Source: Macrostomum lignano (lineage: Eukaryota). From it: a stretch of 64,000 nucleotides of DNA. The position numbers and the translations under genes were made by a program. Positions within the stretch are counted from its first letter, which is position 1. Every line of letters begins with the position of its first letter. Location of the stretch: NCBI GenBank assembly GCA_002269645.1, contig NIVC01001148.1:1-64000 (forward strand), read 5' to 3'. The notes under the pieces are model-generated. The model did not search any database. It saw only the letters and a list, made by a program, of their open reading frames with translations, and had not been told where the DNA came from. Of this stretch, positions 1-64,000 are shown piece after piece.

Positions 1-746
1 TATATGCAGGCGCCCAAAAGCCGGGTTTTCATACGGCTGTCTTCGCCTTAAAAATTTGGTCTTAATCTTCATCTTTTGAAAGCCAGCGTTACAGACAGAC
101 GGTGCAATGGTCGAGTACCAATTGCGATTTGTGCAGTTTTGGTTATCTATACTCAGCAACATTGAAAAGTCGCCACTCTATGCGCCAGCGAGCAATTTCT
201 CTTGGACTGACTATTCTGAAATAAAAGATACGAGAAAACTGATTGGGGTGGCTTTGATGCGTCCAACCCTCGCCCCCGCTTCTTATCTAAACTTAAGTCT
301 GCCGCGGCGTAGCTGAGTTGCGTCACTCGCAAAGATTGAGACTATACCTGTAATTCTATGCATGTCATTCATTATTACATGTATTAAAGGACCCCAACCA
401 ATGACAGCTTCTTTTACGCTCGTATGTTGCGGCGTTTCTAGTGAGTTATCAATCTCGCTCCTTGGTAGCGAAAATAGAAGGCACGTTGATGAGATGACAT
501 CATTCAGTTCTTCACAGCGGTAATATCGATACGACAGTCAGTTTATAATCAAGCTTAAGCACAGTATACATGGTTGAATTATTATAGCAGAATAATAACA
601 CCTAACGATCTGTGGTTACTCTATAAATCTCCCCGTTCTAAAGATATACCCCAAAAGTTTATGAGTTTGCAATTGTACCATATACTAAGCATTTATTCTA
701 CTAACTAAAGTTGACAGAATGGGAGGCCTTCCTTTTAATATCAAAT

Positions 747-2184
747 TCAAAATCTCGAGTCGTTTCCTCTGCCTTCGCGACTCAGATGGCATTCTAGTTT
801 CGACTTTGTAGCGTCCTTGTGCTGCATCATTAGTCTCCACATGTTTGTCATTTCCAATTCGCTCACTTGGTGCATTACCAGACCGTTGTGGTAGTCACAC
901 CAGTTTGTATAGCTGTAGAGATGCAGGATAAATCTTGGGTGGCTTTTTAGTGCGATACCAGCCCGCAAAGCGCATAGGCCCATATAGACATCCTCAAGGC
1001 GCATCGGGTATGTAATATCACTTGCCTCAAGCAGCGCAGAAAGAGCGACTCGAGAAAGTAGATAGCCCGGTCCTGAAATTTTATGAAGTCTAAACATGAG
1101 ACTGGACAGGCATAATCCAAGGTTTTTTTACTGCCCGTTTAAGAAACAATGGTAGATTGTTCAGTAAGTAGCTGAGATAGATAATAAATGCGAGAAAGCA
1201 GTCCCGTGATGAAATTTGTACACGGGGTGTACTGTACATTGGGGAGCAACTGCGTAATAATGGCCAAAAATATAAATTGCTTGGTTTGTCTGGGTCTCTG
1301 ATATACAATGCACATGTACGAGTAGCAACACTGGAGAAACAGCCCGAAGAAACTTCTCTAGACCAAATGGGAATGAAAAGCTGGCTAGAGAAAATCATAC
1401 TTTCTTACCATTCGCGTACCGAGGAAACTTGATCAGAGGATAGTTTTGGTAGCTAACGCGCCACTTCTTAACTCCACTATGTCGGTTAGGCTCCAACCAG
1501 CGAGGTACGCTGCCAGTGTATAGAATCTGCGAATCAACCAGCGAGAGAGATAAAAGATAGTCACCAATTCGAAATGGATTCACCATGCAGTCTGCAGTCT
1601 GTGTCCGTCTTGAAAAAGAATTTGGCCTCTGGACAAGCCGTTGCTGTCCAATCCATCGCCGCAATTGCCTTCAGCGTCAGATTTTCGTAAGAGTCTCGGA
1701 AACTGAGTTGCACGATGTCTCCGTATCGATTGCTTTCATTATCAATTTCTCGCTGAATTTTTATGCTCGGTACGTAGCCAAGAATAAAGATCCAGCGCAA
1801 AGGGAACCCATGGATCTCATTCTGCGACATGTAGAGCCGTCGGAGGAGCTCTCGTCTGGTAAAATTGCTAGGTGCCGAAATAACCGCACCGAGCAACAGG
1901 GGCTGCAGCTGCATGTCTTTGCATGACTTGGCCCAGTGAACGTAATTGAACTTGGCAAGGTGAACTGATCGGATAGCTGGAGTCTTTAGGACTCCAGAGT
2001 TTTTTTTAACCCCAGGCAAATGTGAGCTCGCTTCGAGCTGCTGCTTACTGCGAGTTGAGGGATTTAAACAGACGAGTTCAAGTGGAGCGGATAATAAGTG
2101 CAACGCTACGATCAAACCAAGAGAGACGACAAACGCAAAAAGGTATAGCAATTCACGCCAGCCTTTCATGATGATACGATGCAT
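747..2184 (-). CDS. GT31-family beta-1,3-galactosyltransferase-like gene, 2 coding exons (2184-1409, 1072-747), reading frame broken by a 7-bp tandem duplication at 1586-1599
   Basis: N-terminal TM anchor (LLYLFAFVVSLGLIVALHLL) and GT31 motifs: RRELLR, IFILG, ESNRYGDIVQLSFRDSYENLTLK, FFKTDTDC, KWRVSYQNYP..FPRYANG/PGYLLS, EDVYMG. The donor (G|gtaag at 1409) and acceptor (ttcag|GA at 1072) are phase-compatible only if 7 bp are removed from exon 1. Confidence 0.88.
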
Positions 2185-2665
2185 TCCGGTGCGTTCAGGT
2201 GCGCGAACAGGTAAAGAGCGGATTCCTGCCCCGCTTGGATTTATTTATACTCACGACAACTATTTTTTTAACAAAGAAATCACTATTCACAAGAATAAAT
2301 CCAGCTGGCTAGGTGAATTTGGACTGAAAAGAGTGTAGAATTCAGTAAAGAATCTAAAGCATTGATAGAGGAAGCACCCATAATACGTTATTGTTCTGCG
2401 CCGCTTTGTCTCGGTAAACAGGAACAGAAACAATCTAGACTGCATAAATGCTAGGCGACTATATTCTCCGGACACAGCGTATTCAGACTAGTTTTGGTAT
2501 TGGGGTTTTTGTAATAAAACCATATCTAATGCAGACAAAGCTTTAGAGTTACGAAAAGCCGGTAGCTTTCAACTATACGAAAAGCCGGTACTTTAAAGTC
2601 AACTATACTATGTCAGTCACGACGTCACCAGTCGTGTCACTGTGTCAGTCGTGACGTCACCAGTA

Positions 2666-2773
2666 CCCACCGGACTCTACGTCTGGTCTACGACTTTGTC
2701 GTAGCTCCTACTTGGCGCCGCGTTTTCGTCGCGGAGGGGAAACACGCCCAATAGGGGTGTACGAAGAGCGCCA
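2666..2773 (+). ncRNA. Putative HDV/CPEB3-like self-cleaving ribozyme at the LINE 5' end
   Basis: Hand-folded: P2 TGGCGC 2713-18/GCGCCA 2768-73; P3 GCG 2720-22/CGC 2730-32; L3 TTTTCGT; P1 3' strand GGAGGGG 2733-39; P1.1 AA 2740-41 with L3 TT; P4 ACAC-G-CCC/GGG-GTGT 2742-60; J4/2 A-CGAA with candidate catalytic C2762. Starts at the TSD boundary. Confidence 0.72.
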
Positions 2774-2815
2774 TAACTCGGACACCGTGTCCAGCGAGCG
2801 TCATTGTACTGGAAG

Positions 2816-5800
2816 ATGAGCGCGTATCGGTTTTAACACCGGAGGAGCCAAGTATCCGGCCGCTACCTCCCCGCTCTTCTGTTGCTCAGGGCCGGCGATG
2901 TTGAGACCAACCCGGGGCCTCCTGCTGCCCGTCAGCTGCGGCCGCCCTCTGCGCGGCAAGTTCCTCACCTGCGCGAGATGTAACAGCCGCTTCCATCTGC
3001 AGAGGGAATGCTCCGGGTTGAGTCGTTGGGCCGCGAACAAGGCCGCGGACGCCCAGGAATGGCACTACGCCAATTGCGAGAACGGCCCCACCACCCAGAC
3101 AGACTCGTCGTCCTCTGACCAACCGTCCACCCCTATCTGCCAGCCCACGGAGGAGCAAACCGCTCGCAGGCAAGCCCTGCTCAACTGTATCCGGCAGGAG
3201 AAACCTAAATGCAACCATTGTCGGAAAACGATGCGCGTCAGCTCCACCATCGCCTGCTGCAATGCCTGTGAAGGATTCTTCCATAACGCCTGCACGCAAG
3301 CCACGCGCGACCAGATCAAAAAAGAAATCGGTCGTGGGCTTTGGAGATGCGGTCGCTGCACCGAAGCCGCCTGCCTCCAAGGCCCGCCCTCCCCTGAGGA
3401 CCCTGACCCCACTCCTGTTGGAGGGAGCCACCCGGAAGCTGGGTGGGACTGCAAGAAACCTGAGCTCAAAATTATTCAATGGAATGCGGATGGGATCAGC
3501 AACAAAATGGGGGAGCTTGAGGACCTCGCATCCCGGCTTCAGGCCGACGTTATTGCGGTTCAGGAGTCGAAGCTCACCTCCTTCAACAAAACCCCCCGCA
3601 TCCCGGGCTTCAGCACCATCCGCAAGGACCATAAAACTGCCCGCTGCGACCCGAACGTTAAAGGCGGCGGCCTGCTCTTCTTTTCCGGCAAGGCATTCCG
3701 TTCAATAAACTTCAAGGATGGTCTGGCGGAACCACCGAAGGCTGCAGAATTTCGATCAGCACCTCGGCCAGAAAAAAACTTGTCGTCTCCAACATCTACC
3801 GCCCCCCCATCCGGCGCGTGGAAGGCGAAGATCACCGTGAGCACCCCAGTGTCGATTCCTGGCTCAGATGCTTCCACAGGGAAATTCTGCTTGGTGACCT
3901 CAACCTCCACCACACTGCCTGGGGCAGCGATCCCAATCAAGGACCTGAAGGTGCAGCAAAGCTCAGTGCCTGTTCGACTGGTGCAACTCCGTGGACTACC
4001 GCATCCTGAACTCAGGGGAACACACCTGCGTTGACAGGCGCACCGGACGGACTAGTGCTCCCGATCTCACCATCGCTAGTCAATCAGTGGCCGACCTCTG
4101 TAAATGGCAACCGCTCACCGAGTTTGGCTCCGATCACCAACCCATCCTGGTGACAGTCCGGGAATCCCGGGAAACCCTGAGCACTGCGCCTCGCTTCAGC
4201 TGGTCTCGGAAAAAAGCGGACTGGACCGCTTACCAGACCCTGCTCTCCGAGGACGCCGACCACCTCAATGGCGGCTCCATCAAGAAACAGATTGCCAGGC
4301 TCAGCTCGGGCATGCTTAAAGCAGCCAAAGCTGCTATCCCGCTCAAAAAGTTTCTGCCAAAAACAAGCCATACTGGGATGAAGAATTTACTGAACTTCGC
4401 GACACTCGGAACCGGCTTAGGGAATCTGGCGCCCATCCTGGCGAGTGGCTCGAAAAAAGTCACGAACTGTCCAAACTCTGTGCCGAAAAGAAAGCCGAAT
4501 TCTGGAAGGAGTACATCAACAAAATGTCCGACTCTGCCGACCCAAAACAAGTCTGGAGGACTGTCAAGTGCCTCAGCAACGGCAAACAACAAGATCCTCC
4601 CAACGAATCTCTCGTTGTTGATGGTCGAGACCTGCGCACGGACAAGGAAAAGGCTAACGCCTTTGGCCGCTATTACGAAAACATCAGCACTCTGAAACAC
4701 TCGGCGGTGGACCGCAAGGTCAAAGTGGCCACGTCCCGTCGCCTGGCTCATTACTCCACAGACGACGACCTTTACTGCCGTGACTTCACCCCTAAAGAGC
4801 TGAGACGGGCCATTGGCAAACTTGACCCCAGCAAAAATGTGGTCCCGCCGAAATCGAAGCTGCCTTCTTCATCTACCTGCCGGACTCTTGGATGACGGCC
4901 TGGCTGGCCGTCTTCAACCGTTGCTGGCACACCGGACACTGTCCTGGAGTCAGGCCGTCCGAGTCTGGAAAAAGGCCGTTATCGTCCCCCTGCTAAAGGA
5001 CGGAAAGGACCCCAAAGACCGCGGTAGCTACAGGCCTGTCAGCCTCACCTCCATCTGCGGGAAGATCCTCGAACGGCTAGCTTATCCTTGATCGCCTCTA
5101 TCGCTGGCTCGAGCGCCACAACATCATTCAGGCCTGGCAAGCCGGTTTTCGTAGTCGTGGCTGTGAAGAGCAAATCGCACGCCTCGTTCAGTCAATTCAA
5201 GATGGATGGGAGAAACGCCCGCACTTGAAAACTGTGGCCATCCTCATTGACTGCTCTCGCGCCTTCGACCGTGTTTGGCGCGCTTGCCTTATTGGTCGCA
5301 TGATGGACGAAGGCGTCCCTGCCTGTATGGTGCGCTGGTTCACCAGCTTCCTCGAAGGCAGGCAGATCGCTGTGCGGGTCGGCTCCTCGCTTGGGAAATG
5401 GCGCAGACTGAGGGAAGGCGTCCCCCAGGGCGCCGTCAGCTCGCCTGCCCTCTTCCTCATCTATGTTAACAAGTGGTCCGGTCACAACGTGCCTCTCGTC
5501 GACTACAGTGGCTATGCAGATGATCTCGCCCTCTGGAGCACGGGCCGGAACCTCCCGGAAATCCAGGCTCGCCTCCAATCCGCCCTGCAGCTCGTCGAGG
5601 AATGGGCCGCTCATCTACGCATCGACATCAACCTTTCTAAAACTGAGGGATGCCTCTTCTCTCGGGACAGATCCGACCGTCAACGCAACCTCAGCCTCAC
5701 CCTCCGGGGCCAACAGATTCCTTTCAAGCAGGAGATTAAGTTTCTCGGAATCTGGATTGACCAAGGTCTGCTATTCGAAAAGCAAACTGACTCCGTCCGG

Positions 5801-7130
5801 GAGAAAATGCTTCGCCGAGCTGCCATCCTTCGTGCCCTAGCCCACCGTGAATGGGGCTGGGATCGCAAGCTGCTGCTGCGAGTCTACTGGGCTCTTGTCG
5901 AATCCGTCGTGTGGCATGCCGCCGCGGCCTGGACGCCCTGGCTATCTGCGACCCGTCTCAACGCCATCGACCGTGCCTAGCGTGAGGCCCTCCGGGTTGT
6001 CACTGATCTCCCCCGCTCGACACCGGTAGAGGCCATCTACTTTGAGTCGGGAATCCTTCCTATCAGCCTCGAAGCGCGCCGAAGATCGCTGCTTGCGGTT
6101 GAGAAGGCGCTCCGCAGACCTCCCGGCGACCCCTTCCGGCAGCTTTGCGAACGCCGCCAGGACACCCGGCTTTCTGCCAACCGAGGCCTCCGCGAAAAAG
6201 CTAGACGCATCACCGATGAGCTCCTTGGTGGACACCGTCTAGCCAACAGCCACATCCGGCTCCCACCCTGGAATTCGTTGGCCGACGCCGGAGTGCGCAT
6301 GTTCAACAAGCTGCTGTTCGAGCCCATTGAAACCGACGCCGCCCAGGCGGGTCCAAGCCACCGCGACCGCACGCTGCCCGAACGCCGCCACTTACTTCAC
6401 CGACGGATCCGTCTCTGGTGGCGTTGAAAACGGAGGTGCAGCCTGGATTCTCCTGAGCCAGGACGGCTCCATCAGCCGGCGCGGGCGCGTGGCCGCGGGC
6501 CGCTGGTGCAGCCCTCGGCCTTCCTTTGAGGCCGAACTTATCGCCATCTTCCAGGCTCTAAGCGATATCATTGCCAATGCCCCGAAAGAGGCTGCAATTC
6601 TCACCGACAGCCAGAGCGCTATCGCGGTCCTGCAAGCTGATCGCCCAACCATCAACCCGCTCGTCGAGAACGTTAAGGAACGCCTTATCATCGCCGCCCG
6701 TCTTTCTAAGATCATCCTGCAGTGGGTGCCCGGGTACGCCGGAATCCCCGGAAATGAACTGGTGGATGCCGAGGCCAAACTAGCGGCCACGCTGCCTCAG
6801 GAGCATGTCGGCACCACCCTGGATTCGGCTAGGGCCCGCATCCGACGGGTTGTTAACTATTCGCCCAACATGACAGGCCACCTGCTCGAGGTCTATGGCC
6901 AAAAGATTACGACGCATGAGGGCCCTCGCAGGCAACACAGGTCCTAGTCTCGCAGGTCCGCGCCGGCCACTGTCCTGCATCGATCTACTACCGCGACCGC
7001 ACCGGCATTGATGTCGGGGCCGGCAACTGCCGTCTCTGCGCGGAAGAGGTAGATCAATTCAAACTTTTCAACTGCCCGGCCCTGGACGTCCAACGCCGTA
7101 CTCACGGCATTACCGAAATGTGTCAACTCG
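2816..7130 (+). pseudogene. Disrupted single polyprotein ORF of the Ingi-like LINE: 2A - PHD - PHD - APE - RT - RNase H - zinc knuckle
   Basis: Consecutive ORF fragments 2898-4034, 3991-4695, 4524-4895, 4813-5091, 5225-5980, 6327-6947 join into one domain order through frameshifts and stops. PHD-like motifs: CGRP..CARC..FH..C..WHYANC and CNHC..CCNAC..FHNAC..WRCGRC. Confidence 0.88.
2837..2920 (+). other. 2A (StopGo/ribosome-skipping) peptide HRRSQVSGRYLPALLLLRAGDVETNPG|P
   Basis: Exact D(V/I)ExNPGP consensus: GAT GTT GAG ACC AAC CCG GGG CCT at 2897-2920, preceded by a hydrophobic LLLL run. In frame with ATG 2816, with a TAA at 2834 in this copy. Not visible in the supplied ORF track because the frame shifts just downstream. 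Confidence 0.85.
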
Positions 7131-7362
7131 TTCGCGCCGACGTGGTGGCGCTTCTCCTAGGGGCCATCGGTTGGTGTCCCCTTTAGGAGAGGCTCACAGC
7201 ATACAACAACAATAACGTCACCAGTAATGCAAAAACCAACTATATTGAGATCATTGTCTAGCAATTTGACGATCATTATTCAAATTTTTAATGTAGAACA
7301 ATCCATTACTACAAGCAATACATTGTCTGCAGGATCGTCAAATAGAAAAACAATGCAAAGAA

Positions 7363-7760
7363 TCAGCGGTCGCAGCACGTGACAACGATTTGTCTATGGC
7401 TCGCGCCTACCGCTCGCCAGACAATCGTTGTCACCCACTGGGACCGCTGATTATTTATTTTGTTGTCTAGCGGGCAAAAATAAGAGGTGTCTCGTTTATT
7501 GACCGAGACGAAGCCGAGGTCAATGATCGAGACACCGAGTGCTTTTGGCCCTAGACAGCTAAATGAGTGGGGAATATGATATGTATCCCCCGTTCGTTGT
7601 CTATGGTTGTTGTCTCGAATTTATCAGCCCGCGGGGCAGCGGGAAATAAATGATTTATTCACCTAGGGAAATAAATGAAAACATGCGTCACATAGACACT
7701 CGCCCGGGGCAAAAGGGGGATACATGGGGAATATATACCATTTATCCATTGTCTAAGGAT
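7363..7760. repeat. Cluster of nested palindromes (non-autonomous DNA element/MITE-like)
   Basis: TCAGCGGTC..GTGACAACGAT/ATCGTTGTCAC..GACCGCTGA (7363-7450); TGTCTAG..GGTGTCTCG..ATTGACC/GGTCAAT..CGAGACACC..CTAGACA (about 7464-7558); ATGTATCCCCC/GGGGGATACAT. Confidence 0.5.
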
Positions 7761-8680
7761 TCAAGTGAAAAAACGAATCCGAATAAGTATGTTATTCCCG
7801 CTTTTTTCATTTATTGTGGCCGCGAATAGCTGAAAAACATGGATCAATAAAACCATTGATTGCTTGTCTGTCTTCAATTTTAGCCACCCCCCAGAAGCCT
7901 CAGTTCGCATTGATTTAATTGGCTACTAAATATTCCTTAGTCGTTTGTCTATGGCAAAAGCTGCAGCTAATATAGAACATACAAGACTCGAAGACAGTTG
8001 CACGATGTCCTAACGACTTTTGCAATCTAGCTATTTCTTGTTGCATTTAATGTTTTGTACAGAGCCTGGATAGGCGACTAAGACACGACTAAAATCACCA
8101 TTCATGGCTGAATGGGTTGCTATTGCTATTCAGCCTTTGTATTGGGCTCAAACCATGCATTGTTATTCAGGTAAAAAGAAAAGTTCAAACCTACAAGCTT
8201 CTCCACGGTGGTCTGTATTTATGAGTTAGCAGAAGCTAAAGAAGTCACTACGACTGCCTCTAGCTACGGGTAGTGAAAGGAATTTATCGAAACCAAAATG
8301 GTATATTGTAAGGATTTTAGCCTTAGCCTTACACTAGCAAGCGCTTCGTTGGCAAACAAATATGATTGTTTCAGTTTTTGCTCATCCATTTTGGTGGCCT
8401 CACTAAACCATGACTAAGAGATGGTTGCACAATATTTGGAAAAGCCAGCAAATAAAAAGCTTTAACAAAAAACGTACTACTCATCTAAATAATAACACAT
8501 TGATCGTGAATTAAAAATTGATAGTAGCTACGCTCGTACATAGTAAAAATTGTCGGTTTTGTTTCTAGTTACCAGAATTAGCACAAAGAACATGATCAAG
8601 CTAACAGAGAACAGTTTCAATTAAACATAGAAAATTCAGATTTGAATTTAATAATGCTTGGAAACAGACAAGCTTACTGT

Positions 8681-10594
8681 CTATTCTGAGTCGATGCAAA
8701 CTAACGATTTAAGAAGCGTTCCCTCGGGTAGTCGAGCGCGGCCGTTAAGAAAAGAGAGTTCAACCACGACCAAGCAACCAGTGACATTGCCACCAACCCG
8801 CTGGATAAGGCGAACAGCAGCAGCCATGGTGCCGCCTAGAGCTACTAGGTCGTCAACCAGCATGACTTGGGCACCGGGTGGAACTGCATTGGCCTGGATT
8901 TCGAAGCGATCCTGCCCGTACTCCTTGGTATAGCTCTCAGATTCAACTCGACCGGGTAGTTTTCCAGCCTTACGGATCGGTGCGAAGCCGACACCAAGGC
9001 GCTGGGCAATGCAGGGTCCAAACAAAAAGCCGCGCGACTCTAGACCAACGACAAGATCCACCTGAGGCAAGCCCTGCAACTCAGGAAGCAGTATGGGAAT
9101 CAATTATCAACAAGATAAAAATGAGCAGTTTCTAGATCTTTCAATTATTTGGAAAACCTGCACTCGATTTTGATCGCTCTGTGATAAGTGGCACCACATG
9201 CTACAAACAAATACTGAGGACTTCTGGAATAACCCTCATAGTCTGAAGATCGAAATCAAATGAAGCCAATATTGTGTAATCACATGCTTCTAATCTTTTT
9301 TGTCAATTTTGTACATCCTTTACGTGATTCGATGGCTCATTTTATGCGGGAAAGCTGATTTGCATCAAAATTACTTGGCAGCCAAGCAATTCTTTAAACG
9401 TTCCACAGCACGAGCGTATAAGCTGACAGTGACTGTTATATTAATGAAAGTCTTCTGCATGCTGCCCATACGTACGCCTAGTCAGTCTTAGATCAAGCAA
9501 TTTTTAGAGCTACTTTAATCAGTGTCATAGGAGCGTAAGAATTACAATGATAGTGGAAAATATCGAGGAAAAATAGAAGTAAGCATGTACCTTGGCAATA
9601 TCGACCATAGAATCGATTGTATCAGCAAAGATAGACGGCGATGCCAGAATTCCCATAATATCTCTACAAATTTGTTTGAAGGTAATAAAAAATTGGCAAT
9701 TCCTGGATACAATCTATTACTTGCTTATAATCCATAGAAATAAAGACTTTCCGTGACAATATTTGCGTTCTCCGGGATTTTATTTGGTAATATTCAATAA
9801 TATCCCGTAAAGTCTTTATGTCAATGGTTTATACCTGGTTTATATAGTTGAAGCCTTAGGCCCTCGTGATTTATACAAATAGCGCCCTCAAAAGGCATGT
9901 TTAATCTGATACATAAAACATAGACAATATTTTACGGGATATTATTGAATGTTGCCAAATGAAATCCCGGAGAACGCAAATAATGCCCGGAAAATCTTAT
10001 TATGAAATCAGGTTTATTCACTTGCAGTAGTTGCGGTTCGTCATGGTAAGATTGTGCAAGGGTTGCTCGTTGTAAGAAGAAAAGAAAAGAAAGGAATTTT
10101 TAACACAGACTAGCTAATTGTAAAAGCCAACGCATTTTGTTGTCACACGTCACGCGTTTCGACATCTTTACGGCTCATTTATCACAAACACAACCAGATA
10201 TATTAAATACAATAGAATTATTAATTATCAAAAACACAAGCTCTAAGGTCAGTTCAACCTAGTCCAGTTTAAACAAAATCAATAGTCAAATTAGTCATGT
10301 TCACAAAGAACGACAACGGAAGATACACTCAAGGACTTCTCACAACTGAGTTGATGCTCAGCTCCACTGCTTGGAAGTTAAACGAACCCTGAAGATGTCT
10401 CGTGGTAAGACAACCAGCATATCAGAATTATTCGCCACAAGAAGACGCAATGATACCAGCGCGATCGACGATCGAAAAATAAAGGGATTTAGTATCAAGA
10501 CTCACTTGAAGACAATGCCAGGTTTTGGAAAGTCCGGATAGTCTACTAAGGCCGACTTGATCCGTTGCAATCGAGCCTCTTGTTCAGCAGACAT
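8681..10594 (-). CDS. APRT: Adenine phosphoribosyltransferase, 3 exons (10594-10506, 9663-9591, 9073-8681), 184 aa
   Basis: Exon 1 MSAEQEARLQRIKSALVDYPDFPKPGIVF(K), exon 2 DIMGILASPSIFADTIDSMVDIAK, exon 3 GLPQVDLVVGLESRGFLFG..IRKAGKLPG..EYG..VDDLVALGGT. GT-AG sites and phases (2, 0) are consistent. Confidence 0.95.
9735..10003. mobile_element. MITE/foldback in APRT intron 1
   Basis: About 90-bp imperfect inverted arms: TTTGCGTTCTCCGGGATTT..TTCAATAATATCCCGTAAA and its reverse complement at about 9930-9980. Confidence 0.6.
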
Positions 10595-12188
10595 TTTAAA
10601 GGCCAGAAAGTGCTGGAAAATTCAGAATATTACCAAGCATTTAGTAATGTAAAGGATGTTTTAACTATACTTTCTTTTCTTTCTTGAATAAGGAAACAAA
10701 TTCTCAACTAAGAGACCACTATGATGCGTACCCAAAAATAATGCAAATTCAAGACTAGAATAGCACTGTGGAAACTTGAGTTTCGGTTTTTGAATACAGC
10801 TTCAAGGTTTCGAAGTTAAAACAATTCTCGACCAGGTATAATAGACAAATTCTATTATAAGCAATACAACCTAATGTGCTAGATGCAAAAAGTTAAGTAG
10901 TTTATCGAAAAGTGTGCTCAAAATCCTGTTTTTCTACCTGTAGCGAAACATGCAGGATGGGAATTTCTCAAGATTAGAGGTAGAAGGGTTTGCGCACTCT
11001 GGCGCTCTTAGAAGCGCTGGGCCGGATGAATAAAGTGAGCAAAAACTCAGGAGTAAGAGCTCGGGCTCAGCGCATTGTCACACATTGAGGCATTACTGCT
11101 TTTTCTGCCGACTCGCCCGAGCAGGCACACAAGCGCACGGATACGTAGTCATACGTACAGGCACACACACACAGGAGTGCACAGCGAGCAACTTTATTAT
11201 CTTTGGGGAGGTACTGTAGCAGTCACTGTACCTTGGGATTGGCCTTCAAGGGCGTTAATTGCACGAGCAGAGCCAATCAAGATTCCAATTTAGCCCCAAA
11301 TTAATGTGACCACTGTAAATCGAGCCTGGGCCGCTGGTAGATAAAAGCGCCGAGCTAGACAACTAAGCTACGCCCCCCCGCGGGATGGGAAATGCAATTA
11401 ATGTAATATAAATAGCCAGTACTTACACTGTGCTTGTGAAAAAATCTGCCAAATTAACCTCTAAAATGAGTGGGACAGTGAATGACAGTTACGAGTTATG
11501 AGCTATACGCTTGTATTGGGCGGCGAAGTAAGCTATTGGCCGAAATGAGCTTGCAGGCAAAGCGGCTACAATGACCGGCCAGGCTCCAACAAACGGAATA
11601 TTTCTACGCCCGGCCGTTTTTCGCTACCTTTATTTTGAAAATTAAGGCGCACACATTGCTAACTTTTTATAGACGTGCATACAAGTTTTTGATACGTTTG
11701 CGCCAAAACCAATTCTATGCAATACAGACAAAGGCAAATAAGTAGCTGCATAAAGCAACATCTGTCGAAGAAAAGTAATGCATTAGGTTTATTTTAACTA
11801 CAACAGAAAATGGAACAAAATTTTTAAAAATAAGGTGAGAAAGGATCGACAGGAACATTTTGTCATTTTGCTCATTTTTGGAGCACCTTCGAAGCAATAA
11901 TGACAGGTACAGGAGAAACGGGTGCAGTCAAACAAGCTTGGGAGACAGCAAAGCGGTTCACTAACAAGACTTCATGGGCTGAGTTGCCATAGACGATATC
12001 CACCCATATGCTACCGGGTCGTAGTACGGTATATATTGACAGCAATAACGTGCATTAACGCAACATCGAATAACGTTTTCTCTTAGCCTTCCTGTGGTAC
12101 AATAAATGAGACGAGGCCATCCCAAGATGCACTCGAGATGCCAAGTTATTTTGAAATCAGTAAGACTAGATTGAAAAACTGGCTTTTG

Positions 12189-15100
12189 CTATTGCCACAG
12201 CGCAGTGTTTCGTTTGAATGTTACAAGCCTTTGGTCTGCACAAAAGAATAAGACACCAAGCAAGATGTGACATTCGCGTGATTCAAGAGTGGCATTAGAG
12301 ATTGGTAGGAAACCAGACTATATGACTACACATTCCTGTCTTCAAAAAACTGGGATACTTTCAAAGTTTAAAATCATCTAAGATAGCAGGAGCTAAAGTT
12401 TTAATTGACAATTTAGTTTAATATCAAACTCGGAATATCAATTTTTTCCAACATCAGCTTCCAATGTGGAGACCTTCTCCGCAATACTTGCAGAACCTGA
12501 GGTGATGTCACAGGCATTGTTCAGCGACTGGCATTTAGCTGCTGACTGCTCGACCAATTCAGAAAGCTCTGTCAGACTGTAGTAAGGAAAGTGGGTCCTG
12601 CCCCAGCCAGCGGGCTTGCGGGCTATGGCAAGGCCACGGGTTGTAGAAGCGCCACTAATAATTGCCTCATCAATGAGCTTCACCCGTCTCTCGTATGAAC
12701 GGCAGAGGCGAGGCGCCCAATCGCTGGTAAGGGCGCACCGATACCCAGATCCGGCGGAGCTGGCATCGGACTCTTTCGGGTATCCAAATGGCATGCTGTG
12801 AAATTAAGAAAATACAGCCAACATTAGGAAAAATTATGTAAACAGAAATCTTTTCGTCAGGAACTATACAGCTTTAATTTACGAATTGGTGCTTTGGCTG
12901 CTGCAAGCATCTTTGGCTTGCTGCAAAAACTATACCAGATACCAATGGTGAAAAGTGCAAGCACTCGCCACAGGATGCAGTAATAACACGAAGTACAATA
13001 TAAAAAGCTGCGGACCGCTTTTATCGTCTAGCAAATACTTATATATTTACAAAAAAGATTTTGCGAGCAAAGATTCTCTTGTTTATGTAAAAAATATCGC
13101 ACTAATGCCTATTCATTGTTTATTATCGCAAGCTTCAACAATAGAAAATAGTTGGAACCCCTGCTTTTAATTAATCGATGGCGACTAAATTTCAGCGTTT
13201 CAGCATTTATATTGATGAAAGCCTTTTCTCTCTTACCAGCAATTTATTGCTGCAAATCTAGCCTAATCAATAGTGTGAGCACCCTGTTAATAAAAAAGGA
13301 CAGGAAAATTTTATTCGTAGTTTTTTATTACAAAAGAATGCTATTATCTGTTATGCCGAATCATAGTAACTGAGATGTAAATTTATCAGTTATACTAGCG
13401 TACTAGCATTACAAATTTTGATACAGTATCAAGAAGGCTTATTGTGAGCAAATAGAAAAAATATCCGTTTAAACATTGCTATATACTGACCTTGTGAAGA
13501 AAAAAGACTCGTTGCCAAGTGCAATAGGATTAGGAGAATAAACCGGATCGTCTGGAAATACAGTCGGCAACGGAGAGACATTAAAACGCGGTCCGATGAC
13601 GTCAGCAGTGTCGGCACTCAGCAGGTAGACACCCCGGCCCCGTCGCCGACAGCGATGCACCGTGAGCTAGCACTAATATCTATATCAGTAGCACCAACTC
13701 CCAGTTGGTAGACAGGCGATGATGGCATAGACTGACCCAGTTGAAGGAACTGGAATTCGCCAAGCGAATTGCCAACTAACAGTCGGTCATGCATTGCCGG
13801 TAGGAAGCGGACAAAGTGTGGATCCAGTTGGACGCAGAACGGCTGAACTGGGCGCAAAACTCGCAGATCAAAGGCCTAAAGCAAAAAGTAATCAACTAGC
13901 CTTAAAAATGACAAGGATATGTGAACACTTGTATCGGCTCTTATTTTAGGACTACAGTGCACTTTACCTGCAGAAGGCGATCAGGTATAACATTTCCATC
14001 ATGCCGTACTGACCAGCCGCAAGTGACCAGCAGGCTATCCTGCACTGCTACATCAGCAAGCTGCCCGGTAACTGTGCTGAGGCTGTGCTCTTTTCGTCCC
14101 GTTCCTCTATCCAGTAGAGTAACTGTGCCCTTGGCACTCGCAGCGCAGATAAATCGACCATTGTGCCTTAGAAATTCGCAACCATCTGGTCCCATGTCGA
14201 CACACTTAACCAAGCGGCCAGTGCCAGTATCCAACTGCAACACACGATCCTGCCGGCCACCTAAGGTCAGCCGCCCGGCCTCTGGGTCGTGAATCATGGC
14301 TGCTAAATCAACGGTCATTCCAGGACATGAATATGACCAACGACGCTGTCCAAACTTTGAGTAACAGGCGACTCCTGATCTGCAGAATGTCAATATATAT
14401 AGAATATTCGATAGAATTCCCAAGCTCTCTGCCCTCTGAATTTTTCTAGTCAGGAATTTCATTCGTCATACTCTACCCTTAGCGTGTTTTCCACTGCTCC
14501 CACTCACTACACCGATACAAAGTACAAAAACTGCAATAGTAGCTTATGACTTCTTGTCTACCGTGAGTTATCCGTTAGTCCTAACAGTGACTTAATATAC
14601 GAGTAATTCTTATAACTGCAAGTCGTTTATCTTAGGGTTTTATGAGACGCAAAGAATGTACTATGCAACAAAAAATTGCCTGAGCTCGTTAAGCTTGAGC
14701 ACGAACGTATCAGTAGTCGCTAGTGTATAATAAGCAAAAACATATTCTAACTAATAATTAAAGATGCTTAGTGACCATACCATAGTGACAACTTAATGAC
14801 ATCTGGTTATATGAAAAACGGCACTTCAAGTTAAGTTTAATATTTTTGACATTACTTAAGATAGTTACCAACTATTTGGTAGCTGATTTGCTCCTTAAGT
14901 TTCTTAAATCAAGCACGTTTTAAACTAGACGTGCAAACTTACTAACTACATTATACCGCAATTTATCAGATGACATATACTTCAAAAGAGTTCTCACTTT
15001 GCCATTGTGAAGACGCCAGCCTCAGCAAGAGGACTAGCAGCACACACCTGTCGCAAATCTTTCTGGACGTGAAGCGACACATACTTGCTGAGCTGCGGTC

Positions 15101-15389
15101 CATAGTAACCTGTAAGATGGCCGCCGCAGTTAACACACCACAGCAAGTCCTCGTACTTGTCGAAATGAACGCCGGTTACTGCCTGATTAGTCCCATCCAT
15201 GACAACCCAGTTGTACATAAAGTACTCTCCGATTGCAGGCACATTACCTAGCTGGCCTGTCGACTGGGATGGCGAGTGCTGTCCAGAAAAGAACTGTGGC
15301 GCTGCATCCATTGGACCACTAACAGCTGAGATGCCAGCTCCAGTGGACGTACCAGGTGCAAAAAACTGTTGAGACTGTTGATGATACAT
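12189..15389 (-). CDS. PAN2: PAN2 deadenylase N-terminal half only (WD40 + linker); exons 15389-14998, 14379-13968, 13875-13491, 12795-about 12497, possible last exon 12235-12189
   Basis: Motifs recognisable as PAN2: VTGVHFDKYEDLLWCVNCGGHLTGYYGPQL, AFDLRVLRP...LDPHFVRFLP, DISASSRCIAVGD, PRFN, LTSDW, RTHFPY. Splice phases fit if one G is added in the G-run at 13632-13635. No UCH or DEDD exonuclease sequence was found downstream in the window. Confidence 0.85.
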
Positions 15390-16643
15390 TGACAAGCTGA
15401 AAGGTGCAGAGACAAGCTAAAGAACAGCAAATATCAATACACAGGAAGTATTGCTTAATGGATAGGAAGTATATTCCGAACTATAATCAAAAGTAGCTAC
15501 TCGTTGCATAAGTAAGAAGCTTCTTAGCAACTTTTTGCATATGCAATATGCAATATGTACTTCTATATCGATCATAGCATATGCACTGGGTTGTAAATAA
15601 AGCTGTATATTATAATTTGCAATTCGTATACAAATATAAAATGTCAATGCTTTTGCCTATCAATGTTTCTTATAGTAGGAAAGCAATTGATTTTGCTTTA
15701 GTTATGGTACATACATGCGCAACCTTGGGAATCACTTGGCCATTTCTATTGGCAACACACATAAGTTACTATTGGCTACAAGCAGTCACGTGACTACTAT
15801 TCCATCCAATAATGACTTACATGTGTTTATTGCCAATAGAAATGGCCAGTGAATTCCTAGGTTGCACCCAAGCATGTTGTGGTAGTTGCAAGCTTATTCT
15901 TATTAAATTTGCAAGTTTGCTTTGTTTCAATTCTGGAAGTATTTATTTTTATTCAGGCAAAACTATGAAAATATCTGCTTTCTTTCAGATCCTTTTGTAC
16001 TCTTTATTATTTACTCTCTTATGCAATTCAATCTAGCCTTTTCTTTTTCACCCTCTTCTTCACTTTGATTGGTCCTTACTTTGTCTCTCTTTAGCCTCTT
16101 ATTCTCACTCTACCCCTCCATTTCTTTGTGTAGCTAACCTAACCCCCTTTATGCATTTCTTAACCTGCCTAATCTTAAATTTTGGCCCCTACCCCTATGG
16201 TCTGGCAATTTATCTGGCTGCAATTCTGGTTTTCACCTAGGGTCTAAAATATTTCTGACATTTACAAATATATTATAATTCTAAAGGTGGTAAACATTTC
16301 CAAGATGTTCATTATTAGAAAAAAAATAAAAATAGATGTTCTATAAGGTATATTTAAATGTATATAATATAGTATATTAAAATATATCCAATGCAGTGCA
16401 AAAATGCTTTCCATTCATTCCAATTGAAATGTAATGCATAAATGATATATTTATAACACCAACTACAATGCATTGACTACATGTATGAATAGTCTATTCC
16501 TAGCAGACAAGCAATGAAAATTGATTGGCCCTAAAGTCTATATATATCAAATAGTCAATCTAGTAAATTGGGGATAAAATATTTTATGTTAGGGAACTCT
16601 GTTGTCATTTTTAATAGATGATCTACTATTATATATAACATAT

Positions 16644-17478
16644 ACAAGCTGTTGAAACCCGCAGATTTTGAACCCAGGGAATTCCATTCCATCCCCAGAA
16701 CTACTTTTGCATGTATTCTGAAATCTAAGGCCATACACAAACAAAAACTTATTAATAGTTCATAGGATAGAGGTAGACATAAAATGGAGCACATTTGTGT
16801 CAAATTAGGGTTTGAGGCAAGCATTGATATTGTTGGCTAGGATACTCCGAAGAATTGTCAGGCAATGTCTGTCTGACTCTAAAACATGTATTGGCAAACT
16901 CTGGCCTCTGCCACTGACTCTCCCTATGTACCTTGGATTGATTGCAACTTGTATCTCTTCTTCTGTTTCCTCTCTTCTCTCTTATCCCTTGTCTCTCTTT
17001 TCTCCTCTCCTCTCTCCCCCTTTTCTCTTGTCTTTTCCTTCTCCTATCTACTCTTTCCTCTCTCTCTTTCCTCTTATCTCTTTTCTTGTTTTATCTCTCC
17101 TCTCTCCCCTCGTCTCTCGTCTTTTCCCTTGCCTCTCTTCTCTCTCGTCTACTCTCCCATCTCTTGTCTGTTAACTCTTGTTTCTGCTCTCTCATCTCCT
17201 TTCTTTCATCTGTCATCTTTACTCTTATGTTCTCTCCAGTGTAGTCTTCTCTTTCCCCTCTTCTGACTCCTCTCTTTCCTTACTTCTCCTTCCTCTCCTC
17301 TACTCTCTCCCTCTATTATCTTCTCTCATCTTTGCACTCTGCTCTCTCTTCCTTCATCTTTCATCTCTACTCTTTCAGCTTTCCTTTCATCTCTCTCATC
17401 TCATCTCTTTCCTCTCTCCTCCTCTTCCCTTTACTCTATCATCTCTCCTTTCTCCTCTCTTCTTTCTCAACTCTCTCT

Positions 17479-17548
<70 letters not shown>

Positions 17549-19095
17549 TCTTATCTCCTCTTTTCTCACTCCTCTCTACCTCTCTCTCTCCCCTCCTATC
17601 TCCTATCTCCTCTCTATTCTCTTCTCACTCTTCTTTACTCTCCTCTCTCCTCGATCCTCTGTCTCATCTCTCCCCTCTTCTCTCTTCCTCTTCTCTCCTC
17701 TACTCTTTCCTCTCCCTCCTGTCTCCCCTCCTCTCGCTTCCTCCTCCCATATTCTCTGCTCTCTCCTCGTCCTCACCCCACTCGTCTCTCCTGTTATCTT
17801 ATATCTTTTCTCTTACCCCCCTGTCGCCCCTCCACTCTTTCTAAGTCTATTCCTTCTCCTTTTCACTCTCAGATGGCCCGCAGCCATGAGCTTGATTCTT
17901 TATCTGGCCTTTGACATAAAAAATCTGCCGATCCCTGCTTCGAAAGCCAGTTTGTGGGACATAGTACTATCATGGTTGTTATCATTTCTCCCGCTTTAAT
18001 CACGTCATCTTTCTGGCGAATTAGCAGCCCTGAGAAGAATTTGTGTATCTCTAGCTCCACCACCACAGTCTGCAGCAGTCTAACAACCAAGGAAATATGC
18101 ATTTCTTAGGAGCCATTTAAATTTTAAAGCACCTTATGCTAACTTAATATTGAACTTTTCATGGTGTGTGTAACTAATTTAGTAGGATTGCATTGTAATC
18201 AGTTATTCATTAATTTTTCAGTATTTTTACAAACTATCCCACATTGTCTTGACTCTTGATTTGCCATCCACTGTTTAACTGCCGCAGACTTGTGTCTATA
18301 TAGAGGACAGTGGTTTGAATCTCTTGCTAAACTGTCTCTCTTCTCTACACCTCTCCACTTGCGGGGGTACAGAGAAGGCTATTAAAAAGTTATTCTGAAA
18401 CACTGTACATTTGCTATGTACATTGAGCCCTATCGCCTGACCCTTTGTCTGGGCTGGGGGAATGAATGAGTGAGCGGCACAAACAACAGAAAAAGCAGAC
18501 AAACTTTACATGCTTATAGTTTCTGTCCTGATTAAGATACAGAGTTGAGACTTTACATTTAGACAGAGAATGAGTCAATAAAGAATTGTGTCAAATTTAA
18601 AGCCAATCGCCTCACGTGGAGCAAAGTTATGGCAGCCAAAAGTTAGTCATTTTAAAACCTATTTACACCTTTTGCCCAGATCGGAAGAGGCAGGCGGGCA
18701 GAGGTTGGGGTGGCTGCCTTGCTGAAAAAAAACAGCCTAAATTTAAAAGTGCACAGCACCATTCAGGATTAATTTTGATACTTGAAATTTTACATGATTG
18801 TGCCAAAATAGTTGAAAATTGTCTGTGTCAAATTTGAAGAGAATCGGTAGAAGTAGAGTGGCTCTATGGAGGATTTAGTGAAAAAATCACGCATTTTGAG
18901 CAGTTGTTTGCACTTTTAGGTAGGAAGACTCAAATTTAGGAAATTTTAAGATAGCCTAAAACATTCTCCATAGTGAGTTTAGGGCGGGTGCAAAATTTGG
19001 TGGCATTTGGTTGGGCAGTTTGGGAGTCCATAGCGAAGTAATTTGTCCACAAACAGATAGACAGATAGACAGACAGTTTTGATTTTTATATAGAT
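16644..19095 (+). mobile_element. CT-rich non-autonomous element, Helentron-derived HINE/DINE-1-like, copy 1
   Basis: Starts ACAAGCTGTTGAAACC, has an approximately 1-kb polypyrimidine core with (TC)n, and ends AAATTTGGT..TTTGGGAGTCCATAG..(AGAC/AGAT)n..TTTTATATAGAT. Colinear with 46663-49281. The family assignment rests on end architecture only. Confidence 0.7.
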
Positions 19096-21019
19096 ATATA
19101 TTTTGAAAATAAAAAAAACAATTGCACAAATAATTTGGACAAAAAAATGTTAGATTTTACATGTATTTCATATAAAGAAGGTATAAATTAAGCATTATCA
19201 AAAGCTATAGCTCCATTATAGTATAAAAGTTATAAAAAGTAGCAAGAAAAAATGCACAAATTCTATTATAGTATTCTTAGGCCTAGCTAGTGTTCTACTT
19301 GAGAATTGTGCTATAAGAAATTGCTTACAGTTTTGTCTAGAATATTCTCCATTATTTAGCTAGGGCCTAGTCTTAGACAGTTGAATATACAAATTAAAAC
19401 CAGATTCTTTCCAGTTGAAAAATGAAACATTTTTCATTTTTTGGAAGTTAGCAAAAAATTAGTCTGATTTATTCACTGGTTAATACCTAGTTTTTAGCTA
19501 GTAGAAATTCCAATAATAAACTAGATTATTCTAAGTGTAGCAAAACCTTTAATTCTAGATTTGATCTAGGAATTTTTGCAGATTTAATGCCAACTGCCTA
19601 GTCTAGATAAAAAGCAAATAAAATTTTAATGTCTGGCTTTTTTCTAGAAAGAACCCCCAAACTGGAAGATACCATATGAAAAATTGGGTGACATCTAGAA
19701 GAAAAGCCTTTATGCCCCCATGTTTCTAATATAAAATAAACTATATAAGGCCTAGGCCCTAGGCTATAGCCTTTTTTACTGACTTTATACTAACCCTTTC
19801 TGTTGCTAAAGTAGCCTAGCTTAATTTGTAGGCTAGATTTATTCATTTTTTAAAGAACTTTAAAAACATTATCATTAACATAGGACCTAAAGATATGAAA
19901 TATTAGAGACATATACTTTATCTTTTACAGGAACTTGTAATTTCATTCATAAAGGTTAAAATTGCTAAAGTCATTAGTATAAATATCTTTTTCTGCTTGT
20001 AAATATAGAATTAAACAAAACACTTGACATAAGTTTTATACCTTCTATAAATACAAAATAAAAATTTATAAATGAAAAATTATCATAGATAGGCCTAAGT
20101 TAATTATAATTTGTTTAAGGTAAAGGCAATATTTTTTAATTGCATAAACCTATATTTTTATATATTATTTAAGGAGAAACATCCTAGATATACAATAGTA
20201 ATATATTAGGCCTATTTACTATATATAATTAATAATAGATGGCAAGCAATTAATTTACATGTAGGTTTAATTGTAATTAATGTAATTTAATATAATTGAA
20301 AATATAATTACAACCAGGCCCTAGGCCTAAGATAGCTTAGAAGATAAAGTTTAGACTGACCAACCTATTTTATTAATAATAACAATTACCTAAAAATATC
20401 AATTGCCTATGGTATATAATTGAGACTAATTAGCAAGTGACATATCAAAAAATTGAGGTATGTCTGGGTATTTCATTGTTGACAATTGCTTTTTACCTTC
20501 TTTTTTACAATCTAATATACTAAAAATGAAAACTTTATCTTACTATCCACAAGCTGACTAGTCACTAAATGCCATATTTACTCATTAGGGCCTACCAAGT
20601 AGAAGCAAGCTTATATAAGCTTGTACTAGGAAATGCTAGATAGGTTTAGTATAGGATATCAAAATGTGTTAGACATTATATTATAACATATGATAAAATA
20701 TAGGCCTAAGTAAAGGCCCCCTATTGCTACAAACCCAAGAGCAAGTGCTAATCACATGTGGGCTTTTGAGGATAAAGCCTTGCCAACCAAAGTTCTTTTA
20801 GGGTTGTAGGCCTAATACTAGCAAATAAATAATAATAACTTTCTTCCAAAGACTGGCTAGGCCTAGGCCTATATTGCCAGTTATAAGCTTGCTTTTTTCC
20901 CTACTGCTGACTACGCAGCCTTTCCCTTCTACAACTACTATTGTCATTGTTTATAATAGTTGACAAAAACAAAAAGCAACTTCTAGCATTGGCAATGGCA
21001 ACTTCACAAGTTTGCTTTT

Positions 21020-21928
21020 TGATGTGTGGCTACGAGCAGCCACGGCAATCTTCTCGAATCGTTTGTTTAATTATTTCCTTATCGTTAGATGAAGGAATTT
21101 CTGGCCACCCGAGACATGGCAAGAATGCGTCCCACTTTATGAGCCGCGAAGAAACGGGAAAGTGGAGGTGTTCAAGAGAACACTGAAACATGCTGCTCAG
21201 ACGTTTGAAGCAGACAAGAAAAGCTTCGAGAATGGAATACAGCAAACGCTATTAAGCTACGCGCTACACCAAATGAAAAAGGGGACTCCCCAGCAAAACT
21301 TCTGCTCGGCAGGAACATCCGAACAAACTTTCAACCCCAACAATCTATGGACAAGCCGGGTACAATACCAGATTCCATGGCCAATCGAGGACACCACACG
21401 ACTTTCCGGAAGCATTTCAAAGTCGGCGACCTAGTATGCATACAATTGCCCCATGTACCAAAGGGCAAGTCGCCATTCACCTCCCCCTTCTGCATTGACA
21501 AAGTCGTTGGAAACTTCACCTACCGGCTAGACAACGGGAAGATTTGGACAGCCCGAAACCTGGTTCCGTTCAGGCACCTACCACCAGCAGCAGTGGAGGT
21601 ACAAGCGGACATGCCTAGTAGTATACAGCAGCAGCCTCAGCGCCGGTCGGAACGTCGGAACAAAGGCATCCCAGCCTAACAATGGATCTGTCAAATCTGA
21701 ACTGTAACGCGAGCTTTTTTGAGGGAAGGGGAAGATGATGTGTGGCTGCGAGCAGCCACGTATTAGTTTATGGGTAAACGCTTGGCTTACAGGCCCTCAA
21801 TTGATAAAATGCGTACGAGCAGCAAGATAGATAGGAACAAGCGCGTAACGATTGACGAGCTCTTGCTTTATTTCAACAAATATACGAGTAACGAACCAAC
21901 GATTTAAACACGACTCCCAAACACATCA
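21020..21928 (+). mobile_element. Internally deleted Gypsy-type LTR element: 25-bp 5' LTR stub, integrase remnant, PPT, intact 193-bp 3' LTR; 5-bp TSD CTTTT
   Basis: TGATGTGTGGCT(A/G)CGAGCAGCCACG at 21020 and 21736; LTR ends ACACATCA at 21928; CTTTT on both flanks. Integrase pieces VFKRTLK, FKVGDLV, SPFTSPF..TYRL, RRSER; PPT GAGGGAAGGGGAAGA. Confidence 0.85.
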
Positions 21929-22392
21929 CTTTTTTGGGAGATAGGCCTAATGAATGCACAAAAAAGCCTTCAACTAGGCCCTAGGCCCCTAGCCTGCTCC
22001 ACCTATTTTTATTATATAATATAAAAATATAGGCCCCTATTTAAATCATGCAGTATAAAAACTATTACATTGAAATATATTGTACTTAAAATTTATACTG
22101 AGATGGCGCCTATAAATATACAAATTATATTGAAACACCATCATCTGTTAAAGTTCAATTCATTTCGATTTCAGACAGAAGCGCAATGAGAAAGGGACTA
22201 CGTGACATTTTGGCAAAGTAATATATTGTAATGCCCTGGCAAATTAAACAACAACAACAACAGAGTACGCTGTCAGTTTGCAAAAGCAGCGTCAGATGGC
22301 GTGCTTCGAAGCTTGGGCGCGAACAAAGGCCGCACCGCCGGCAGAGTCCGGGCGCCGGCGTCAGCCAGCAGACAGTCAACGTGGGAGCACCC

Positions 22393-22670
22393 CAACTGCC
22401 AGCCGGAAAACTGCCAGCCGACAACTGCCAGCCAGAAAACTGCCAGCCGACAATTGCCAGCCGACAACTGCCAGCCGACAACTGCCAGTCGACAACTGCC
22501 AGCCGACAACTGCCAGCCGACAATTGCCAGCCGAGAAAACTGCCAGCCGACAACTGCCAGTCAACAATTGCCAGTCGACAATTGCCAGCCGAGAAAACTG
22601 CCAGCCGGAAAACTGCCAGCCGACAACTGCCAGCCGAGAAATCTGCCAGCCGACAACTGCCAGCCGACAA
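22393..22670. repeat. Minisatellite, about 20 units of 14-bp CAACTGCCAGCCGA with variants
   Basis: Directly visible tandem array; it produces the repetitive ORFs at 22155-22685. Confidence 0.9.
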
Positions 22671-22989
22671 GTTCTAGCTAATTGAATCTACTGTAGCCTA
22701 CTTATTAGCAAAGTAAAAAGCACGAAGCTGCTTGGCTAGCAAAAGGCTTGTGGGGTAGCCTTAAATGTCGCCCTTCCCTACCCTAATTTTTTCAGATTTC
22801 CATTAGAAGTATATATGTGAAGGAGATGGCATTCTGTAATGCCTATTGTAAATATTTCTGTATCGAAAGTTTATTTACTTTATTATTTAATTTGCGATTG
22901 CTATATGACGCAATCCTAGATAAGTCTATTACATTACTTTACTTAAATAAAGCTTTCAAAGAAATAGCAAAGGCTACCTAAAATACGAA

Positions 22990-23037
22990 ATTTGAATGCT
23001 TGCTTGAATTTGAATTTGAATTTGAATTTGAATGAAT
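22990..23037 (+). repeat. (TTTGAA)n microsatellite, possibly a LINE 3' tail
   Basis: TTGAATTTGAATTTGAATTTGAATTTGAATGAATTT; no coding remnant seen next to it. Confidence 0.45.
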
Positions 23038-23579
23038 TTAAACGCCGGACAAGGCCCTATGTTGACCATGTTTTTTTAAAAAGGATTAAAATTTTCCATG
23101 TGCCGGCGATAGCCCCATAGGGCCTTTTCATATTGCTTGTTCTGGTTCCAGAACCAGAACCAATTTGTGAAGTATAACTTTTTGTCTCCATAACTAGAGA
23201 GAGATACATGCTATAAAGTTTTTATTATTGAATGACAATCGCCAAGAAAAAAGTGAAAAATTGTGCAAAGTGAGGCTGTTAAGACAGTCAAACATTCAAC
23301 AGAATTAAATAGTTATACTGCTGTTTTTCTTGGAAGATCCGAACCGATTCTGATTCTGGAATCGGTAAAATGAAAAGCCTCATAGATCTTCGTATTGATA
23401 TTTAATTTCTAACAAAAGCAGCAAAATAAACTAACTTGTACAGCTCGGATTTGCATGAAAATTTACAGAAAAATTATTACACACAAAACAAACGCCTGTG
23501 TGAAATTTCAAGTCCATCAGACTACGCAGAGCGGAACGGCGAGACTTTTAAAGGTGCTCGTATTTATTTAATGCGACTG

Positions 23580-25925
23580 GACTGCCATTGTTAAGGCACG
23601 ACACAACGGTGAAGTTTCAGATTCAACGTCTTGAGTGAATCCAACCAGCGGGTCCATTTTGCTGCCATCTCATTCGGAAGATCATCGTCCCACGGGACTT
23701 TCTGCTTGCAAAGCTGTTGAAACCAGGCTTTGACCAGCGTCACTGCCGGTGTTAGAAACCCAAGTGGGTCAAACAGCTTTGACAAAAGTGGAAGCATATC
23801 ATTCTCTTAGAGTACCACTGACCTGCGATGGAAATCAAGCACTGCAGCGAACTCAGCCGAAAAATGTCTTCATCCGGGTATCAAGCAAGGCCAAGAACTT
23901 TCTTTGTTTTACCGACATCCGCTACAGGAAGCGACTTCATGAAATCCTTGGAATTTGACTGCCACTCCGCATGTTCATGCCTGCTTCCGCAAAAATTCGC
24001 TTCGTCTGCTGAGCGTACAACTTACCGACTTCTTCATCCGAATCGCAACAAGTGACTAAATTGTCCACGTACAGGCTAGTCTTCAAAATGTTTACAACTG
24101 CCGCAGCATCGTCTTGATGCAGTTCAAGGTGTCGCAATATGGTAGCTCGTAAAATCGCCGGTGAACAAGTTAGGCCAAAAGGTACTCGACAGAATCTATA
24201 ATGTACGACTTTGTAGGGCTCGTCGTAGAGCCTAGGCTTCATCTCTGTCCACAAGAACCGAAGAGTGTCTCGATCACGCGAGTCAATACCGATTTGAAGG
24301 AATGCTTTTTCAATGTCTGCGAGTACAGCTACCGACTTGAAGCGAAAGCGAAGAAGAATCTGGGGAATTAGTGGAAAACACGTACGTGTAGGCCCCGTCA
24401 GAAGAAAGTTGTTGATAGAGAAGTCTGTGCTGTCCGTCTTTGCTGATCTGTCAAAAACCATGCGTAGCTTCGTGTGTTCGCTATTCTTTTTCGTGACGCA
24501 GCTGTGGGGTAGATAATGAATGATATTTGGCGACTGGTCGCTGCCGTCGACTGGAACTTTCTCGATGATGCCGAGCTCTTCTTGTTCGGTAAGAATAGCA
24601 TCACACTGCGCTAGCTGTGCTGGATACGCTGAAGATGCCGAATGCTCGCCTTTAGCCGAGTTGCCGCTAAATCGAAATGGTCACGCAGGTTAATCGTCTC
24701 CTTGGAGAAACGCCGAGGCAACTGCACAGAATATCGTCCATCATGCACCTGCGGGTTGCAAGGAAAGACGTCGGACGAAACAGGATGTGGGTCATCTAGA
24801 ATCCCGATTGAGTCTAACCTCCAAAGAGAAGTGAATCGTCATTTAAGGACTTCGAGGCAGATATTTGGCCTTCGACAAAGCAGCAAACTGCTGCTGTATT
24901 CGCGAAGTTGACCTCCTGGACACTTTAACTCCGGTGATCGTTCCAATCGCACTTCGAGATACTAAGCGTCAATGGTCCGCAGAGCACATAACCAAGCTTA
25001 GAAGAAATCGCAAAGGGACCATGGGATCCACGAATCTTGTGACGTTGCCAGTTTCAGTAGCCCCGCCAAGGGCCGTTTTGACATGCGGTACCAATCTTTA
25101 AATATTACCAGTTCCGTATTCTCACGTTTACTGTAAGTAGTGCCCTAAGAATTTTATTCAACTGCGTACAATTGTAAACCCTGCGTACAGCGCGCGATCA
25201 ATAATTTTTGTTCTTGTTTTTCTCAGTCAGCCATTCAGCCAATAGAAATACGCCGCATTAATTATACTAATTTCTCTCGCGCGCCACCCCCCAGCCCGGT
25301 CCTTATCAGTTCTGTCTGGCCGTGCGCTCGGGGCCTTTTCTTCCCCTTCGTCTCTCGCTCCGCCTTTAGCCCCGCCTCTCGCTCCGGGCGCTCCTGTCTG
25401 CCCTACTGTTTAGACTTTAACTCCGCCGCCACCCCGTCTGGGGCCTTCGTCTGTTAAACTACGTTAGCCTCTCGCACCCTTGCGAGCCTGTGTAGCTTGT
25501 AGGCTCTGACTGCCTTTGTTTAGTCATTTGCCTTCTCTCCGCCACAGTTCTAGCCACGCCACTTCTACTGCTTAAGCTAATTATTCTATTGTTGCGTAGC
25601 CGCCAGCGCATTGTTAATGAAAGTTCAAGACGTAACAATAAACCAAATCTGCAGCCAACGTTAGTAATAACGCTGAACCAATTTACTGTCAAGTGCTACC
25701 GCTACAATTCCGCCTCTACCACATTTATTTGTCTTCGTTCGCTCTCGAGGCCACCACGACAATATCGTCGCAGTCTGTCCGTCGCGTGGGTCATACGGAT
25801 CGGCAAGATCCAAGCCGGATAGATGTTCGAATTCATTGACCCTCACAGATCGCTGTGGTTGACAAATGGTCTCTAGTTTGCGCAACGAAAACCTTACACA
25901 GCCTGATTGAATGTACCTGTGTTGA
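23580..25925 (-). mobile_element. BEL/Pao LTR retrotransposon pol fragment (end of protease region, RT, start of RNase H), degenerate
   Basis: ICQPQ..EHLSGLDLADP; EQEELGIIEKVP..HYLPH..TKLRMVFD..NNFLLTGP..LLRFR..ADIEKAFLQI..LRFLW..RVPFGLTCSP..LYVDN; SKLFDPLGFLTP..FQQL..WDD. Confidence 0.9.
25132..25723 (+). mobile_element. Probable solo LTR (about 592 bp) inserted into the BEL fragment
   Basis: TGTAAGTAG...CTACCACA termini; flanks TTTAC/TTTAT (5-bp TSD with one C>T); AATAAA at about 25637; the BEL reading frame stops and resumes at these borders. Confidence 0.55.
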
Positions 25926-26119
25926 GGCCAGAGAAGGTTGTCCTCTCTGCTCTCCTCTCTCATCACTCCTCTTTCTTCTCTTCTCTCTGCTCTTCTCTCT
26001 CTTCTCTCTCCACTCTCCATTCGATCTCCTCCTTCATCTCACCTCTCATCTCTCCTTTCTCCTCTTCACGAGCGTACTCTGTCCTCTCTGCTCTCCTCTC
26101 TCATCACTCCTCTTGCAGA

Positions 26120-27404
26120 GCAGAGAGAAGAGAGGAAAGAGCTGGGGAGTGATGAGAGAGGAGAGCAGAGAGGACAGGAGTAATGAGAGAGGAGAGCAGA
26201 GAGGACAGAGGAGTGATGAGAGAGGAGAGCAAAGAGGACAGAGTACGCTAGTAAAGAGGAGAAAGGAGAGATGAGAGGTGAGATGAAGGAGGAGATCGAG
26301 AGGAGAGTGAAGAGAGAAGAGAGGAGAGAAGAAATGGAATGAGAGGAGCCATAAGAGGGGAAAGAAAATAGTATAGAGGAGAGAGTTGAGAACATATAAG
26401 AGAGTAAAAATGACAGAAGAGAGAGGGGAGATGATCGAGAGAGCAGACATGATAGTGAACATACGACAGATGGTAGAATAGAGAGAACAGAGGAGAGAGA
26501 AGTGATAAGAGAGAAGATATTACAGAGACGAGAGGAGAGAGGATAAAAAAAAGAAATATGTGAGAGCAGAGGAGAAGAGAGTCTGGGAGAGAGAAGTGGA
26601 ATGAGGGGAGAGAATCAAGAGCACAGAGGAGAGAGGAGAAAGGGAGAGACAGGAGAGAGGAGAGGAAAGAGAAGAATGGAGAGGGGAGAGTAGAAAGGAG
26701 ATGAGAGATGAGAGAGCAGAGAACAGAGAGATGAGAGGTGATAAAAGAGAGAGAGAGAGGAGAGAGAAGAGATGAGAGTAGAGGAGGGAGTTGAGAGGAG
26801 AGAGGAGAGATGAAAAAGGAGAGTACAGATCAGATATGAGAGAAGATGAGACAGGAAAGAGTAGATAGGACAGAGGATCGAGACAAGAGAGGAGAGAGTA
26901 TCGAGACAAGCGAGGAGAGAGTAAAGAGATGATAGGAGAGATGAGAAACGAGAGCAGAGAGTAGAGAGGGGAGATCGGAGAGAGGAGAGAAGAGGGAAGT
27001 GTTGAGAGAGAGGGGAGAGTGATAAGTGAGAAGAGGGGAGAGAGAGAAAGGAGAGAGAAAAGAAGAGAAGAGTTGAGAGAAGAGACGAGAGATAAGAGGG
27101 GAAACAGTAGAGAAGATAGAAGTTTCAAAGGATCCAAGGGACGTAGGGAGGGGCAGGGGCAGAGGCCAGAGTTTGCCAATACATGCTTTAGACAGACATT
27201 GCCTGAAATTCTGTTCTGCGCAGCACCCCAGCCAAGAAGATCAATGCTTGCCTAAAATCCTAAATTTACACGAATCTACTCCATTTTATTTTTACCTTTA
27301 TTCTAGTCATTAACAAGTTTTTGTTGGAGTATGACTTCAGATTTTAGAATACAAGCAAAAGTATAGTTCCAGGGATTGGAATTCCCCGGGTTTCAACAGC
27401 TTGT
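26120..27404 (-). mobile_element. CT-rich HINE-like element, copy 3, 3'-truncated, reverse orientation
   Basis: GGGGTTTCAACAGCTTGT at 27388-27404 is the reverse complement of the copy 1/2 start; 27120-27400 matches their first about 280 bp and is followed by a GA-rich core. Confidence 0.75.
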
Positions 27405-27942
27405 TCATTATAATTAAATACGAGCACCTTTAAAAATCTCGCTGTGCGTAGTCTGATGGACTTGAAATTTCACACAGGCGTTTGTTTTGTGTGTAATAAT
27501 TTTTCTGTAAATTTTCATGCAAATCCGAGCTGTACAAGTTAGTTTATTTTGCTGCTTTTGTTAGAAATTAAATATCAATACGAATATCTATATGGGGAAA
27601 CAGATACGTGATAGCTATTGCATAGCTCTGGTGACTATAGTACTGTGCATTTTTTACATTTGATACATAGTGTTATTGCATAAGCATCTCAAAAAAACTT
27701 TGCTAACTCTGCATCTGCATGCTTTGCATAGGGCCTATGGTACTTTTTCTCTTGATTTAGATTCTTTTCTATTTTTTAGAGACCACCAGAAATTTAAAAC
27801 AAGTGAACAAATAATAGTTTAAAATATATTAGTTGCTAAAAAAATTGTTATAGTCAATTCAGCTTGCCACTTATCATATCTGGCATATCAACATGAGGCC
27901 TGAGGGTAGGCCTATTACTTAAACATTCTAACACCTGCCAGT

Positions 27943-29034
27943 TTGGCAGTGCTTATCCCCACGGTACCGTAGGAATAATTTCTGTCTTATTCTAACGGTA
28001 CCGTGCGAATAATTTTCTGCTTATCCGCACGGCACACTGAGGAAATAGCTGCCCTATCTTCTACATATGCCGTGCGAATAATTTTCTGCTTATCCGCACG
28101 GCACGCAATTTAAATCATTTGTTACTACACAAAAAAATTCTTTCTCATAGTAAAGTCGTTAAATCTTTATTTCTTTAGAACAAATGTTCAAGCCAAGTTA
28201 TGTTGTTATACTGCACTCAAATCGTATGTACTAAATAAAGGTAAATATCAACATGAAGTATTATTTGAGTTGCCGATGCATTTCGTCCATTTGCAGTGGC
28301 GCAACCAGGGGGGGGCGGGGAGGGCGGTCGCCCCCCCCCCTTAGGCGGGGGACCGAAAAAAAATCAAAGGGGGGACCAAGCGAATTTTCGCCAAAAACAG
28401 AGCCACCCCTCCGCCGCCCCCCCCTCCCGGGACTTTACCCTCAGAATCCGCCCCCCCTTGAAAAATTTCTGGTTGCGCTACTGTCCATTTGCATTAGGAC
28501 ATCGTCAGAGTCTTTTTATTGAGAAACAATTTGAACGAATATTCAGTATATATAGATAGTTGAGAGTAACAAGAGTAGTTGAATTGAGTTTTTAATTGAT
28601 GGTTTAAAACTTGTACATAGTAATCAATTTTTGATACAGTATTGGTTGGGTAAAGTGCATATCAGTTTCAAGCCAGTCCGGTCATTGACAAATCAGCTAA
28701 AAAATTCTGAGTTGACGGCTAGCCCCACCCATCGCAAGTTGGTTATTTAACGTGGGCTGTTTGGTCTTAATGTACAGGGCTTCTAATAGGCTAAACTAAA
28801 CTTCCCACAGTTTAGTATGTACTAAACTTCCCACACGGCATATGTAGAAGATAGGGCAGCTATCTCCTCAGTGTGCCGTGCAGATAAGCAGAAAATTATT
28901 CGCATGGCATATGTAGAAGATAGGGCAGCTATCTCGTCAGTGTGCCGTGCGGATAAGCAGAAAATTATTCGCACGGTACCGTTGGAATAAGACAGAAATT
29001 ATTCCTACGGTACCGTGGGGATAAGCACTGCCAA
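27943..29034. mobile_element. Foldback DNA element (about 1.09 kb) with long TIRs built from tandem subrepeats
   Basis: TTGGCAGTGCTTATCCCCACGGTACCGTAGGAATAATTTCTG at the left and its reverse complement ending at 29034; internal repeats GCCGTGCGAATAATTTTCTGCTTATCCGCACGGCAC on both arms. Confidence 0.8.
28294..28483. mobile_element. 190-bp GC-rich hAT-type MITE with 8-bp TSD TCCATTTG
   Basis: TIR CAGTGGCGCAACCAG / CTGGTTGCGCTACTG; TCCATTTG at 28286-28293 and 28484-28491. Confidence 0.85.
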
Positions 29035-32000
29035 CAAGTTTTATTCCTGCTATTTTCTACTTACAAGCTAGAATAGAAAGAATTTCTAACACACTAGTTA
29101 TTGGCATCTAAGGGCCCTATTATAATATAAGTGTAAGTCTATAAGGCTCATATCTCTGAATTTTCTCTATACTTTTAATTATTAAGACAGTTGACTAAAT
29201 GACCATCACCCAGCCTACCCATATTTTATAGTCAAGCAAGCAAACTGGTTTAGTTGACAAAATGATGAGCAATGCATAGTTTGAGCAGGGCAGGGTTATC
29301 ACTTGAGTAATTTTCTTTGTCCTATTATTAGGTAACCATATTATACTTACCCTTCCCCTAAAGCAAAGCATGTCAATTGTATCATGGATTTGCATGTTGC
29401 TCTTTTTATTTTTCCTTTAGATAAGAGGAAACTAGGGGGGCCTAGTTTTTCCACTGCAAGATAGTATTTTTCTAGTGCTTAACTCATAAATATTGGGTAG
29501 GCCCTAATAATGTGAGTAGATAATTTTATCTAGGATACATCTTCATAACATTTGAATTTGTTAACCATAGTCAGGAAGGTGGCATATGTACGCTGGAATG
29601 AAATTCGGGCAGGGCTACCTATGTACACCAAATGTAACTATATGTACGCCAAATATAGGTGTACCGTAATGCATGCCAAATATTGCATATTTTTTGCATT
29701 TTACAGTATATATTATATATTTACCGTACATATACACGCATTATCATTTACACAATCTCAGTTATTGCTAGTCATGCAGTGATAGATGTACATTTTAACT
29801 GTACATTTTATACATGTACAACTCAATATGTGGTTTTCGCATTAAAAAAAAAATTTGCATCTAAAAGTGGCAATGAGGGATTCTACTTATTTAGTGGCTG
29901 AAAATAAATGAACTTCTGCTAAACATATATGTATTTTGTTTTGCATGTGCAGTAAATTGAAAGTAGAAAAGTGAGTGTCAGTTGTACTAAACTTTGTTTT
30001 TCTGAATTTCAATTTCGGAAAATTTCGATTTCAAGTTCAGAAAAAAACAAATTTCGATTTTACTTTCGATTTTGATAGAAAATTTGCTTTCGGAACATCT
30101 TTACACATCATGCTATATATTTGCAGCATACATGGCATATGTTGAATGTACATCAACTGTTGCAAGGCAGACCAAATGTACGCCAAATGTACACTGAATA
30201 TCTTTGGCTTTGCCAATGCACGCTGGAATTTTTGACAAAAAAGGCCACCTTCCTGACTATGGAATTTGTATATTGATATATTAGGAATTCTTAAAATAGT
30301 ATCAGTTTTGCATATACAAAGCATAAAAATATTCTATAGTCAAAATATTATGACAGCATAGGGGCAGGCCTTTAAGGAAGATATAAATAAAATTGAAAAA
30401 TTAGTTGGCTACCAATACTAGAATTAAAGTTGTATCATTGTTTACTTTTCTGATTTTAAACATATGGCTAGACAATCAGCCATAGTCTCGAGTATGCATT
30501 GTGCATATGGGAAAACTTCTTGGCCATGCATGCTGCACACGGAGGGGGGGAGCTGGGGAGGCCAGGAGGGTAGGTCTGCGCCATATGCCAATGGACTAAG
30601 AGGGGTCTGCAGTCTGCACCACACATGGATAGACTGGGGGGTGACTTTGATAAATATATAAACAAATACCTTTTAGGCTTTATAGCGTGTCATAGTCACA
30701 GCATGACATTTCACAAGTCATCGTCTATGGTGGCTTCCTGGTTGGACTTAGACTCAGGCTTAGGCTTAGGCTCCAGCACTGGGGGGTGGCCAACAGATGA
30801 TCAGTAAATTTAGTAAATTTAGTAGTAAACTTATCCATTTGGACCACTTAGTGCTCTCCTCTCTGGTTTCTTAGACTTTTTGTCTATCAAAAAATTAAAC
30901 AAACTAATTTAAACTACATTAAACAAAATATTAAATATAACTAATATGACTAAATGCTTTCTAGTAACACAAAAGAACAGTATTTTGTCTAAAGTAAACA
31001 ATAAAACCTACAAAATTTTAAAATGCTTGTATCTCTTCCATTTTAAAACACATTTTCTGCTAGCTAGTTTTCATTTTTTTATTTTCTTGTCATTGTTATT
31101 ATTACTTTTTGAACTTTGAAATGTTGTGTAGCATGTGCATTGTGCGGTGCATACCATGCATGCTGTGCACATTGGGCAGGCATGCTATGCACGCCATGCA
31201 CACAGTGCACATTGTGCAGGCATGCGGTGCATGCCATGCACATGGCATGTGCCAGTCCTAGACCCAGTTATGCATAGGAATAACCCCCACAGAACAACAT
31301 ACTTAGGAATAATGGGCTTATTGATGATCAGTGGTCTCAAGTTAGATTATGCCATCTGCAAAGGTACAAATGGCTTTTGAGTTAATGAACATAAGTTACC
31401 CTGCATAGTATAACAATAATGATAGCAAACATTCAGGCTAGGCCTACTAAATTTCAACTAGGATATCTCTACTTAGTACCTTGTAGACTATCCCATGCAG
31501 CTTAGAAGTCTAAACACTGTGGTCAAAATTGACAAAAGTAAGTTTTTCATTGGAAATAGCATATTAGTCAATACTAAAAGGGTCACTAGGTCCTTGGCAT
31601 GGTAGAGTCAGGTTCTAACTGCTATGCCATTGTCATCAAACTGCTAGCCTAATATGTTGCTATCTATTATCTAACAATATGCCCAACTAGGGACAAGAAT
31701 AATAATGAATAGTTGGCTGGCCTATAAATAGTTGCTAAACCATGCATTTGTCAATCACTCACTCAACTTTATGACAAATCATATTGAAGGTATGTGGGCT
31801 TATTCTAAAGCCATGTTTGAGCAAATGCATGGTATATCTAAAGGATTATTTCAATCATATTTGCAAGAATATCTCTGGAGGTAGCTATTCCCATAGAAAG
31901 TTTTTGGCAACTTCCTTTTCTGGGTTGCACATTATTACCTTATTTAACTTACTAGTACCCTCATGTTGCAATGTGGCAATTGACTATAACAAATAATTTA

Positions 32001-32668
32001 GCTGCTAGTATATGTTAAACTATTAATATAAAAACTTTGTTTTATATTTTTGGACTCTAAAATAAAAGGGAATCAAATTCAAGCAAAGAATAATTCAACA
32101 AACAATTCTATTGTATAGTTAGGGGGTATTATATTTAAAAGATACCATTTCTAAATTTATTATTTATACTTTCTATTTTTCAAATTCCTAAATTTAAAAT
32201 TGAATTTTCAAATTCTATTACTAGCAATTTAAAGTTATAGAAAGCAGTATAAACTTTCTTTTTTGTCTTTTTCAACTTATTGTAACCTCACATAAAAAAC
32301 CCAATCATAAATAGAGGGGCCTAGGGCTAAAGACAAAGTTCATCAATTATCAATTTGATTAAGAGTAAGACTAAAGGTGCATAAGATAATAGGATATAAT
32401 AAGTACTAGTAAATTATGAGTTTCTAAATACAAATAAAAAATGTACACTAGAATCTTCCCTTGAAATAAAGGAAACTTTCTAGACTATGACCTATTATAT
32501 AATGTAAGATGGTTTGCTTAGTTGATTGCGTGTGCGCACGTTCACTAGCTCTTATGTACATTTGCTCGCTGTACAATGATAATATATAAGTGAATGCCTT
32601 GGCGCCCTGGGCAGCCAAGAGTCGGTCTACGCCTTAAGCCAATTTCTCGTTTTCGCTTGTTCTTACAT

Positions 32669-32680
32669 TGGTGGCAGCGG
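32669..32680 (+). promoter_or_regulatory. Primer-binding site, probably tRNA-Leu
   Basis: TGGTGGCAGCGG just 3' of the 5' LTR is complementary to ...CCGCTGCCACCA, the 3' end of animal tRNA-Leu(AAG/UAG) as recalled, not searched. Confidence 0.7.
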
Positions 32681-32685
32681 CGGCT

Positions 32686-33527
32686 ATGACTGAAAATGAA
32701 GGCAGTGCAGAGAGCCCTACAGTGGCGGTGACTCAGCCCCAAGCTAGTTTTGTAAACATGTTTTTGCGGCCGCCTCAATACCAGCATGGACAAGACTTTG
32801 AACTTTGCTGGCACGATTCAACAATTTCGCATCATCTCTTCCTGTGGATCAGCGCAAGAATGCTCTGCTGTCATTCCTCGACAACAAATCATATCAAGCG
32901 GCCAGCAATTTGGATGCTGCCCTGTCCTACGACGACTTTGAGAAGGCTCTGAAAAATCGATTTCGGCCATCAACATCCTCTGCTGAGCTGCAGGCGCAGT
33001 TCTTCAATCTGACTCAAAAGGACGGTCAGTCGGTTGCAGACTATTCCGATGCCCTGATCGTTGCGGCAAAGCGTGCGTTCCCGAGTCTGATGGAGACGAA
33101 AGCAGGTGCCGAGCAGGAGACGTCGGTGACAGCGAAGGACGAGCTTCTCAAAGGTCGGTTTCTATCCGGATTGAGGGACCCAGCTGTGCGAATGCAGACG
33201 CAGATGCAGCCAAAGGCGACATTCGCTGATACAGTTGAAACAGCGCGATTCGTGGAATCGATACAGTCGCAAGGAGGCACTGCTACGGCTCTAGCTGCTG
33301 AGGTTCCCGAAGCCTTTGCAGTCGGAATTCAACGGTCCCTGAAGGAGCTGTACAACAAGCTCAGCCGCTGGGAGTCAAAGGACCAGGATCATCGTCAGAG
33401 CGGCGACAGACGCAGAGTTGTGACATGCTGGAAGTGCGGTAAGCCGGGCCATGTTCAAAGATTTTGCACTCAGAAGTCGGGAAACTTCGATGGAGCGGCG
33501 ACCGCCGGGGTGCCGTTCCGCAAGTGA
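32686..33527 (+). CDS. Gypsy gag (one apparent frameshift near 32800) with CCHC knuckle
   Basis: MTENEG..FLRPPQYQHGQDFELCW / LARFNNFA..ALKNRF..FLSGLRD..CWKCGKPGHVQRFC. Confidence 0.88.
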
Positions 33528-33537
33528 GAATCCCGGC
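33479..33537 (+). promoter_or_regulatory. Programmed -1 ribosomal frameshift signal: G_GGA_AAC slippery site plus H-type pseudoknot
   Basis: GGGAAAC at 33479-85 is in the gag frame and pol is in the -1 frame. 6-nt spacer; S1 GGAGCGGC 33492-99/GCCGTTCC 33512-19; S2 GCCGGG 33504-09/CCCGGC 33532-37. Confidence 0.8.
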
Positions 33538-36500
33538 GCAACCAGTCGTAGAGGTGTCCTGCTCAGCCACTGGTGCCAACATGCTGGTAAACTGTCGCAT
33601 CCTGCCAATGTGTGTCCCTGCCAGCTGTCTAGTTGACACTGGGTGTTCCCAGTCTTTGATGTCAAGTTCCCTGTTTCGCAAGCTGAATGAGAGGCTCCTG
33701 CCTTTGACGACTCCGGTGCAGTTGAAGCTGGCAGACGGTAACTATTTGGCTGCCTGTGGTTGGCAGGAAGTGCAGCTAAGTTTCGGTGTGGCAACGGTTC
33801 GACAAAGAGTTTTAGTTGTCGACAATCTGGCCAAGGATTTTTTTGCTGGGTGCAGATTTCCTGGCAAACTGTGGCTGCGTCATCGACTGCAATCGCCAAA
33901 CGCTCACTGTGTGCGGTCAGCAAGTAAAAATGGAGTCATCGGCAGCCAGCACCTGTGTATTCGCCGTTGAGGTAGCAGACAGGACAACCGTGCCCGCTGG
34001 TCACGAAATCGTCTTCCCAGCGAGATTGGCAAGTGAGTCAGATGCAGCTGTTGATGGTGAGTGCGGCATTTTTGAGCCTGACAATTCGAAGGACATCTCC
34101 ACGGTCATGTGTGGAGCGCGCAGCCTCGGTGTTGCGAGGAGGACTCATCGCTGTTCACTATGTCAATACGGACACCAAGCCGCATACATTTTACCCCGGA
34201 ACAAGACTGGGGACTTTTGAGCCGATGTCAGATGGTGCCGATGCAGAGTTGTCAATGCAAGTTGAGACAGTGAAAGGTCAAATCGCCGAGTATGTACCAA
34301 ATGTGCACATTGATGAGAAAAATCTTACAGCCAATCAAGTTCAGTGTGTCAAAGATCTTCTGCATCAGTACCAGGATGTGTTCTCGAAAAGTCCAAACGA
34401 CCTGGGCTGCACTTCACTCCTTGACCACAAAATTGACACCGGGTCGGCGAAACCTATCAGAGTGCCTCCTCGCTCCTCGTAGATTGTCGCCGCCGAACCA
34501 GCGAGCTGTGTCAGAGATGGTCGAGCAGATGGTGAGAGACGACATCGTAGAGCCTTCTATTCTCCGTGGTCGAGCCCGGTCATTCTGGTGAAGAAGAAGG
34601 ACGGCAGTTTGCGCTGTGAACGACTTCAGACTGCTCAACTCCGTGACCGTCAAAGACAGTCATCCACTGCCTCACACCAGCGATCTGATCGATGCTCTCG
34701 CAGGATCCACAATGTTCTCAACGCTCGACTTCACTAGCGGGTACACCCAGGTGATGCTGGACTCAGAGAGTCGCGCAAAAACAGCATTTCCTGCGCCACA
34801 AGGATTATTCCAGTACAAGAGACTACCGCAAGGTGTGTGCAATGGTCCTGCCACGTTTTCAAGGCTGATGGAACTCGTTCTGAAGGGCCTCCGATGGGAA
34901 GTGTGCCTGTCATTTCTTGACGACGTTGTCATCTTTTCGAAAGGATTCGAGGAGCATCTGCGGCGTCTTGAGCTTGTGTTGCAGAAATTAAGAACCGCTA
35001 ACCTGAAGTTGAAGCCGACCAAGTGCCACTTGTGCTATCAGGAGATCTCATTTCTTGGCTTTCGAATCTCAAAAGATGGCGTGACCACTGACCCGGACAA
35101 GGTGAAAGCAGTGCAGGAGTGGCCAACGCCCGAAGATCGTTCAGAAGTGCGACAATTCCTGGGGTTATGTGGCTACTATCGTCATTTCGTTAAAAACTAC
35201 AGTGAGATTGCTGAACCGCTGTACAAGCTAACGCAAAAGGACGTGACCTTCAGCTGGACTCTCGAATGCTCAGCAGCATTTAATCGCCTAAAGCAGTGCC
35301 TTACTTCCAGCCCAGTCCTCATCATGCCGACATTCGCAGAAGACGCTGAGTTCGTGCTAGATACCGATGCCTCTGGCGTGGCCATCTCCGGAGTTCTTCA
35401 AGAGCGCCGTGGTGGCAGGACGCAGGTGGTGGCGTACGGCAGTCGCATTCTGTCCAAAGCAGAGAGAAATTACTGCACAACGAGGCGTGAGCTGCTGGCA
35501 ATTGTGCACTTCGTCGGTCACTATCGCAGCTACTTGTTAGGAAAAAGATTCACACTACGTACTGATCACGCCTCGCTGATCCATCTTCTGCGCTTTCGAG
35601 ATCCCGATGGTCAGCTGGCACGGTGGCTGGATAAGCTAAGCGAATTCGACTACCAGACTGAGTATCGCAAGGGCGAGAAACATGGAAATGCAGACGCACT
35701 TAGTCGGCGACCGTGTCGAAAAGGACCTTGCCTGTGCAGTGGCTCTGCGCTCGCTGTCGAGTTCAATGACGACAGCGCGATTCGACGAGCACAGGCAGAG
35801 GATCGGTGCATGCAGAAGCTGGCGAACTGCTTGCGAGATGGGCAACCACCGGATAAGGCAGAGACGGACGGCTGGAGCAATCGGCAGCGGCAACTGCTGT
35901 CCGAGTTTAAGCGGCTGACACTGGTGAACGGACTGCTGTGCCGCCGATGGGAATCCGAAGATGGCAGCGCCTTTTGTCAGCAGCTGCTGGTGCCAGAGAG
36001 TCTACAGCGCGATGTTTTTGTCGAAGCTCATGCTGGAACGAGCGGCAGCCACTGCGGACCGCAGAAGACCATTGAAAAGATCAGGGCGCGACTCTACTGG
36101 CCTGGAATGACAGCAGATGTGACTGACTGGTGTGCTGCGTGCCTCGAATGCGCGACACTGAAAGATTCTGGCCAGCACAGGCGGGCACCTCTACAGAGCA
36201 TGGCGGTCGGCAGCGTTGGCCAGCGACTGGAAATGGACTTCATGGTGGGCCTGCCGAGGACCGATCGTGGAAATTCAGTCATCCTGGTAGTCATCGACAC
36301 CTTCAGCAAGTGGACTGAGGCCTTTCCACTGCCGTCTCAAGACGCTGAGACCACAGCCCGGACGTTTGTCAACGAGTGGGTGGCTCGCTTTGGAGTCCCA
36401 GGGTCGGAACTGGGAGTCACAGCTGTTTCAAGAGACGATGCGGCTGCTGAAAATCGACAAGACTCGGACGGCAGGCTACCACCCTGAAGGAGACGGCGGT

Positions 36501-37373
36501 TGCGAACGGATGAACCGGACACTGGTGCAGCTGCTGCGAGCATGGGTGAACGAGAATCAGCGAGACTGGGATCTTCATCTGCAGATTGCACTGATTGGCT
36601 ACGGCACTTCAGTCCACAAGTCGACTGGTCAGACACCTTCGGCGATGCATTTCGGCCGGGAACTGCGACTACCACTGGACTTGGCATACGGAGGTCTGGC
36701 GCCGGATAGGCAACGTCCTTGTGAATGGGTGGCCGAGCTGCGGAGCCGGCTGCAGACATCGCACGATTGGGCGCGACAAAACTTGGAGGCAGCGCAACTG
36801 CACCAGAAGGCAGCGTACGACAGGAGGTGCCACGGCGAGGCATTCAGCGAGAACGATCTGGTCTGGCTGCACAATCCGGCGCTGAAGCGAGGCGAGAGCC
36901 GAAAATTTCATCGATGGTGGACTGGGCCATGGCGCGTTAAAAAGCAGATCTCAGACGTCACCTACCGCATTCAGCACGAGGCCAATGCACGACGGCGAAG
37001 GGTGGTGCATTTCAATCGCCTGAAGCCATGCAACACGGCCAGTCCAGCTGCAGCACCTCAATTGCAACCAGCGGCGCAACTGCACAATCCTGACGAGGAC
37101 GACCTGAGATTTGACGGCGTCCCAGCCGGCGCCCCAGCCGGCGCCCCAGCCGGCGCCCCAGTCGGCGCCCGCGGCGCCCCAGCCGGCGACCCAGCCGGCG
37201 ACCCAGCCGGCGCCCCAGCCGGCGCCCCAGCCGGCGCTCCGGTCGGCGCCCCAATCGGCGCCCCGGTCGGCGCCCCTGCTGATGTTCCAGAGCATCCAGA
37301 ACAGCCTGTATTGCGCCGAAGTGAGAGGGCCCGTGCCCCGCCAGAATTTTTTGGTGAAGTGTATACTCATTGA
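33486..37373 (+). pseudogene. Gypsy pol (protease, RT, RNase H, integrase) with several small indels
   Basis: LVDTG; TLDFTSGYTQV..LPQGVCNGPATF..FLDDV; VLDTDAS..RRELLAIV..TDHASL; H..H..C..C zinc finger; LEMDF..IDTFSKW; WTGPW (GPY/F-like); no chromodomain seen. Confidence 0.93.
37122..37280 (+). repeat. 12-bp GC-rich coding minisatellite (GCCGGCGCCCCA)n = (AGAP)n in the integrase tail
   Basis: About 12 units translated as PAGAPAGAPAGAPVGA... Confidence 0.9.
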
Positions 37374-37502
37374 ATGCAGATTTTCTTAGATAGTTTTTTT
37401 AAACATTGACATTGCTTAAGTCCATTTTAATTTCCACTTTTATTTCCCTCAAATATTTATTCGTTCAAATATTCGATCAGAATTCGTCAAACTCATACTC
37501 GT

Positions 37503-40077
37503 AACTTTTTTTAACACAACGAAAAATGCAGAAAGTGAGTGGAACACTTTTTTTTGAAAGAAGGAGAGCATTGTAAGATGGTTTGCTTAGTTGATTGCGT
37601 GTGCACACGTTCACTAGCTCTTATGTACATTTGCTCGCTGTACAATGATAAAATATAAGTGAATGCCTTGGCGCCCTGGGCAGCCAAGAGTCGGTCTACG
37701 CCTTAAGCCAATTTCTCGTTTTCGCTTGTTCTTACAATAATATACATGCCTAACTGTTTATGCTAGCAGATTGTGGTCAATTAAGGCTGTCACAAGATTG
37801 ATTATCTTTCAAAACCATTTGTTGAATTATTTTCTTTTATTGTTAGTGATTTTTATATTTTTAAGTATTCCAAAAGAGCTAAGCTAAAAAGGGTCCTATT
37901 TATATAAAAGCCAAAAAGGTTAAATCAATCAATAAAATAAATGATGTTATGATTTAGAATGAAGCAACTTTGTTTTTATTAAGCAACAGAGCAATGGTAA
38001 GGGATTGGTAGTCATGGCTTTTTTCATGGCTTATGCCAATAATTTATAAGTTAATTAATTTAGTTATTCATTCACAAAATAGACACAACTATACTGCTAA
38101 AATAAAATTGAGTTGCACTTAATGCACTGCTAGTTGAAGTATTTTTGGCCCATAGTAAGTAAGTTAAATAGTCCTAGGCCTAAAAAAATATACTAGTTTA
38201 TATAACAAGTTCTTGTGCCTTAATGCAATAGTATACATTTTTCTATTCAATTTAAAAAAACATATATTTTGTAAATATTTAATATATACTTATATTTGAT
38301 ATTCAATAAAATTTCTATAAATATAAATAAGCTGATATTCAATGTTATCATTCTATATTTAGCTATGTAACTGTCATTTCAATTTGACAAAGACATTTAA
38401 TTTCAGCAAGCAGCATTCAATTTTGGCAATTGGATATTTATTTCATACCATAGATAATAAGGACATTCAACAAAACTTGCTCCTGCATATAGATTTCCAA
38501 TTCAGTTTTGGCATATTGCATTCTGTGGACTTTAGGAATGCATTCCACTAAGGCAAGATATGAAAATTATTATAATTCATTATATTATAAGTAATTCACA
38601 AAGATGATAAAAAAACCCCACTATGGGCCATACAAGCAAGTGTCTAATAAATACAGAGGCTATCTTCTTGATGCACACAAGAAAAATATTATGTCTCTCT
38701 AGTGCAACTCATTAAATATCAAGACAGCCACTGTCTATTTTATCTTGCAATTAGGGTAATAGGAAAAGCAAGCCATAGAATAAAAAATATTTTTTTAACT
38801 TTTTTTAACACAACGAAAAATGCAGAAAGTGAGTGGAACACTTTTTTGAAAGAAGGAGAGCATTGTAAGATGGTTTGCTTAGTTGATTGCGTGTGCACAC
38901 GTTCACTAGCTCTTATGTACATTTGCTCGCTGTACAATGATAATATATAAGTGAATGCCTTGGCGCCCTGGGCAGCCAAGAGTCGGTCTACGCCTTAAGC
39001 CAATTTCTCGTTTTCGCTTGTTCTTACAATAATATACATGCCTAACTGTTTATGCTAGCAGATTGTGGTCAATTAAGGCTGTCACAAGATTGATTATCTT
39101 TCAAAACCATTTGTTGAATTATTTTCTTTTATTGTTAGTGATTTTTATATTTTTAAGTATTCCAAAAGAACTAAGCTAAAAAGGGTCCTATTTATATAAA
39201 AGCCAAAAAGGTTAAATCAATCAATAAAATAAATGATGTTATGATTTAGAATGAAGCAACTTTGTTTTTATTAAGCAACAGAGCAATGGTAAGGGATTGG
39301 TAGTCATGGCTTTTTTCATGGCTTATGCCAATAATTTATAAGTTAATTAATTTAGTTATTCATTCACAAAATAGACACAACTATACTGCTAAAATAAAAT
39401 TGAGTTGCACTTAATGCACTGCTAGTTGAAGTATTTTTGGCCCATAGTAAGTAAGTTAAATAGTCCTAGGCCTAAAAAAATATACTAGTTTATATAACAA
39501 GTTCTTGTGCCTTAATGCAATAGTATACATTTTTCTATTCAATTTAAAAAAACATATATTTTGTAAATATTTAATATATACTTATATTTGATATTCAATA
39601 AAATTTCTATAAATATAAATAAGCTGATATTCAATGTTATCATTCTATATTTAGCTATGTAACTGTCATTTCAATTTGACAAAGACATTTAATTTCAGCA
39701 AGCAGCATTCAATTTTGGCAATTGGATATTTATTTCATACCATAGATAATAAGGACATTCAACAAAACTTGCTCCTGCATATAGATTTCCAATTCAGTTT
39801 TGGCATATTGCATTCTGTGGACTTTAGGAATGCATTCCACTAAGGCAAGATATGAAAATTATTATAATTCATTATATTATAAGTAATTCACAAAGATGAT
39901 AAAAAACCCCCACTATGGGCCATACAAGCAAGTGTCTAATAAATACAGAGGCTATCTTCTTGATGCACACAAGAAAAATATTATGTCTCTCTAGTGCAAC
40001 TCATTAAATATCAAGACAGCCACTGTCTATTTTATCTTGCAATTAGGGTAATAGGAAAAGCAAGCCATAGAATAAAA
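37503..40077 (+). repeat. Head-to-tail tandem duplication, unit about 1292 bp (PPT + 3' LTR + about 1.05 kb host flank); creates a third LTR at 38864-39028
   Basis: 37503-38790 and about 38795-40077 are near-identical; LTR starts 37572 and 38864 are 1292 bp apart. Confidence 0.93.
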
Positions 40078-40586
40078 TATATAAAGTTTGATGTGCAAAT
40101 AATTTTACAATACACTAAACATTATTCCAAAAAAATAATTGAAATTAAAATTGAATGCAGATCAAAGTTAGTTGTAGTTTATCCTGCTCAATGGTAGATA
40201 GGTATTTGTAAATAGTAGGCCCTAGTATTATATTTGTTATAGTACATAATTACAGCATATATTATTGTATGAATGATATTAATAAATACCATTTATCAAG
40301 ATATACAAGTAATTGATATTGTCAATAGCATAGCCATAGGGGGCTTGGGAAGTCTTAAACCTCCTCCTGAAATCATGCTGAAAATGTTTACTAAGTATTT
40401 AATCTTTGGCTTGAATTTTAAGCCAAAGTAATGGAGATTTCAAATTTTACCTTTTTTCTGAAGCATTACATTACTTTATCTAGATCTGCATGATAATAAG
40501 AATCCAAACCATACCAAGTCACTCTTTTGCCCATAAACAAAGCAAACATTGACTTTCATTTTTTCCATTCATGCAGCTTTTTAGTC

Positions 40587-41498
40587 ATGTCGCTTGCATT
40601 TTCACCACCCTCTGCACGGAAGGCTGCGCCGCCCAACACAGCTACAATTCAGCGACTGTTAGATGAAAATGCCCAACTAATTAATGCCATGCTGGAGTAT
40701 GAGCAGCGTGGTCGGACTCACGAGATGGCTACTCTACAGCAGACACTTCACAGAAACCTTGTATACCTAGCTACCATTGCTGATTCACACAGTAATAGTG
40801 CATCTCAACAAACAGCTCAAACACCTATGCAGCCACCAATGCAAGGCCCTGGCGCTGTGTTACGTGCTCCAGGGCCAACACCTCAGCCAATGATCATGCA
40901 GCCACAGCAACAATCACAGCCGGCTATGATGATTCAGCAGCAACCACAGGCAGCCATAATGCAGCAACAGCCGCAGCAAGCTGTCGCTATGCAGCAGGCT
41001 ATGGTGCAACAACCACAAGCTATGATGCAGAGACCACAGCAGCCTATGTTGCAACAGCAGCCACCGCCGCCTCGTGCTGCCCAAAATTCTGTTGGTCATG
41101 TCACTGGATCATCAACTGCTGCAGCAGCTGCTGCTGCCGCGGCCGCTGCTGCAGCTGCTAGACAACAGCAGCAGCCTGCAAATTCTGCGTATTTTCAACA
41201 GCAACCAGCGCAAATTATGAGGCCCCCATATGCACCGACTGTTTTCACACCGCAGCAGCAGCCGCCACAGTCATCTATCGCTTATCAAATGCTGCCACCG
41301 AATGCTTCGTCGTCGCAGGTGCAGCCACAACTGCAGCCACCGGTTCCTCCATCGCAGCAACAGCCAACCGCCGCAGCGCCTGTGACCTCGGCTTCTGAGG
41401 CAAGTGCGCAGTCAGCAGCACCGTCGGATGCGTCAGTGACTCCAATTTCCCAGCAGCAAGGGTCCCAGCACGCGAATAAATCAGCTGCCTCGCATTGA
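40587..41498 (+). CDS. SS18: SS18/SSXT (SNH)-domain BAF subunit with Q/P/A-rich low-complexity tail, single coding exon, 303 aa
   Basis: MSLAF..NTATIQRLLDENAQLINAMLEY..LQQTLHRNLVYLATIADS matches the SS18 family N-terminus; the ATG at 40587 is preceded by TTTTAG. Confidence 0.9.
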   Translation: MSLAFSPPSARKAAPPNTATIQRLLDENAQLINAMLEYEQRGRTHEMATLQQTLHRNLVYLATIADSHSNSASQQTAQTPMQPPMQGPGAVLRAPGPTPQPMIMQPQQQSQPAMMIQQQPQAAIMQQQPQQAVAMQQAMVQQPQAMMQRPQQPMLQQQPPPPRAAQNSVGHVTGSSTAAAAAAAAAAAAAARQQQQPANSAYFQQQPAQIMRPPYAPTVFTPQQQPPQSSIAYQMLPPNASSSQVQPQLQPPVPPSQQQPTAAAPVTSASEASAQSAAPSDASVTPISQQQGSQHANKSAASH

Positions 41499-42509
41499 AG
41501 TGCGCCTGGGAAGGTTTTTCCGGCTCTTGACAAAAGCAAAAAGCCAAATATTGTTGCAAGTCGGAACCATTTTTGAAACTGAGTCTGTTTCATTCAAGTT
41601 TAGCCCAAGGGGGAAGCCAGCTGGAAACTATAGTGGCGTCGGCAAAAAGAGGATGTAAACGTAAGAGTCAAAATAGAGCCCGAAACATTTGGTTCCTATT
41701 TATCTGCGCCAATCTTCATTTGGAGCCAAATAGCTCCCGTTGTGCCTAAAATAGCATTTTAAGTGTTTTTTCGTCAAGAAGGTAGATTAATCTCAATAAG
41801 GTAATAAGCATATACATCGATGTACAACGAGTTCATAGGTAGAATAAAGCACGCGTTCACAAACATATTGAGAGATAACATAATGGGGACATAACATTGC
41901 TATCGCTTCTATCCTTCATACAAACATAATTAGAGCGTTTATTATGGCCATCTCGTCTTTTAAACATTTGAAGCTCCAAATGAAGGGATTGGAGTAGAGA
42001 AATCTGGATCCAATGCTTCAGGCTCCATTTTTACTCATAAGTTTACGTTTTCTTTTTAATTCCCTTTATTTTCCATTGTAGATGCAAATGTTTTGCATCT
42101 CTTCAGACATCTATAAACTAACAATTTAGCTAATTTTTCGCAATGTATATCAGATGGAGGCATCCTTGTTTACCGTCAAGTTCAGTAAAAATATATATGT
42201 TTTAATAATTTGTCCACACGTAGCTTTATTAATTCTAGTTTTTTTCAGTATGTTTTTCCAAAGAATTATCCCTCAATCCCTCAACTACTGCTAACTTGTA
42301 CGAGTACGAGTGACATTACGAGTGTCCATAGTGTCATTCAATATATTTTTACGCTTCTTAGTCCCAATTTATTTTTTGTGTCTATTCATTGACCCCGGTT
42401 AAATTGTTTTATTTTTACCCCATAAACCCGTATTTACTTAAAATCTTTTTCCTAACTAAAAGCACTTTTGTCTATCCTTGTGTAAAATAGTCGTATCAAC
42501 TGTAACATA

Positions 42510-43175
42510 CCGGGTCGTGCAAAAAATGTAATGTGAAGCAGTTCTATCATGGAATGCAAGTATCTTTTTATACATTCAGCTTATAACTTTCTAAAACAAC
42601 GCTAATATAACCTAATGTCTAACGAATGTGTTCAATCAATCAATCAATCAGTTCAGGAGTGCTCTCGCTCGCTCAAAGTCGTGTATCCCGCTGAGTTTGA
42701 GATAGAAGTGAAGTGGCTGCTCACATCGTCCCAGAGAAACTCCACCAGCTCTTTTTACTGCTCATGATATTGTTGACCGAATGACGCTGTTCTGCTTGGC
42801 CACGCTGCTTTTGGAGGCAGTCGGATTGTCGTCAAATTGCTCCTTGACAGCATTCAGTTCAAGTTTTGCTCGCTGACCAGATCCTACACGCCTCTAAGCT
42901 TTCTCCATCAGAAATCAGCTTTTTCACTCTCCAGACAGTCACAGTTAAACATCCAACAAGCTTGGAGATTTCTTCATTATTCTTTCCTGCGCAAACTAAG
43001 AGTTCAATCTGTTATCTTTTCTCAGACATTTCACACAGCTGGAAGTGAATCGAGTCAAGAGTGGTATCAGTTGAGAGCTTATATAACATTCTTTCAGGCG
43101 ACGTCAGATTCAAATAGATCTGAGAAACACCCTTCATAATAACAAACATTTTCAAACATTACATTTTTGCACGAC
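42510..43175 (-). mobile_element. Internally deleted Tc1/mariner-superfamily element retaining the N-terminal HTH of its transposase
   Basis: TIR (TA)CCGGGTCGTGCAAAAAATGTAATGT / ACATTACATTTTTGCACGAC; minus-strand translation from 43029: MSEKR*QIELLVCAGKNNEEISKLVGCLTVTVWRVKKLISDG..GSGQRAKL. Confidence 0.7.
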
Positions 43176-43861
43176 AATACCTTAATACCTTTTTACGGCA
43201 AAACCTTTTTTGCACTGAAATGAAATAAACAAGTAATCAATCCACATTATGCATATTAACTAGCTATTTCATATCGTGTCTGCTGCTGCTAACAGTTAAT
43301 CATAATTTTTCAGATGTATAATATTGTAGTCTTCATCCTTTTTTCTGTTGTATACACCTTAACTAATCGAACTTGCAACTATTGTACTGGTATCTACCAG
43401 GCATTTTATTAATGTTTTTCATTGGTGTAAGTTTTCGATTCGCCTATTGTCTTACATGTATTAGTAGGGCAGCTGCTGTACATATCGTCGGAATTAAGTA
43501 GAATTGGGCACTTGCAGTTAATGCTAACTCAATTCAATAATGTTTTTATTTATATTTATAACATTGTCATAATTTATGCTAACACAGTGCTAATGAAAAT
43601 ATCTAATATAATTCAATCTTGCTGCTTGCTCTCAGCTGCATCACTTTCACCTGTTGCATGTTGCGAAGTGGAATAAAAATGATTCAAATCGGCTTACGGC
43701 ATTTGCTACTTTCATTTCTGTATTTCATTTTGACTACAATCGCACATTAAGGCTCAACCGGTCTTAACTTAAATCTGTAATACGGTAAGGGCACAATTAA
43801 ATATTTCTTGTCTTCCTTAACTACATGTAACTAACGCTTTGACTTGGGGAGAGGTACTGAA

Positions 43862-44030
43862 ATGTCAAGGCTTTAGGGTTTGGTTTAGGGTTACGGTTAC
43901 AGTTAGGGTTGGGTATTGGTGAGATCTATAGACTGACGGGAGATTTGCTGAGATGTCAAGGCTTACGGGGGAATAGCTGAGAAGTCAAGGCTTACGGGGG
44001 AATAGCTGAGATGTCAAGGCTTACAAAGTG
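43862..44030 (+). repeat. TTAGGG-like tract followed by a 30-bp tandem repeat (GCTGAGATGTCAAGGCTTACGGGGGAATA-like, about 3 units)
   Basis: TTTAGGGTTTGGTTTAGGGTTACGGTTACAGTTAGGGTT and repeated GTCAAGGCTT are seen directly. Confidence 0.7.
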
Positions 44031-45531
44031 AATTGCTGGGGTCTGCTACATGTAGTTTATTCAAAAATTTGTATTCAATTTTTTGTTCGCTCCCCAACGG
44101 GGGCACTGATTGCTAGTCCCGAACTAAATAACATTGCGAATTCATTCTCATTTTTGTGACTACCAGTCTTGTATTTTACATGCTTTTTCGTGGCTTTGTA
44201 CATCAGCCGATGGTACATGTATTATGGTATTAAGGTAGATTTTAATTAAATGCGTTGTGAACTAGCCTTTAGCATTAGCTCAGGGACAAATAAAACTACC
44301 GGGACGCGAAACAAGCCAAATCATGGTGAAAAAAGTTGGGGGCTCGTTTGAAAGCAGTGTTCTATGGCCGTTTCAACTACAACTCTTCAGTCTAGTTTAA
44401 GTTGTCCCTGCCTTTAGCTATAGCTACAGTACATTAAAAATGGTCGCATTTTAAAGTACGTTCAAGCATGCTGAATTTGAAAAGTTAACGTCTCACTTCT
44501 ACTTCAAAGTAGTGTTGAGAATATTGTATATCGCAGGCTTCGGTGGATTTTACCAGGGTCGAACCGCTTTTGCGATGCGATTTTTGAGTCAACCTTGCAG
44601 TGCTGCTGCTCTCCAACTTGCAGTACGCCACTATTGCATTGTTCCACTACTTCTACTGCCGTCGCTGAGAACCATTGTGTTTGGCTCGGCGAGCTTCAGA
44701 AATGACTCCGTGATGGCTCCAAATTTGAGGCACGTGCTGAATTTTTCTTTCTCGTTTTTGGAATGTCAGCCACTCACCGGGCTGGAAAATCTCAAAGGAA
44801 TCCTTCGCCTCGAGTTGAAGTACCCAAGAGACCTGAATTTACAACTGCGCGCAGGAACAAAAGAGTGGATCGGCTAAGCAGAGCTTTTTCCTTCAGACGA
44901 ACTCTAATTATAGCCTTCTCGGGTTTTCACTATTGTGCAGTATAGAATTGGAAATTAAATGTTTGGTACTGAAATGAATGAATTTCCGATCCTTTACAAA
45001 AAGGAATGATTAGTTAAATATATTTCAAATATACATTGTATGCTGCGAAAATTGAACTTGCTCGATAAAGCCTACTTACGGTATAACTCTTATAGGAGAC
45101 TGCAGATACGGGGATCCATGAATCCTAGAGCAATTCGGAGAAATCGATCAATTTTGGTGTTAATTTTAACAAAAAGTAAGGACTTTTGTCATTTCAGAGC
45201 CCACAGAATTAGTTTGTGTTACGCAAACATGTATGTCCATGAGAGGACTGGTTTGATCTACTTGACAGCACCGTGTAAATAAATTTGATTTTATCGGCCT
45301 TAAATTAATAATTGATTGACATCTTTCTTAGAAATAACACTTAAAATAAAGAAAAAGAAGCCGTGAAGTGTACTGGTCCTTACAAATACGACAAAGACAT
45401 AAATTCCTTTTAAGTAGGCTTAAAATGTACTAGACTACTACCATGTATTAAAAATTTTCTAGAATGTAATTAAGGCCTAGGCCAAGTCATTTTTTCCTAC
45501 TTGTTTACAAATTGCTATAGACCCTACTAAG

Positions 45532-47267
45532 ATGTTACATCAGCTGAATCCTCAGCTTAATATGAGCTTCAAAATGAAGAAAGATGCCCTTTTTGATCTT
45601 GAATCAAAGATTAAAGGTAGGTGAATTAAGTATAGGTAGATGTTCTTAAGTGTGTATTTAAAGCATTGATAGATATTTCTATCATGCCTTTGTCTAGTTG
45701 TGACTTTGTAGGTTATATTTTCTATTTTTGCCTAAAGATAGTTAGGTCAAACTTTTAGGCCTATTGTACTTAACTCTTAAGACCTAGTTAAATTATTTTA
45801 CTTCAACTATGTGGACTTATCCCATTTATCCATAGCTAATATATTTGTTTAGCTTTATTGTTAATTGCCATGTAGATCATTAGATCATAGGCCTATATAT
45901 AGCATGCTATATAAACTAAAAAGTTTAAAATTCTTATACAGTTAAATGTATTATACTATGAATATAAAATGACAATGTATTGGTTTCCTGACAGATATTC
46001 AGACAAACATTCAGAAATCGTTTAGTAAATGTTTAACAAAATTGTCTATTTAGTATCCTAAAAAATGTAAATTTTTGACTTTTACACATGTCTCTGCTTT
46101 AAAACAGACACTTCAGACACACTCAAAGACACTTCACAAGCTGAGATATTCCCTAGCAATGGTTGTTATGATGTTTCCCAATATACCAAATACTGTATTT
46201 GGTTGTTTTTTGAGGAGCCACTACATTGTCACACTTTGCTTTATGCTTTATTTGCTTTTTGCAAATTGCACAGCTGCTTTATGCATGTCTCTACTTTGAA
46301 AATACACAAAAGACATATACAAAGACATTTCACAAGCTAAAATATTCCTTAGCAATGCAATGGTTGTTACAACATTTCCCAATTTACCAAATATCATATA
46401 TAGTTGGTAGGCCTACTGCTAATTTTAAAGCGAGCTACATTACCACATATAGTTGGTTTTGAGAAGCCGCTACATTGTCACACTTTGCTCTTTGAAATGA
46501 AAATTGCACAGCTGCTTTATGCATGTCTCTACTTTAAAGACATATCAGACACATACAAAGATGCTTCACAAGTTGACATATTCTTTAGCAACGGTTATTA
46601 CGATGTTTTCTAAATATTTAGTACACCAAAAGCTTTTTTATTAATGTTTTTATTTTTTAATGACAAGCTGTTGAAACCTGCGGATTTTGAATCCGGGGAA
46701 TTCCAATCCCCGGAACTACTTTTGCATGTATTCTGAAATCTAAAGCCATCTAACACACAAATTGATGTTAGTAGGATAGAGGTAGACATAAAATGGAGCA
46801 CATTTGTGTAAAATTAGGGTTTGAGGCAAACGTTGATATTGTTTGCTGGGGTACTCTACAGAATGCCAGGCAATGTCTATCTGACTCTAAAACATGTATT
46901 GGCAAACTCTGGCCTCTCCCTGACTCTCCCTATGTCCCTTGGATCCTTTAAAATTTCTATTGTCTCTCTGTTTCCTTTATTCTCTCTCTTCCCTCGTCTC
47001 TCATCTCTCCTCTCTCTTCTCTCCTCTCTTCTCTCGTATCTTCCCTCATCTCTCTTATCTCATCTCTTCCCTATTCTTTTCTCTCTCCTCTCCTCTCTCC
47101 TTTCTACTTTTCGTTTTCTCTCTGCTCTCCTCTCTCCTCTCTACTCTCTCGTTTTCTCTCTCCTCTCCTCTCTCCTCTATCCCATCTTTTTCGTATATTC
47201 CCTCATCTTTCTTCTCTTTCATATCTCTTATCTCATCTCTTCCCTCTTCTTTTCTCTCTCCTCTCCC

Positions 47268-47314
<47 letters not shown>

Positions 47315-50300
47315 ATTCTCTCTCTTCTCCCATCTCTCTTCTCCTCTCTACTCTCTCCCCTCTTCATTCTCCTACTTCCTCTTCTCTCTCCCTGTCTCTC
47401 CTCTCTCCTCTAGTCTCTGTAATCTCTTCTCTCTTATCTCTCCTCTGTTCTCTCTACTCTCCCATCTCTCGCCTGTTCATCTGCTCTCTCATCTGTCATC
47501 TTTACTCTCTTATACGTTCTCTCACTTATCTCCTCTGTACTCTTCTCTTTCACCTCTTCTGACTCCTCTCTTTCCTTACTCCTTCTTTTCTCTTCCCTCT
47601 TCTATACTCTCTCTCCTCTATTATCTTCTCTCGTCTCTCTGCACTCTCCTCTCACCTTTTTCATCTCTCATCTCTTCTTTCATCTGTCTCATCTTTACAA
47701 TCTCATCTCTTTCCTCTCTCCTCCTCTTCCCTTTACTCTCTCATCTCTCTTTTCTCCCCTCTTCTTTCACTACTCTCTTATCTCTATCTCTTCTCTTCTC
47801 ACTCCCCTCTCCCCCTCTTATCTTCTCTCTTCTCTATCCTTTCTACTCTCTCCTCTCTAATCTTTCCTCTCCTCTTGACCCTCTGTCATCTTCTTTCTGC
47901 TCTCTCATCTCTACTCTCTTCTCAATCTTCTCTACTCTCCTCTCTCATCAATCCTCTGTCTTATCTCTCCCCTCTTCTCACCTTTACTCTTTCCTCTCCT
48001 TCCTTTCTCCCCTCCTCTTGCTTCTTCCTCTCTTCTTCTCTGCTCTCTCCTCACCACTTTTCCCTTTCACTCTCATCTGGCCTGCAGCCATGAGCTGGAT
48101 TCTTTATCTGGCCTTTGAGATAAAAATCTGCCAATCCCTGCTTCGAAAGTACTATCATGGGACGTAGTACTATCATGGTTGTTATCATTTCTCATGCTTT
48201 CATCACGTTATCTTTCTGGCCAATTAGCAGCCCTGAGAGGAATTTGTGTATCTCTATTCCCTAGCAGCTCCACCACCACAGTCTGCAGCAGTCTAACAAC
48301 CAAGGAAATACGCATTTCTTAGAAGGCCATTTAAATTTTAAAGTTACCTTATGCAAATCTTAATGTTAAAATTTTCATGGTGTAACTAATTTAGTAGGAT
48401 TGCATTGTAATTAGTTATTCATTAATTTTTCGCTATTTTTATAAACTATCCCACATCGCCTTGATTTGCCATCCTTGTTTAACTGCTGCGACTTGTCTAT
48501 ACAGAGGACAGTAGTTTGAATCTCTCGCTAAAAAAAATCCTCTCCACGCCTCTCCACTCGCGGGGGTACAGAGAAGGCTATTAAAAAGTTATTCCAAAAC
48601 ACTGTACATTCACTATGTACATTGAGCCCTATCGCCTGATCCTTTGTCTGGGGGAATGAGTTGGATGAGCGGCAAACAACAGAAAAAGCAGACAAACTTC
48701 ACATGCTTACAGTTTCTGTCCTGATTGAGATACAGAGTTGAGACTTTACATGTAGGCAGAGCATGAGTCAATAAAGAATTGTGTCAAATTTGAAGTCAAT
48801 TGCTTCACGTGGAGCAAAACTATGGCAGCCGAAAGTTAGTCATTTTAAAACCTATTCACACCCTTTGCCCAGATCGGGAAAGAGAGGCAGGCAGGCGGAG
48901 GTTGGGGTGGCTGCCTCGCTGAAAAAAACAGCCTAACTTTAAAAGTGCACAGCGGCTTTCAGGATTCACTTTGAGATTTGAAATTTTACACGATTGTGTC
49001 AAAATAGTTGAAAATTGTCTGTGTCAAATTTGAAGAGAATCGGTAGAAGTGGAGCAGCGCTATAGAGGATTAAGTGAAAAAATCGCGCATTTTGAGCAGT
49101 TTTTTGTACTTTTAGGCAGGAAGACTTGAGTCTAGGCAATTTAAAGGTAGCCTAAGACATTCTCTGTAGTAAGTTTAGGGTGGGTGTAAAATTTGGTGTC
49201 ATTTGGTTGAGTGGTTTGGGAGTCCATAGTGATCAAAATTGTCCACACACAGACAGAGTTTTGACTTTTATAGGTAGAGATAATATTATTAATATTAATG
49301 TTATTACTATTAACTTTACTGTACTATTTTTATTACTAATATTACTATGATTATATACTGTACGACTATTATTATTAAATGAAGATTATTGAGAGCAAAT
49401 GTAAAAAACATTGGGTAGTATTTAAATGTAGCAAAAAAGCAACATTAGGAAGCAAAGCAAGCAACAAAAACAGCCCTAAAAGAAATTGCAAGTAAATGTA
49501 ACTTTTTGAGATTCCGCACCCCTGTCTAGAGTGTCAACTATACCTGATCAGATTGTCATAAGTCATCGTGATAGCAAAGTTGTCAAATGACTACTAGAAG
49601 AAAGTAAGACCTGACTCTCAAAATGGCAAAGAAAATTTGCAACTCTGCTAAGTCTTCCAAGAAGAAGCAATTATGACTGGAGAGTATCAGGTATCACTTT
49701 AGAAATCAATCTGCCTACTGCAGAAGAAAATCAGTCTTGAAGCAATTCACAATTGACAGCTCAAACAAGGGTAAGCAAAATTGCCCACTGAACAACTGGA
49801 GAACATGCAAATGCCAAAGACAGGCATTCAGTGTACTAAATATTTAAAAAAACATTGTAACAGCCATTGCTAAAGAATACCTCAGCTTGTGAAGCATCTT
49901 TTTTGGTCTTTAATGTGTCTTTTTACAGCAAAGCATGCAGCAATGCAATGCAATGCAGCAATGCAATTTTCATGCAGAAAGAGCACAGCTTCTGAAAAAA
50001 CAGTTATGATTCAAACAGCAACATCAAACAGCATTCAATATATCTAGAAAATGTGATAACAACCATTGCTAGGGAATATCTCAGCTTATGAAGCAGCTTT
50101 GTGTGTGTCTGATATGTCTTTTTAAAGTAGAGACATGCATAAAGCAGCTGTGCAATTTTCATTTAGAAAGAGCAGAGTGCAATGATGTAGTGGCTCCTCA
50201 AAAAACAACCATAAATAGTATTTGGTATATTGGGAAATGTTGTAACAACCATTACTAGGGAATATCTCAGCTTGTGAAGCATCTTTGTATGTGTCTGATG

Positions 50301-53300
50301 TGTCTTGTTAAAGCAGAGACATGCGTAAAAAAGTCTAAAAAATTACACTGTCTAACGTACTAAATAGACAATTTTGTTAAACATTTACTGAACAATTTCT
50401 GAATGTCTATCTGAATGTCTGTCGGGAAACCAATACATAATATAAATTATAAACTATAAAATACATTAAATGCATTAATAAACAAGAAAGAATAGCAATC
50501 TGCCAGTTTGTTACACAATATTATTCTCAAGTTTGAATTGGTGTTGCAACATAATGACACATCAGAAAATGATGTCTATGGCCAAAAAGGATGGGAAATA
50601 GCACTGTTTAAGACATTCTGATTTCATTGGCTGTCTTCTAGACTACCCGATGGAGCTTGGGGGTGCTAGACAAACTGTAGAAGTTGACAAGTCCAAATTC
50701 ATGCACTGTGCTATATTAGGTGTCGCATTATTATCCCCTGTAACCAGATCCTCTGTTTTCTACCCTCAACTGTTACTGTTACTTGTCTACTTCTATTTCG
50801 CATCCCTTTTGGCTATAGATATCGTTTTCTGATGTTTTATTACATTGAGACACCATTTCAAACTTGAGAATAATATTGCAAAAAAACTGGAAGATTGCCA
50901 AAAGAATTGAAGCCAGAGCAGCTATGCAAAGCAAATGGGCAACTAGATATATATAAGCTTTTGTCACAGTATAGCCAATTTCTTGCTAAGGCACTATACC
51001 CATTTTTGCCACCTGGCTATATAGAATACAATAAAAAGACATTTCTATTTTTTAATCATTGAATTATAGCCATATAGGCCACCCTTTATATATATTTTCT
51101 ATTGATTATAGATTAGTCAAGAATATGGCCTTTTTCACAGAAAGTTCTGATGCAAAAAGGGATTAAACATGCACTGCACTGGCATATTCTAGTACAGCCT
51201 AATAATAGGCAAGGCAAAAATCTAGCTCAATATAGAGACTTCTTGAACTTTAGGTACATAAAATAGTTGTAGTTTTTATAGGATCATAATTTTGTCTCTA
51301 TAGGGGTTTTTGATCAAGGCATAGGGAATGGGGGGTTTAAGGTGGGGAAAATCTTCATGGAGATTGATTTTATATACCTAAACTTCAATAGAGGTATGGG
51401 GGTCTATTGTAGATTAGGTTGATAAATTTGAAGACTAAGTGTCCAAGGGGAAAATTGTAATGCAGCTTAAATTAAAAATTCAGGAAGTTATCAAACATCT
51501 CCATGGAGAAAAAATTAGAATCTTATCAACCTAATTGATATCAGCAGCTGTAGTTACCTTTTAAAATAGAGACAACAATGCAAATTAATAGAAATTAAGT
51601 ATAGGTAAACAAGTAAAGAATGTACAGCTAGTCAGAACCATGAGAGAATGACAGCAAATTAAAAGCAGGAGGTGAGGGCAGTGGCAAACCATGAATCAGC
51701 ATTTTAAAAAAACACTAATTTGACATGGCACTTTCACTGCATTATAACAAACTAAGTAAAGAAAAATTAGAATAGACACTCTTTTTATTGGAGTTAAAAT
51801 CTAGCCCTCTTAATGCTTTTTAGAATGAATTTATTAAACTGTGGAAAATATTTACCATCAAGTCATTATTCTAAGAAAAGTTTAATTTTCAAACATACAA
51901 TTCTTCAAAACTAATATAGAGGATAAACAAATTGAGCTCCTGTTAACTTTGAAGATATTTTTGCAGTTTTCTTTGCTTTATTTTCATTTTGGACAGCCTC
52001 CGAGATTGGCCAAAGTTTTAGAAAAATTGGAAGTTCAAGTTCAAGAAGTCCCAATATAGTGCAAAACAAAAAATTGGCATAATTTGTTGTAAGATAAAAT
52101 CTTTTAGCAAGACAAAATTTTCACAGATAAAAAATAGTATATAATTTCTTTTTATTAGCACTTTTTTGTTCACTAGTATATTGATAGCATATTTAATTAA
52201 AATATATTAACATAGAATTTTCTATAAAACATTTAAATATAAGTTTTTACCAGTATTTTTTAAATGGAAAATATATATATGCAGTTGTTTAAATAGATAC
52301 ATTTGATGATATCTATTTGTATATTATATACTAAAAGAACTATATATAGTTATATATATAAATAAATATAGTCAACATATACTTATAAGTACAAAAGTTT
52401 AAAAAATTAAAAAAGCTAAGCTAAGATTTGTTTGTTTTATTTGTATCTCCTATCAGAATGACTATTGTCATTGCTTATTGCTAGATTATCTTATCACCAA
52501 TTCATTAGAAGCCATAACAAAGTTAAGAACTCTTTTAATTATGCAATTTGTTATCTAATATCTTTTATCTAAGCATCTAGAGTTCCGCTGTAACCAAAAT
52601 TTCTGCTATAGCTTTATCTTGAAAATTTTTTCATAGCCTATCTATATCTATATATATATCCATAGCTAGAAAACTTTCTGTAACAATTGTAAAATGCTGA
52701 GACCTAGACCTTTATAGATACCTTGGAGAGATAGCTAGACACTATATATGTAGCCATGCTATGTGTGGCATTTGGATTTGCACATCAGTCTAAACAGTAA
52801 AACCAATACCAGGTTCTACATAAGAGTGCACCTGATGTAGCCTTCTGACCTATTGTGCAAGCAACAATTTCAACTAGCTGGCCACATCATCCAGTTAGAG
52901 CTCCATTGCCCTAAGCCATTCCATGATATTCCCTCTTCCCTTTCTTCTCTTCTATCCCCTATTTCCTCTCCTCTATTCTTTCCCTTCTCTTCTGCCCTCT
53001 TTTCCCTTCTCTTCTGCCCTCTTTTCCCTTCTCTTTTCCTCTTTCTCCTATCTCCCCTATTCCTCTCCCCTCCTTCCCCTTCTCACTACCTTCTCCCTCT
53101 TTCCTCTCCTTTCTCTCATTTTTTCATATTGTTTAGGTAACTAAAGTAACAAAATCACCAATTCTTACCTATTTATCAATTGGTTTCCAAGAAGCTCTTT
53201 GCAATCTAGTCTTCTTTGATAGTGATGATAGATGCTAGTGGCTTCCCTATTGGCTTTATTCATCATAACTTAAGCCCTCACTATCCCAACCATAATGTGT

Positions 53301-56300
53301 ATATAGTGTCAAAAATTTGTTGTTTTGAGTTCTTGACCCCAGGGACTTACTAAAAACTAAGGCCCCAGGCTCCAAACTAAAAATTTGTACTGAAAGTGAA
53401 ACATATCTCAACTTTAACCCTCCCCCCTCCCTCTATTTCAACTTCAATATATGTGTAGTGACAAACATTTCTGTCTTTATTGCTTGAGTTCCTGATTCTA
53501 AGAACTTAAAAGCTCCCTTTGGCCCTCACATTGATTGTGAAAATATTCATCTTAACTTTAGCCTCCTACCACTCAACTACAATGTGCATGTGGCTTTAAA
53601 TCTTTGTTGCTAAGTCCCCAAATCCATGCAGACTTAACAGCTCCCCTTTGAAACTGAAAACATTCATCTTAACTTTAGCTCCTACTACCCAACTATAGCA
53701 TAGCATAGAGATGGTATTGACAATATGTTTTGTGCATATTCAATTTAGCATTACTAGCCTTGTTTTCTGTTAACATAGATGGTTTGCAGAAAAACAAAAA
53801 TGATAGAAAGTGTGTATTAGATTTGACTTATATCTTTCTAAACATAGCCTATCTATTTGGTTTAGACATTTTGATGTTGATTGAGACTCCATGTCTCTTT
53901 AATTTGATATCTCTTTTGTTTCCTGGATTTTTTTCAGTTTGATGGGGTATCGCATTATTAATTCAAGTCATTATTTTCAAAAATCAAGTCATTATTTTCA
54001 AAATTCAAGTCATTATTTCCGCCTTCAAGTCATTTGTTACTAAGAGTTTTAGTCCTAGGATTTTAGAGTATTAAGATTATCGAATCCTTATTCTTTGATT
54101 TCTACGAGTATGAAAACCAGACTTAGTTTTGTCAGGGAGTGGGAGACTATATTGTTGTGTTCACAAGTTCTTTATCTTTATTTTTTTCCAAGCATAATTA
54201 GACTGCTAAAATCAAATGAGACAATTAGTGCTGGCGTCCCTGGCGCTGGTGCCCCTGGCACTGGCACCAATAGTGCTACAAAGCACGATAACTGAATATA
54301 CAATAAAGGAGTGAGGTTAAGTTGAAATAGGTAGCCAGAGAGATACGAGCTATTCCTTAATGGTAGTTGTCCTTTTTTTATAAAATATTAAACACCCAAT
54401 ACAGAACTGCGCGTCCAACTGGCTGAACAGCAACGGCTGATCGACAATCGAATTGAGTGGGAAAGCGCTATGCTTCTCGAGCTCAACGAGTTTTACCGCC
54501 GTCGCGCTGAAATTGAGGAGCAGTACTCGAAGGACTTGAAAAAGCTTTTTCAGTCCAGGGTTGAGAAGCTGCGCCTACTGGAGCGCACACGCTGTGTTTC
54601 TGGTGCTGATGCGTACTCTCTTTTTAAATTCTACAACACTGTGTTGGGAATAACTCACAGTCAGAGTGCCAATCACAGCGTGGTCGCCAAGATATTCAGC
54701 ACTAAAATTGCCCCTCGATTTATAGACATACGTGACAACTCTGCAAAGCTGCTTTCAAAGTGCCATGAGATGTGCGCTGCTAGTCAGGAAGAGCTGCTTG
54801 ACAATTCCAAGCAGGTTGTACAGGCGCTCAAGAATTATCAGATCGCGCGGTCGCACGCAGCCCAGGCTGAAGCCAAGCTAACGGCTGTTCGAGATGAACG
54901 GCGACGCATTGAGGAGGCCAGCGGAGTTAGCAGCAGTGGAGGCGCTGCCTGCGGGCCACAGGATAAACGGCTGAAGCAGGTGATTTTCTTATAGTTGTAT
55001 TTGTTAGACTGTGAACCGGACTTTTGTATTCGTAATTGTCAATTATGATTTGTGTGAGCCGCAAACTGCTTAAATAGCTGGTTGCTTCGTAAGGAGTACG
55101 GAAATCGCATGTGACAAACACTGAGCTGCATATTACTGCCATTTGATCCCATTTTATTTTACTAATGATTGTGGTTGTGATCCAACCTCGGGGCGGCACT
55201 TTCTTATAATAAATCTGCCATGAGATGGACGACCTGTGAAACTTTTCGGCTGTCTAAATTCGATAATTGTCTGGGTAGAAGCCTACGTGCAGTTTGGATT
55301 CTAACTAGGCCTTGGCTTGTCACAGCTCTTTCGTTTTGATCTTAGCTAGTTAAACAGCATGCTCTATCTAAAGGCAAAACTATGGCGAGGTTAAACTTGT
55401 AATATTTATCTTTTATTAAATCATTTGCTATGGCTGTTAGAAAACATAAGTAATGCTGTACAGGTCTGTTTGGCACTGTTCAGAAGCAGAAAATTATTTA
55501 TCCACAGCCTCATCGTGTTTATCATGCAACTTCTTTGCGCGCTGTCCTGTGTCCATGGCTGTATTTCATATTTCTCTATTGGCTTGACTTCTTGCCAGGC
55601 CATTATTTCCTTGCTAGTGCTGTATGCTACGCATTTGCTGCCGCTGACTTGGAATTATCGCAAGAAAAGCCTGCAGTGCACTGAAAATCACTCGTTCCGT
55701 TATCAATACGGATACCATTTCATGCAGGGTCAAATATTTGAAATTAAGTTTGCTATTGTTTTATGCAGTCGCCAGCTTCAAGTATGCTCTTTTGATAGAG
55801 GGCCCGTAAAAGTCACATTGTTCGATCAAATAGCCGCCCGTTGAGTCTAGTTCTGGCGGTGCCCTCTCCCTCCTGTATGTTCTCGAGTAGTTGTCACCTT
55901 ATCGAATTGATGAAGTTGCACCGGGTTTCTTAAGCTTCGTTAGAGTTTGTTGAGAGGCGAGAGATAATCTATTTTTGCATGATCGGCCTAATTGATTTTG
56001 TTGCAAATCAGTAAGCTGCACTGCCGCTGCTCACTTTTCGCAAACGCAGGTTGACAAGAACATCGAAAAACGGCGAGACAAGCATGAGGTGACGCACCAG
56101 AAGGCACTGCGCGAGCGCAACGAATACTTGCTGCAATTGGAGAGCGCAAACGCCTGCATTCGCAGGTACTTTTCTGACGATCTTTCAGATATTCTGGACT
56201 GTCTGGCCTGTGGCTTTCATAATTCGCTGGCTCGGGCCGCAATGATGCACCTTAACACCGAGGAAACACTCAAGCAACGGCAGGAAGGCTTCGTTCGATA

Positions 56301-59300
56301 CTTCATGAATACCATGAATCAGCTGGATGCAAAGTGAGTTGAAGTTGTTTATTTACTTTTGTGCTATTTTAGACTTATCACTCACCCCAATTTAATGTTG
56401 CAAAGTTTGTTCAGTCACAATCTATTTTAAGAGTGAAAACACTTTCATACTGAATAGAAATAGAATATGCTACTAAAGTACATGCACTTATCAGATCAGA
56501 AATCTTTGCTATATTATTCTTTTTGCTTTATAAATTCAGGCAGGACAAGCTCCACTTCCTTCAGTCATCTAAGTCAGTATTCACGGAGCCAAAGGCTTTT
56601 CAATTTGAAGCTCACAAGAGCGATCCAGTGAGTCACGTGTGTGCGAGCCAACCAGACGTGCTCAAGGAGCTAGAAGAGCGCTATTCAAACCTGCGCAATC
56701 GCATCAAGGACACCAGCGTAGAAGCGGACGAACTGTGGAAAACTCTTGAAGCTGCTGAGCAGTCCTGGCTGATCCACATCAATGTACCGGATTTTTATGT
56801 CCATGACATGTTCAGTCGGTCGGCAAAAGAGGCGGGTAAGTATTGAAACAGTTTTGTAATTTGGACAAGCTTCTTAAAATTTTCATATTTGCTAATTTGC
56901 ACACAGTGCATTTTTAGCTTATAAACTTAAACATGAAATTAACTTTAGGTTGCAGTAATAACAGTAGAACTGCTTACAAGTTTTTCTGACTCTTGTCATC
57001 CATCTGCACATATATTGAACTGAGCTGGGGATTAGTTAACTCATGAAAGAGGGTGGAGTTCTTTATGCACAGCCAGACACTGCAATACAGAATTCTGATA
57101 ATCGCCATGTAGAAGGCCATGTTGCACCCTCTAGTTGGGTCTCCTGGATGTCTTTATCCTCAGTTGCGGCTGGAGCTTTGGACTGCGGCCAGTCGGGTCA
57201 GCAGCAGCCGGTACAGGAAAATGATAAGAAACGGGCCTGGGAGAATGGCGAGTTTTATCTATCAAAGTTTGACGAGTATCTGCGCAAGAACGGCCATTTG
57301 ACCCGGCTTCATGCCAAGGCTGGCGCCATTTCGCGCTCACTGAGCCAGGAGCGCGGCTCAGCACCGCCGCCGCTACCTACGAAGCCGCGCCGCAAGTCAA
57401 TCATCCGAGTCAACGCTCAGCTAATTGGCGGCGGCCGGCCGCGCCTTTTTGGGGGTTCAGTGGAAGATCAAGTAGAGATGCCAGTTGTGGTGCTTTCCTG
57501 TGTGCGCCTCATCAACCAGTTTGGCCTGTTTCATCAAGGTGTTTTCCGGTGAGCAAAATATATGATGGGCATTGGCCCATGTTGGCATTGGTTTTTTAGC
57601 TTGCGAAATCAGAAAATAAACACTTTCAGATAGCTGCAGCCAACATTATTTTAATTTGCAGTGTTCCGGGCTCCCAGTCGGATGTCAACCGGCTCAAGGA
57701 GGCCTTCGAGCGCGGCGAGGATCCATTTGCAGGAGCTGTTGACGGTCGCGATGTGAATGCTGCGGCTGGTGTGTTAAAATGCTATCTGCGCGACCTGGAA
57801 GAGCCGGTCTTTCCTCAACGTCTGTTCGAGGACCTCATGGACTGTGTAAAGAAGGATAGTGTCACTGAATCTATCGTTCGTCTGCGGGAAATCTTTCTGC
57901 ATCTTTCACCTAGCTGCTACAGAGTTCTCAGGTCTGTAACTTTCAATGCTACTTAATTAACTCGAACATGGTTCGTACATAGTCCAGAGACTCGCATTTA
58001 ATGCTTCTTTCTAAAAAAACGCGCGAATTCAAAACCTAGTATCTGGCTTACCAGCTGTGTCCCTAAATCGTTTTCCATAAAGGAATACGCTCGTAAATTC
58101 AACCGAAATATATTCGGTTGATTGTCAGTGTCAGACAGAAAGGTTTGCAATTTCTCTGGCGCGTCAGAACACGCTAAGTGTCCGGCACAAGTGTTAGTCA
58201 GTACGAGGGTGGGGGGGTTCAATAAGTTTCCGGGTGCACAAATTGGGAAGGTGATGTACACAATTTGCATAGTAGGTATTATGTACATTATCTTGTGATT
58301 ATATTTGTGCAATTTCAAATAAATTTACTCTATAAAGCCTGTGCTGCGCACACGAAAAGTTAGCATACCCCCTAACACTGAGAATTCACAATGGAGCTCA
58401 ACACTGGAGAGCAATGATTTATTAGGACTAAAAAAGTGATCTAGGGCGTCAGGGAAGCTTTGAGGGACTTCAAGCGGCTTTCGGCAATAAAGCACCTTCC
58501 AGGACCACAGTTTTTGAGCGGTTTTCCGAATTTCGACGTGGTCGTGGCCGGCCCACCTCCGCAGCAAGGGAAGAGTTGCTGCCATAACTGAGGATGATGC
58601 TGTGGCCCACATAAAGATAGATGCGGGCATCTTATCGGGAACTAACCTGCACTCAAGGCTCAACCTGAGCAAGATTTTTGCACACTGGGTGCCTCCTCAC
58701 CTGATGGAGGAGCAAAAGAAGGCTCGGTTGGCTTGGTGCCATACCATGCTCGACAGATTCGATGGTGGCCGCTCAAACTCGGTCAGGGAAATTGTCAGTG
58801 GTGACGAACCCTAGATCTACCTCGTATAGTTTCGACCCAAAGACTAAGCAGTAGTCAGCCCAGTGAACACCAGTTGGAAGCGTCCCACTATTGAAGCTGC
58901 AGCGAAAACGCAAAGCAGATATTGGCCATTCTTGTGCCGAAAGCTGGTCATCTAGCGACCGTGCCACTTGTCCAGCAGAGCACAGTCACTGGCAGTTGGT
59001 ATACCAATTGCTGTCTGCCAGAAGTGCTGAGTACTCTCTCCAGTCGTCGCCCAAAGAAAGGAGCTCGATATGCTTCTTGATCACAACACCCAACCCACAA
59101 GTCCAGGCAAGTGGGCGAATTTCTGGCTATAGAAAACATCACGAGCTCGCCATCAACCCTACAGCGCATACCTGGTCCCCTGCGACTTCTTTATGTTTCC
59201 GCAAATCAAGCAGATGTGTGGAATTCGCTATTCATCGCCGGAAGCTGCAGTCGAGGCCCTCATCAAGCATGTCAAAGAGGTGCCAAGTTCAGAGTGGTCC

Positions 59301-62293
59301 AGATGCTTCAGTGAGTGGTTTCATAGGATGCACCGGTGCGTACTCTTTTTCTTAAAGAGTACTTTTAAGAAAACCTGACTGCCAGTTTCTCTAACTTTTT
59401 CAGTCTTTGCACATCCGGGAACTTATTGAACCCCCTCGAACTTCAGCTAGACTTCTGCACTCGTGAACCAACTTACAACAAACGCTACGAATATTACTCG
59501 TACATATATATTTATTAATTTATTAATTCGTTGTCAGGAGACACGATAATCAATATCCTAAATAACTACCAAAATGAGTGACCGTTTCAGTAGGTCGAAT
59601 TTTTACTAGCTCCAAAAATTCATAAATTCGAAATTTCACATCCTCTAAAACTTTGATACTTCCGCTAGCCAACAACTTGAACGATTTCGTCGATGTAATT
59701 TAATATTTCGTGCTTATAAAGTTTACTGTCTTCGATAGTGAGTTTTCAAGTCTGTGAAAGAAATCGTGTTTAAGGTTAAATATCACACAGAATGTTACAC
59801 ATTCATTTTCGTATCTGTATTGGAAGCTGGTATTTACTTATAAATATGGTCAAAATAGCCCATCGGTTGTGTCTACTGTCTGTATATTGCTGCTTTGCAT
59901 CATAGTGACTCGCGGCAAAGGGCAGTCTGCTTAATTGCAGTGAATTAGCGCGCTTTACAAGAGTCACCGTATTTGGACTAGAGACTCCGCTTTCGCATGA
60001 TTTCATCTGATAGCAGTAATTCTCTACAGAAAAAGTGTTTTCAAGTGGAAATCAAGAACGTAATGCCTAAGTCCTTTCATATCGTCTAAGTTTAGTGCAA
60101 GATCAATTCTATACGTTATTACGAGTCTCACAGATCCTAAAACTTTTACTTCTACTCGTAAAGCGCCATAAAACAGGAATGCAATTTCTATTTCACCTAC
60201 CCCGTTTTCCCACCAAGTGTTTGGAGTTTTTTAATTTGCAGACTTTCCAAAAATTTCAGCTTTAATTTATTATACTACTTGCTGACGATCAGTAGAATAA
60301 TACGACTTACAAGTTTGGCCAATGCGTTTTTTTATTTTTATTTTTATGTAATATGCATATAACGCTATTGGTTTGTACCGCTCTAGATCTTTAGTCTTTA
60401 CTAAACTTTGTAAAAAATATCAATGGTTTATGCAATGCAACCTTTCAGGTTCATATTTGCTTTTCTGAACCACCTGTCCCAATTCGCGGATGAAAACTTG
60501 ATGGATTCCTACAACCTGTCGATTTGTCTAGCGCCTTCCTTCCTTCCCGTGCCGCCTAACCGCGACCCAGTGATCTACCAAGGTTCTATCACTCACCTGA
60601 TGAAGCTAATTATTGAGCACGAGTCCGACATCTTTGTGCGCAAAGACGTGCCCGGGCCCATCTACCGTAAAAGAATGGAAGACGACTTCGATGTGGAAGA
60701 CGAAGAAGAGCAGTCCGTTTGCTCCGAGATGGGTGAGTCAAGGGGTTCTCTAGTATGTGCAGGAAGGCGCTAGGCTTTTACCCCAACACCTGAAATCTCT
60801 TCTGCGTTTGCGGAATGGAACTGGAAATCTAGAATCCGAGTTCAGCTCACGTCCTAACATGGGAAACATCTTGCGCGCGATTTCGCTACAGAATTCTAGG
60901 AAAAGAAAAACGCGAATACAAAACTTTAGTCTCTCAAATCCTATTTTATGCAATCGTCTTTTCAATATTCATTTTTACTCATTTTCCTTACAATGCAAGT
61001 CCACCGTATCATTCTGTTACTTGCAATCAGTTGAATCTGTTTGCATAATATCAGGAAAGGCAGCATATTTCACCCTTTCGATATCTAATAACAAGCGCTT
61101 GGTTTGTGTTTCCAGAGCCTGAGAGCGGCTACATGGTAGCGGCCAAGTACTCATTTGAAGCGCGAACATCACGCGAACTCAGTTTCAACAAAGGGGACGT
61201 CCTCACTGTAGTCAGCCGCCTTACCGCCGAGTGGCTGCGTGTTGTCAATGCCTCTGGTAAAGAGGGCCTAATTCCCGATGCATATGTGGCCAGGCTGCGA
61301 CACTCGTCTACAGAATCTGAAGCGCTTGCAGCAAACACTCAGCAGCCGCAACTACAGCAGCCACAGCAACCTGAGCAGCAGCATCCTCAAAGTCAGCTGC
61401 ACTCGCAACATCAGCATCAGACACCTCAGTGCCCTTCAGCTGCACCGAAAGCTACCCACCCGTCACAGATCGTCCCATCAAACGTTGAGAACTCAAAAAC
61501 GCCGAGCGCAGCGACGGTTGGTTCCACTGAGCAAGCACCCAAGGACGTATCCCAGATTTCTTCAGACACAATACTACAAACTGCTCAAACTGCACCAAAA
61601 AGTGTGCCACAGACCGCGACTGTGTCCATGCCGCAAGCAGAGCCGACGTCACAGACTTTTGCAAAATCGATTTCATCTTTGACTGACGCAACTGGCAACA
61701 TCAGTCCAACTAACCATCAGTCAGCAAGTTCCTCATCAACAACTGTAACCTCTAAAGCACCACCTGCTCAACAGAAAGCAACACCCGCAGTGGAGACAGC
61801 AGTATCTACGGCTTCAACGTCTTCAATATCACCATCGTCGCCATCTTCAACTGTTGCATCGGCATCAGCGGCTTCATCGGATCAGGATATGCAGAGCATC
61901 GATCAGGCTTTGCAAGAAGTAATCGCTGGCCTTGAGCTCCTTACATACGACACGGAGTCTCCTTATGCCGATCCACAAGCACTGCTTACAGCCAAAGTGC
62001 AACTTCCAGCGGCCAAGCGGGCTCCAGATCTGGTCTCCGATCTGCCCGAATCAGCTGCCGACCGCTTTGCCCTTGAGGGCCACGCTGACACGCTGCGTGT
62101 GCGGCGTTGGCCGGAGCCACCTCAGTCAACATTGGTGACAGCGGGGTCATCACCACCAGTGGTAGCAGAATCCGGCGCTGCCTCTTCGGCAGTAGTTGCG
62201 CCAGCTGAGTTGCCGGGCTCTGCGCCCTTGTCAGCCAGCGGGACCCCTGTAAAGCCGCCTAAAGTTGCACCTAAGCCGAAGTTTTGCAAGTAG
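45532..62293 (+). CDS. SRGAP: srGAP-family (SLIT-ROBO RhoGAP) F-BAR/RhoGAP/SH3 protein; coding exons 45532(or 45562)-45616, 54405-54979, 56050-56333, 56540-56835, 57164-57548, 57662-57931, 60449-60732, 61116-62293
   Basis: MKKDALFDLESKIK|ELRVQLAEQQ (F-BAR start), RRRAEIEEQYSKDL, KALRERNEYLLQL, RPRLFGGS, GVFR|VPGS (arginine finger), LKCYLRDL, NLMDSYNLSICLAP, SH3 AKYSFEARTSRELSFNKGD..EW..GLIPDAYV. All GT-AG junctions were checked and are phase-consistent. Confidence 0.93.
45975..50438. mobile_element. Foldback element with about 600-bp arms made of about 215-bp tandem subrepeats, interrupted by HINE copy 2
   Basis: ATGTATTGGTTTCC..CAGACAAACATTCAGAAA at 45975 and its reverse complement ending at 50438; repeated CTTCACAAGCTGAGATATTCCCTAGCAATGGTTGTTA on the left, inverted on the right. 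Confidence 0.72.
46663..49281 (+). mobile_element. CT-rich HINE-like element, copy 2
   Basis: Colinear with 16644-19095 at both the 5' about 300 bp and the 3' about 1.2 kb; CT core differs in length. Confidence 0.75.
50516..50878. mobile_element. Palindromic element carrying a short Merlin/ISXO2(IS1595)-like transposase scrap
   Basis: About 85-bp inverted arms (CAATATTATTCTCAAGTTTGAA..); the centre translates MELGGARQTVEVDKSKF, resembling the GG..VEIDESKF motif. Confidence 0.45.
53961..54035 (+). repeat. 21-bp tandem repeat (TCAAGTCATTATTTTCAAAAA-like, about 4 units)
   Basis: Directly visible. Confidence 0.7.
58204..59438 (+). mobile_element. Full-length mariner (DD34D) element in srGAP intron, transposase disrupted
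   Basis: TIR (TA)CGAGGG..TTCAATAAGTTTCCGGGTGCACAAA / TTTGCACATCCGGGAACTTATTGAACCCCCTCG; motifs WVPPHL, IVSGDEP, HHNTQPH (HDNARPH-like), HQPYS..VPCDFFMFPQIK. Confidence 0.9.
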
Positions 62294-63406
62294 ATCAGTT
62301 TCGACTCGTCTCAATTGGCGCTTCCATATATTTTTTACTCCGAACTAATTTGATTTGCCCTATTATGCATGTACATTATCAGTACGTCTGAAATATATAT
62401 CATATTTGATAAATTGAAATTTCAATTCTGCAACAAAACTGATGTGAATATTATCCTGTGTGGATTTTTCATGACCTTGGCGTGGCCATTTAAGTTTAAA
62501 AATAATTATCGCTAAGAGAGTTCGCAGGAGATTGCTGTTGTATCATTCTGGTGCAAATTAGGGGCTAGTAAATTACTCGTAGTATGGCCTATGCGTGCCA
62601 GCTTCATTACTCCTTGCGATTGCAACAACTATTAGAAAAATAACAGCATCGAGTGGGGTCAGTATGCATCATTATTGACGCAGATTTTGTTCAACATTGA
62701 TATTTCAGTATTGTTCCATATATTTTTGAGTTTTCACACTTATTCCCGTGTTAATAACATCCAGTCATGTCAATCTCCCTCGCATGTTTCAGTGTGCTCT
62801 GTTTATCTGCCTTGTCATTGCCGCATGCAATTGCAATCGCATTATTATTGCAGGAGCATCTATTATTTCACCTGTTTTACTCTTAATCGTACCGTTCGTT
62901 CATGCCAATTACACTGTGCACTGCAACAATTTATATTTCAATAATTAGTGTATTTGCATACTTTTTTACACGATGAGCATTATTATGATTGCTATTCGCT
63001 TCACGTTGTGACACCCAACCCAACTAGATCTGATGTGCTACTTGTTCTGCTGAAGTTCACACTTCAATATTTATTTTCTGTCACTAGCTAGTCCTAAAGT
63101 TTTACTATCTGATAGTTGCTTTTTTAAAATGTATATTGTACTTTTATTTTACAATATTTGTGATTTTTTAACCTATGCCAGATGCAAACAAATCTCTGTT
63201 TATGTCTATAATTATAACTGGCTGGCTTATTGTTGACAGCTTTACTTTCTTGTCCGTGCGGATGTTGCTGATGTCTGTACTTCCCTAGCCTATGCACAAA
63301 GTCTGCATATGCGAGTGATTTTCAACTGATTCGCTTTGAGTGCATCTATTTTTCTCTAAAATTTTATAATGCAATTTTTCTTCGCAATATACTATTGCTT
63401 ACATTA

Positions 63407-63802
63407 TTATTCAATTGACGGAAACTCGTTCGAGTCTTGATCATTTCGACATTCGGAAATATTTGCATGGGTCTTCTGGTGGTAACTTTGGTGGCAGTGC
63501 AAAATTCTGTTCTTTTCCATCCCAGTGGGGCCCGCAGAGGTTAGACCTAGTCGGGACATATGGCCCCAGGTTAATTCGGCCATTAATCCACTGTGGTATT
63601 GTTTTGCCTGAAGGTGAACGGATGGCTCCCTAGGCTCTTGTGCCCCAGTCACCAGAACCCCCCCCCAGTTACTGTTCGAGTTGCCAATCAAGGTATGCGA
63701 AGCGGAGCTTGTTTCTTCAACTGTCTGCCAGAAGTCGTTGGTTTCTTGCCCCCGAGGAGAATCGGAAAAAAGAGAAGCAATATCGCTGCAATGCGGCCCC
63801 AA
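63407..63802 (-). CDS. Possible terminal exon of an unidentified minus-strand gene convergent with srGAP
   Basis: 131-codon open frame of ordinary composition; no recognised domain and the acceptor is not defined. Confidence 0.25.
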   Translation of the reverse strand: MGPHCSDIASLFSDSPRGQETNDFWQTVEETSSASHTLIGNSNSNWGGVLVTGAQEPREPSVHLQAKQYHSGLMAELTWGHMSRLGLTSAGPTGMEKNRILHCHQSYHQKTHANISECRNDQDSNEFPSIE

Positions 63803-64000
63803 ATGTTGCTAATGTCTACAATGACTGGAACAAACTCCTGCATTTCTCCCCCTATTGTCCATCGTGTTTGCCCATATGCTTGCAACTTCCTGTGCGTATG
63901 CTATTTTCGCTCGAAGCTAATCATTTCGCAAAGAGACGCTGGTAAACTTAACTTCGAGGCATTCGATTGATACATCTACGGCTCGTATTCTGTACCTACT

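Follow-up and report, generated by a model that had tools for sequence, protein, structure and literature searches.

The LINE that begins at position 2666 of the window, by which we mean the whole 64,000-nt stretch of DNA analysed here, opens with what is very probably the core of an HDV-like ribozyme, and the 5' strand of its helix P1 exists in two parts, CCC and CTCC, which flank two abutting hairpins and with them can form a perfect four-way junction. This split-P1 arrangement is far from chance. Judging from the structural model, we lean modestly towards the view that the RNA of the parent element cleaved itself at 2665/2666 through the split P1, as read from a single decayed copy. The wider proposal that a natural HDV-like ribozyme works with a P1 interrupted by a perfect four-way junction, with the two hairpins as a built-in clamp, seems to us about evenly balanced.

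The boundaries of the element are given by a target-site duplication, ACGTCACCAGTA. The bases flanking its two copies differ on either side, and the duplication is not extendable; the element therefore spans 2666-7214 and its first base is C2666. The features that define the element are as follows.

2654-2665, no strand: 5' copy of the target-site duplication, ACGTCACCAGTA, with the identical 12-mer at 7215-7226
7215-7226, no strand: 3' copy of the target-site duplication, ACGTCACCAGTA, perfect over 12 bp
2666-7214, + strand: full-length, decayed non-LTR retrotransposon with 2A, PHD, APE, RT, RNase H and the tail ACAACAACAATA, from Pfam, three-frame translation and tblastn against the proteins of a relative, L001
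2894-2920, + strand: 2A-type peptide GDVETNPGP at the N-terminus of the LINE ORF, from three-frame translation

The PHD, APE, RT and RNase H domains were found in this order by Pfam. APE-type LINEs whose single ORF carries a 2A peptide at its N-terminus, in some cases with a PHD domain behind it, have been described (PMC3708506). The order seen here, a single ORF with an N-terminal 2A and then APE, RT and RNase H, is of the Ingi/L1Tc type and suggests a placement in the Ingi clade. The 2A peptide is out of frame with the PHD region downstream, and the comparison with the L001 proteins revealed seven frameshifts as well as in-frame stops. With seven frameshifts the copy is a dead relic. Sequencing error was considered as the source of the frameshifts and ruled out, as the junctions are not located at homopolymers.

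Protein searches combined with a metagenome scan recovered about 40 distant relatives with protein identities of 27-62%, and those that bear a ribozyme are about 30-56% identical to the LINE in the window. Most relatives carry 2A. Their common plan consists of 2A, PHD, APE, RT, RNase H and a (CAA)n-type tail, with the ribozyme placed upstream of 2A. Canonical HDV-like folds were parsed at this place in L001, L013, L015, L023, L024/L039, L009/10/12/14 and L011/L032, of which the following details are used below.

L001: CCAATTC-TAC-CCCCACC-C-GCG-TCTTCGG-CGC-GAATTGG-...-ACAAAGA-GGTGGGG
L013: CCTCGTC-AAC-GGCGG-AA-CCC-TCTACGAT-GGG-GACGGGG-...-ACGAAGA-CCGCC
L023: J1/2 of 16 nt
L024/L039: canonical fold with a long P4 (59-nt interior)
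L015 and L009/10/12/14: folds without P4
L011/L032: P1 CAGGATC

The relatives were compared by single-sequence covariance models and hand parsing, because MAFFT alignments of the ribozymes were structurally wrong, and the ribozymes of the L020a/L027 and L006 families were left out for want of a confident parse. In every parsed relative P1 is contiguous and 6-7 bp long, followed by a J1/2 of 2-16 nt, and where the context is visible P1 opens 0-3 nt past the preceding (CAA)n tail. The sequences of P1, P2, P3 and P1.1 vary between the relatives while the pairing is kept; a compensatory change from A-T to G-C distinguishes P2 of L014 from that of L010. Six of the relatives (L009, L010, L012, L014, L015 and L032) carry minimal, P4-less HDV-like ribozymes with 6-19 nt from P1' to J4/2. 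Extra sequence was also observed, apparently inside L3, in the form of about 33 nt in one relative, a TTTCGAAA mini-palindrome in another, and a GATCGG-CCCGA-CCGATC hairpin in a third; these apparent insertions are located at L020 5286-5356, L020 about 255-290 and L006 about 3630-3680, in folds that could not be confidently parsed.

The same layout can be traced at the 5' end of the LINE in the window, where the elements downstream of the split P1 strand are the following.

2709-2712, + strand: J1/2, TACT, with length class and sequence as in the relatives (TAC in L001, AAC in L013, CTA in L015)
2713-2718, + strand: 5' strand of P2, TGGCGC, pairing with 2768-2773 over 6 bp
2720-2732, + strand: P3 GCG/CGC with L3 TTTTCGT, to be compared with GCG-TCTTCGG-CGC in L001
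2733-2739, + strand: 3' strand of P1, GGAGGGG, directly after P3, read from the sequence
2740-2741, + strand: J1/4, AA, forming P1.1 with T2725 and T2724 of L3 (A2740-T2725 and A2741-T2724)
2742-2760, + strand: P4 hairpin, either ACAC[G]CCC-AAUA-GGGGUGU or 6 bp at 2744-2749/2755-2760, from folding and the model match
2761-2767, + strand: J4/2, ACGAAGA, with the putative catalytic C2762; identical to L013, ACAAAGA in L001 and ACGAAGAA in L015
2768-2773, + strand: 3' strand of P2, GCGCCA, pairing with TGGCGC at 2713-2718 and crossing P1

By sequence, the segment thus contains P2, a 3-bp P3 with a 7-nt L3, P1.1, and C2762 in J4/2 after P4. A covariance model built from the L001 core alone (R1, L001 224-286) had its best match across the window at 2712-2774, with 22.9 bits and an E-value of about 6e-4, and this was the only non-self match at E<1 in a search of the window and 42 loci; with the other relatives R1 gave no detectable match, even with filters off. 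A descriptor derived from the relatives matched the + strand of the window once, at this ribozyme, against an average of 0.25 matches in shuffled windows. The same descriptor had a second match on the - strand near 15014, which has no LINE context and looks like chance. Because of the R1 match, the descriptor match and the canonical folds at the same place in the relatives, we consider the core very probably to be a genuine member of the ribozyme lineage of the relatives. The first-pass annotation of this DNA had recognised the HDV-like fold with P2, P3/L3, P1.1, P4 and J4/2, which the sequence, the R1 match and the ribozymes of the relatives all bear out. It had also suggested that a T was lost from P2 at 2718/19, which is unnecessary since homology gives J4/2 as ACGAAGA and leaves C2719 as an unpaired junction base, as in the relatives.

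That there is no ribozyme at all, and that the resemblance arose by chance in a GC-rich 5' UTR, seems highly improbable. In its favour, loose descriptors yield many chance matches, and the Rfam HDV-type models had zero matches in the window at the gathering score or at E-values up to 10. However, the same Rfam models produced zero HDV-type matches in nine of the relatives, canonical folds included, so that their silence on the window is uninformative. Chance resemblance also does not account for the match of R1 to the core, for the canonical ribozymes at the same place in the relatives, for a J4/2 that is common to them, or for the covariation in P1.1. The first pair of P1.1 (nucleotide 3 of L3 with nucleotide 1 of J1/4) is T-A in the window, L001 and L013, A-T in L023 and C-G in L024/L039, and the second pair is A-U in the window and G-C in L013 but unpaired in L001. 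L3 starts with T[CT] in 5/5 of the relatives that set the descriptor (L001, L013, L023, L024 and L039). The A-U pairing in P1.1 that had been pointed out earlier is therefore present, and its first pair covaries, but it is not special, as the first A-U pair is also found in L001 and L013.

The P1 3' strand GGAGGGG is where the ribozyme departs from its relatives. The earlier annotation had stated that this strand lacks a contiguous partner, and a scan of 447 nt upstream, with G.U pairs allowed, indeed revealed no contiguous 7-mer and no 6-mer able to pair with GAGGGG; the lone 6-mer partner found pairs with GGAGGG and is located outside the element. A 7-bp partner exists solely as CCC plus CTCC, with 36 nt between them, arranged as follows.

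2666-2668, + strand: 5' strand of P1a, CCC, the first three bases of the element, pairing with G2737-G2739, from the cofold minimum-energy structure and the shuffle test
2669-2687, + strand: hairpin A, ACCGGAC/GTCTGGT, 7 bp (2669-2675/2681-2687) with the loop TCTAC, in minimum-energy and centroid folds
2688-2704, + strand: hairpin B, CTACGAC/GTCGTAG, 7 bp (2688-2694/2698-2704) with the loop TTT, in minimum-energy and centroid folds
2705-2708, + strand: 5' strand of P1b, CTCC, pairing with G2733-G2736, as aligned by covariance model R2

Jointly, CCC and CTCC are the full Watson-Crick complement of GGAGGGG at 2733-2739, and there are zero unpaired bases at all four helix junctions between P1a, hairpin A, hairpin B and P1b. 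Hairpin A contains one G.U pair (2672/2684), and its sequence is unique within the window. Every base pair of this arrangement that was described in the first reading of the sequence is present. According to the cleavage-site rule for HDV-like ribozymes, the first base pairs with the last base of P1' (PMC3774820). C2666 does so, which places the predicted cleavage at 2665/2666 and thus at the edge of the duplication, a coincidence that had been noted before and that holds now that the 12-bp duplication sets C2666 as the first base.

When 2666-2708 and GGAGGGG were folded as two strands, the four-way junction was the minimum-energy structure at -24.5 kcal/mol. The value without the CCC/GGG pairs was -22.2 kcal/mol, so in the nearest-neighbour model the 3-bp P1a adds about 2 kcal/mol. 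Hairpins A and B recur in every fold of the region, and the TAG just before CTCC is part of hairpin B and does not pair with GGG. A covariance model of L001 with P1 paired (R2) aligned CTCC and TAC in the window to the 3' half of the L001 P1 strand and its J1/2, and deleted the remaining P1 strand rather than opening a 36-nt insert. This alignment supports the homology of CTCC-TAC, and is neutral on whether P1 is split.

These results also bear on a P1 that is contiguous but imperfect, in which CCCACC at 2666-2671 would pair with GG-A-GGG at 2733-2738 across an A.A mismatch, and hairpin B with a shortened hairpin A would form a structured J1/2, a P1.2-like domain as in the Agam-2 ribozymes. 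The cleavage site would remain at 2665/2666, and large structured J1/2 domains are known that activate HDV-like ribozymes (PMC4908430), with J1/2 loops in R2 reaching hundreds of nucleotides (PMC3774820). We nevertheless regard this structure as quite unlikely, since its cofold energy of -18.3 kcal/mol is 6 kcal/mol worse than that of the split model, it breaks three pairs of hairpin A, it leaves unused the CTCC that aligns with the P1 strand of L001, and it needs an internal mismatch in P1, a type of change reported to impair the activity of HDV-like ribozymes (PMC3774820).

The chance of obtaining the split P1 was estimated in three ways. Not one of 2,000,000 shuffles of 2666-2712 contained a split P1 with at least 14 flush hairpin pairs when the 5' end was kept at the edge of the duplication. 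Among random 36-mers of the same composition, flush hairpins with at least 14 pairs were formed by 26 of 3,000,000 (about 9e-6). A loose version of the split P1, at any position, with stems of at least 5 and G.U pairs allowed, was found in 13% of the shuffles; it is thus the fixed 5' end, together with the quality of the hairpins, that makes the result significant.

An insertion after arrival would give the same bases a different history. The ribozyme would have had a normal contiguous P1, CCCCTCC, when the element arrived, and 36 bp would have been inserted afterwards between P1 bases 3 and 4; a palindromic insert would have produced the four-way junction by accident, without its ever being used, and insert-free copies would begin CCCCTCCTACT. 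Such an insertion accounts for CCC plus CTCC and for the coincidence with the duplication edge without a new structure, and it agrees with a copy that is old enough for seven frameshifting indels, with the contiguous P1 in all parsed relatives, and with the extra sequence that L020b, L020a and L006 appear to hold inside L3. However, random DNA would give exactly two flush 7-bp hairpins with a probability of only about 9e-6, the insert sequence is found nowhere else in the window, and 39 nt show no significant similarity to the flanks or the ends of the element, so that neither a templated filler nor a duplication is an evident source. A large insertion would also have just a small chance of landing at one of the six internal positions of P1 within 4.5 kb, by estimate rather than computation. 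We consider the later insertion unlikely, and judge it several-fold less likely than parental self-cleavage with a split P1.

A second copy of the family was sought in several ways. Comparison of the 64,000-nt window with itself gave the self match only, and the best match in the protein searches was 44% identical in the N-terminal part and 62% in RT, while a look-up of the exact protein returned no record. The metagenome protein-pattern scan yielded 36 loci, all distant; two matches turned up when genome contigs were scanned with 20-mers, both bacterial and due to chance, and there was no copy in the viral contigs. One decayed copy, the contiguous P1 of all parsed relatives and the shortness of P1a, at 3 bp, are among the points that weigh against the split-P1 reading. 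The four-way junction inside P1 that was proposed earlier stands as the minimum of the cofold, as an arrangement far from chance and as a structure with its 5' end at the cleavage site, but it is seen in a single decayed copy, and the parsed relatives have a contiguous P1.

In the split-P1 reading, the 5' strand of P1 would be interrupted after its third base by 36 nt made up of two abutting 7-bp hairpins, and P1a (CCC/GGG), hairpin A, hairpin B and P1b (CTCC/GGAG) would meet in a perfect four-way junction. P1a would stack on P1b to give a continuous 7-bp P1 atop P1.1 and P4, and hairpin A would stack on hairpin B alongside. As the parent copy was transcribed by read-through, hairpins A and B would fold first and juxtapose CCC and CTCC, so that the clamp presents half-strands of 3 and 4 nt, with both of which P1' could then pair. 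C2762 would catalyse the cleavage 5' of C2666, and the released 5'-OH RNA, starting with CCC, would have been reverse transcribed into the present site. The duplication edge would on this proposal coincide with the predicted cleavage site because it was the released 5'-OH RNA that was reverse transcribed here.

Transcription starting at an internal promoter, as for Pr77 of L1Tc, could also have fixed the 5' end at C2666, with the insert as a feature of the family and the ribozyme inactive; the hairpins would then serve as a promoter, in RNP binding or in protection of the 5' end. The hairpins are thermodynamically autonomous, and in L1Tc the same 77 nt are both promoter and ribozyme (PMC3383444). 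This alternative leaves unexplained the flush fit of the hairpins with CCC and CTCC and the match of the first three bases to the GGG of P1', which is otherwise unpaired; for an intact hairpin block with position and flanks randomised, we put such a fit at roughly 1e-4 to 2e-3 (an estimate, not computed). It appears improbable to us, more so than a later insertion.

HDV-like ribozymes at the 5' ends of LINEs are established for R2, RTE and L1Tc (PMC3774820, PMC3185411, PMC4035085), and the combination of a 2A peptide with a 5' HDV-like ribozyme is known from L1Tc/ingi (PMC3185411, PMC4035085). The ribozymes of R2, RTE (drz-Agam-2) and L1Tc/ingi (L1TcRz) share with the window the nested double pseudoknot of P1, P1.1, P2, P3/L3, P4 and the J4/2 cytosine, and those of R2, RTE and L1Tc also share the position at the first nucleotides of the element and the presumed release from a read-through transcript. 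L1Tc further resembles the LINE in the window in having a 5' ribozyme, an N-terminal 2A and a single ORF with APE, RT and RNase H (PMC3185411, PMC4035085, PMC3708506). However, P1 is contiguous in R2, RTE and L1Tc, whereas 36 nt lie between P1 bases 3 and 4 in the window. Closest to the window among the relatives is the resemblance to L001 in P3/L3 (GCG-TCTTCGG-CGC), J1/2 (TAC) and J4/2 (ACAAAGA), and the J4/2 of L013 (ACGAAGA) is identical.

The known variation among HDV-like ribozymes includes a missing P4, a J1/2 of a few to hundreds of nucleotides, and the structured J1/2 domain P1.2, which activates catalysis by bringing P1 and P2 together (PMC4908430). Agam-2-1 and R2 ribozymes with a long J1/2 resemble the window in having an autonomous helical domain between the cleavage site and P2 (PMC4908430). 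By analogy with Agam-2-1, the 5' helical domain in the window could pre-organise P1 relative to P2. In Agam-2-1 and R2, however, the domain follows a complete P1 of 6-7 bp, whereas in the window it lies inside the P1 strand and J1/2 is just TACT. Mismatches in P1 reportedly impair HDV-like ribozymes (PMC3774820), and full-text searches of the literature brought up no HDV-like ribozyme whose P1 is interrupted or contains a junction. Because the P1 of known HDV-like ribozymes is contiguous and 6-7 bp long and the literature searched contains no interrupted P1, the split P1, if functional, adds a new structural variant to an already known class of ribozymes, in a biological role that is likewise known.

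P1 is regarded as the part of the fold that is least tolerant of irregularity, and to our knowledge nearly all HDV-like ribozymes were discovered with structure descriptors in which a contiguous P1 is required. The CPEB3 ribozyme, which is mammalian and intronic, has a contiguous P1 that begins with a G.U pair; its P3-L3-P3 segment GCG-UUCACGU-CGC and its J4/2 CGAA presumably resemble the GCG-UUUUCGU-CGC and CGAA of the window. The Rfam CPEB3 model had zero matches in the window at E-values up to 10. If the split P1 is true, and a natural ribozyme is active with a four-way junction in this helix, the HDV fold would have to be defined more broadly. Its architecture would be one that all current descriptors and covariance searches rule out by their very design, with a class of members missed; LINE 5' ends could harbour many such variants that have gone uncounted. 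It would also be a natural peripheral domain that organises the substrate strand itself. If instead the later insertion is true, the window would simply contain another dead copy of a LINE whose ribozyme has mutated. Regardless of the split, there is a group of marine LINEs with 2A, PHD, APE, RT and RNase H whose 5' HDV-like ribozymes are undetected by the Rfam models.

Several further observations were made in the 5' regions of these elements. A conserved box, G(G)GTTTTT(G/A)G...GGG, is present about 60-75 nt upstream of NPGP in most relatives and is seen at 2826-2840 of the window and in L020, L024, L027, L030, L032, L035, L015, L011, L009 and others. In the frame of 2A the box reads (G/V)FL.G.G, and the copy in the window reads CGGTTTTAACACCGG, with a stop codon; the box may encode a conserved leader peptide, or may function as an RNA element or in the start of translation. 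J1/2 and the 5' strand of P2 (TACTTGGCGCC, 2709-2719) are complementary at 10/11 positions to GGAGCCAAGTA (2844-2854), about 125 nt downstream, an alternative pairing that could operate after cleavage or in attenuation, as one in L1Tc has been proposed to do, or that could be due to chance.

Some relatives lie head to tail, directly behind the (CAA)n tails of copies that precede them (L020 1-100 and 5200-5290, L024 about 720-790, L031 about 60-85 and L032 about 185-200), pointing to tandem arrays or to insertion that targets the elements' own tails. In L001, TTCTACCCCCACC at 218-230, which covers the 3' half of P1, J1/2 and the 5' strand of P2, recurs with one mismatch at about 4705-4717, just past the (CAA)n tail; the recurrence may stem from 5' joining assisted by homology, or from a neighbouring copy that is truncated.

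The target site of the LINE in the window sits in a 32-bp tandem repeat, seen at 2607-2665 as ACT[A/G]TGTCAGTC..GACGTCACCAGT. Just upstream of this repeat there is a second one, TACGAAAAGCCGGTA, with a 26-bp spacing, the core of which is complementary at 10/12 positions to the P2/P3/L3 segment of the ribozyme. Elsewhere in the window, other ORFs on the + strand belong to a Ty3/gypsy-type LTR retrotransposon with gag, RT, RNase H and integrase (32805-37373), to a long ORF with an SSXT domain (40527-41498), and to an ORF with an SH3 domain (61106-62293).

Follow-up and report, generated by a model that had tools for sequence, protein, structure and literature searches.

LINE-encoded 2A peptides lie 40-80 residues from the start of the ORF in six clades, Ingi among them (Odon et al. 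2013, PMC3708506), and some 2As in clades other than Ingi precede a PHD finger (PMC3708506). The 2A of Ingi-1_AC gave more than 97% skipping in lysate (PMC3708506). Ingi elements are further marked by a single ORF without an ORF1 (PMC3708506), by a 5' self-cleaving ribozyme together with the N-terminal 2A (PMC5786205, PMC3708506) and by RNase H, which separates them from Vingi (PMC13708176). Proposals for L1Tc comprise an internal promoter and an IRES (PMC3185411, PMC3383444); the available text of these two papers and of PMC3708506 mentions no read-through from host sequence for this element. Two questions are left open in what is available of PMC3708506 and PMC3894237, namely how cap-less, self-cut LINE RNAs are translated and why the 2A sits 40-80 residues from the start.

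The LINE studied here lies in the window, the whole 64,000-nucleotide stretch of Macrostomum lignano DNA that was analysed (contig NIVC01001148.1, positions 1 to 64,000); all features of the element are on the + strand. A decayed full-length element with a single ORF occupies 2666-7214 and is bounded by a 12-bp target-site duplication, with the identical 12-mer at 2654 (2654-2665) and 7215 (7215-7226). The family frame (2667-7183) takes in a Cys/His-rich region (2930-3359), an APE endonuclease that is frameshifted in this copy (3474-4146), a reverse transcriptase (RT, 5087-5758) and an RNase H (6381-6788), and is followed by the stop codon (7184-7186), a short 3' UTR and a (CAA)3 tail (7204-7212). 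Within the Cys/His-rich region a Pfam PHD match at 3210-3359 scored under the curated cut-off, and a second PHD-similar finger directly behind the 2A was read by eye. As is typical of the Ingi clade, the family has a single ORF and no ORF1, with APE, RT and RNase H all present and, by structure and motif, a predicted 5' ribozyme and an N-terminal 2A. On this architecture the element is provisionally classed as Ingi-like; neither the protein-search matches, of which the nearest named ones carry the label Macrostomum lignano, nor the RT tree, built with a quick method, contained a labelled L1Tc/ingi reference. The window copy is dead and lies outside any ORF. It carries 13 indels relative to the family majority and has a TGA four codons upstream of the host-element junction. 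It is flanked by a galactosyltransferase gene (747-2244, - strand) and a phosphoribosyltransferase (APRT-like) exon (8681-9103, - strand), and the galactosyltransferase open frame starts about 420 bp from the element on the opposite strand. A look-up listed no RNA data set containing this stretch, a result with no bearing on whether it is expressed.

A class A 2A/StopGo peptide, RYLPALLLLRAGDVETNPGP, is encoded at 2861-2920, with GDVETNPG/P at 2894-2920 and the core DVETNPG/P at 2897-2920; skipping is predicted between Gly (2915-2917) and Pro (2918-2920). The motif D(V/I)ExNPGP occurs once across the six frames of the window and in none of 2,000 base shuffles of the element. The hexapeptide upstream of the core, LLLRAG, is by eye like that of the LLLLSG-like 2A group named in PMC12846837, and Leu was found at -13/-12 in 15 of 23 families. 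In the family the 2A lies inside an open frame that continues downstream, but in the window copy this frame is lost through an 8-nt loss. Among 23 families selected by the motif, pS was 0.82 and pN 0.13 in the 2A core, compared with 0.71 and 0.72 in the leader. Codons of all four kinds were in use for both the Pro and the Gly residues, and the Pro after Gly was kept in 22 of these families. Choosing families by the motif lowers pN, so a separate set of 30 loci was chosen by APE alone. In this set 21 loci had D(V/I)ExNPG, three had a near form and six were without it, five of these six also lacking the PHD region. A canonical 2A was present in 16 of 190 database homologues; an APE-start pattern had overlooked many proteins and the resulting count of 6/25 was set aside. 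The 2A motif is genuine and is selected at the level of the protein.

Skipping at the window-family 2A is predicted, with similar tested peptides as the prior. In the available data of PMC13405545, peptides ending AGDVETNPGP were skipping in 7 of 13 cases, gave fall-off only in 2 and were non-skipping in 4, and both of two LRAGDVE peptides were classed 'skipping, reduced'; the window peptide itself is absent from the tested set in that part of the source. The motif had been put forward as a new natural 2A, which does not hold. An identical 15-residue core, LLLLRAGDVETNPGP, is already row A10968 of a supplementary table of PMC12338488, labelled Macrostomum and with activity given as N/A, and a sister-family core is catalogued there as A7201. 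With N-terminal 2As also published for the Ingi clade (PMC3708506), the 2A itself is a further member of known biology and, because its core is already catalogued, of little added value as a tool. Sister families B and D (L021-L024, L029, L045), and others, have a hydrophobic stretch ahead of the 2A, which in B and D is signal-like. In the window LINE family this stretch was lost via compensating indels, with frame and 2A retained.

The original prediction placed the motif in frame with an ATG at 2816, masked by a TAA (2834-2836) and by a shift of frame directly behind NPGP. This describes the window's letters correctly but is not the layout of the element. In an alignment of 13 sequences from five insertion sites, nine of them from four sites other than the window's, position 2817 was G in 9/9 other-site copies. 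The ATG thus stems from a G>T private to the window insertion, which opens a six-codon frame (2816-2836) and also creates a TGA (2817-2819) in the true frame. A one-base loss at 2859/2860, an error or private mutation confined to this contig, aligns the ATG with the 2A frame; an extra C at 2860 was present in all 12 other sequences, including three other versions of the window insertion, and contigs identical to the window over 2758-2861 carry the extra C next. The TAA is no masking mutation, being present in 13/13 sequences and lying outside the true frame. Behind NPGP the frame changes through an 8-nt loss (2926/2927) that is common to the versions of the window insertion and absent in 9/9 other-site copies, where the 8 additional bases join the 2A to the PHD region. 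The ATG 2816 frame is an artefact of decay.

The family copies likewise give no support to a released peptide of about 34 residues, as had been proposed; the family has an in-frame ATG at 2751, and its frame extends without a stop to base 1. This start codon site (2751-2753) reads ATA in the window copy and ATG in 8/8 other-site copies covering it. It lies in the 2A frame, in the P4 loop of the predicted ribozyme and 57 residues ahead of the Gly; an ATG at this position was not found in the sister families. The prediction was right on the type and setting of the motif: the LINE is APE-type with a single ORF, it carries its class A 2A N-terminally, and a predicted HDV-like ribozyme precedes the 2A. 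The family consensus, suggested as a check on whether ATG, 2A and PHD form one open frame, has the 2A in frame with PHD-APE-RT-RNase H; ATG 2816 is not part of that frame.

The predicted HDV-like ribozyme (2666-2773) comprises a P1 split by two hairpins, P2, P3/L3, P1.1 and P4, with a putative catalytic C at 2762. In the modelled fold P1, P2, P3, P1.1 and P4 form the nested double pseudoknot of HDV-like ribozymes, and the predicted cut falls just upstream of 2666. P1 opens with the element's first base, 2666, directly behind the target duplication, as in L1Tc (PMC3185411). Over 14 sequences representing five families, 92.8% of cells were paired, compared with 41-51% with slid partners, the fold having been drawn by hand from the same 14 sequences on which it was scored. 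Compensatory changes were found in P1.1, P2, P4 and both inserted hairpins, and the putative catalytic C was present in J4/2 in 13/14 rows. Covariation was 0.287 against 0.143 in shuffled alignments, whilst the number of covarying pairs was not above shuffles (63/500). An Rfam search gave no HDV-type match at E <= 10, for which the inserted hairpins may account. Single-sequence folding was not significant (z -1.3), as expected for pseudoknots. The element's 5' ribozyme is modelled as HDV-like, with self-cleavage predicted. Behind it, several families share a small conserved hairpin and short motif (2774-2792, hairpin 2780-2792), in which the in-frame codon 2787-2789 is GTG or GCG in the window family, ATG in family D and ACG or CCG in family B.

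Ribozyme-bearing sequence was also found in other arrangements. Loci L037, L038, L042 and L014 are internally deleted derivatives retaining the ribozyme and, in most of them, the 2A, and resemble bipartite non-autonomous LINEs. At L099 and L206 elements are inserted in tandem or nested fashion, within the repeat tail or the 5' portion of a second element of this clade, and at L015/L028 (G000:C521, 228,080-228,410) two 5' fragments that carry a ribozyme and come from different families point towards each other less than 300 bp apart.

The predicted ribozyme sequence is stop-free in the 2A frame too. Taking the majority of 11 copies from five insertion groups, the frame is one ORF of 1,500 codons (2667-7183) containing both 2A and RT. 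No stop interrupted the 2A frame over the entire leader in 17 of 20 families (other frames, 1 and 7) and over the first 108 nt in 24 of 28 (12 and 7), in a sample in which families are related and non-independent, some loci were chosen for long frames and junctions were set by pattern. Stop-free families include ones without an in-frame ATG and ones with an ATG solely behind the ribozyme. Between target repeat and P3 lie 12 to 66 nt, a multiple of three in 15 of 20 determinations, or 11 of 13 distinct values; the exceptions were the lineage of the window family (56 nt, a difference compensated further downstream) and a single doubtful determination. Junction-to-Gly length ranged from 153 to 297 nt across families, which lie on a deep RT tree (made by the quick method) among elements of other origin. 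The element's predicted first base falls at codon position 3 in the window family and at codon position 2 in the L111 family, which weakly suggests that the frame follows the target rather than the cleaved end. Two related families (L189-L193, L119-L121) have other targets without CAR, and their 5' frame is still open in most copies.

A CAA/CAG flank was found in 67 of 102 distinct 5' regions (35 families). Read in the 2A frame, this CAR flank encodes polyQ in 47 of the 67 regions and, by majority, in 19 of 28 families. At the 3' side, used as a control, the Gln phase was found in 2 of 9 families. The 20 non-Gln regions and the nine families without a Gln majority include several damaged copies, though not all are damaged. 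The P value of 2e-4 for the Gln phase is too small because the families are related. Outside this genome, a metagenome scan gave 80 loci and 18 motif hits with one clear CAG flank (L238), which is in Ser phase; a separate metagenome scan for relatives was empty.

Since the frame both persists across the ribozyme and is in phase with the target, we infer, as the simplest reading, that ribosomes arrive from upstream. On uncleaved RNA they would continue out of upstream ORFs into the element, whose 2A would free the enzyme, much as in a gene trap but by natural means, a reading to which we assign a probability of roughly 0.55. The original prediction had instead joined ribozyme and 2A in a cap-independent cassette. 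The frame evidence points to entry upstream of the ribozyme over such a cassette, and this entry requires uncleaved RNA.

Cap-independent entry on self-cleaved RNA is possible, though on balance unlikely. The ribozyme or the hairpin behind it would recruit ribosomes, translation would start at ATG 2751 or codon 2787, and the 2A would remove a leader of 45-57 residues. This fits the in-frame ATG 2751 of 8/8 other-site copies and, right behind the ribozyme, the ATG of family D and the near-cognate codon of family B. An IRES has been proposed for L1Tc (PMC3383444, PMC3185411) and Ruminski 2011 is cited for ribozyme-linked initiation, both in line with such entry. However, the position of the ATG varies between families, and cap-independent entry offers no reason for an open frame upstream of the start (24/28) and leaves the three-nt length steps of the ribozyme and the Gln phase unexplained.

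We consider it improbable that the 2A serves mainly as a dimmer, with stalling and fall-off cutting enzyme output and leader release secondary, a role that would fit either entry route. Such a role was proposed in PMC3708506, and in the available data of a 2026 preprint (PMC13405545) 59% of tested ORF2p-linked 2A-like peptides lowered protein level, the two LRAGDVE peptides with their 'skipping, reduced' class being in line with this. It leaves the 5' frame lock unexplained, however, and the Pro after Gly is retained in 22/23 families, as continued translation needs. Still harder to credit is a ribozyme that goes untranslated and a frame lock that follows incidentally from common ancestry, GC-rich structured RNA and nicking in a fixed register. 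The families are indeed related, GC-rich RNA is poor in stops and family B is open in all three frames, but stops are present in the other two frames of the same RNA, junction-to-Gly length varies from 153 to 297 nt over a deep RT tree and the 3' side lacks such a phase. A start at ATG 2816 with a 34-residue peptide ending at the 2A, which holds for the window letters taken alone, has practically no chance of being the element's layout, having already been refuted by the copy alignment (ATG absent in 9/9 other-site copies, one-base loss absent in 12/12 sequences, TAA 2834 in 13/13).

The read-through reading can be widened to the ribozyme LINE clade, whose members would act as gene traps. They would target CAG/CAA in Gln phase, carry a translatable ribozyme, borrow promoter, cap and start codon from host polyQ genes such as a heat-shock gene, release the enzyme by the 2A and use cleavage as the switch from message to template; we regard this wider reading as having about an even chance. 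On the read-through reading the endonuclease would nick CAR repeats in a fixed register, and translation of the small number of copies in expressed polyQ exons would take place on capped host co-transcripts that escape self-cleavage. Ribosomes would translate host N-terminus, polyQ, ribozyme and leader in succession. The skip at Gly/Pro would release the host stump, and the enzyme, PHD-APE-RT-RNase H, would begin at Pro. Later self-cleavage would supply the exact 5' end of the copying template. In the window family its own ATG 2751 may offer a second entry.

In three copies the LINE is joined in frame to a host-side domain, which is an sHSP, an Shg1 domain or a BED finger. At L117 (G000:C921, ~236,900-242,500) the polyQ linker of an sHSP gene with two domains contains an intact LINE ORF in frame. 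This gene belongs to a multicopy family with 39 matches, of which 7/8 fetched paralogs were empty and intact, and the L117 insertion is a candidate heat-inducible source copy. At L116/L221 (G000:C221, ~575,000-580,400) an intact LINE lies in a polyQ tract in exon 2 of an Shg1-domain gene, and the database protein P0007 is a fused Shg1-LINE model. Two empty alleles of this site are present in G000 and DNA run X11 shows the empty allele. The Shg1-gene intron was spliced in 3/3 RNA-type runs and not in the DNA run; in two runs the spliced host contigs run on into the empty allele. RNA pieces 369-426 (X4) and 1-421 (X6) extend less than 31 letters past the host-element junction and were not counted as bridging. 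The third copy, L141, has the LINE behind a BED finger, in frame. At L213, L202, L111 and L194 the upstream Gln frame is coding-like, resuming past the element in L213, L202 and L111; none of these four upstream frames had a Pfam match. No copy of the window LINE family was placed inside a host gene, and no empty homologue could be recognised for an exon-like stretch ahead of L037.

Most insertions, by contrast with these fusions, are not in ORFs. Upstream frames of at least 60 non-repeat codons were found for 14/46 Gln frames against 19/92 control frames (medians 24.5 and 20), so that no excess of long upstream ORFs was found between these 46 and 92 frames. A clear Pfam domain was present in 2/17 upstream frames against 1/23 in the control (desaturase exon, then intronic repeat). 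With few long upstream frames and a low Pfam yield, most insertions, the window copy included, are outside ORFs, in non-coding repeats. This weighs against the read-through reading, as do the regions and families out of Gln phase, the two families with other targets, the spliced host contigs that run on into the empty allele, the Ser phase of the one outside relative with a clear CAG flank (L238), the window family's possession of its own in-frame ATG and the similar peptides that were non-skipping or gave fall-off only.

The closest described systems are L1Tc/ingi of trypanosomes, which share with the window LINE a single ORF, a predicted first-base ribozyme cut and a near-N-terminal 2A (PMC3185411, PMC3383444, PMC3708506). 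The target duplication is also alike, at 12 bp in the window LINE and 11-12 nt in L1Tc. Unlike in L1Tc/ingi, however, the window LINE has a frame that is open through the ribozyme, PHD fingers behind the 2A and a P1 with two inserted hairpins, and in its clade the frame is in phase with CAA/CAG targets. The 2As of metazoan APE-type LINEs likewise have GD(V/I)ExNPGP N-terminally in a single ORF, in some cases followed by a PHD (PMC3708506). There the leader is treated as the element's own N-terminus, down-regulation or replacement of ORF1 is proposed, and the available text makes no link to target phase. The catalogued class A 2As (Rao et al. 2025, PMC12338488) include the same core as predictions that, in the available table, come without activity values or genomic context. 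The 2A-like signal sequences of sea-urchin NLRs (PMC4981915) resemble those of sister families B and D and others in having a hydrophobic stretch before the 2A, whereas this stretch is absent in the window LINE family.

A polyQ-phase or gene-trap reading of LINEs was not found in our literature search, which covered papers other than Repbase reports. A frame locked to the target repeat would be one answer to both questions left open for these elements, and intact natural copies exist. If the reading is true, the ribozyme would be under protein-coding constraint and transposon output would be set by the host gene struck. Engineered 2A gene-trap cassettes enter a host ORF in frame and have their cargo freed by the 2A. 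By comparison, the LINE is natural, would enter via an exonic repeat and not a splice acceptor, and carries a predicted ribozyme.
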